Shown: one piece after another, positions 1 through 64,000 of the stretch
Layout of the letters: each line of letters starts with the position of its first letter
How positions within the stretch are numbered: the stretch's first letter is position 1
Position numbers and translations under genes: made by a program
Notes under the pieces: model-generated
Database searches by the model: none
What the model was told of the DNA's origin: nothing
What the model saw: only the letters and a program-made list of their open reading frames with translations
NCBI RefSeq assembly: GCF_003334355.1
Contig: NZ_QOWP01000003.1
Strand: one strand, 5' to 3'
Origin: Escherichia coli
GTDB lineage: Bacteria > Pseudomonadota > Gammaproteobacteria > Enterobacterales > Enterobacteriaceae
Length of the DNA stretch: 64,000 nucleotides

Positions 1-140
1 TGGCGGTGGTTGGCGGGCTGTTATGCGTTCTGTTACTGGCAATGGTCGGCTGGAAAAGTCTCTATGCGCTGATCATGCTGGCGGGGTTATGGCTGTTGCT
101 GCCAAAACGAAAAACGCCGGAAAATGGCATAACCACATAA
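1..140 (+). CDS. yjeH: YjeH-like amino-acid exporter, C-terminal fragment (5' end outside window)
   Basis: Frame open from the window edge to TAA at 138-140; translated tail ...VGWKSLYALIMLAGLWLLLPKRKTPENGITT is hydrophobic then basic, as at the end of a membrane transporter; convergent with fxsA as in E. coli. Not in the ORF track because no start lies inside the window. Confidence 0.7.
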   Translation, partial: AVVGGLLCVLLLAMVGWKSLYALIMLAGLWLLLPKRKTPENGITT

Positions 141-155
141 TCCGGCGTTTCGACA

Positions 156-632
156 TTAATCCTGGCGATCGTCTTTATGATCAAGGCGGTCGCGCTCATC
201 ATCCTTTCGCTGGTACTCACCATCAAAAGTATTACCGCCACCGGTCCCGGCGCTAAAACCGCCGCCAGGCATGCGAGAAAAGCGCAAATGCGGCATCAAC
301 TTCACTGTCAGATGCTTTTGCACCGGCGGCAATAAAAGTAGAAGACCGAGGAAGTCGGTAAAAAAGCCCGGTAATAAAAGCAGCAAACCAGCAATGATCA
401 GCGAAACACTTTTAATCATCTCCGCCGCTGGGTTTTCACCCGCCGCCATTTTTTGCTGCATCAGCACGAAATTCTTAAAGCCCTGGTTACGTACCAGTGA
501 CATACCGATAACTGACGTGAATATAACCAGCACGAGGGTCAGCAATACCCCCAATACATGGGCAACCTGAATAAAGATTGAAATCTCAATATAGACATAA
601 AGGAAAATGGCAATAAAAGGTAACCAGCGCAA
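156..632 (-). CDS. fxsA: FxsA, inner-membrane protein (suppressor of F-plasmid exclusion of phage T7)
   Basis: ORF track 158 aa; hydrophobic N-terminal half and charged tail (RKDDERDRLDHKDDRQD); recognised as FxsA; divergent from aspA. Confidence 0.9.
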   Translation of the reverse strand: MRWLPFIAIFLYVYIEISIFIQVAHVLGVLLTLVLVIFTSVIGMSLVRNQGFKNFVLMQQKMAAGENPAAEMIKSVSLIIAGLLLLLPGFFTDFLGLLLLLPPVQKHLTVKLMPHLRFSRMPGGGFSAGTGGGNTFDGEYQRKDDERDRLDHKDDRQD

Positions 633-766
633 AGGTTTCTCCTGTAATAGCAGCCGGTTAACCTCGGCTACCTGAATGGGTTGCGAATCGCGTTTAGCTT
701 ATATTGTGGTCATTAGCAAAATTTCAAGATGTTTGCGCAACTATTTTTGGTAGTAATCCCAAAGCG

Positions 767-781
767 GTGATCTATTTCACA
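767..781. promoter_or_regulatory. Crp/Fnr-family-like site (GTGATCTATTTCACA) in aspA upstream region
   Basis: Matches TGTGA-N6-TCACA well (GTGA-tctatt-TCACA), about 190 nt upstream of aspA ATG; aspA is known to be CRP/FNR controlled. Coordinates approximate. Confidence 0.4.
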
Positions 782-968
782 AATTAATAATTAATGGGTA
801 AAAACCGACACTTAAAGTGATCCAGATTACGGTAGAAATCCTCAAGCAGCATATGATCTCGGGTATTCGGTCGATGCAGGGGATAATCGTCGGTCGAAAA
901 ACATTCGAAACCACATATATTCTGTGTGTTTAAAGCAAATCATTGGCAGCTTGAAAAAGAAGGTTCAC

Positions 969-2405
969 ATGTCAAACAACATTCGTATCGAAGAAGATCT
1001 GTTGGGTACCAGGGAAGTTCCAGCTGATGCCTACTATGGTGTTCACACTCTGAGAGCGATTGAAAACTTCTATATCAGCAACAACAAAATCAGTGATATT
1101 CCTGAATTTGTTCGCGGTATGGTAATGGTTAAAAAAGCCGCAGCTATGGCAAACAAAGAGCTGCAAACCATTCCTAAAAGTGTAGCGAATGCCATCATTG
1201 CCGCATGTGATGAAGTCCTGAACAACGGAAAATGCATGGATCAGTTCCCGGTAGACGTCTACCAGGGCGGCGCAGGTACTTCCGTAAACATGAACACCAA
1301 CGAAGTGCTGGCCAATATCGGTCTGGAACTGATGGGTCACCAAAAAGGTGAATATCAGTACCTGAACCCGAACGACCATGTTAACAAATGTCAGTCCACT
1401 AACGACGCCTACCCGACCGGTTTCCGTATCGCAGTTTACTCTTCCCTGATTAAGCTGGTAGATGCGATTAACCAACTGCGTGAAGGCTTTGAACGTAAAG
1501 CTGTCGAATTCCAGGACATCCTGAAAATGGGTCGTACCCAGCTGCAGGACGCAGTACCGATGACCCTCGGTCAGGAATTCCGCGCTTTCAGCATCCTGCT
1601 GAAAGAAGAAGTGAAAAACATCCAACGTACCGCTGAACTGCTGCTGGAAGTTAACCTTGGTGCAACAGCAATCGGTACTGGTCTGAACACGCCGAAAGAG
1701 TACTCTCCGCTGGCAGTGAAAAAACTGGCTGAAGTTACTGGCTTCCCATGCGTACCGGCTGAAGACCTGATCGAAGCGACCTCTGACTGCGGCGCTTATG
1801 TTATGGTTCACGGCGCGCTGAAACGCCTGGCTGTGAAGATGTCCAAAATCTGTAACGACCTGCGCTTGCTCTCTTCAGGCCCACGTGCCGGCCTGAACGA
1901 GATCAACCTGCCGGAACTGCAGGCGGGCTCTTCCATCATGCCAGCTAAAGTAAACCCGGTTGTTCCGGAAGTGGTTAACCAGGTATGCTTCAAAGTCATC
2001 GGTAACGACACCACTGTTACCATGGCAGCAGAAGCAGGTCAGCTGCAGTTGAACGTTATGGAGCCGGTCATTGGCCAGGCCATGTTCGAATCCGTTCACA
2101 TTCTGACCAACGCTTGCTACAACCTGCTGGAAAAATGCATTAACGGCATCACTGCTAACAAAGAAGTGTGCGAAGGTTACGTTTACAACTCTATCGGTAT
2201 CGTTACTTACCTGAACCCGTTCATCGGTCACCACAACGGTGACATCGTGGGTAAAATCTGTGCCGAAACCGGTAAGAGTGTACGTGAAGTCGTTCTGGAA
2301 CGCGGTCTGTTGACTGAAGCGGAACTTGACGATATTTTCTCCGTACAGAATCTGATGCACCCGGCTTACAAAGCAAAACGCTATACTGATGAAAGCGAAC
2401 AGTAA
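969..2405 (+). CDS. aspA: Aspartate ammonia-lyase (aspartase)
   Basis: ORF track 924..2405; recognised AspA N-terminus [24 protein letters not shown] begins at ATG 969 (codon 16 of the track ORF); 478 aa; fumarase/aspartase family motifs ([10 protein letters not shown]). Confidence 0.96.
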
Positions 2406-2429
2406 TCGTACAGGGTAGTACAAATAAAA

Positions 2430-2460
2430 AAGGCACGTCAGATGACGTGCCTTTTTTCTT
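2430..2460 (+). terminator. Intrinsic terminator after aspA
   Basis: Perfect 9-bp stem GGCACGTCA/TGACGTGCC with 2-nt loop followed by TTTTTTCTT, about 25 nt after aspA stop. Confidence 0.7.
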
Positions 2461-2522
2461 GTGAGCAGTAACTTAAAAATAACAATCTAATATCAACTTG
2501 TTAAAAAACAAGGAAGGCTAAT

Positions 2523-3824
2523 ATGCTAGTTGTAGAACTCATCATAGTTTTGCTGGCGATCTTCTTGGGCGCCAGATTGGGGGGAATAGGTATTGGTTTT
2601 GCAGGCGGATTGGGGGTGCTGGTTCTTGCCGCTATTGGCGTTAAACCCGGTAACATCCCGTTCGATGTCATCTCCATTATCATGGCGGTTATCGCCGCTA
2701 TTTCTGCCATGCAGGTTGCTGGCGGTCTGGACTATCTGGTTCATCAGACAGAAAAGCTGCTGCGCCGTAACCCGAAATACATCACGATCCTCGCACCGAT
2801 CGTGACCTATTTCCTGACTATCTTTGCTGGTACTGGCAACATCTCTCTGGCGACACTGCCAGTTATCGCTGAAGTTGCGAAGGAACAAGGCGTTAAACCT
2901 TGCCGTCCGCTGTCTACTGCAGTGGTATCCGCGCAGATTGCGATCACCGCATCGCCAATCTCAGCGGCAGTGGTTTACATGTCTTCCGTGATGGAAGGTC
3001 ATGGCATCAGCTACCTCCATCTGCTCTCCGTGGTCATCCCGTCCACCCTGCTGGCGGTTCTGGTGATGTCCTTCCTGGTCACTATGCTGTTCAACTCCAA
3101 ACTCTCTGACGATCCGATTTATCGCAAGCGTCTGGAAGAGGGCCTGGTTGAACTGCGCGGTGAAAAGCAGATTGAAATCAAATCCGGTGCAAAAACGTCC
3201 GTCTGGCTGTTCCTGCTGGGCGTAGTTGGCGTGGTTATCTATGCAATCATCAACAGCCCAAGCATGGGTCTGGTTGAAAAACCGCTGATGAACACCACCA
3301 ACGCAATCCTGATCATCATGCTCAGCGTTGCAACTCTGACCACCGTTATCTGTAAAGTCGATACCGACAACATCCTCAACTCCAGCACCTTCAAAGCAGG
3401 TATGAGCGCCTGTATTTGTATCCTGGGTGTTGCGTGGCTGGGCGATACTTTCGTTTCCAACAACATCGACTGGATCAAAGATACCGCTGGTGAAGTGATT
3501 CAGGGTCATCCGTGGCTGCTGGCCGTCATCTTCTTCTTTGCTTCTGCTCTGCTGTACTCTCAGGCTGCAACCGCAAAAGCACTGATGCCGATGGCTCTGG
3601 CACTGAACGTTTCACCGCTGACCGCTGTTGCTTCTTTCGCTGCGGTGTCTGGTCTGTTCATTCTGCCGACCTACCCGACGCTGGTTGCTGCGGTACAGAT
3701 GGATGACACGGGTACTACCCGTATCGGTAAATTCGTCTTCAACCATCCGTTCTTCATCCCGGGTACTCTGGGTGTTGCCCTGGCCGTTTGCTTCGGCTTC
3801 GTGCTGGGTAGCTTCATGCTGTAA
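2523..3824 (+). CDS. dcuA: Anaerobic C4-dicarboxylate transporter DcuA
   Basis: ORF track 433 aa, polytopic membrane protein; recognised as DcuA; paralogous to the dcuB ORF at 20557 (shared [11 protein letters not shown](I/V)S motifs); immediately downstream of aspA. Confidence 0.95.
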   Translation: MLVVELIIVLLAIFLGARLGGIGIGFAGGLGVLVLAAIGVKPGNIPFDVISIIMAVIAAISAMQVAGGLDYLVHQTEKLLRRNPKYITILAPIVTYFLTIFAGTGNISLATLPVIAEVAKEQGVKPCRPLSTAVVSAQIAITASPISAAVVYMSSVMEGHGISYLHLLSVVIPSTLLAVLVMSFLVTMLFNSKLSDDPIYRKRLEEGLVELRGEKQIEIKSGAKTSVWLFLLGVVGVVIYAIINSPSMGLVEKPLMNTTNAILIIMLSVATLTTVICKVDTDNILNSSTFKAGMSACICILGVAWLGDTFVSNNIDWIKDTAGEVIQGHPWLLAVIFFFASALLYSQAATAKALMPMALALNVSPLTAVASFAAVSGLFILPTYPTLVAAVQMDDTGTTRIGKFVFNHPFFIPGTLGVALAVCFGFVLGSFML

Positions 3825-3833
3825 TGATCAATC

Positions 3834-3860
3834 GCGGGGCGTTCACGCCCCGCTTTCTTT
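3834..3860 (+). terminator. Intrinsic terminator after dcuA
   Basis: GC stem GCGGGGCG/CGCCCCGC with TTCA loop, followed by TTTCTTT. Confidence 0.65.
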
Positions 3861-3939
3861 CCCGCCGACTAACATCCTTCCCCCGTCCGTTGTATAGTGA
3901 CCTCTCTCTTGCGGTTCCATCTGTTCTTGCGAGGTGTTT

Positions 3940-4278
3940 ATGCTTGATGAAAAAAGTTCGAATACCGCGTCTGTCGTGGTGCTATGTACGGCACCAGATG
4001 AAGCGACAGCCCAGGATTTAGCCGCCAAAGTGCTGGCGGAAAAACTGGCGGCCTGCGCGACCTTGATCCCCGGCGCTACCTCTCTCTATTACTGGGAAGG
4101 TAAGCTGGAGCAAGAATACGAAGTGCAGATGATTTTAAAAACTACCGTATCTCACCAGCAGGCACTGCTGGAATGCCTGAAGTCTCATCATCCATATCAA
4201 ACCCCGGAACTTCTGGTTTTACCTGTTACACACGGAGACACAGATTACCTCTCATGGCTCAACGCATCTTTACGCTGA
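3940..4278 (+). CDS. cutA: Divalent-cation tolerance protein CutA
   Basis: ORF track 3934..4278 (GTG); recognised CutA sequence [21 protein letters not shown] starts at ATG 3940; 112 aa; 3' end overlaps dsbD start. Confidence 0.92.
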
Positions 4279-5951
4279 TCCTGCTACTTTGCAGCACTTC
4301 CGTTTTTGCCGGATTATTCGACGCGCCGGGACGTTCACAATTTGTCCCCGCGGATCAAGCCTTTGCTTTTGATTTTCAGCAAAACCAACATGACCTTAAT
4401 CTGACCTGGCAGATCAAAGACGGTTACTACCTCTACCGTAAACAGATCCGCATTACGCCGGAACACGCGAAAATTGCCGACGTGCAGCTGCCGCAAGGCG
4501 TCTGGCATGAAGATGAGTTTTACGGCAAAAGCGAGATTTACCGCGATCGGCTGACGCTTCCCGTCACCATCAACCAGGCGAGTGCGGGAGCGACGTTAAC
4601 TGTCACCTACCAGGGCTGTGCTGATGCCGGTTTCTGTTATCCGCCAGAAACCAAAACCGTTCCGTTAAGCGAAGTGGTCGCCAACAACGCAGCGCCACAG
4701 CCTGTGTCTGTTCCGCAGCAAGAGCAGCCCACCGCGCAATTGCCCTTTTCCGCACTCTGGGCGTTGTTGATCGGTATTGGTATCGCCTTTACGCCATGCG
4801 TGCTGCCAATGTACCCACTGATTTCTGGCATCGTGCTGGGTGGTAAACAGCGGCTCTCCACTGCCAGAGCATTGTTGCTGACCTTTATTTATGTGCAGGG
4901 GATGGCGCTGACCTACACGGCGCTGGGTCTGGTGGTTGCCGCCGCAGGGTTACAGTTCCAGGCGGCGCTACAGCACCCATACGTGCTCATTGGCCTCGCC
5001 ATCGTCTTTACCTTGCTGGCGATGTCAATGTTTGGCTTGTTTACCCTGCAACTCCCCTCTTCGCTGCAAACACGTCTCACGTTGATGAGCAATCGCCAAC
5101 AGGGCGGCTCACCTGGCGGTGTGTTTGTTATGGGGGCGATTGCCGGACTGATCTGTTCACCATGCACCACCGCACCGCTTAGCGCGATTCTGCTGTATAT
5201 CGCCCAAAGCGGGAACATGTGGCTGGGCGGCGGCACGCTTTATCTCTATGCGTTGGGCATGGGCCTGCCGCTGATGCTAATTACCGTCTTTGGTAACCGC
5301 TTGCTGCCGAAAAGCGGCCCGTGGATGGAACAAGTCAAAACCGCGTTTGGTTTTGTGATCCTCGCACTGCCGGTCTTCCTGCTGGAGCGAGTGATTGGTG
5401 ATGTATGGGGATTACGCTTGTGGTCGGCGCTGGGTGTCGCATTCTTTGGCTGGGCCTTTATCACCAGCCTACAGGCTAAACGCGGCTGGATGCGTATTGT
5501 GCAAATTATTCTGCTGGCAGCGGCATTGGTTAGCGTGCGCCCACTTCAGGATTGGGCATTTGGTGCGACGCATACCGCGCAAACTCAGACGCATCTCAAC
5601 TTTACACAAATCAAAACGGTAGATGAGTTAAATCAGGCGCTCGTTGAAGCCAAAGGCAAACCGGTGATGTTAGATCTTTATGCCGACTGGTGCGTCGCCT
5701 GTAAAGAGTTTGAGAAATACACCTTCAGCGACCCGCAGGTGCAAAAAGCGTTAGCAGACACGGTCTTACTTCAGGCCAACGTCACGGCCAACGACGCACA
5801 AGATGTGGCGCTGTTAAAGCATCTTAATGTCCTTGGCCTACCGACAATTCTCTTTTTTGACGGACAAGGCCAGGAGCATCCACAAGCACGCGTCACGGGC
5901 TTTATGGATGCTGAAACCTTCAGCGCACATTTGCGCGATCGCCAACCGTGA
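4254..5951 (+). CDS. dsbD: Thiol:disulfide interchange protein DsbD (DipZ)
   Basis: ORF track 4173..5951; recognised DsbD N-terminus [19 protein letters not shown] (signal peptide) at ATG 4254; 565 aa; periplasmic domain, 8 TM core, C-terminal thioredoxin-like domain with CVAC motif. Confidence 0.95.
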
Positions 5952-5987
5952 ACGACACTTGCAGTGGGAAAGACGGAGGAAAATAGC

Positions 5988-6563
5988 GTGCAACGTGAAG
6001 ATGTACTGGGAGAAGCCCTGAAATTATTAGAATTACAAGGGATTGCCAACACCACGCTGGAGATGGTTGCTGAACGTGTGGATTATCCACTGGACGAGCT
6101 ACGCCGCTTCTGGCCAGACAAAGAGGCAATCCTCTACGATGCGCTGCGTTATCTTAGCCAACAGATAGATGTCTGGCGTCGTCAGCTGATGCTGGACGAA
6201 ACGCAAACCGCCGAACAAAAGCTGCTGGCACGTTATCAGGCGTTATCGGAGTGCGTTAAAAACAACCGCTATCCGGGCTGTCTATTTATCGCTGCCTGTA
6301 CGTTTTATCCCGATCCTGGCCACCCTATTCATCAACTGGCCGATCAGCAAAAAAGCGCGGCCTACGATTTCACCCACGAACTGTTAACCACACTGGAAGT
6401 TGACGATCCGGCGATGGTAGCAAAGCAGATGGAACTGGTGCTGGAAGGCTGTTTAAGCCGAATGCTGGTGAATCGTAGCCAGGCGGATGTCGACACTGCA
6501 CATCGGCTGGCGGAAGATATCCTGCGCTTCGCCCGCTGCCGCCAGGGTGGTGCATTGACCTGA
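5988..6563 (+). CDS. yjdC: TetR-family transcriptional regulator YjdC
   Basis: ORF track 5964..6563; GTG at 5988 is preceded by GGAGGA and gives the 191-aa protein [31 protein letters not shown] (N-terminal HTH); GTG 5964 is the alternative start. Confidence 0.85.
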
Positions 6564-6669
6564 CAGAAACACAGAAAAGAAGCGATTTGCCGCAATCTTA
6601 AGCAGTTGAATCGCTTTTACTGAAATTAGGTTGACGAGATGTGCAGATTACGGTTTAATGCGCCCCGTT

Positions 6670-6745
6670 GCCCGGATAGCTCAGTCGGTAGAGCAGGGGA
6701 TTGAAAATCCCCGTGTCCTTGGTTCGATTCCGAGTCCGGGCACCA
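6670..6745 (+). tRNA. pheU: tRNA-Phe (GAA anticodon)
   Basis: 76-nt sequence GCCCGGATAGCTCAGTCGGTAGAGCAGGGGATTGAAAATCCCCGTGTCCTTGGTTCGATTCCGAGTCCGGGCACCA: acceptor stem, D-loop, anticodon loop with GAA, T-loop GGTTCGATTCC and encoded CCA. Confidence 0.95.
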
Positions 6746-6754
6746 AATTCATAT

Positions 6755-6784
6755 AAACGGACCTCCACGGAGGTCCGTTTTTCG
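6755..6784 (+). terminator. Intrinsic terminator after tRNA-Phe
   Basis: AAACGGACCTCC-ACGG-AGGTCCGTTTTTCG: perfect 10-bp stem followed by T-run, 10 nt after the tRNA 3' end. Confidence 0.8.
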
Positions 6785-7361
6785 TTTCAGGACGCCACGA
6801 TTTAAGCGTTCTGCCTCCAAATCAATTCTACCGAACTCAACCAGATTCTCCCCACATCACCAGCAATTTGCGGGCATATCCCAATTCGGGAAAATTTGTT
6901 CCTGAGCTATAGCACTAACTGACGTGAAATGTCGTGCGGCCCCGTGATGCTGTTGAACGTCAAATGACGTCATCAGGAGCGTAACGCATCCATAAAGCAC
7001 AACACCGGTCTGAACGGCGACTGATGAGATTTTCTGAATGAGAACAAAGAGAAATGTATCAGTTCGCTTGCTCATGCAAAGACTAACAATCCATTAAAAT
7101 AGTAAGTGCTCCGGACAATTTTCCATGGATTATTTTCTGAACATTTTTCTTTGGCAAAGATGATGAATTTTGATGGTAAGGAATATTACTTCTGGTTCTC
7201 AGTAAAATCCTTTCGTAATACTATGTAATCAAGAAGTTTATGGCTGGTAAAAATAACGTCTTGCATTCACCAATAATATGTAAATAAACCCATCTATAGA
7301 TGGTAAAAATAGGTTGTGGCAATTATCATTGCATCATTCCCTTTTCGAATGAGTTTCTATT

Positions 7362-8900
7362 ATGCAACAACCTGTAGTTCGCGTTGGCGAATGGCTTGTT
7401 ACTCCGTCCATAAACCAAATTAGCCGCAATGGGCGTCAACTTACCCTTGAGCCGAGATTAATCGATCTTCTGGTTTTCTTTGCTCAACACAGTGGCGAAG
7501 TACTTAGCAGGGATGAACTTATCGATAATGTCTGGAAGAGAAGTATTGTCACCAATCACGTTGTGACGCAGAGTATCTCAGAACTACGTAAGTCATTAAA
7601 AGATAATGATGAAGATAGTCCTGTCTATATCGCTACTGTACCAAAGCGCGGCTATAAATTAATGGTGCCGGTTATCTGGTACAGCGAAGAAGAGGGAGAG
7701 AAAATAATGCTATCTTCGCCTCCCCCTATACCAGAGGCGGTTCCTGCCACAGATTCTCCCTCCCACAGTCTTAACATTCAAAACACCGCAACGCCACCTG
7801 AACAATCCCCAGTTAAAAGCAAACGATTCACTACCTTTTGGGTATGGTTTTTTTTCCTGTTGTCGTTAGGTATCTGTGTAGCACTGGTAGCGTTTTCAAG
7901 TCTTGATACACGTCTTCCTATGAGCAAATCGCGTATTTTGCTCAATCCACGCGATATTGACATTAATATGGTAAATAAAAGTTGTAACAGCTGGAGTTCC
8001 CCGTATCAGCTCTCTTACGCGATAGGCGTGGGTGATTTGGTGGCGACATCACTTAACACCTTCTCCACCTTTATGGTGCATGACAAAATCAACTACAACA
8101 TTGATGAACCGAGCAGTTCCGGTAAAACATTATCTATTGCGTTTGTTAATCAGCGCCAATACCGTGCTCAACAATGCTTTATGTCGATAAAATTGGTAGA
8201 CAATGCAGATGGTTCAACCATGCTGGATAAACGTTATGTCATCACTAACGGTAATCAGCTGGCGATTCAAAATGATTTACTGGAGAGTTTATCAAAAGCG
8301 TTAAACCAACCGTGGCCACAACGAATGCAGGAGACGCTCCAGAAAATTTTGCCGCATCGTGGTGCGTTATTAACTAATTTTTATCAGGCACATGATTATT
8401 TACTGCATGGCGATGATAAATCATTGAACCGTGCCAGTGAATTATTAGGTGAGATTGTTCAATCATCCCCAGAATTTACCTACGCGAGAGCAGAAAAAGC
8501 ATTAGTTGATATCGTGCGCCATTCTCAACATCCTTTAGATGAAAAACAATTAGCAGCACTGAACACAGAAATAGATAACATTGTTACACTGCCGGAATTG
8601 AACAACCTGTCCATTATATATCAAATAAAAGCGGTCAGTGCTCTGGTAAAAGGTAAAACAGATGAGTCTTACCAGGCGATAAATACTGGCATTGATCTTG
8701 AAATGTCCTGGCTAAATTATGTGTTGCTTGGCAAGGTTTATGAAATGAAGGGGATGAACCGGGAAGCAGCTGATGCATATCTCACCGCCTTTAATTTACG
8801 CCCAGGGGCAAACACCCTTTACTGGATTGAAAATGGTATATTCCAGACTTCTGTTCCTTATGTTGTACCTTATCTCGACAAATTTCTTGCTTCAGAATAA
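7362..8900 (+). CDS. cadC: CadC, ToxR-like membrane-integrated transcriptional activator of cadBA
   Basis: ORF track 512 aa; N-terminal winged-helix domain, Pro/Ser-rich linker, single TM segment (FWVWFFFLLSLGICVALVAF), periplasmic sensor domain; recognised as CadC; directly upstream of cadBA. Confidence 0.95.
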   Translation: MQQPVVRVGEWLVTPSINQISRNGRQLTLEPRLIDLLVFFAQHSGEVLSRDELIDNVWKRSIVTNHVVTQSISELRKSLKDNDEDSPVYIATVPKRGYKLMVPVIWYSEEEGEKIMLSSPPPIPEAVPATDSPSHSLNIQNTATPPEQSPVKSKRFTTFWVWFFFLLSLGICVALVAFSSLDTRLPMSKSRILLNPRDIDINMVNKSCNSWSSPYQLSYAIGVGDLVATSLNTFSTFMVHDKINYNIDEPSSSGKTLSIAFVNQRQYRAQQCFMSIKLVDNADGSTMLDKRYVITNGNQLAIQNDLLESLSKALNQPWPQRMQETLQKILPHRGALLTNFYQAHDYLLHGDDKSLNRASELLGEIVQSSPEFTYARAEKALVDIVRHSQHPLDEKQLAALNTEIDNIVTLPELNNLSIIYQIKAVSALVKGKTDESYQAINTGIDLEMSWLNYVLLGKVYEMKGMNREAADAYLTAFNLRPGANTLYWIENGIFQTSVPYVVPYLDKFLASE

Positions 8901-9042
8901 GTAACTCCGGGTTGATTTATGCTCGGAAATATTTGTTGTTGAGTTTTTGTATGTTCCTGTTGGTATAATATGTTGCGGCAATTTATTTGCCGCATAATTT
9001 TTATTACATAAATTTAACCAGAGAATGTCACGCAATCCATTG

Positions 9043-9080
9043 TAAACATTAAATGTTTATCTTTTCATGATATCAACTTG
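9043..9080. promoter_or_regulatory. Pcad control region elements: palindrome TAAACATT-A-AATGTTTA and shared 13-mer TGATATCAACTTG
   Basis: Perfect 8-1-8 palindrome at about 9043-9059 and the 13-mer at 9068-9080, 185-220 nt upstream of cadB ATG in an AT-rich region; CadC is known to bind upstream of cadB but I cannot place the footprints exactly from memory. Confidence 0.4.
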
Positions 9081-9264
9081 CGATCCTGATGTGTTAATAA
9101 AAAACCTCAAGTTCTCACTTACAGAAACTTTTGTGTTATTTCACCTAATCTTTAGGATTAATCCTTTTTTCGTGAGTAATCTTATCGCCAGTTTGGTCTG
9201 GTCAGGAAATAGTTATACATCATGACCCGGACTCCAAATTCAAAAATGAAATTAGGAGAAGAGC

Positions 9265-50136: not shown

Positions 50137-50891
50137 ATCAACCGTTACTTTCGGTCAATAACCTGACCCACCTTTACGCGCCGGGCAAAGGCTTTAGCGA
50201 TGTCTCTTTTGATTTATGGCCGGGGGAAGTGCTGGGCATTGTCGGGGAATCCGGCTCCGGGAAGACCACGCTGCTGAAGTCGATCTCCGCGCGCCTGACG
50301 CCGCAGCAGGGGGAAATTCACTACGAGAACCGTTCGCTGTATGCAATGAGCGAGGCCGACCGCCGTCGCCTGCTGCGTACCGAATGGGGCGTGGTGCATC
50401 AGCATCCACTCGACGGCCTGCGCCGCCAGGTGTCGGCAGGCGGCAATATCGGCGAGCGGCTGATGGCGACCGGGGCACGTCATTACGGCGATATTCGTGC
50501 CACCGCGCAGAAGTGGCTGGAAGAGGTGGAGATTCCCGCCAACCGGATCGACGACCTGCCGACCACCTTTTCCGGCGGTATGCAGCAGCGTTTGCAGATT
50601 GCCCGCAACCTGGTGACGCATCCGAAGCTGGTGTTTATGGATGAACCGACCGGCGGGCTGGATGTGTCGGTGCAGGCCCGCCTGCTCGACCTGCTGCGCG
50701 GCCTGGTGGTGGAGCTGAACCTCGCGGTGGTGATTGTCACCCATGATTTAGGCGTCGCCCGCCTGCTGGCGGACCGTTTGCTGGTGATGAAGCAGGGGCA
50801 AGTGGTGGAGAGTGGGTTAACCGACCGCGTGCTCGACGACCCGCATCATCCGTATACACAGCTGCTGGTGTCATCGGTTTTGCAGAATTGA
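50133..50891 (+). CDS. phnK: C-P lyase accessory ATP-binding protein PhnK
   Basis: ORF track 50103..50891; recognised Phn[16 protein letters not shown] at ATG 50133 (ATGA overlap with phnJ); 252 aa; Walker [10 protein letters not shown]. Confidence 0.93.
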
Positions 50892-50894
50892 GCC

Positions 50895-50985
<91 letters not shown>

Positions 50986-51001
50986 AACCACGAGGCGAAA
51001 A

Positions 51002-51682
51002 ATGATTAACGTACAAAACGTCAGTAAAACCTTCATCCTGCACCAGCAAAACGGCGTGCGCCTGCCCGTCCTCAATCGCGCCTCGCTCACCGTCAACGCG
51101 GGCGAATGCGTGGTGCTCCACGGCCATTCCGGCAGCGGCAAATCAACTCTGCTACGCTCGCTGTACGCCAACTATCTACCCGACGAAGGTCAAATCCAGA
51201 TCAAACACGGTGACGAGTGGGTAGACCTGGTCACCGCGCCAGCGCGCAAAGTGGTGGAAATCCGCAAAACCACCGTCGGCTGGGTGAGCCAGTTTCTGCG
51301 CGTCATCCCGCGTATCTCAGCACTGGAAGTGGTGATGCAGCCGCTGCTCGATACCGGCGTTCCGCGTGAAGCCTGCGCCGCTAAAGCCGCGCGTCTTCTC
51401 ACCCGCCTGAACGTGCCGGAACGCCTGTGGCACCTGGCACCATCGACATTTTCCGGTGGCGAACAGCAGCGCGTCAACATCGCCCGCGGCTTTATCGTCG
51501 ACTACCCCATTCTGCTGCTTGACGAACCTACCGCCTCGCTGGACGCCAAAAACAGCGCCGCGGTGGTGGAACTGATTCGCGAAGCCAAAACCCGTGGCGC
51601 AGCCATCGTAGGCATCTTCCATGACGAAGCTGTACGTAATGACGTCGCCGACCGCCTGCACCCAATGGGAGCCTCTTCATGA
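51002..51682 (+). CDS. phnL: C-P lyase accessory ATP-binding protein PhnL
   Basis: ORF track 50888..51682 starts inside the REP; recognised Phn[17 protein letters not shown] at ATG 51002; 226 aa; Walker [10 protein letters not shown]. Confidence 0.93.
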
Positions 51683-52815
51683 TTATCAATAACGTTAAGC
51701 TGGTGCTGGAAAACGAGGTGGTAAGCGGTTCGCTGGAGGTGCAGAACGGCGAAATCCGCGCCTTTGCCGAAAGCCAGAGCCGCCTGCCGGAGGCGATGGA
51801 CGGCGAAGGCGGCTGGCTGCTGCCGGGGCTGATTGAGCTGCATACCGATAATCTGGATAAATTCTTCACCCCGCGCCCGAAAGTTGACTGGCCTGCCCAC
51901 TCGGCGATGAGCAGCCACGACGCGCTGATGGTGGCGAGCGGCATCACCACCGTACTGGATGCCGTGGCAATTGGCGACGTGCGCGACGGCGGCGATCGGC
52001 TGGAGAATCTGGAGAAGATGATCAACGCCATCGAAGAGACGCAGAAACGCGGCGTCAACCGCGCCGAGCACCGTCTGCATCTGCGCTGCGAACTGCCGCA
52101 TCACACCACGCTGCCGCTGTTTGAAAAACTGGTGCAGCGCGAGCCGGTGACGCTGGTGTCGCTGATGGACCACTCGCCGGGCCAGCGCCAGTTCGCCAAC
52201 CGCGAGAAGTATCGCGAATATTATCAGGGCAAATACTCCCTCACTGATGCGCAGATGCAGCAGTACGAAGAAGAGCAACTGGCGCTCGCCGCACGCTGGT
52301 CGCAGCCGAATCGCGAATCCATCGCCGCCCTGTGCCGCGCGCGAAAAATTGCGCTTGCCAGCCACGATGACGCCACCCACGCCCACGTTGCTGAATCTCA
52401 CCAGCTTGGCAGCGTGATCGCCGAATTTCCCACCACGTTCGAAGCGGCGGAAGCCTCGCGCAAGCATGGCATGAACGTGCTGATGGGCGCGCCGAATATT
52501 GTGCGCGGCGGCTCGCACTCCGGCAACGTGGCGGCCAGTGAACTGGCGCAGCTTGGCCTGCTGGATATCCTCTCTTCCGACTACTACCCCGCCAGCCTGC
52601 TCGATGCGGCATTTCGCGTCGCCGATGACGAGAGCAACCGCTTTACGCTGCCGCAGGCGGTGAAGCTGGTGACTAAAAATCCAGCGCAGGCGCTTAATCT
52701 CCAGGATCGCGGGGTGATTGGCGAGGGCAAACGCGCCGACCTGGTGCTGGCGCATCGCAAGGACAATCATATTCATATCGACCACGTCTGGCGTCAGGGT
52801 AAAAGGGTGTTCTGA
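51679..52815 (+). CDS. phnM: PhnM, amidohydrolase-family subunit (RPnTP diphosphatase)
   Basis: ORF track 378 aa; metal-dependent hydrolase fold; ATGA overlap with phnL. Confidence 0.93.
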
Positions 52816-53372
52816 TGATGGGAAAACTGATTTGGTTAATGGGGCCGTCCGGCTCCGGGAAAGACAGCCTGCTGGCGGAACTCCGCCTGCGGGAACAAAC
52901 TCAGTTACTGGTGGCGCATCGCTACATCACGCGCGATGCCAGCGCCGGAAGTGAAAACCATATCGCCCTGAGCGAGCAGGAGTTTTTTACCCGCGCGGGG
53001 CAAAATCTGTTGGCCTTAAGCTGGCACGCTAACAGTCTGTATTATGGCGTCGGCGTCGAGATTGATCTCTGGCTGCACGCCGGATTCGACGTGCTGGTCA
53101 ACGGCTCACGCGCCCATCTGCCGCAGGCGCGGGCGCGCTATCAATCGGCGCTGCTGCCCGTCTGTTTACAGGTTTCGCCGGAGATCCTCCGCCAGCGCCT
53201 GGAAAACCGTGGCCGTGAAAACGCCAGTGAAATTAACGCCCGCCTGGCGCGCGCCGCCCGCTATACTCCACAGGATTGCCATACGCTCAACAATGACGGC
53301 AGCCTGCGCCAGTCGGTCGACACGCTGCTGACGCTGATCCATCAGAAGGAGAAACACCATGCCTGCTTGTGA
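52815..53372 (+). CDS. phnN: Ribose 1,5-bisphosphate phosphokinase PhnN
   Basis: ORF track 185 aa; P-loop GPSGSGKDS; start overlaps phnM stop (TGATG). Confidence 0.93.
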
Positions 53373-53793
53373 GCTTCGCCCGGCCACGCAGTACGACACC
53401 GACGCGGTTTACGCGCTGATTTGTGAGCTAAAACAGGCGGAGTTTGACCACCACGCGTTTCGCGTGGGTTTTAACGCCAATCTGCGCGACCCAAACATGC
53501 GCTACCATCTGGCGCTGCTTGATGGCGAAGTTGTCGGCATGATCGGCCTGCATTTGCAGTTTCATCTGCATCATGTCAACTGGATCGGCGAAATTCAGGA
53601 GTTGGTGGTAATGCCGCAGGCGCGCGGTCTGAACGTCGGCAGTAAGTTACTGGCGTGGGCAGAAGAAGAAGCCCGCCAGGCCGGGGCCGAAATGACCGAA
53701 CTTTCGACCAACGTGAAGCGCCACGACGCGCACCGTTTCTATCTGCGCGAAGGCTACGAGCAGAGCCACTTCCGCTTCACCAAGGCGCTGTAA
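53359..53793 (+). CDS. phnO: Aminoalkylphosphonate N-acetyltransferase PhnO (GNAT)
   Basis: ORF track 144 aa; GNAT fold; 14-nt overlap with phnN. Confidence 0.92.
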
Positions 53794-53794
53794 C

Positions 53795-54553
53795 ATGAGC
53801 CTGACCCTCACGCTCACCGGCACCGGCGGCGCACAGGGCGTTCCGGCATGGGGCTGCGAGTGTGCGGCCTGCGCCAGAGCGCGGCGCTCGCCGCAGTATC
53901 GCCGCCAACCGTGCAGCGGCGTAGTGAAGTTTAACGACGCAATCACCCTGATCGACGCCGGGCTGCACGATCTCGCCGATCGCTGGTCGCCCGGATCGTT
54001 CCAGCAGTTTTTGCTGACGCATTATCATATGGATCACGTCCAGGGGCTGTTTCCGCTGCGCTGGGGCGTTGGCGATCCGATCCCGGTTTACGGCCCGCCG
54101 GATGAACAGGGCTGCGACGATCTGTTTAAACATCCGGGCCTGCTTGATTTCAGCCACACGGTGGAACCGTTTGTGGTGTTTGATTTGCAGGGGTTACAGG
54201 TCACGCCCCTGCCGCTCAACCACTCAAAACTGACCTTCGGTTATCTGCTGGAAACGGCACACAGCCGGGTGGCGTGGCTGTCTGACACCGCAGGCTTGCC
54301 GGAAAAAACGCTGAAATTTTTACGCAATAATCAGCCGCAGGTAATGGTGATGGATTGCAGTCACCCGCCGCGCGCGGATGCACCGCGTAATCACTGTGAT
54401 TTAAATACCGTGCTTGCGCTGAATCAGGTTATCCGCTCGCCACGGGTGATTCTGACCCATATCAGCCACCAGTTTGATGCGTGGCTGATGGAAAACGCAC
54501 TACCGTCAGGGTTTGAGGTGGGGTTTGATGGGATGGAGATTGGGGTGGCGTGA
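53795..54553 (+). CDS. phnP: Phosphoribosyl 1,2-cyclic phosphate phosphodiesterase PhnP (metallo-beta-lactamase fold)
   Basis: ORF track 252 aa; HxHxDH motif ([11 protein letters not shown]); last gene of the phn cluster. Confidence 0.93.
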
Positions 54554-54569
54554 TGAGAGGGAATGTGCG

Positions 54570-54680
54570 CGCTGGCCCCCTCACCCTAACCCTCTCCCCA
54601 GAGGGGCGAGGGGACCGATTGTGCTCGATATTGAATATTGCGCTCGTTTTCTCCCTCTCCCCATTGGGGTGAGGGGCGAT
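54570..54680. repeat. Two copies of a GC-rich palindromic intergenic repeat (box C-like; name uncertain)
   Basis: CCCCTCACCCTAACCCTCTCCCCAGAGGGGCGAGGGGACC (about 54575-54616) and CTCCCTCTCCCCATTGGGGTGAGGGGCG (about 54651-54679), each CCCTCTCCCC-N3-GGGGnGAGGGG; related inverted copy at 27565-27600. Confidence 0.5.
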
Positions 54681-54699
54681 GCCTGCTCCATACCCAACC

Positions 54700-55029
54700 T
54701 CATCGCCCATACTCATCTTCCATTCTCCGCTCTTCATCCTCCAGTTGCCGACGCTCCTGATCAAGCTGGCGCTGGCGATCGTCCAGCTGCCTGCGGCGAT
54801 CTTCAAACTGGCGGCGGCGGTCGTCATATTGTCTGCGCCGATCGTCGCTCACTTCACGCTGCCAGCCGTCGTCGCGCGAATCTTCATAGTCTCGCCCACG
54901 GTCAGGGTTATAAGCGTCATTAATCGCCTGCTGAATATTGCCAATGGTGTCGTCGATAATATCGGCCTGGGCCGGAACGGTGGACAGCGTGAGCAGGGTG
55001 AATAAAAGAAATAGCGGAAAGCGTTTCAT
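54700..55029 (-). CDS. yjdP: YjdP, secreted low-complexity Arg/Asp/Glu-rich repeat protein
   Basis: ORF track 109 aa; signal peptide MKRFPLFLLFTLLTLSTVPAQA followed by charged repeats (DDRRRQYDDRRRQFEDRRRQLDDRQRQLDQERRQLEDEERR); recognised as YjdP. Confidence 0.85.
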   Translation of the reverse strand: MKRFPLFLLFTLLTLSTVPAQADIIDDTIGNIQQAINDAYNPDRGRDYEDSRDDGWQREVSDDRRRQYDDRRRQFEDRRRQLDDRQRQLDQERRQLEDEERRMEDEYGR

Positions 55030-55097
55030 TAGCCAACCTCAAAAAGAAACTCTATCCACATTAATCATTACTCATCCATGCAAGTAGTGGATGAATC

Positions 55098-55547
55098 TCA
55101 ATTTCTCCGCTGCTCTATTGCCGTAATCGCCTCCACGCGTTGTTGATGACGACCGCCTTCGTACTGTGCGCCCAGCCACGCATCCACAATCATTTTTGCC
55201 AGTTCGAGGCCAACCACTCGTGAACCAAAAGCCAGCACGTTGGTGTCGTTATGCTGCCGCGAAAGTTGCGCGGAATAAGGTTCGCTACAGACGACCGCGC
55301 GAATTCCGGCAAACTTGTTCGCCGCTATCGAAATACCGACGCCAGTACCACAAATCAAAATCCCGCCATCAACCTCTCCGCCAGCAACAGCCAGTGCGAC
55401 TTGACTGGCGTAATGTGGATAATCAGTACGCTCTGACGACCAGGTTCCTTTATCAATCACTTCAACGCCACGCTCAACTAAATGTGCCACTATTTCATGT
55501 TTTAAAATGAAACCGACATGATCACAGCCAAATGCAATCTTTTTCAT
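55098..55547 (-). CDS. rpiB: Ribose-5-phosphate isomerase B / allose-6-phosphate isomerase
   Basis: ORF track 149 aa (MKKIAFGCDHVGF...); RpiB/LacAB family; divergent from rpiR. Confidence 0.95.
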   Translation of the reverse strand: MKKIAFGCDHVGFILKHEIVAHLVERGVEVIDKGTWSSERTDYPHYASQVALAVAGGEVDGGILICGTGVGISIAANKFAGIRAVVCSEPYSAQLSRQHNDTNVLAFGSRVVGLELAKMIVDAWLGAQYEGGRHQQRVEAITAIEQRRN

Positions 55548-55905
55548 TCATCTTCCCCGTCCGTGCAAAACTTCACAATCAAAAAACATTTGTGATGTTA
55601 ATGAATTAAAAACACCCAAAATCGATGAATTACGCCTTCCTGATCTGTTTTACAGAGTTACATCTGACAGCGCAATAGCGTTAAAGACACTCACCATCCA
55701 GCAACATCTATCATCTAAAAAACCAGAAAAACAAATAACATCATGTTTTTAAACTAATTAAATGAAATAAAATTTTAAGCCACTCGCCATTGTTCACAAT
55801 AAAATAAACTTTATAAATTTTATTTTTTTGTGAAGTCGCCAGCATCTTTTCTGTTCTTGCTGTGGTGATATAGTGGCGTCTTCAATTCAAGGACAAGAGA
55901 ACGTG

Positions 55906-56796
55906 ATGAGCCAGTCAGAGTTTGATTCAGCGCTTCCGAACGGTATAGGGTTAGCGCCTTACCTGCGAATGAAGCAGGAAGGAATGACAGAAAATGAAAG
56001 CCGCATCGTGGAGTGGTTACTCAAACCCGGTAACCTGAGTTGTGCACCCGCAATTAAAGATGTCGCAGAAGCTCTGGCGGTATCTGAAGCGATGATAGTT
56101 AAGGTATCAAAGCTGCTGGGGTTTAGCGGCTTTCGTAACTTACGCAGTGCGCTGGAAGATTATTTTTCTCAGTCAGAACAGGTATTGCCTTCCGAGTTGG
56201 CTTTTGATGAAGCGCCGCAGGATGTGGTGAATAAGGTATTTAACATCACTTTACGCACCATTATGGAAGGTCAGTCGATCGTCAACGTTGATGAGATCCA
56301 CCGTGCCGCCCGCTTTTTCTATCAGGCCAGACAGCGGGATTTGTACGGTGCCGGAGGATCAAATGCTATCTGTGCTGATGTACAGCACAAGTTCTTGCGC
56401 ATTGGCGTACGCTGTCAGGCCTATCCTGATGCTCACATCATGATGATGTCCGCTTCGTTGTTACAGGAAGGAGATGTTGTGCTGGTAGTGACCCATTCCG
56501 GGCGAACCAGTGATGTAAAAGCGGCCGTAGAACTGGCAAAAAAGAACGGGGCAAAGATTATTTGTATAACCCATAGCTACCATTCACCGATAGCGAAACT
56601 GGCCGATTATATTATTTGCTCACCAGCCCCGGAAACGCCGTTATTAGGTCGTAATGCCTCGGCAAGAATATTACAACTAACTTTGCTGGACGCTTTTTTT
56701 GTCTCTGTCGCCCAGCTCAACATTGAACAAGCTAATATTAATATGCAAAAAACCGGCGCAATTGTTGATTTCTTCTCACCAGGCGCGCTGAAATAA
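55906..56796 (+). CDS. rpiR: RpiR/AlsR, repressor of rpiB and the als operon
   Basis: ORF track 55873..56796; recognised N-terminus MSQSEFDSALPNGIGLAPYL at ATG 55906; 296 aa; HTH plus SIS domain. Confidence 0.9.
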   Translation: MSQSEFDSALPNGIGLAPYLRMKQEGMTENESRIVEWLLKPGNLSCAPAIKDVAEALAVSEAMIVKVSKLLGFSGFRNLRSALEDYFSQSEQVLPSELAFDEAPQDVVNKVFNITLRTIMEGQSIVNVDEIHRAARFFYQARQRDLYGAGGSNAICADVQHKFLRIGVRCQAYPDAHIMMMSASLLQEGDVVLVVTHSGRTSDVKAAVELAKKNGAKIICITHSYHSPIAKLADYIICSPAPETPLLGRNASARILQLTLLDAFFVSVAQLNIEQANINMQKTGAIVDFFSPGALK

Positions 56797-56854
56797 GAAA
56801 AAGGTAATTCCGCCATCGCGGAGTTACCTGTCCCCTTACCGTGAGAACATTATT

Positions 56855-57790
56855 ATGAATAAATATCTGAAATATTTCAGCGGCACACTCGTGGGCTTAA
56901 TGTTGTCAACCAGCGCTTTTGCTGCCGCCGAATATGCTGTCGTATTGAAAACCCTCTCCAACCCATTTTGGGTAGATATGAAAAAAGGCATTGAAGATGA
57001 AGCAAAAACACTGGGCGTCAGCGTTGATATTTTTGCCTCTCCTTCAGAAGGCGATTTTCAATCTCAATTGCAGTTATTTGAAGATCTCAGTAATAAAAAT
57101 TACAAAGGTATCGCCTTCGCTCCATTATCCTCAGTGAATCTGGTCATGCCTGTCGCCCGCGCATGGAAAAAAGGCATTTATCTGGTTAATCTCGATGAAA
57201 AAATCGACATGGATAATCTGAAAAAAGCTGGCGGCAATGTGGAAGCTTTTGTCACCACCGATAACGTTGCTGTCGGGGCGAAAGGCGCGTCGTTCATTAT
57301 TGACAAATTGGGCGCTGAAGGTGGTGAAGTCGCAATCATTGAGGGTAAAGCCGGTAACGCCTCCGGTGAAGCGCGTCGTAATGGTGCCACCGAAGCCTTC
57401 AAAAAAGCAAGCCAGATCAAGCTTGTCGCCAGCCAGCCTGCCGACTGGGACCGCATTAAAGCACTGGATGTCGCCACTAACGTGTTGCAACGTAATCCGA
57501 ATATTAAAGCGATCTATTGCGCGAATGACACGATGGCAATGGGTGTTGCTCAGGCAGTCGCAAACGCCGGAAAAACGGGAAAAGTGCTGGTCGTCGGTAC
57601 AGATGGCATTCCGGAAGCCCGCAAAATGGTGGAAGCCGGACAAATGACCGCGACGGTTGCCCAGAACCCGGCGGATATCGGCGCAACGGGTCTGAAGCTG
57701 ATGGTTGACGCTGAGAAATCCGGCAAGGTTATCCCGCTGGATAAAGCACCGGAATTTAAACTGGTCGATTCAATCCTGGTCACTCAATAA
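56855..57790 (+). CDS. alsB: D-allose ABC transporter periplasmic binding protein AlsB
   Basis: ORF track 311 aa; signal peptide; ribose-binding-protein-like fold; recognised as AlsB. Confidence 0.95.
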   Translation: MNKYLKYFSGTLVGLMLSTSAFAAAEYAVVLKTLSNPFWVDMKKGIEDEAKTLGVSVDIFASPSEGDFQSQLQLFEDLSNKNYKGIAFAPLSSVNLVMPVARAWKKGIYLVNLDEKIDMDNLKKAGGNVEAFVTTDNVAVGAKGASFIIDKLGAEGGEVAIIEGKAGNASGEARRNGATEAFKKASQIKLVASQPADWDRIKALDVATNVLQRNPNIKAIYCANDTMAMGVAQAVANAGKTGKVLVVGTDGIPEARKMVEAGQMTATVAQNPADIGATGLKLMVDAEKSGKVIPLDKAPEFKLVDSILVTQ

Positions 57791-57798
57791 AACTGAAT

Positions 57799-57885
57799 GA
57801 TGCCGGATGATGATGCTAATGAAGTGTCTTATCCGGCCAACAAAATAACCTGAACGTAGACCTGATAAATGTAGCCATCAGGCAA
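57799..57885. repeat. Degenerate REP-like palindromes between alsB and alsA
   Basis: GATGCCGGATGATGATGCTAATGAAGTGTCTTATCCGGCCAACA and ACCTGATAAATGTAGCCATCAGGCA. Confidence 0.55.
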
Positions 57886-57916
57886 TAATACGATATTTCG
57901 TGCAGAGAGGTTATTT

Positions 57917-59449
57917 ATGGCCACGCCATATATATCGATGGCGGGGATCGGCAAGTCCTTTGGTCCGGTTCACGCATTAAAGTCGGTTAATTTAACGGTT
58001 TATCCTGGTGAAATACATGCATTACTAGGAGAAAATGGCGCGGGTAAATCCACGCTAATGAAAGTTTTATCCGGAATACATGAGCCGACCAAAGGCACCA
58101 TTACCATTAATAACATTAGCTATAACAAGCTGGATCATAAATTAGCGGCACAACTCGGTATCGGGATTATTTATCAGGAACTCAGCGTTATTGATGAATT
58201 AACCGTACTGGAAAATTTATATATTGGTCGTCATCTGACGAAAAAAATCTGTGGCGTCAATATTATCGACTGGCGAGAAATGCGTGTCCGCGCCGCCATG
58301 ATGTTATTACGCGTGGGCTTGAAAGTTGATCTAGATGAGAAAGTGGCGAATTTATCTATCAGCCACAAGCAGATGCTAGAAATTGCCAAAACGCTGATGC
58401 TCGATGCCAAAGTCATCATCATGGATGAACCCACCTCCTCACTCACCAATAAAGAGGTGGACTATCTGTTTCTGATCATGAATCAGTTGCGTAAAGAGGG
58501 TACGGCCATCGTCTATATCTCGCATAAGTTGGCGGAAATTCGCCGTATTTGCGACCGCTATACGGTGATGAAAGACGGCAGCAGCGTTTGCAGCGGCATA
58601 GTAAGCGATGTGTCAAATGACGATATCGTCCGTCTGATGGTAGGCCGCGAACTGCAAAACCGTTTTAACGCGATGAAGGAGAATGTCAGCAACCTTGCGC
58701 ACGAAACGGTTTTTGAGGTGCGGAACGTCACCAGTCGTGACAGAAAAAAGGTCCGGGATATCTCATTTAGCGTCTGCCGGGGAGAAATATTAGGCTTTGC
58801 CGGACTGGTCGGTTCCGGACGTACTGAACTGATGAATTGTCTGTTTGGCGTGGATAAACGCGCTGGCGGAGAAATCCGTCTTAATGGCAAAGATATCTCT
58901 CCACGTTCACCCCTGGATGCCGTGAAAAAAGGGATGGCTTACATCACTGAAAGCCGCCGGGATAACGGTTTTTTCCCCAACTTTTCCATCGCTCAGAACA
59001 TGGCGATCAGCCGCAGTCTGAAAGACGGCGGCTATAAAGGCGCGATGGGCTTGTTTCATGAAGTTGACGAGCAACGTACCGCTGAAAATCAACGCGAACT
59101 GCTGGCGCTGAAATGTCATTCGGTAAACCAGAATATCACCGAACTCTCCGGGGGAAATCAGCAGAAAGTCCTGATCTCCAAATGGCTGTGCTGTTGCCCG
59201 GAAGTGATTATTTTCGATGAACCTACCCGCGGCATCGACGTTGGCGCGAAAGCCGAAATTTACAAAGTGATGCGCCAACTGGCGGACGACGGAAAAGTCA
59301 TCCTGATGGTGTCATCTGAACTACCTGAAATTATCACCATCTGCGACCGCATCGCCGTGTTCTGCGAAGGACGACTGACGCAAATCCTGACGAATCGCGA
59401 TGACATGAGCGAAGAGGAGATTATGGCATGGGCTTTACCACAAGAGTAA
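57917..59449 (+). CDS. alsA: D-allose ABC transporter ATP-binding protein AlsA (duplicated ABC domains)
   Basis: ORF track 510 aa; two Walker A motifs (GENGAGKST and GLVGSGRTE); recognised as AlsA. Confidence 0.95.
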   Translation: MATPYISMAGIGKSFGPVHALKSVNLTVYPGEIHALLGENGAGKSTLMKVLSGIHEPTKGTITINNISYNKLDHKLAAQLGIGIIYQELSVIDELTVLENLYIGRHLTKKICGVNIIDWREMRVRAAMMLLRVGLKVDLDEKVANLSISHKQMLEIAKTLMLDAKVIIMDEPTSSLTNKEVDYLFLIMNQLRKEGTAIVYISHKLAEIRRICDRYTVMKDGSSVCSGIVSDVSNDDIVRLMVGRELQNRFNAMKENVSNLAHETVFEVRNVTSRDRKKVRDISFSVCRGEILGFAGLVGSGRTELMNCLFGVDKRAGGEIRLNGKDISPRSPLDAVKKGMAYITESRRDNGFFPNFSIAQNMAISRSLKDGGYKGAMGLFHEVDEQRTAENQRELLALKCHSVNQNITELSGGNQQKVLISKWLCCCPEVIIFDEPTRGIDVGAKAEIYKVMRQLADDGKVILMVSSELPEIITICDRIAVFCEGRLTQILTNRDDMSEEEIMAWALPQE

Positions 59450-60408
59450 AAAGCGAAGCGAGCGAGAAGAAACCGTTCAACTTTGCGCTGTTCTGGGATA
59501 AATACGGCACCTTTTTTATCCTGGCGATCATCGTCGCCATCTTTGGTTCGCTGTCACCAGAATATTTTCTGACCACCAATAATATTACCCAGATTTTTGT
59601 TCAAAGCTCCGTGACGGTATTGATCGGCATGGGCGAGTTTTTCGCTATCCTGGTCGCTGGTATCGACCTCTCGGTTGGCGCGATTCTGGCGCTTTCCGGT
59701 ATGGTGACCGCCAAACTGATGTTGGCAGGTGTTGACCCGTTTCTCGCAGCGATGATTGGCGGTGTACTGGTTGGCGGCGCACTGGGGGCGATCAACGGCT
59801 GCCTGGTCAACTGGACGGGGCTACACCCGTTCATCATCACCCTTGGCACCAACGCGATTTTCCGTGGGATCACGCTGGTGATCTCCGATGCCAACTCGGT
59901 ATACGGCTTCTCATTTGACTTCGTGAACTTCTTTGCCGCCAGCGTAATTGGGATACCTGTCCCCGTTATCTTCTCACTAATTGTCGCGCTCATCCTTTGG
60001 TTTCTGACAACGCGTATGCGGCTCGGGCGCAACATCTACGCACTGGGCGGCAACAAAAATTCGGCGTTCTATTCCGGGATTGACGTGAAATTCCACATCC
60101 TGGTGGTGTTTATCATCTCCGGTGTTTGTGCAGGTCTGGCAGGCGTCGTCTCAACTGCACGACTCGGTGCCGCAGAACCGCTTGCCGGTATGGGTTTTGA
60201 AACCTATGCCATTGCCAGCGCCATCATTGGCGGCACCAGTTTCTTCGGCGGCAAGGGGCGCATTTTCTCTGTGGTGATTGGCGGGTTGATCATCGGCACC
60301 ATCAACAACGGTCTGAATATTTTGCAGGTACAAACCTATTACCAACTGGTGGTGATGGGCGGATTAATTATCGCGGCTGTCGCCCTTGACCGTCTTATCA
60401 GTAAGTAA
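59428..60408 (+). CDS. alsC: D-allose ABC transporter permease AlsC
   Basis: ORF track 326 aa polytopic membrane protein; overlaps alsA 3' end by 22 nt. Confidence 0.95.
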   Translation: MGFTTRVKSEASEKKPFNFALFWDKYGTFFILAIIVAIFGSLSPEYFLTTNNITQIFVQSSVTVLIGMGEFFAILVAGIDLSVGAILALSGMVTAKLMLAGVDPFLAAMIGGVLVGGALGAINGCLVNWTGLHPFIITLGTNAIFRGITLVISDANSVYGFSFDFVNFFAASVIGIPVPVIFSLIVALILWFLTTRMRLGRNIYALGGNKNSAFYSGIDVKFHILVVFIISGVCAGLAGVVSTARLGAAEPLAGMGFETYAIASAIIGGTSFFGGKGRIFSVVIGGLIIGTINNGLNILQVQTYYQLVVMGGLIIAAVALDRLISK

Positions 60409-60418
60409 GGAATTGAAC

Positions 60419-62027
<1,609 letters not shown>

Positions 62028-62032
62028 GTAAA

Positions 62033-62070
62033 ACGTTGGCACAGTAGCGCAATGTCCCGCTGTGCCAACG
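62033..62070 (+). terminator. Hairpin after alsK
   Basis: CGTTGGCACAG ... CTGTGCCAACG, 11-bp stem just after alsK stop; no strong T-run. Confidence 0.5.
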
Positions 62071-62299
62071 ACAGGTACAATATATATAATAAACACATAA
62101 AACGACTCATATTATTTTCTGCAATGATAGTTTTACTGTAATTTTCCCTCTTCAGCACAAATGCCTAATAAAATGGCGCGTTCCGCTCACACTTCCACTT
62201 ATTAAAGTCGCAATTTCCCAATTATGATAACGCCAGCTTTAAATGACGTATTTTGCATGGATTACATATTTACGACATAAATGATAAATGGAGATTTAT

Positions 62300-64000: not shown

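Follow-up and report, generated by a model that had tools for sequence, protein, structure and literature searches.

We hold, at a probability of roughly 0.8, that of the two CRP-like motifs considered here, the one upstream of aspA (766–781) is the distal CRP activator site of that promoter, and the one upstream of dcuB (20507–20522) is a fortuitous half-site rather than a working CRP or FNR site. The sequence-only reading of the window (i.e. the whole 64,000-nucleotide stretch of DNA analysed) had taken a 10-mer common to both motifs as the mark of a shared regulatory module. Its observation was correct and it was right about CRP at aspA, but it was wrong about the module and about FNR, and most probably wrong about dcuB. 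Showing that the functional site at dcuB is not this look-alike keeps a false "regulon module" from spreading.

The window comes from the E. coli chromosome and corresponds, in reverse complement, to K-12 4.35–4.37 Mb; the genes flanking the motifs are E. coli fxsA/aspA and dcuR/dcuB according to the K-12 annotation. The stretch upstream of aspA is matched in all 5,426 of 5,426 complete E. coli genomes, and the one upstream of dcuB in 5,415 of the 5,426. Relative to K-12, the fxsA-aspA intergenic region of the window carries two SNPs (664 and 795), both outside the aspA CRP site, and the dcuB region has five differing positions, from 19926 (in the dcuR coding sequence) to 20420; within the two motifs themselves the number of differences is 0. 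The genes and motifs are located as follows.

156–632, minus strand: fxsA, divergent from aspA (K-12 annotation).
766–781, plus strand: distal CRP site of the aspA promoter, GGTGATCTATTTCACA, with its centre at 773.5, i.e. -90.5 from the aspA start.
969–2405, plus strand: aspA coding sequence (aspartate ammonia-lyase), with the ATG read at 969 and the end computed from the 1437-bp K-12 gene.
20507–20522, plus strand: dcuB motif of the sequence-only reading, TGTGATCTATTCAGCA, with a CRP-like left half-site and a right half matching at 2/5.
20557–21897, plus strand: dcuB coding sequence, with the ATG at 20557.

Reading the window confirms GTGATCTATTTCACA at 767–781 upstream of aspA and TGTGATCTATTCAG at 20507–20520 upstream of dcuB, and the 10-mer GTGATCTATT that had been noted as identical in both is indeed present in two copies in the 64 kb, at 767–776 and 20508–20517, both on the plus strand. 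The expected number of copies in the window is 0.08, a post hoc figure that applies to this one 10-mer, and a total of 6,113 distinct canonical 10-mers recur somewhere in the window. When the aspA and dcuB intergenic regions are dinucleotide-shuffled, 43% of the pairs have at least one 10-mer in common, and the real pair has a second one, TGGGTAAAAA. We rejected TGGGTAAAAA as a meaningful shared element and attribute it to chance, as its aspA copy lies between the two CRP sites of that promoter in a stretch that is unconserved across 10 genera. The narrowest and most favourable fair test asks for any 10-mer of the aspA 16-mer in a shuffled dcuB intergenic region and gives P = 0.010; nominally this is significant, but 64 kb offer a reader many possible comparisons, and the value carries no correction for them.

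The 10-mer GTGATCTATT represents a frequent variant of the CRP left half and does not mark C4-dicarboxylate genes. Its first eight bases, GTGATCTA, recur among CRP sites; specifically, GTGATC is found in 31 of 107 CRP ChIP-seq sites, GTGATCT in 18 of 107, and GTGATCTA in 5 of 107. The complete 10-mer is present in a primer annealing upstream of tnaA, an occurrence that we take to be the tna CRP site. It also lies within the RegulonDB lsrA CRP site at -71.5 (TGTGATCTATTCGTCG), which has 12 bases in common with the dcuB motif (TGTGATCTATTC), and within the SELEX CRP sites mscS/fbaA (TGTGATCTATTTGGCA) and yejG/bcr (GGTGATCTATTGCACA). The lsrA, mscS/fbaA, and yejG/bcr sites have the left half and spacer as in GTGATCTATT and are backed by binding or annotation, whereas the dcuB motif has neither; these genes, as well as tnaA, are unrelated to C4-dicarboxylates. 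Because it also occurs in CRP sites of unrelated genes, GTGATCTATT is not specific to C4-dicarboxylate metabolism.

The 10-mer is also not kept as a unit at either locus. Among aspA orthologues (10 genera) it is complete in E. coli alone, and among dcuB orthologues (15 taxa) in E. coli, E. albertii, and Trabulsiella only. The spacer TCT (771–773) of the aspA site is identical in 4 of 10 genera, and because these bases vary freely in aspA orthologues, the 10-mer is not under selection as a unit. The common anaerobic C4-dicarboxylate module that had been proposed fails on both grounds, i.e. the presence of the 10-mer in unrelated CRP sites and its loss as a unit at both loci. The dcuB copy of GTGATCTATT is most likely a chance half-site, and the identity between the two motifs is best accounted for by the recurrence of GTGATCTA among CRP sites, with the two further T's a coincidence.

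Position-weight-matrix scans separate the two motifs clearly. The CRP matrix was derived from 106 sites of the ETEC H10407 ChIP-seq table (Haycocks 2015), with the aspA site left out; for the FNR matrix, 62 sites bound in ChIP (Myers 2013 Table S6) were used, without the dcuB site. The CRP matrix passes validation, as its three highest-scoring matches in the window are all known CRP boxes: 39009–39024, which is the proP CRP site TGTGAAGTTGATCACA of the Shimada list, and the two aspA boxes. The aspA 16-mer scores 14.5 on this matrix (rank 2 in the window; training median 13.07), a value reached with P ~0.0005 in composition-matched random sequences of 331 bp. The dcuB 16-mer, by contrast, scores 5.99 and ranks 57th in the window; sites of this quality occur at ~0.9 per kb, and the score is attained in 41% of random 571-bp look-alikes of intergenic sequence. 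On the FNR matrix the 62 bound sites score between 11.77 and 21.5, vs 5.89 for the aspA motif and -20.8 for the dcuB motif. The scans thus identify a strong CRP match at aspA and a chance-level one at dcuB, neither of them FNR-like. The sequence-only reading had also predicted that the degenerate right half-site at dcuB would give it a different CRP/FNR affinity; this stands for CRP, to which the dcuB motif is a far weaker match (8.5-bit difference), and not for FNR, as neither motif resembles an FNR site.

At aspA, what had been described as a good CRP-type match is a genuine CRP site, on which RegulonDB, ChIP-seq, SELEX-chip, score, and conservation agree. The RegulonDB entry for aspAp/aspA-dcuA ("aspA activator -90.5", ...AGCGGTGATCTATTTCACAAAT..., GGTGATCTATTTCACA; reproduced in the Shimada 2011 supplement) is identical in sequence and position to the motif in the window. 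In ETEC H10407, MEME picks out the same 16-mer beneath the CRP ChIP-seq peak between aspA and fxsA (Haycocks 2015), and SELEX-chip recovered the aspA region and gives two boxes there, GGTGATCTATTTCACA and AGTGATCCAGATTACG (Shimada 2011). The aspA promoter of Yersinia is shifted by CRP. The motif matches the TGTGA-N6-TCACA consensus at 9 of 10 positions, and its activating distance of -90.5 is consistent with the conserved -10 at 852–857; CRP sites in the Haycocks data cluster at about -40.5 and -92.5. As such, the aspA motif is an already catalogued, experimentally bound CRP activator site, i.e. known regulon content.

Conservation of this site was assessed in fxsA-aspA intergenic regions from nine further genera, which were gathered via FxsA homologues and aligned. 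The half-sites GGTGA and TCACA are identical in 10 of 10 genera, ATTTCACA is invariant throughout the alignment, and the distal site retains CRP scores of 11.4–14.5 across the 10 genera. Two further elements of this promoter are present in the window.

816–831, plus strand: proximal CRP/FNR-hybrid site AGTGATCCAGATTACG, with its centre at 823.5, i.e. -40.5; missed by the sequence-only reading.
852–857, plus strand: -10 hexamer TATGAT of aspAp, from the alignment of 10 genera.

The proximal site has a CRP score of 12.58 (rank 3 in the window) and an FNR score of 8.9, the latter at 817–830 and the best FNR-like match in the aspA intergenic region. It lies 50 bp from the distal site in 9 of 10 genera (49 in C. 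freundii), its sequence is identical in 5 of 10 genera, and its distance to the CATATGAT block is fixed across the alignment. Further downstream, CAGCATATGATC is conserved in the 10 genera except for one TATGAT substitution each in Leclercia (TATCAT) and Kosakonia (TATAAT). The RegulonDB position puts the aspA start site at 864 (773.5 + 90.5), which fits the TATGAT -10 hexamer. A clean phylogenetic footprint of both sites in the aspA promoter is one useful by-product of the analysis.

These positions suggest that the distal CRP site at -90.5 acts jointly with the hybrid site at -40.5 and the TATGAT hexamer. Judging from the geometry, a CRP dimer at -90.5 would reach the C-terminal domain of the RNA polymerase alpha subunit in a class I-type contact, and the hybrid site closer to the promoter would hold FNR under anaerobic conditions and/or CRP. 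The E. coli ansB promoter is reportedly organized in a similar way, with FNR at -41.5 and CRP at -91.5. It resembles aspA both in having a pair of CRP-family sites near -40 and -90, with 50 bp between them, and in being anaerobically induced, catabolite-sensitive, and part of the asparagine/aspartate-to-fumarate route. Unlike the site said to bind FNR at ansB, the proximal site of aspA scores higher for CRP than for FNR, and SELEX calls it a CRP box.

The situation differs at dcuB, where comparison with published sites and start sites places the functional elements away from the motif; at aspA, in the same comparison, the motif is the catalogued site. The relevant dcuB elements are the following.

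20071–20084, minus strand: dcuB FNR site, TTGATCTGGCACAA on the K-12 plus strand (Myers 2013 Table S6, 4,347,240).
20137–20208, plus strand: conserved upstream dcuB promoter block in the 15-taxon alignment, ending in the invariant TGTGTATTTTTA.
20423–20438, plus strand: RegulonDB dcuB-fumB CRP site, TGTGAGGTATTTGCTA, "activator -106.5", a very weak match.
20537–20538, plus strand: annotated proximal dcuB 5' end (dcuBp), inferred from -106.5 and located 19–20 nt before the ATG.

The RegulonDB CRP site and the Myers FNR site belong to the same intergenic region and to the same regulators that the sequence-only reading invoked, but they lie 84 and 437 bp upstream of the dcuB motif, respectively, and neither overlaps it. 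The FNR site is covered by a ChIP-seq peak (4,347,216/4,347,259; Myers 2013). Its sequence TTGATCTGGCACAA starts at 4,349,217 in NC_000913.3, and the offset of 1,977 leads to window positions 20071–20084, where the sequence under the peak reads TTGTGCCAGATCAA. This site scores 11.74 on the FNR matrix made without it (rank 3 in the window) and is conserved in Escherichia, Salmonella, Trabulsiella, and Citrobacter. With the catalogued CRP site and the ChIP-seq FNR site located elsewhere, and with CRP undetected at dcuB by ChIP-seq or SELEX-chip, the view of the dcuB motif as a CRP/FNR site is not borne out.

Two transcription starts have been published for dcuB, and both were placed in the window by arithmetic from published site positions, the proximal one being also listed in a 5'-RACE table. 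The upstream start, at ~20210 and just past TGTGTATTTTTA, follows from the FNR position of -132.5 given by Myers, whose start sites were drawn "from EcoCyc and Kim et al."; in the same study a sigma-70 ChIP-seq peak that rises under anaerobic conditions, at 4.34712e6, maps to ~20204 in the window. The conserved FNR site and the conserved block 20137–20208, both preceding 20210, support an upstream dcuB promoter. The 5'-RACE table (Mendoza-Vargas 2009 supplement) has a dcuB start at -19 from the ATG, with the -35 box AACGTGACT, and no matching start-site entry was found in the Ettwiller 2016 supplements. These elements suggest that dcuB is controlled through the FNR site at 20071–20084 and the conserved block at 20137–20208. 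A DcuR footprint is said to extend from -359 to -400 relative to the old start, and would presumably fall on this conserved block. Depending on which of the two published 5' ends is used (about -20 or about -347 from the ATG), the positions of FNR, of CRP, and of DcuR are read very differently.

The centre of the dcuB motif, 20514.5, is 42.5 bp before the ATG, -22.5 from the annotated start at 20537, and +304.5 from the upstream start at 20210. Neither -22.5 nor +304.5 is a position from which CRP or FNR activates. The motif spans -30 to -15, within the annotated proximal promoter core, and lies in the spacer of that promoter, a stretch that for transcripts from the upstream start is also long 5' leader. 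We also considered whether an overlooked sigma-70 promoter could bring the motif to -41.5 or -61.5, but a consensus scan of 19986–20560 found none. The placement at -41.5 is rejected because the start would then fall at the ATG, yet a GAGGG Shine-Dalgarno is kept in 15 of 15 taxa.

It is conceivable, though in our judgement unlikely, that cAMP-CRP does bind the dcuB motif with low affinity, at about -22.5, helped by contacts to polymerase or neighbouring proteins, and modulates dcuB, most plausibly through occlusion of the proximal promoter or a shift in the use of start sites. The left half of the motif matches TGTGA perfectly (5/5, vs 2/5 for the right half), the motif agrees with an idealised 16-base CRP palindrome, TGTGATCTAGATCACA, over its first 11 bases, and it outscores catalogued sites with the same left half, i.e. 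the SELEX site mscS/fbaA (5.04) and the annotated lsrA site at -71.5 (-3.15). Weak binding is compatible with the sequence, since these catalogued sites and 7 of the 106 sites bound in ChIP-seq score no higher than 5.99. Moreover, dcuB is catalogued as CRP-activated, yet the catalogued site scores only -4.69 on the CRP matrix, and if CRP acts directly the motif is among the two best intergenic candidates; the P = 0.010 of the targeted chance test points the same way. Against this, a score of 5.99 arises about once per kb by chance, and a site at -22.5 cannot activate, whereas the catalogue has CRP as an activator.

The binding data also argue against CRP at this motif. There is no dcuB entry among the 111 CRP targets of the ETEC ChIP-seq, for which a single growth condition was used, and SELEX-chip gives dcuB-fumB a "-", i.e. 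a database target that was unrecovered. CRP occupancy at dcuB is thus judged from these two datasets under their own conditions, and the region is H-NS-bound in the Myers data, which could mask CRP occupancy in vivo. Literature searches found no usable footprint data on dcuB or aspA.

Comparison of the dcuB leader across relatives bears on the same question. A genome scan with DcuB found 80 loci, with an alignable leader only in Escherichia, Salmonella, Citrobacter, Trabulsiella, and Intestinirhabdus. The aligned 16-mer keeps TGTGA and scores 8.3–10.0 in Salmonella, Trabulsiella, C. amalonaticus, C. sedlakii, and Intestinirhabdus, a retention that speaks for a low-affinity site. Within Escherichia, however, the score falls from 5.99 in E. 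coli to 0.26 in E. albertii and to -7.49 in E. whittamii and Escherichia sp. E1V33, where TGTGA has become TGCGT; the half-site is weakened in the first and destroyed in the latter two, with flanks almost unchanged. The C. freundii group has ACAGA in place of TGTGA and scores from -6.1 to -6.8. The conservation of individual columns departs from the CRP-informative positions, which likewise counts against a CRP site: T20507 and G20508 are each identical in 10 of 15 taxa and T20509 in 8 of 15, and positions of the right half are identical in anywhere from 4 to 13 of the 15. That cAMP-CRP acts on dcuB in E. coli solely through a weak remnant lying over the proximal core (-30 to -15), for example by damping the proximal promoter or shifting the start site, seems to us less probable still; if true, it would account for the poor match of the catalogued dcuB CRP site.

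A reading of the two motifs as CRP/FNR hybrids, through which the C4-dicarboxylate genes would respond jointly to oxygen and carbon, strikes us as very improbable. FNR ChIP peaks are indeed present near both aspA and dcuB, but the FNR scores of both motifs fall well below those of the bound sites (at least 11.77), and at dcuB the FNR site and its peak are ~400–450 bp upstream of the motif. At aspA, the FNR ChIP-seq summit (4,366,441 in U00096.2; Myers 2013) maps to ~878, nearer to 817–830, which is the more FNR-like sequence, than to 767–780, and the same study describes "distinct FNR and CRP sites" at this promoter. The occurrence of the 10-mer in CRP sites of unrelated genes also disagrees with a signal specific to C4-dicarboxylate genes.

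Just as hard to credit is an RNA element as the reason for the partial conservation at the dcuB motif, i.e. a UCYA/URGG hairpin immediately 5' of the Shine-Dalgarno. Covariation is seen in one column pair (U-A, C-G, U-G), and the 4-bp helix is paired in 87.5% of cells (11–46% when the partner is slid), but the helix has 4 pairs only, the observed score is reached by 22 of 500 shuffles, RNAalifold gives no consensus structure, and shuffled versions of the E. coli leader fold about as well as the real one (z = -0.57), which leaves this explanation unsupported.

Apart from the reading of the dcuB motif as a fortuitous half-site, the alignment yields, as a by-product, a lineage difference in dcuB-leader CRP sites between Escherichia and Salmonella/Citrobacter. 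Specifically, a strong CRP palindrome, absent from Escherichia, is located in an extra leader segment of Salmonella and the Citrobacter freundii group.

The published numbering for dcuB implies two different 5' ends, at 20210 vs 20537 in the window. The upstream end lies ~347 nt before the ATG and is based on the FNR site position of -132.5 (Myers 2013), a peak in the sigma-70 ChIP-seq data and a -10-like block that does not vary, while the downstream end, 19-20 nt before the ATG, is based on the RegulonDB position of -106.5 together with 5' RACE. It is only relative to the upstream 5' end (20210) that the FNR site (20071-20084) and the conserved block (20137-20208) are found at a sensible activator distance.

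An extra leader segment that carries a strong CRP palindrome is present ~324-420 bp before the dcuB ATG in Salmonella (loci L007 and L008), the C. freundii group (L009, L014, L015, L017, and L018), and Intestinirhabdus (L023). Examples of these palindromes include TGTGATCGTGATCACA (score 20.1) and CGTGATAATGATCACA (16.8). The segment is absent from Escherichia, Trabulsiella, C. amalonaticus, and C. sedlakii, and none of the Escherichia examined has a site scoring at least 9 inside the 900 bp upstream of dcuB.

The dcuR-dcuB intergenic region is split by IS1A in E. coli KMi029 (search hit H9, NZ_CP147109.1), a river-water isolate. A mouse-gut evolution study (PMC5094792) reports that insertions of IS elements into the regulatory region of dcuB were adaptive.

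Upstream of aspA, the distal CRP site (766-781, -90.5) is accompanied by a second, proximal site:

816-831 (-40.5): CRP/FNR-hybrid site AGTGATCCAGATTACG, exactly 50 bp downstream of the distal site

This proximal site scores 12.58 with the CRP matrix and 8.9 with the FNR matrix and may be used by either protein in vivo; among 10 genera it is kept with a fixed spacing to the -10. Conservation around the distal site runs ~10 bp past the TCACA half-site, which exceeds what a CRP site requires. Specifically, in the right flank (782-793, AATTAATAATTA) the pattern A-T-AATAA-T is nearly invariant among the 10 genera, and this flank may hold a site for another regulator, e.g. NarL or DcuR.

The aspA row of Table S3 in Shimada 2011 gives two CRP boxes, at 4.3665e6 and 4.36655e6, in an order reversed relative to their real positions and on opposite strands, apparently a minor inconsistency within the source table.

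At 39009-39024 lies the top CRP match in the window, TGTGATCAACTTCACA, with a score of 17.2. Read on the opposite strand it is TGTGAAGTTGATCACA, the proP CRP site that Shimada 2011 lists at 4.32831e6, and it serves as a positive control for the CRP matrix. The top FNR-matrix match (4369-4382, TTGATTTTCAGCAA; score 14.27) is not listed as ChIP-bound in part 1 of the two-part predicted-site table of Myers 2013. It falls within the dsbD coding region, based on coordinates converted from the K-12 annotation, and is probably a chance intragenic match.

Follow-up and report, generated by a model that had tools for sequence, protein, structure and literature searches.

The spacer between pheU and cadC in the Escherichia coli DNA analysed here, a 64-kb stretch (64,000 nucleotides) referred to as the window, is with a probability of roughly 0.9 a cargo-free yet previously used integration site that holds the fossil of an integrase, yjdQ. 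At least positions 6746-7158, about two thirds of what had been called a non-coding tract, derive from the left end of an old island according to their blastn homology. According to the initial annotation the pheU site appears unoccupied, which is apt in the sense of being free of cargo but not in the sense of never having been used. The yjdQ finding as such is ordinary, as this locus is already known and annotated, and what is added here is small, namely the N-terminal codons (6909-6941), the leader with its terminator (6746-6908), the decayed terminator of the integrase (7103-7158) and the age of the remnant.

According to open reading frames and a tRNA scan, the gene order in the window is cutA-dsbD-dicD(yjdC)-pheU-cadC-cadB-cadA, and the individual features are compiled in Table 1. 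K-12 MG1655 is 100% identical over window positions 6564-7361, with an equal yjdC(dicD)-pheU-cadC distance. The query used for the survey of complete E. coli genomes finds a match in all 5,426 of them, partly owing to the tRNA sequence shared with pheV. The initial annotation had read the locus as a tRNA-Phe gene followed by its terminator, with no convincing gene before cadC, and both statements stand. The spacer measures 616 bp and its single open reading frame of more than 60 aa, a 72-aa frame on the minus strand (6857-7075), is antisense to the fossil; this frame was rejected as a gene, being intact only in E. coli and Escherichia sp. E1V33 and broken in three of four sister Escherichia species. 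An Rfam search of positions 6000-9400 at a permissive E-value returned the tRNA alone plus a meaningless 16.9-bit match, and thus no RNA family in the spacer.

Table 1. Positions of the features between pheU and cadC in the window, with the evidence for each.
Feature	Position	Strand	Basis
pheU, tRNA-Phe(GAA), attB for islands	6670-6745	+	ARAGORN; Rfam tRNA model, 68.3 bits; equals K-12 b4134
att core, 3'-terminal 21-23 nt of pheU, duplicated as attR in occupied strains	6723-6745	+	occupied-strain match to the window restarts at 6723-6725
Intrinsic terminator of pheU, island type	6755-6780	+	terminator scan: 11 pairs (6 G-C) plus T run
Fossil integrase leader, attL-proximal island DNA	6746-6908	+	blastn against the 98E11 and AR_0118 pheU islands
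Fossil integrase codons 1-11, IALTDVKCRAA, start ATG changed to ATA	6909-6941	+	tblastn, blastn, blastp
Fossil integrase codons about 358-421, yjdQ (b4654)	6943-7102	+	K-12 and PGAP pseudogene; tblastn; blastn
3' flank of fossil integrase, decayed terminator hairpin at about 7104-7129	7103-7158	+	blastn alignment with 98E11 and AR_0118 continues past the stop to 7158
AT-rich stretch found only in E. coli and cryptic Escherichia clades	7159-7289	+	single copy; no homologue upstream of E. albertii cadC
Candidate cadC proximal promoter and 5' UTR; candidate -10 element TATCAT at 7324-7329	7290-7361	+	conservation only
cadC, first intact gene 3' of pheU	7362-8900	+	ORF of 512 aa; annotated CadC in identical sequence

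The integrity of the attachment site agrees with the earlier description, as neither island cargo nor damage to attB at the 3' end of pheU is seen. A second copy of the tRNA 3' end was sought with a 23-mer, a 16-mer and a 30-mer on both strands of the whole window, and nothing above chance was found with any of the three. With up to three mismatches the 23-mer matches only itself across the 64 kb, and with up to seven mismatches it yields one chance-level match at 42778, where 0.75 are expected per strand, such that the reported lack of a direct repeat is confirmed.

In the neighbouring dicD-pheU interval, a DUF1176-family gene of about 674 aa is located in Escherichia sp. E1V33, E. whittamii (2179-4191 and 2165-4177 of the respective flank extracts) and Citrobacter rodentium (10644-12668 of its extract). 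It is missing from E. coli, where the dicD-pheU gap comprises 106 nt (6564-6669), and from 'E. coli' SCPM-O-B-8794.

The initial annotation had also stated that no integrase follows the tRNA, while conceding that inspection by eye might miss a short remnant. The caveat was well placed, since a fragment is present at 6909-6941 and 6943-7102, supported by tblastn, blastn and blastp, and an integrase fragment is what had been named there as the sign of a decayed island. The K-12 pseudogene yjdQ (b4654), the same locus as the window fossil, is annotated at 4362191-4362353, corresponding exactly to window positions 6943-7105, and covers the C-terminal piece only. In identical sequence, PGAP labels positions 6943-7102 as 'tyrosine-type recombinase/integrase; frameshifted; incomplete; missing N-terminus', and the same integrase-pseudogene label appears in most genomes listed. 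In EcoGene/EcoCyc, yjdQ is recorded as a P4-like integrase remnant; the name 'yjdQ' did not occur in a full-text literature search.

Three types of alignment delineate the remnant. In tblastn, the 414-aa integrase of the enterotoxigenic strain ETEC M9682-C1 aligns by its segment RDAVERQM...ERRLM to 6943-7026 (E 7e-5) and by its extreme N-terminus to 6909-6941, where IALTDVKCRAA is paired with MALTDVKVRNA. In blastn against the intact 421-aa integrase locus of 98E11 and AR_0118, three blocks are obtained in the order of the intact locus. The first comprises the tRNA and 157 nt of leader at 88-89% identity with a 12-nt gap (E 6e-80 and 7e-81), the first 114 nt of the leader being 94-96% identical to live islands; the second covers the start of the integrase gene (E 6e-4 and 0.005), where the live gene has ATG and the window ATA; and the third extends over the last approximately 63 codons and the 3' flank up to 7158 (E 5e-27 and 3e-29). 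In blastp, a frame-corrected peptide matches residues 358-420 of the 421-aa integrase at 59% identity (E 5e-21) and residues 1-12 with 8/12 identities (E 0.006), E-values which are not independent, as the peptide was built from the alignment, unlike the DNA alignments, which are. The 11-codon N-terminal block is short and on its own weakly significant, and its assignment appears credible in view of the right order of the blocks and of the ATG that is kept in sister species. No NCBIfam model matched the frame-corrected peptide, which is too short.

The fossil begins 163 nt after pheU on the plus strand and the intact genes 197 and 179 nt after it. The P4-type (CP4-57/IntA-like) integrases of the pheU and pheV islands, such as the LEE and papGII islands, are homologous to the fossil and occupy the same position and orientation relative to the tRNA; the 421-aa integrase is also found after pheV in other genomes. 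As this intact 421-aa relative is composed of Arm-DNA-bind_3, Phage_int_M and Phage_integrase domains, the live relative of the fossil is a P4-type integrase. The DNA of the C-terminal fossil piece is 81-82% identical to the live integrase genes and therefore represents an old relative rather than a recent copy.

Unlike the P4-type integrases, the fossil is non-functional. Between codon 11 and codon 358 about 1,035 bp are deleted, such that about 83% of the gene is gone, and the HGFR sequence of the HxxR motif falls within this 1-kb deletion. Three frame-breaking indels, a +1 nt insertion, a 16-nt deletion and a 14-nt deletion, interrupt the C-terminal piece, and in E. coli the 16-nt deletion takes out the codon for the catalytic tyrosine (AAYIH motif). 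Stop codons occur in all frames and no intact open reading frame with arm-binding, central and catalytic domains exists. The fossil is thus unable to make a recombinase, because it lacks a start codon, the arm-binding and central domains, the catalytic tyrosine and almost all of the catalytic domain, and carries the three indels. The native stop codon of the integrase is retained at 7100-7102, and the hairpin behind it has decayed. An integrase remnant in the AR_0118 pheU island (5398-5583) is followed by the intact hairpin AAGCACTCCGGGCAATCTGCCCGGAGTGCTT, the 5' half of which is homologous to 7104-7122, and the integrase terminator hairpin is better kept in Escherichia sp. E1V33 than in E. 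coli.

The terminator behind pheU points in the same direction. The hairpin at 6755-6780 is identical in the islands with the 421-aa integrase at pheU, and the islands with the 414-aa integrase possess a homologous terminator with a compensatory C-G to G-C change. The query segment with the terminator also matches at pheV in other genomes, but the unoccupied pheV of K-12 is followed by an unrelated terminator. Judged from these comparisons, the pheU terminator is island-supplied DNA and not native, and, as the hairpin is shared with islands and unlike the one at unoccupied pheV, the DNA directly 3' of the att core is to be assigned to the lineage of the fossil island.

With respect to present-day occupancy, the designation of pheU as an integration hotspot is justified. 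The contiguous arrangement dicD-pheU-fossil of the window is found in 3,750 of the 5,426 complete E. coli genomes (69%), and in about 31% something else lies directly after pheU. A 421-aa integrase directly follows dicD-pheU in 1,312/5,426 genomes (24%), a 414-aa-type integrase is located at pheU in 31/5,426 (0.6%), and other occupants or rearrangements account for the remaining approximately 6%. The fossil and the cadC upstream region are nevertheless kept in at least 96% of the 5,426 genomes. Comparison with island-carrying strains, which the initial annotation had proposed, shows that the match to the window restarts at 6723-6725 and that the fossil is situated just downstream of attR. In ETEC M9682-C1 and Escherichia sp. 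MOD1-EC7003 the attR copies are shorter (about 20 and 16 nt), each with a 1-nt deletion. Published surveys use yjdC-pheU-cadC as their standard location for LEE and papGII islands inserted at pheU (PMC7686366; bioRxiv 10.1101/549998), and one integrase is common to pheU and pheV pathogenicity islands (PMC7686366).

The occupants of pheU are diverse. Strain NRG 857C carries a SPI-7-type integrative and conjugative element (dnaB-PI, ParA/ParB, TraD, topoisomerase III) that duplicates 48 nt of the tRNA and not 23. The 414-aa-integrase island of ETEC M9682-C1 encodes defence functions, namely Kiwa kwaA/kwaB, dcm-vsr and a TIR-domain protein with a TPR partner, as well as a MobQ relaxase and an H-NS family gene. 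The pheU island of AR_0118 exceeds 49 kb and contains a grp (glycyl-radical propanediol) microcompartment operon; its integrase remnant with the intact terminator hairpin is a second C-terminal P4-type fossil, 5 kb inside the island, which suggests tandem accumulation of islands at pheU. In strain PK8217, IS1 is inserted in the pheU-cadC spacer. In C. rodentium, a P4-type integrase that shares 54% identity with the 421-aa type of E. coli is located after pheU (13016-14255 of the extract); it was found as two tblastn segments and may be frameshifted.

These observations show that an island with a P4-type integrase once resided at the 3' end of pheU, in an ancestor common to E. coli and cryptic Escherichia clades, and that its left end survives as the tRNA terminator, the leader, codons 1-11, codons 358-421 approximately and the decayed integrase terminator. 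With an undamaged tRNA and 23-nt att core, the site still serves as attB. Incoming islands restore the tRNA when they recombine at its 3' end and bring their own terminator, leaving the fossil on the far side, downstream of their attR. In occupied strains, copies of the homologous leader of about 160 nt (about 88% identity, 12-nt gap) would flank the island as direct repeats, through which RecA-dependent loss of the island could proceed. Neither the attR nor the cargo of the old island was identified in the 64-kb window.

The age of the fossil was assessed with a CadC-based scan of one genome per species. The order pheU-fossil-cadC is present in E. whittamii, Escherichia sp. E1V33 and 'E. coli' SCPM-O-B-8794, and Escherichia sp. 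MOD1-EC7003 shows the occupied version, attR-fossil-cadC. On the comparative sequence evidence, the fossil is ancient, older than the speciation of E. coli, because the same internal deletion junction is found in these four other Escherichia species-level genomes (identical in 4/4). Later decay differs by lineage, as the 16 nt lost in E. coli are still present in three of the four, SCPM-O-B-8794 retains extra leader sequence and the start codon of the fossil is still ATG in sister species. The identity of the fossil to E. coli amounts to 76-93%, compared to 78-85% for 4-fold degenerate sites in the cadC and dicD genes of these genomes; being slightly above that of 4-fold degenerate sites, it appears to give no clear signal of selection or function. 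Recent formation of the fossil in this strain is excluded, as at least 96% of E. coli genomes carry it. That the leader was recently 'refreshed' from live islands was considered and rejected, since the identity of its first 114 nt to live islands (94-96%) is about the same as to the fossils of sister species (92-95%).

E. albertii was tried as a guide to the right end of the old island and rejected, as a different P4-like element without an att copy and without homology to 7103-7289 is present there. In strain NBRC 107761, the region upstream of cadC (extract 1-4263) contains this P4-like element with a toprim/primase open reading frame and a 612-aa helicase-like open reading frame, and about 72 nt separate its end from the cadC ATG. 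The 4.2 kb in front of cadC in this strain contain neither tRNA-Phe nor an att copy nor the yjdQ fossil.

Between the fossil and cadC, the sequence is AT-rich, as had been noted at the outset. In 200-nt windows between 7000 and 7399 the GC content is 0.315-0.365, compared to approximately 0.51-0.55 upstream, and the tract (31-37% GC) starts at about 7080, in the 3' end region of the fossil. The stretch 7159-7289 is present as a single copy in 5,262/5,426 E. coli genomes, has no paralogue in islands or elsewhere among the 5,426 genomes and is 82-96% identical in the four sister Escherichia genomes. Among the complete E. coli genomes, 164/5,426 are wholly without 7150-7295, and one further genome, strain 23070, keeps only 7257-7295; these genomes may represent strains with deletions in the cad region.

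Downstream of this stretch, the sequence immediately preceding cadC is conserved more widely. Positions 7290-7361 are 90% identical in E. albertii, which shares with E. coli only the last approximately 72 nt before cadC, and 94-96% identical in other Escherichia, and upstream of cadC in Klebsiella, Raoultella, Enterobacter, Buttiauxella, Serratia and Yersinia only the TATCAT hexamer and the leader after it are conserved, the hexamer being preceded by TG in most of these genera. TATCAT at 7324-7329 is therefore a candidate -10 element of cadC, and the core promoter is tentatively placed within the last approximately 72 nt (7290-7361), because sharing with E. albertii, and in part with other genera, is limited to this segment. 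A generic sigma-70 scan of positions 6500-7500 returned no promoter on the plus strand and one site on the minus strand, no more than in shuffled sequences.

The proposal in the initial annotation that the AT-rich tract belongs to a silenced cadC promoter region agrees with published data, in which H-NS showed preferential binding to a fragment of the cadC promoter and an hns mutation raised the cadC mRNA level 4.62-fold (Krin et al. 2010, PMC2984483). Part of this binding is probably due to the AT-rich DNA upstream of the cadC core promoter and to the fossil tail within it. Genomic SELEX of minor sigma factors reported a 'constitutive promoter' peak in the table for the heat-shock sigma factor (PMC5493296), a peak which is placed to the cadC-pheU spacer as a whole (window about 6700-7360).

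Among alternative readings, the one that retains most weight, although it is doubtful, is that cadCBA, possibly together with dtpC and lysU, represents cargo that survives from the fossil island, or an insertion into that island. Equally speculative is the wider version in which a lysine-dependent acid-resistance module, with cadCBA as the island payload, was acquired or relocated via the pheU hotspot in the Escherichia ancestor, once Salmonella and Citrobacter had diverged. If so, cadC would now be expressed from a promoter just downstream of island debris. The fossil indeed immediately precedes cadC and is oriented as the left end of an island would require, and cadCBA adjoins tRNA-Phe only in Escherichia; within 5 kb upstream of cadC no tRNA-Phe, dicD or dsbD was found in about 37 non-Escherichia species, a comparison limited to species with the full 5-kb cadC upstream flank. 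Moreover, groESL-aspA-dcuA-cutA-dsbD-dicD-pheU is conserved in Salmonella, C. rodentium and Kosakonia with a different lineage-specific region after pheU, and cadC and its flanks have 40-41% GC, with the GC content staying below 50% out to approximately 21 kb. On the other hand, there is no attR anywhere in the 64-kb window and no definable right boundary, cadB and cadA are only mildly AT-rich (46-48% GC), and the stretch 7159-7289 between the fossil and cadC matches no island. Any variable region would be expected to adjoin a hotspot, and a chromosomal rearrangement or an independent insertion beside the fossil fits the data equally well.

Less probable still is the co-option of the fossil as regulatory DNA, whether by nucleating H-NS, by providing curved DNA or by supplying a promoter that keeps cadC expression very low, with retention of the fossil for this reason. 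Its persistence in at least 96% of E. coli genomes and four sister species would be accounted for, and the onset of AT-richness at the fossil 3' end, the binding of H-NS to the cadC promoter fragment with 4.6-fold derepression in the hns mutant (PMC2984483) and the minor-sigma SELEX peak in the cadC-pheU spacer (PMC5493296) are compatible with it. Nevertheless, the divergence of the fossil is near that of 4-fold degenerate sites and its indels differ between lineages, E. albertii is without this DNA upstream of -72 and yet has an intact cadCBA with a proximal region 90% identical, conservation in other genera is confined to about 70-130 nt in front of cadC, and the spacer contains no Rfam RNA family.

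That pheU is a virgin attB with nothing but native intergenic and cadC promoter DNA behind it, with integrase similarity arising by chance, would be in line with the intact tRNA and the lack of an intact integrase, cargo or a second att copy, but is refuted for practical purposes by the tblastn, blastn and blastp matches to intact pheU integrases, with three homology blocks in the order of the intact locus and E-values down to 3e-29 and 7e-81, by the agreement of curated (K-12) and automatic (PGAP) pseudogene annotations and by a post-pheU terminator which matches those of islands and not the native one of pheV.

The preferred reading, a cargo-free site with an integrase fossil, bears on how pheU is described in the typing of islands. 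The site resembles the empty pheU attB of island-typing schemes, defined by the yjdC-cadC junction, in its intact tRNA, its lack of cargo and its K-12 spacing, a combination that such surveys record as 'unoccupied' (PMC7686366; bioRxiv 10.1101/549998). 'Empty' is, however, an operational label, as the reference empty site itself holds island-derived DNA; the 'empty' pheU reference site used in island typing of enteropathogenic, enterohaemorrhagic and uropathogenic E. coli (EPEC, EHEC and UPEC) is a scarred site, which corrects a common shorthand. The fossil also explains the integrase pseudogene that PGAP places beside cadC in nearly every E. coli genome, and the direct-repeat homology of about 160 nt around pheU islands may matter for island loss by homologous recombination. 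The current understanding of tRNA-linked islands and of Cad regulation is unchanged. Elsewhere in the window, a block of about 10 kb (about 45000-54500) with many short co-oriented open reading frames has a GC content of 59-63%, well over that of the rest.

What the first reader, a model, noticed from the sequence alone, without database searches (positions are those of the whole stretch)
54570..54680. Dispersed GC-rich palindromic repeat family: two copies after phnP and an inverted copy between melA and melR
About 54575-54616 and 54651-54679 each contain CCCTCTCCCC-N3-GGGGnGAGGGG. The segment 27565-27600 (GTCCCCTCGCCCCTCTGGGAAGAGGGTGA) is a near-exact reverse complement of 54585-54616. These are distinct from the REP/BIME elements elsewhere in the window. 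I believe they belong to a described minor E. coli repeat family but cannot name it with confidence. Their placement beside regulatory regions (mel control region, the end of the phn operon facing yjdP) suggests possible roles as terminators, protein-binding sites or recombination substrates.
Basis: seen in the sequence. Interest (0 to 1): 0.35.

Follow-up and report, generated by a model that had tools for sequence, protein, structure and literature searches.

The report
Known BoxC triplex-motif repeats
The three GC-rich palindromes are copies of the long-known E. coli BoxC repeat (also called PIT or TMECO), one intact and two that have lost a block; they have no demonstrated regulatory role and mainly make their surroundings prone to small deletions.

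Summary
Three copies of CCCTCNCCCC-N3-GGGGNGAGGG sit in the window (54590, 54653, 27573) against 0.01 expected by chance. All are intergenic.

The family is already described: BoxC (Bachellier/Hofnung, 1990s), also called PIT elements (Hoyne and Maher 2000, 2002) and TMECO (Holder et al. 2015).

- **Copy 1 (54577-54612, minus strand)** is letter for letter TMECO no. 22 of Holder's Table 1. It is a complete three-block type-A unit.
- **Copy 2 (54640-54676, plus strand)** is a type-B unit that has lost 12 bp between its two G blocks. Strain ECamp083 still carries the intact unit.
- **The mel copy (27559-27602, plus strand)** is a type-A unit with the same kind of loss. It lies in the spacer between MelR site 1' and the CRP site of the melR promoter. 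It is absent from the Citrobacter, Klebsiella and Kosakonia genomes I sampled.

The phnP-yjdP spacer has at least seven length alleles among 5,426 E. coli genomes, with breakpoints inside the repeat blocks. The mel relic never varies in length.

I found no intrinsic-terminator features, no Rfam family and no sign of constraint. This is ordinary and already known, so interest is low.

The parts
54577..54612 (-). Complete BoxC/TMECO core of type A with one mismatched triplet ('A mm'). On the minus strand it reads CCCTCGCCCC-TCT-GGGGAGAGGG-TTA-GGGTGAGGGG. Block 1 is 54603-54612, block 2 is 54590-54599, block 3 is 54577-54586.
   Evidence: Exact reverse complement of TMECO no. 22 (MG1655 4,314,285-4,314,320) in Table 1 of Holder 2015. 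The coordinates were checked against NC_000913.3. Holder's supplement places no. 22 between yjdP and phnP.
54613..54627 (-). Conserved flank on the hairpin side of the type-A unit. Plus strand GACCGATTGTGCTCG; minus strand CGAGCACAATCGGTC.
   Evidence: The same G.GC.C....GTC flank precedes block 1 in all 12 type-A units compared.
54564..54576 (-). Flank on the third-block side of the type-A unit. Minus strand GGCCAGCGCGCAC. It is retained in the short alleles.
   Evidence: It resembles the (gaaca)GGCCAGCA..G.GCG flank of TMECO 7, 11, 13 and 23. It is present in strains H105 and 2017.09.02CC and in Escherichia sp. E2593.
54628..54639 (.). AT-rich spacer (ATATTGAATATT) between the two divergently oriented units.
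   Evidence: It is lost together with the inner blocks in the 21AH006 and O157:H7 alleles.
54640..54676 (+). Truncated type-B BoxC unit. Leader GCGCTCGTTTTCT (54640-54652), block 1 CCCTCTCCCC (54653-54662), loop ATT, and one fused G block GGGGTGAGGGG (54666-54676). 12 bp that would separate blocks 2 and 3 are missing.
   Evidence: Strain ECamp083 has GGTTTTCT-CCCTCGCCCC-ATT-GGGGAGAGGG-CCG-GGGTGAGGGG at the same place. The GTTTTCT leader is shared by the type-B units at hrpB-mrcB, ygfF-gcvP, alx and lldD-trmL.
27559..27602 (+). Truncated type-A BoxC unit in the melA-melR spacer. 5' flank ATACTCGGAGAGTC (27559-27572), block 1 CCCTCGCCCC (27573-27582), loop TCT, a single G block GGGAAGAGGG (27586-27595), then T and the 3' flank GAAAAC. 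It spans about -93 to -50 relative to the melR start point.
   Evidence: 27 of 28 nt identical to the type-A consensus. The 5' flank fits the type-A flank, and the 3' flank gaaaaccgtg is identical to that of TMECO 19. It is absent from Citrobacter, Klebsiella and Kosakonia. Positions relative to the melR promoter follow from the CATAAT -10 element at 27640-27645 and the distances given in PMC2377442.

Best explanation
The three elements are members of the BoxC repeat family, also called PIT elements or TMECO. A full unit has one C-rich block and two G-rich blocks of about 9-10 nt: CCCTCNCCC-loop-GGGNGAGGG-N3-GGGNGAGGG. Blocks 1 and 2 form a Watson-Crick hairpin. As an isolated single strand, block 3 folds back to make a purine-motif intrastrand triplex.

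The phnP-yjdP spacer holds a type-A and a type-B unit head to head. The type-B unit in K-12 and the type-A unit at mel have each lost one G block by a 12-bp deletion between the two directly repeated G blocks.

The most likely behaviour is not a cis-regulatory function. The units are structure-prone, internally repetitive DNA that promotes replication slippage or microhomology-mediated deletion.

Shown here: identity, anatomy, family size, the allele series and its breakpoints, and absence from other genera at mel. Taken from the literature: triplex formation in vitro, no triplex detected in vivo, no promoter or terminator activity. Inferred: slippage as the mechanism, and deletion rather than insertion as the direction of change.
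For: Identity:
- Copy 1 equals TMECO no. 22 exactly.
- The published consensus is met on every specified base.

Family:
- A 47-nt query of copy 1 hits all 5,426 complete E. coli genomes. The median is 19 places per genome, with 21 in MG1655. Only 54 of 94,046 places are on plasmids.
- Published counts are 23 TMECO units, or 22-32 BoxC copies of 50-56 bp.
- Types A and B have their own conserved flanks, and all three window copies carry them.

Instability:
- The phnP-yjdP interval occurs in at least seven lengths: 359, 347, 296, 277, 243, 235 and 228 bp for a 347-bp query.
- Only 3,594 of 5,424 genomes cover at least 80% of that query.
- Every breakpoint lies in or at a block. Examples are the 9-bp direct repeat GAGGGGCGA in O157:H7 and TGAGG in Escherichia sp. 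E2593.
- ECamp083 keeps the intact A+B pair, which at most 204 of 5,426 genomes have.

Internal control:
- The mel relic has only two blocks. Its region is full-length in 5,399 of 5,401 genomes, and every listed full match spans 482 bp.

No constraint:
- The relic differs at 16 of 45 positions between K-12 and ST131, against 12 of 153 and 4 of 70 in the flanking regulatory DNA.

Literature (PMC4666352):
- CD and NMR show a triplex for type-A and type-B oligonucleotides.
- TMECO loci are more rearranged than control loci.
- Paired units tend to collapse to a hairpin.
Against: - The in vivo DMS footprint in Holder 2015 did not detect a triplex, so the structure that drives instability is unproven. 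Plain direct-repeat slippage would give the same alleles.
- The direction of change at phnP-yjdP is not settled. The 26-27-bp spacers of B2 strains and of Escherichia sp. E2593 could be ancestral empty sites rather than deletions.
- The exact core recurs in Alpha-, Beta- and Gammaproteobacteria. That is hard to reconcile with purely neutral junk and hints at some selected or mobile property.
- Allele frequencies are estimated from an evenly spaced sample of 40 rows, not from a full count.
Confidence: 0.88

Rival explanations
1. The hairpins act as transcription terminators or as 3'-end stabilisers, as REP elements do, for the convergent phnP and yjdP transcripts.
For: The units fill the 146-bp gap between two convergent genes, and no other terminator-like site is found there. 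The RNA hairpins are stable: -23.2 and -32.3 kcal/mol for copy 1, and -18.6 and -16.3 kcal/mol for copy 2.
Against: No U tract follows any hairpin on either strand. Holder et al. report that Hoyne and Maher 2002 found no terminator or promoter activity for PIT elements. About 17% of sampled E. coli rows and Escherichia sp. E2593 have a 26-27-bp spacer with no unit at all, and others keep only fragments. No Rfam family matches.
Confidence: 0.07
2. The mel copy is a functional part of the mel control region. It would be a protein-binding site or a structural spacer needed for MelR-dependent repression or CRP-dependent activation of melR.
For: It lies between MelR site 1' (about 27527-27544) and the CRP2 site (27600-27621). 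Its 3' flank GAAAAC overlaps the first three bases of CRP2. Its length is invariant in E. coli.
Against: It is absent from the Citrobacter, Klebsiella and Kosakonia mel spacers. The Citrobacter spacer still has a CRP2-like site, TTGCGCCTCAATTCTCAGTC. It is the most diverged stretch of the spacer between E. coli lineages, at 36% against 6-8%. Plasmid pJW15 expresses melR from a promoter whose upstream limit is -59, which removes most of the relic.
Confidence: 0.04
3. The units are non-autonomous mobile elements of MITE type. The 119 bp extra in K-12 at phnP-yjdP is then an insertion into an empty site, with a 5-bp target duplication.
For: There is a presence/absence polymorphism. K-12's extra 119 bp is bounded by direct CCTCA repeats (54579-54583 and 54698-54702) where Escherichia sp. 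E2593 has a single copy. The A+B pair forms long terminal inverted repeats. The exact core occurs in distant proteobacterial lineages, often in inverted pairs.
Against: The 'duplication' is part of the element's own block 3 (GGGTGAGG) and of the yjdP stop region, as expected for microhomology-mediated deletion. The short alleles keep the type-A outer flank GGCCAG.GCGCAC. The H105 and E2593 junctions differ by 2-3 nt. The intermediate alleles can only be deletions. Only 54 of 94,046 copies are on plasmids. Holder et al. found no link to transposons, phages or plasmids.
Confidence: 0.12
4. The similarity is a chance resemblance of GC-rich sequence.
For: None beyond the low complexity of the blocks.
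Against: Three hits against 0.01 expected. The mel copy is 27 of 28 nt identical to the family consensus and shares its flanks. The match to the published element is exact.
Confidence: 0

Closest known systems
BoxC repeats of E. coli (Bachellier, Clement, Hofnung 1999 survey; listed as 56 bp and 32 copies, or 50 bp and 22 copies, in PMC2267715)
   Same: GC-rich imperfect palindrome, intergenic, about 20-30 copies per genome, core plus conserved flanks of about 50-60 bp. The window copies carry both core and flanks.
   Different: Nothing for copy 1. Copies 2 and 3 lack one G block.
TMECO, the intrastrand triplex motif of E. coli (Holder et al. 2015, PMC4666352), equivalent to the PIT elements of Hoyne et al. 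2000 and Hoyne and Maher 2002
   Same: Copy 1 is TMECO no. 22, type A mm. The A+B inverted pairing, the collapse to hairpins and the variable neighbourhoods described there are all seen at phnP-yjdP.
   Different: Copy 2 and the mel copy fail the three-block consensus, so they are not in Holder's list of 23. They are degenerate relatives. The K-12 pair is divergent (first blocks inward), like TMECO 17+18. The other four K-12 pairs are convergent.
REP/BIME elements
   Same: Short intergenic palindromes, often between convergent genes, sometimes in inverted pairs.
   Different: Unrelated sequence. REPs number in the hundreds, bind IHF and gyrase, and have an associated RAYT transposase. None of this is known for BoxC (abstracts listed; established knowledge).
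H-DNA and mirror-repeat triplex sequences of eukaryotes
   Same: Purine/pyrimidine-asymmetric blocks able to form a triplex, linked to breakage and deletions (discussion in PMC4666352).
   Different: Here all three strands of the triplex come from one strand (intrastrand). No triplex was detected in vivo.

Membership tests
BoxC / PIT / TMECO | Three-block consensus CCCTCNCCC-N3-6-GGGNGAGGG-N3-GGGNGAGGG | tested here: met
   Copy 1 (54577-54612, minus strand) meets it exactly and equals TMECO no. 22.
BoxC / PIT / TMECO | The same three-block consensus, applied to copy 2 (54653-54676) and to the mel copy (27573-27595) | tested here: not met
   Only blocks 1 and 2 are present. They are filed as truncated derivatives on other grounds: ECamp083 has the intact unit at the copy 2 site, and type-specific flanks are present at both copies.
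BoxC / PIT / TMECO | Second loop TTA (type A) or CCG/TCG (type B), each type with its own flanks | tested here: met
   Copy 1 has the TTA loop and the GTC 5' flank. The copy 2 site has a CCG loop in ECamp083 and the GTTTTCT leader in K-12. The mel copy has the type-A 5' flank and the gaaaac 3' flank.
BoxC / PIT / TMECO | Multicopy, chromosomal, strictly intergenic | tested here: met
   Median 19 places per genome in 5,426 genomes, with 99.9% on chromosomes. All window copies, and the 11 other MG1655 loci fetched, lie outside annotated genes.
BoxC / PIT / TMECO | Frequent arrangement as an inverted type-A plus type-B pair | tested here: met
   The phnP-yjdP spacer has a type-A unit (minus strand) and a type-B unit (plus strand) 40 nt apart.
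BoxC / PIT / TMECO | The G-rich strand folds into a purine-motif intrastrand triplex in vitro | not testable with these tools
   Shown by CD and NMR for type-A mm oligonucleotides of this sequence class in PMC4666352. ViennaRNA models hairpins only.
BoxC / PIT / TMECO | Elevated local rearrangement among strains | tested here: met
   At least seven length alleles at phnP-yjdP. This is not seen at the two-block mel relic.
REP/BIME | REP consensus palindrome (Y, Z1 or Z2 types) | not tested
   No REP model was run. By eye the block sequences do not resemble the REP consensus as I recall it (GCCGGATGCGGCG...). The literature treats BoxC and REP as separate families.
Rho-independent terminator | GC-rich hairpin followed directly by a T tract | tested here: not met
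   No terminator-like site at any copy. The tails are ACCGATTG, CGATGCCT, GCCAGCGC and AGAAAACG.

The most novel reading that the evidence does not exclude
The BoxC/TMECO core could be the recognition or structural module of a so far unidentified mobilisation system, much as REPs relate to RAYT transposases. Three observations allow this reading. The exact 26-base core occurs in Alpha-, Beta- and Gammaproteobacteria inside lineage-specific longer repeats. K-12 carries 119 bp at phnP-yjdP that is bounded by a 5-bp direct repeat and absent in other strains. The K-12 mel copy is close to consensus, while the B2 copy of the same relic has diverged at 36% of its positions, which would fit ongoing copying or ectopic gene conversion.
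Probability: 0.1. Interest if true: 0.6.

Novelty: already known. Interest (0 to 1): 0.08.

Why it matters
It matters little beyond correct annotation. RefSeq NC_000913.3 marks no feature at these sites, so readers keep rediscovering them.

Two small points add to the published picture:
- The window offers a natural contrast. A multi-block pair varies widely in length across 5,426 genomes, while a two-block relic never varies in length. This fits instability that depends on the repeated blocks rather than on the hairpin alone.
- The well-studied mel control region contains an Escherichia-specific BoxC relic in the spacer next to the melR CRP site. The relic appears dispensable there.

Tried and rejected
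- **'Two-block plus GAAAAC' subfamily.** I first read copy 2 on the wrong strand and thought copies 2 and 3 shared a tail. The ECamp083 allele shows copy 2 is plus-oriented and its 'tail' is the type-B leader. Dropped.
- **mel copy as a hybrid.** I considered a type-B leader plus type-A flank left by collapse of a convergent pair. It remains possible. However, the type-A 3' flank gaaaaccgtg of TMECO 19 matches the mel copy directly, so a single type-A unit with fused G blocks is simpler.
- **CRP2 half-site of the melR promoter derived from the repeat.** Not supported. Citrobacter has a CRP2-like site without any BoxC.
- **Rfam search of 54300-55100 at E-value up to 10.** Only chance-level microRNA-type hits at 10-17 bits, against gathering thresholds of 37-137.
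- **Promoter and terminator scan.** Nothing at the copies.
- **Scan of species-representative genomes.** It shows breadth but gives no census.
- **Outgroups for the phnP-yjdP locus.** I obtained only one cryptic-clade Escherichia, so the direction of change remains open.

Full report
**1. Where the window comes from**

The window is E. coli K-12. Bases 53500-55500 are 100% identical to MG1655-type records. The window runs opposite to the standard MG1655 orientation. Checked against NC_000913.3, window 54577-54612 corresponds to 4,314,320-4,314,285. Gene positions are phnP ending at 54553 (plus strand), yjdP at 54700-55029 (minus strand), melA starting at 27391 (minus strand) and melR at 27674-28582 (plus strand).

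**2.

- 54590-54613 and 54653-54676 are an 88% direct repeat 63 nt apart.
- 27570-27596 is the reverse complement of 54586-54612 with one mismatch.
- The motif with up to 3 mismatches occurs three times in the window, against 0.01 expected.
- All six exact 9-nt blocks in the 64 kb belong to these three elements.
- All three elements are intergenic.

**3. Identity**

A full-text search led to Holder et al. 2015 (PMC4666352). Their TMECO consensus is CCCTCNCCC-N3-6-GGGNGAGGG-N3-GGGNGAGGG. They state that the motif was first described as BoxC in the 1990s and rediscovered as the PIT element by Hoyne, Maher and colleagues in 2000.

Table 1 lists 23 units in MG1655. No. 22 (4,314,285-4,314,320, type 'A mm') is CCCTCGCCCCTCTGGGGAGAGGGTTAGGGTGAGGGG. 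That is the exact reverse complement of window 54577-54612. Their supplement places no. 22 between yjdP and phnP. A 2008 survey lists BoxC as 50-56 bp with 22-32 copies (PMC2267715).

**4. Independent census**

A 47-nt query around copy 1 matched all 5,426 complete E. coli genomes. The median was 19 places per genome (range 1-34), with 21 in an MG1655 record. Only 54 of 94,046 places were on plasmids.

Hits fell in Polaromonas, Candidatus Contendobacter, Xanthomonas, Alphaproteobacteria and Hyphomicrobiales MAGs, and others. They were often in inverted pairs and always carried lineage-specific flanks. This agrees with the published spread over more than 260 genomes.

**5. Anatomy of the units**

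I fetched eleven other MG1655 loci using Holder's coordinates and compared 12 type-A and 6 type-B units.

- Type A (TTA second loop) has a conserved 5' flank, G.GC.C....GTC. Its 3' flank is GAAAAG or GAACAG..CCAGC.
- Type B (CCG or TCG second loop) is preceded by GC.C.GTTTTCT.

In the window:
- Copy 1 has both type-A flanks (54613-54627 and 54564-54576).
- Copy 2 has the type-B leader (54640-54652).
- The mel copy has a type-A 5' flank (27559-27572). It is followed by gaaaaccgtg, identical to the 3' flank of TMECO 19 at pstA.

**6. Copies 2 and 3 are truncated units**

Strain ECamp083 carries, at the copy 2 position, GGTTTTCT-CCCTCGCCCC-ATT-GGGGAGAGGG-CCG-GGGTGAGGGG. This is a complete type-B unit. 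K-12 lacks 12 bp of it, so blocks 2 and 3 are fused.

The phnP-yjdP spacer is therefore a divergent A+B pair, like TMECO 17+18, with the B unit damaged in K-12. At most 204 of 5,426 genomes keep the intact B unit.

The mel copy shows the same lesion in a type-A unit: one G block, then the normal 3' flank.

**7. Strain polymorphism at phnP-yjdP**

A 347-bp query across the spacer is covered at 80% or more in only 3,594 of 5,424 genomes. An evenly spaced sample of 40 records gave these match spans:

| Match span | Example | Sample rows |
|---|---|---|
| 347 bp | K-12 type | 22 (21 at 99% identity or more) |
| 359 bp | ECamp083 | 1 |
| 296 bp | 21AH006 | 1 |
| 277 bp | O157:H7 | 2 |
| 243 bp | L7_ETEC | 1 |
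| 235 bp | EF5-18-41 | 5 |
| 228 bp | B2 strains such as H105 and APEC O2:K1:H7 | 7 |

The one remaining sample row matched only a BoxC copy elsewhere in its genome.

Alignment shows nested deletions whose ends lie in the blocks:
- 21AH006 joins block 1 of unit A to block 3 of unit B.
- O157:H7 is joined at the 9-bp direct repeat GAGGGGCGA.
- L7_ETEC keeps one block.
- The 228-bp alleles keep none.

A cryptic-clade Escherichia (sp. E2593) has a 26-bp spacer, GGGCGGTGAGGGGGCCAGTGCGCAC. K-12's extra 119 bp is bounded by direct TGAGG repeats. One is the yjdP stop region and the other is block 3.

I favour deletion over insertion at about 65%, for two reasons. The short alleles retain the type-A outer flank, and the intermediate alleles can only be deletions. 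The direction of change is not proven.

**8. The mel copy**

The mel region is full-length in 5,399 of 5,401 genomes, and every listed full match spans 482 bp.

I mapped the regulatory sites from Samarasinghe et al. 2008 (PMC2377442). The paper gives the -10 element CATAAT (27640-27645), CRP2 about 41 bp upstream of the melR start point, MelR site 2 at -174.5, and a melAB start point 237 bp away. That places the melR start point at about 27652, CRP2 at 27600-27621 and MelR site 1' at about 27527-27544.

- The relic sits in the spacer between site 1' and CRP2. Only its flank GAAAAC touches CRP2.
- Plasmid pJW15 in that paper expresses melR from a promoter with an upstream limit of -59, which excludes most of the relic.
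- Outgroup spacers reached through MelR homologues (Citrobacter, Klebsiella, Kosakonia and one unnamed) lack the relic. Citrobacter still has a CRP2-like site.
- Between K-12 and ST131 the relic differs at 16 of 45 positions, against 12 of 153 and 4 of 70 in the flanks.

I see no evidence of a sequence-specific function there.

**9. Function**

- No promoter-like or terminator-like sites occur at the copies.
- No Rfam family matches.
- The hairpins are stable as RNA and as DNA, but no T tract follows them.
- The literature, as reported by Holder et al., finds no promoter or terminator activity, a block to DNA polymerase in vitro only, triplex formation by CD and NMR in isolated strands, and no triplex footprint in vivo. 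TMECO loci are more variable than control loci.
- My allele series reproduces that last point at this locus in a hundredfold larger genome set. It adds the contrast with the length-stable two-block relic at mel.

**10. Verdict**

The family guess is correct, and the name is BoxC, also PIT or TMECO. The regulatory and terminator suggestions are not supported. The recombination-substrate suggestion is supported. The finding is already known, so interest is low.

One item remains unexplained. The K-12 mel relic is nearly identical to the family consensus, while the B2 version is heavily diverged within an otherwise conserved spacer of identical length (note).

Noticed in passing
window 27392-27673, compared with L010 and L011: The whole melA-melR spacer of B2-type strains (ST131, APEC IMT5155, GN02350) is about 10% diverged from K-12 at identical length. 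The divergence is concentrated (36%) in the BoxC relic, and the K-12 relic is close to the family consensus. This could reflect ectopic gene conversion, local hypermutability or an old imported haplotype.
   Followed up: partly
window 28905-52000 and 53000-53039: The record NZ_CP032667.1, labelled MG1655, is 404 bp shorter than the window somewhere in 28905-52000. It also differs within 53000-53039.
   Followed up: no
window 53500-55500, compared with NZ_AP027902.1 (hit H1): Strain 2018-11-1BCC has an IS5-family insertion inside this stretch: the match is split in two pieces over 3,066 bp. I did not check where it lies relative to the BoxC pair.
   Followed up: no
L027-L058 (Polaromonas MAG): Dozens of triplex-core copies. 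One subfamily is embedded in a longer conserved repeat, agtgaattggacggctctca-core-attgagcgttctgactgtca.
   Followed up: no
L076-L098 (unclassified MAG GL140): Two core subfamilies, each with about 20 nt of conserved flank on both sides. This suggests larger repeat units built around the same core.
   Followed up: no
NC_000913.3 at all BoxC loci fetched (L013-L018, L145-L150): The RefSeq K-12 record lists no repeat feature at any BoxC site I fetched.
   Followed up: yes
window 54698-54702 and 54579-54583: The yjdP stop codon lies inside CCTCA. This 5-mer recurs within block 3 of copy 1, and the two copies bound the 119 bp that is absent in Escherichia sp. E2593.
   Followed up: partly

Follow-up and report, generated by a model that had tools for sequence, protein, structure and literature searches.

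Is the repetitive charged protein encoded by yjdP of Escherichia coli the product of a DNA tract that expands and contracts among strains, or is its length held constant, with the variation lying elsewhere in the gene? In the window, that is, the whole 64,000-nucleotide stretch of E. coli DNA that was analysed, a sequence-only reading had assigned an open reading frame to yjdP, credited its product with a signal peptide and charged repeats, and proposed that matching repeats in the DNA may be prone to in-frame expansion or contraction. The name of the gene is borne out. The yjdP coding sequence (54700..55029, minus strand; 109 codons with the stop at 54700-54702) is supported by the open reading frame list, an NCBIfam match and the RefSeq annotation, and its 109-aa product reads MKRFPLFLLFTLLTLSTVPAQA followed by DIIDDTIGNIQQAINDAYNPDRGRDYEDSRDDGWQREVSDDRRRQYDDRRRQFEDRRRQLDDRQRQLDQERRQLEDEERRMEDEYGR, where the junction is the predicted cleavage site and the mature protein begins DIIDD. 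The protein scores 147.9 bits against NF041443, "DDRRRQL repeat protein YjdP" (cut-off 90), with residues 1-103 covering profile positions 1-101 of 101, as is expected of a full-length family member. The DNA around 54700-55029 is 100% identical to K-12 records in RefSeq, which carry the annotation "yjdP: DDRRRQL repeat protein YjdP", and precomputed annotations list PF28054 YjdP for the same protein and for its relatives. Neither the gene nor its repetitive character is new: NCBI has named the gene, and the YjdP analysed here is the type member, from K-12, of the NF041443/PF28054 family, matching it end to end with no difference. The family is named without an assigned function, and no published function for yjdP was found in the searchable literature. 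The gene lies between phnP (53795-54553, plus strand) and rpiB (55098-55547, minus strand), and a Shine-Dalgarno sequence, GAGG (55037..55040, minus strand), can be read 7 nt 5′ of the ATG. An Rfam scan of 54400-55200 gave no match.

Relatives of YjdP are few. phmmer, run exhaustively against 1.84 billion cluster representatives, returned only 53, many of them fragments. When each GTDB species was represented by a single genome, relatives turned up in 103 species genomes, 80 of which were kept. Nearly all of these 80 loci belong to Enterobacteriaceae, including Escherichia, Citrobacter, Enterobacter, Klebsiella oxytoca, Raoultella, Kosakonia, Leclercia, Buttiauxella, Kluyvera, Atlantibacter and Cedecea, among other genera. 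One of the records bears the title Chryseobacterium sp., and Salmonella is not represented in the 80. Neither a Pfam-A scan (no match at E≤0.001, only insignificant coiled-coil-like matches, with a library release that is probably older) nor a PDB profile search (weak matches to coiled-coil proteins only, E≥0.025) placed YjdP in another family. Judged from its sequence and distribution, yjdP is a genuine, conserved and Enterobacteriaceae-restricted gene for a small, probably exported protein.

The claim of a signal peptide holds, as the canonical Sec parts can be read from the sequence and are conserved across the family. The signal peptide MKRFPLFLLFTLLTLSTVPAQA (54964..55029, minus strand) occupies codons 1-22. 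Its n-region carries K2 and R3, its hydrophobic core FPLFLLFTLLTLSTV has 15 residues, and A20-Q-A22 occupies positions -3 to -1 before D23, with the predicted SPase I site after AQA. These are the features of Sec/SPase I substrates, namely a charged n-region, an h-region of ~7-15 residues and small residues at -3 and -1. In the family alignment A22 is invariant and D23 is at least 90% conserved, and family members keep the pattern of A-x-A followed by D. The twin-arginine motif S/T-R-R-x-F-L-K is absent, the n-region M-K-R-F-P-L-F having no R-R pair. There is no cysteine anywhere in YjdP, and the lipobox L-[AS]-[GA]-C is missing; the protein is therefore not a lipoprotein. From these features we infer that YjdP is exported to the periplasm.

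Mature YjdP comprises 87 residues, 55% of them charged, with a net charge of -8. It begins with an amphipathic helix, D23-Y40 (DIIDDTIGNIQQAINDAY; 54910..54963, minus strand), whose 18 residues are uncharged or acidic with a net charge of -4; the segment is conserved across genera and is predicted to be helical by AlphaFold2 (AF2) at low confidence. An acidic linker follows, N41-V60 (54850..54909, minus strand), with 20 residues and a net charge of -3. The linker is predicted to be disordered, its length and sequence vary between genera, the family alignment is gappy along it, and in the AF2 model residues 41-53 form a coil at a pLDDT of about 52-66. The rest is a charged heptad helix, S61-R109 (54703..54849, minus strand), identified from AF2, a heptad table of 77 species and charge-pair statistics. 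Charged residues make up 33 of its 49 positions (17 acidic and 16 basic), and 7 more are Gln. The charged repeats are real and can be read directly as six heptads, DDRRRQY, DDRRRQF, EDRRRQL, DDRQRQL, DQERRQL and EDEERRM, of the general form [DE][DE]R[RQ]RQ[LFYM]. The sequence-only reading had described the mature protein as almost entirely alternating acidic and basic residues; this is right for residues 61-109, but not for the amphipathic helix of residues 23-40 or the acidic linker of residues 41-60.

With a 15-sequence alignment, AF2 predicts an uninterrupted helix over residues 54-108, with pLDDT 89-96 over residues 61-100. Along the heptad helix, opposite charges are paired 18 times and like charges once, at i+3 and at i+4 alike, and none of 2000 shuffles reaches this margin. 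Dense Asp/Glu-Arg salt bridges at i/i+3 and i/i+4 would stabilise the helix, as in ER/K single alpha-helices.

The heptads are conserved in number as well as in position. When 77 species proteins were anchored on the conserved LD..Q.QLD motif, all 77 Enterobacteriaceae species had exactly six. The hydrophobic residues at 'a', which in YjdP are Y68, F75, L82, L89, L96 and M103, recur across the 77 species from heptad 1 to heptad 6 as Y in 74, L or F in 72, L in 77, L in 75, L in 76 and L or M in 76. At 'd' the residues are R in 74, R in 74, R in 71, E or D in 70, E or D in 76 and D or E in 75. Elsewhere, positions b and c are acidic, f is Arg and g is Gln, but Arg in the last heptad. Because particular residues are kept at particular positions in 77 species, the heptads are not interchangeable and the length of the helix is conserved. 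Purifying selection keeps the heptads at six copies, as read from this comparison across species.

The Leu stripe and the reversal from basic to acidic 'd' positions would suit a helix that pairs with itself in antiparallel fashion or docks on a charged partner. Antiparallel pairing is suggested because the 'd' positions run R-R-R and then E/D-E/D-D/E. Self-association is nevertheless unsupported by modelling. A tandem-dimer AF2 prediction (mature-linker-mature, 20-row alignment) gave a pTM of 0.44, with helices less confident than in the monomer and an N-terminal helix of pLDDT below 50, and Foldseek returned no match.

What do the repeats look like in the DNA? Tandem Repeats Finder detects an imperfect tandem repeat at 54774..54846, with a 21-nt period in 3.5 copies, 75% matches and a score of 76, which is the nucleotide imprint of heptads 1-4. 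A repeat-family search found 5 copies at 21-nt spacing that are 63-75% identical. The short direct repeats quoted earlier do exist and the 21-nt period is confirmed, but the two tracts lie on different strands: GTCGTCGCG is read from the plus strand (54868-54876) and CGCCGCCGC from the coding strand (about 54811-54822), and both are pieces of the periodicity. Identical residues in different heptads use the same codon in 22 of 58 pairs, close to the number expected from the codon usage of the gene itself. With codon sharing at the level of chance, the charged-repeat DNA is a poor slippage substrate. On this sequence evidence, the 21-nt periodicity is the coding imprint of old, diverged heptads with scrambled synonymous sites, not of recent duplication.

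The K-12 heptad region was used as a query, which matched 5,406 complete E. coli genome records, and 60 evenly spread rows were sampled. The length of the region was unchanged in 59 of the 60. The single exception, strain 2024CK-00535, carries an in-frame 72-nt deletion that leaves an 85-aa protein, and the deletion is flanked by the 6-nt microhomology GGCAGC. The commonest shorter allele encodes 102 aa with one heptad fewer (P0039); 16 complete-genome records match it at ≥99% identity, and it is widespread in draft assemblies, the index listing 2,561 assembly-collection blocks that contain it. Deletions of 7 aa have occurred independently at different heptads (P0024, P0025/P0062, P0026 and P0029-P0039), and besides the 24-aa deletion just described the in-frame variants comprise 2-aa and 12-aa deletions and a gain of 14 aa in E. 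albertii (P0038), all of them present in the large protein collection. Rare in-frame indels of the heptad region thus include -21, -72 and +42 nt, and such deletions or duplications may arise by microhomology. Proneness to expansion or contraction, as proposed earlier, is correct to the extent that in-frame heptad indels exist; they are rare, however, with 59 of 60 rows unchanged and six heptads in 77 species.

When YjdP length variants were aligned, the extra length was found to sit in the signal peptide, not in the charged region. The hydrophobic core is encoded in part by three imperfect 9-nt units, TTATTCACC CTGCTCACG CTGTCCACC, which specify LFT LLT LST (54979..55005, minus strand; defined from alignments). 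In a lineage that includes ST131 this part of the core is a perfect (CTGTTCACG)n array encoding (Leu-Phe-Thr)n, with n=2-13. Two units are found in P0172, four in L003, in the ST131 locus L092 and in the ST131-labelled strain 4993, six in L001, seven in L002 and the ST131-labelled strain 2019_APHA, and eight in L091 and the ST131 strain 2017_APHA (L095). Thirteen units are present in AREA_487 (L094), where the full ORF is 420 nt and the PGAP start is placed inside the repeat. At least seven alleles (n=2, 3, 4, 6, 7, 8 and 13) are therefore distinguished. Allele-specific queries of 200-220 nt at ≥99% identity matched about 304 records for n=6, 135 for n=7, 70 for n=8 and at most 131 for n=4. 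Expanded alleles appeared in 6 of 60 and 7 of 60 of the evenly spread samples, from which about 10% of complete genomes would carry them. In draft assemblies YjdP is often labelled "partial" and begins inside the LFT repeat. An exact look-up of the perfect n=3 to n=10 alleles in a collection of 15 billion proteins found none, though n=4, 6, 7 and 8 are present in RefSeq; that collection is therefore unusable for counting LFT alleles.

All sequenced loci with n≥4 share one RpiB accession, and every one of them shares one PhnP accession except L094, in which phnP falls outside the stretch. O25b:H4-ST131-labelled strains have n=4, 7 and 8, which means that copy number has changed inside a young clone. 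Two C-to-T changes rendered the 9-nt units perfect in the lineage that includes ST131, and replication slippage now varies the number of LFT units from 2 to 13. Perfect tandem units with a copy number that varies among close isolates, the hallmark of a contingency repeat, are seen in the signal-peptide repeat and not in the charged repeats. On/off switching, by a unit that is not a multiple of 3 or by promoter spacing, is not seen, and all alleles are in frame; as the unit is 9 nt, the array cannot be a frameshift switch. Its effect on the protein is to lengthen the hydrophobic core, from 15 residues at n=3 to 24 at n=6, 30 at n=8 and 45 at n=13. On the Hessa hydrophobicity scale, the best 19-residue window shifts from about +4.9 kcal/mol in K-12 to about -3.7 kcal/mol at n≥6, which is transmembrane-helix-like.

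A second conserved feature lies upstream of the gene. The 160-200 nt before the start codon were compared for K-12 and for every species locus with a usable start, 79 of the 80. The footprint AtTTGAGAtTCCTCCGCTAC is present in all 80 upstream regions scanned, which comprise 77 distinct sequences. In all but one of the 80 regions the box begins 70-75 nt before the ATG, the exception being at 89 nt; its flanks are unrelated, and the upstream genes differ among species. In the window the element reads TGAGATTCATCCAC (55087..55100, minus strand; family consensus TGAGATTCCTCCGC), begins 71 nt 5′ of the ATG and overlaps the stop codon of rpiB. In O157:H7, island OI167 replaces the als-rpiB region (PMC10128022), and in that context the box persists at -71, overlapping the stop codon of a histidine-kinase gene. 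Compared with the RcsB homodimer consensus TN(G/A)GAN4TC(T/C)NA (PMC7913699), the yjdP box has one mismatch, at the last base, and the core TN(G/A)GA...TC(T/C) is kept in 80 of 80 regions. The degenerate consensus with one mismatch allowed matches 26 times in the window, where chance alone predicts 58, and it was rejected as a single-genome statistic. A candidate -10 hexamer, TAATGT (55058..55063, minus strand), lies 23 nt 3′ of the box and is TACCGT or TAACGT in other genera; in 70 of the 80 upstream regions a TAnnnT follows the box at a distance of exactly 23 nt. A scan for the sigma-70 consensus found no promoter between rpiB and yjdP. Two terminator-like matches inside yjdP, on the antisense strand, were rejected as GC-repeat artefacts.

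Published expression data bear on this element. An inhibitor of LolCDE raises yjdP 9.5-10.6-fold, in the same list as wca, rcsA, yjbE/G, osmC and cpxP, and it also activates Cpx and sigma-S genes (PMC5105897). Under imipenem, yjdP counts rise from 478 to 672 (1.4-fold), while those of the upstream rpiB fall from 96 to 61 (PMC6286996 Table S2). This opposite response indicates that the two genes are regulated independently and argues for an own promoter of yjdP. Other regulators also act on the gene, given the CsiR ChIP peak and 3.5-fold repression reported for yjdP (PMC5217608). We infer that the upstream element is an RcsB box from its conservation, its position and geometry, and the co-induction of yjdP with Rcs genes. 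yjdP would then be transcribed from its own activator-dependent promoter, with the RcsB-like box centred near -42.5, and YjdP would be made by RcsB-dependent induction when the envelope is damaged. In the periplasm this long and strongly charged helix, produced upon such damage, may bind a ligand or act as a spacer.

Other explanations have to be weighed against these proposals, beginning with those for the coding sequence. The simplest, that the ORF is spurious or encodes a cytoplasmic low-complexity product that is not exported, is effectively refuted. It could draw on the Pfam-A scan without a significant domain and on a thermal-proteome data set in which YjdP is not among the proteins, leaving it undetected in one large proteomic data set. 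Protein-level conservation with synonymous divergence across ~80 species, which takes in the signal peptide, the A-x-A site before D and the position-specific heptads, speaks against it, as do the good Shine-Dalgarno sequence, a curated NCBIfam equivalog and the measured induction of the transcript. It is very unlikely, too, that the charged-repeat DNA is a hypermutable tract giving functionally relevant YjdP length variants among strains. Several independent in-frame alleles, from 7-, 2-, 12- and 24-aa deletions to the 14-aa gain in E. albertii, would suit such a tract, and so would the spread of P0039 through draft assemblies. Against them stand the constancy of length in 59 of 60 rows, the mere 16 records that match the 102-aa allele at ≥99% identity, the six heptads fixed in 77 species, and repeats that are no more than 63-75% identical in DNA and share codons at the level of chance. 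Moreover, the sole deletion junction examined was microhomology-mediated and not a change in unit number.

The alternatives for the signal peptide and the promoter concern consequence and regulator. The LFT repeat could be a functional rheostat, in which a core lengthened from 15 to 24-45 residues alters targeting, slows or blocks cleavage by signal peptidase, or anchors YjdP in the inner membrane; slippage would then adjust how much YjdP ST131-type strains contain, or where it resides. The differences among ST131-labelled strains (n=4 in L092 and 4993, 7 in 2019_APHA and 8 in 2017_APHA, within an overall range of n=2-13), the transmembrane-like 19-residue window at n≥6 on the Hessa scale, and the preserved reading frame of every allele would fit a rheostat. 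Nevertheless, a 9-nt unit keeps the frame automatically, and the in-frame status is thus not evidence of selection; the allele spectrum, from about 304 records at n=6 through about 135 at n=7 to about 70 at n=8, looks like stepwise drift; and the c-region and the AQA site are intact, so that cleavage may simply continue. We therefore regard the rheostat as doubtful. Its strongest form, in which this ST131 repeat of variable number would be a heritable and rapidly reversible dial between periplasmic, membrane-anchored and non-exported states of an Rcs-induced charged helix, as slippage turned a normal cleavable signal peptide into a segment of transmembrane length or more, is less likely still. 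As for the promoter, it is possible, although not what we expect, that some regulator besides the RcsB homodimer binds the element, such as another NarL/FixJ-type protein or an RcsB heterodimer, or that induction proceeds via Cpx or sigma-S. The last base of the box deviates from the consensus, conservation extends past it (ATTTGAGATTCCTCCGCTAC), the LolCDE inhibitor induces Cpx and sigma-S genes as well, and CsiR binding at yjdP has been reported. On the other hand, with its GA-N4-TC spacing and its site adjoining the -35 region the element has the typical layout for activation by RcsB, its core is retained in each of the 80 upstream regions, and yjdP is listed among classic Rcs genes in the response to the LolCDE inhibitor.

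Taken as a whole, YjdP is quite probably an exported protein with a salt-bridged helix of six heptads constrained in number, transcribed from its own promoter with an RcsB-like box and subject to lineage-specific slippage in its signal peptide. The upstream footprint offers a testable hypothesis, and, if it is true, an orphan y-gene joins the Rcs envelope-stress regulon across Enterobacteriaceae. The heptad register, with its Leu stripe, Arg ladder and 'd' reversal, likewise yields a concrete hypothesis on structure, that of a periplasmic helix in bacteria which resembles a single alpha-helix. With at least seven alleles and changes within ST131, the LFT repeat could serve as a fine-scale typing marker, and its alleles form a natural series for the effects of h-region length on Sec/SRP targeting and signal-peptidase cleavage.

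By analogy, YjdP would work most like an ER/K single alpha-helix (SAH). SAH domains occur, for example, in myosin VI/X and caldesmon. YjdP shares with them a long helix, predicted to be uninterrupted, and a dense array of opposite-charge pairs at i/i+3 and i/i+4 (18 versus 1). It differs in using Asp, Arg and Gln rather than Glu and Lys, in being bacterial and, as predicted, periplasmic, in having a hydrophobic residue at every 'a' in 77 species where an SAH has no hydrophobic seam, and in keeping the charge reversal at 'd'. The analogy is also imperfect because Asp is a weaker helix former than Glu. YjdP is no canonical coiled coil either, since its 'a' positions are hydrophobic but its 'd' positions are R, R, R, E/D, E/D and D/E. 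Braun lipoprotein Lpp is a small enterobacterial envelope protein consisting essentially of one ~50-56-residue heptad-repeat helix after a signal peptide. YjdP is also small, with a heptad-repeat helix made after a signal peptide, but it has neither the lipobox Cys nor the C-terminal Lys for peptidoglycan linkage, and shows no sequence similarity to Lpp; a classical trimeric a/d core is not expected, because the 'd' positions are charged. Spy, CpxP and ZraP are small, all-helical, envelope-stress-induced periplasmic proteins that form a cradle-shaped hairpin dimer. YjdP resembles them in being small, helical and induced by envelope stress, cpxP being up in the same LolCDE experiment, but it lacks the LTxxQ motif, has no match in Pfam or among PDB sequences, and is predicted to be an extended single helix.

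The signal-peptide repeat has its own parallels. The CTCTT repeats in the signal peptides of Neisseria opa genes have a 5-nt unit and switch expression on and off by frameshift, and the signal peptide of human APOB varies by insertion or deletion of Leu-Ala-Leu, a 9-nt in-frame unit for which only two alleles are known. In yjdP, too, the hydrophobic core of the signal peptide contains a tandem repeat whose copy number differs among close relatives, and, as in APOB, its unit is 9 nt and in frame. The yjdP unit differs from that of opa in that it cannot shift the frame, and from that of APOB in having at least seven alleles as against two. The repeat in the yjdP signal peptide is thus like a simple-sequence contingency repeat in its instability and not in its consequence, as it stays in frame.

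The junction between the als-rpiB segment of K-12 and the OI167 island of EHEC falls within the first codons of yjdP. Sequence comparison of the two arrangements over the boundary region (window about 55016–55100; nt 930–1160 of L004, a locus with the EHEC/O157 arrangement) shows that homology stops near window position 55016. Across the junction the N-terminus of YjdP changes from MKRFPLFL in K-12 to MKRHSTLF in the EHEC arrangement. The upstream box, a conserved RcsB-box-like element, is retained in both arrangements, and in each it overlaps the stop codon of the upstream gene. The O157 form of the N-terminus is similar to Citrobacter-type N-termini, and because of this resemblance the kinase-yjdP gene order may be ancestral.

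Variation in length within the YjdP family is greatest in the linker. In Raoultella homologues the acidic linker also contains a short repeat, DDDDRYDDGRY in L063 versus DDDDRYDDDRYDDGRY in L064, and the linkers of these two genomes differ by one 5-aa unit. Of roughly 5,400 yjdP matches, four were plasmid-classed records, and a few genomes carry two copies.

The allele with 13 Leu-Phe-Thr units in strain AREA_487 (NZ_CP123343.1; L094 nt 4–423) forms a 420-nt ORF of 139 aa from an ATG preceded by a normal Shine-Dalgarno sequence, and the RefSeq/PGAP CDS is 333 nt with its start codon within the repeat. The start codon of the shorter CDS appears to have been mis-assigned because of the repeat expansion. 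Antisense to nearly all of yjdP lies a hydrophobic ORF of 108 aa (window 54679–55005, plus strand). This ORF appears to be an incidental product of codon content. On the antisense strand a stop can occur only opposite a sense TTA, CTA or TCA codon, and the 3′ limit of the ORF coincides exactly with the TTA of YjdP Leu9. Two partial E. coli-type YjdP records (P0182 and P0183) sit on tiny contigs of 427–484 nt labelled Pseudomonas aeruginosa and are probably contamination. The JGI auto-names for YjdP, 'RNase H-like nuclease RuvC/YqgF' and 'Skp family chaperone', were unsupported by any profile search run here.

Two repeats, both GC-rich hairpins with the sequences CCCTCACCCTAACCCTCTCCCCAGAGGGGCGAGGGG and CTCCCTCTCCCCATTGGGGTGAGGGG, lie in the 146-nt spacer between phnP and yjdP (window 54554–54699). 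The ST131-type lineage is without both repeats, and its spacer is 27 nt (L001). In the nucleotide search with the yjdP-region query, matches in many genomes begin only at query position 68–101. The spacer site appears in a survey listing as a conserved hairpin/G-quadruplex element (PMC5100583). An Rfam scan of window 54400–55200 gave no match for the spacer hairpins. The two repeats resemble 'boxC' repeats.
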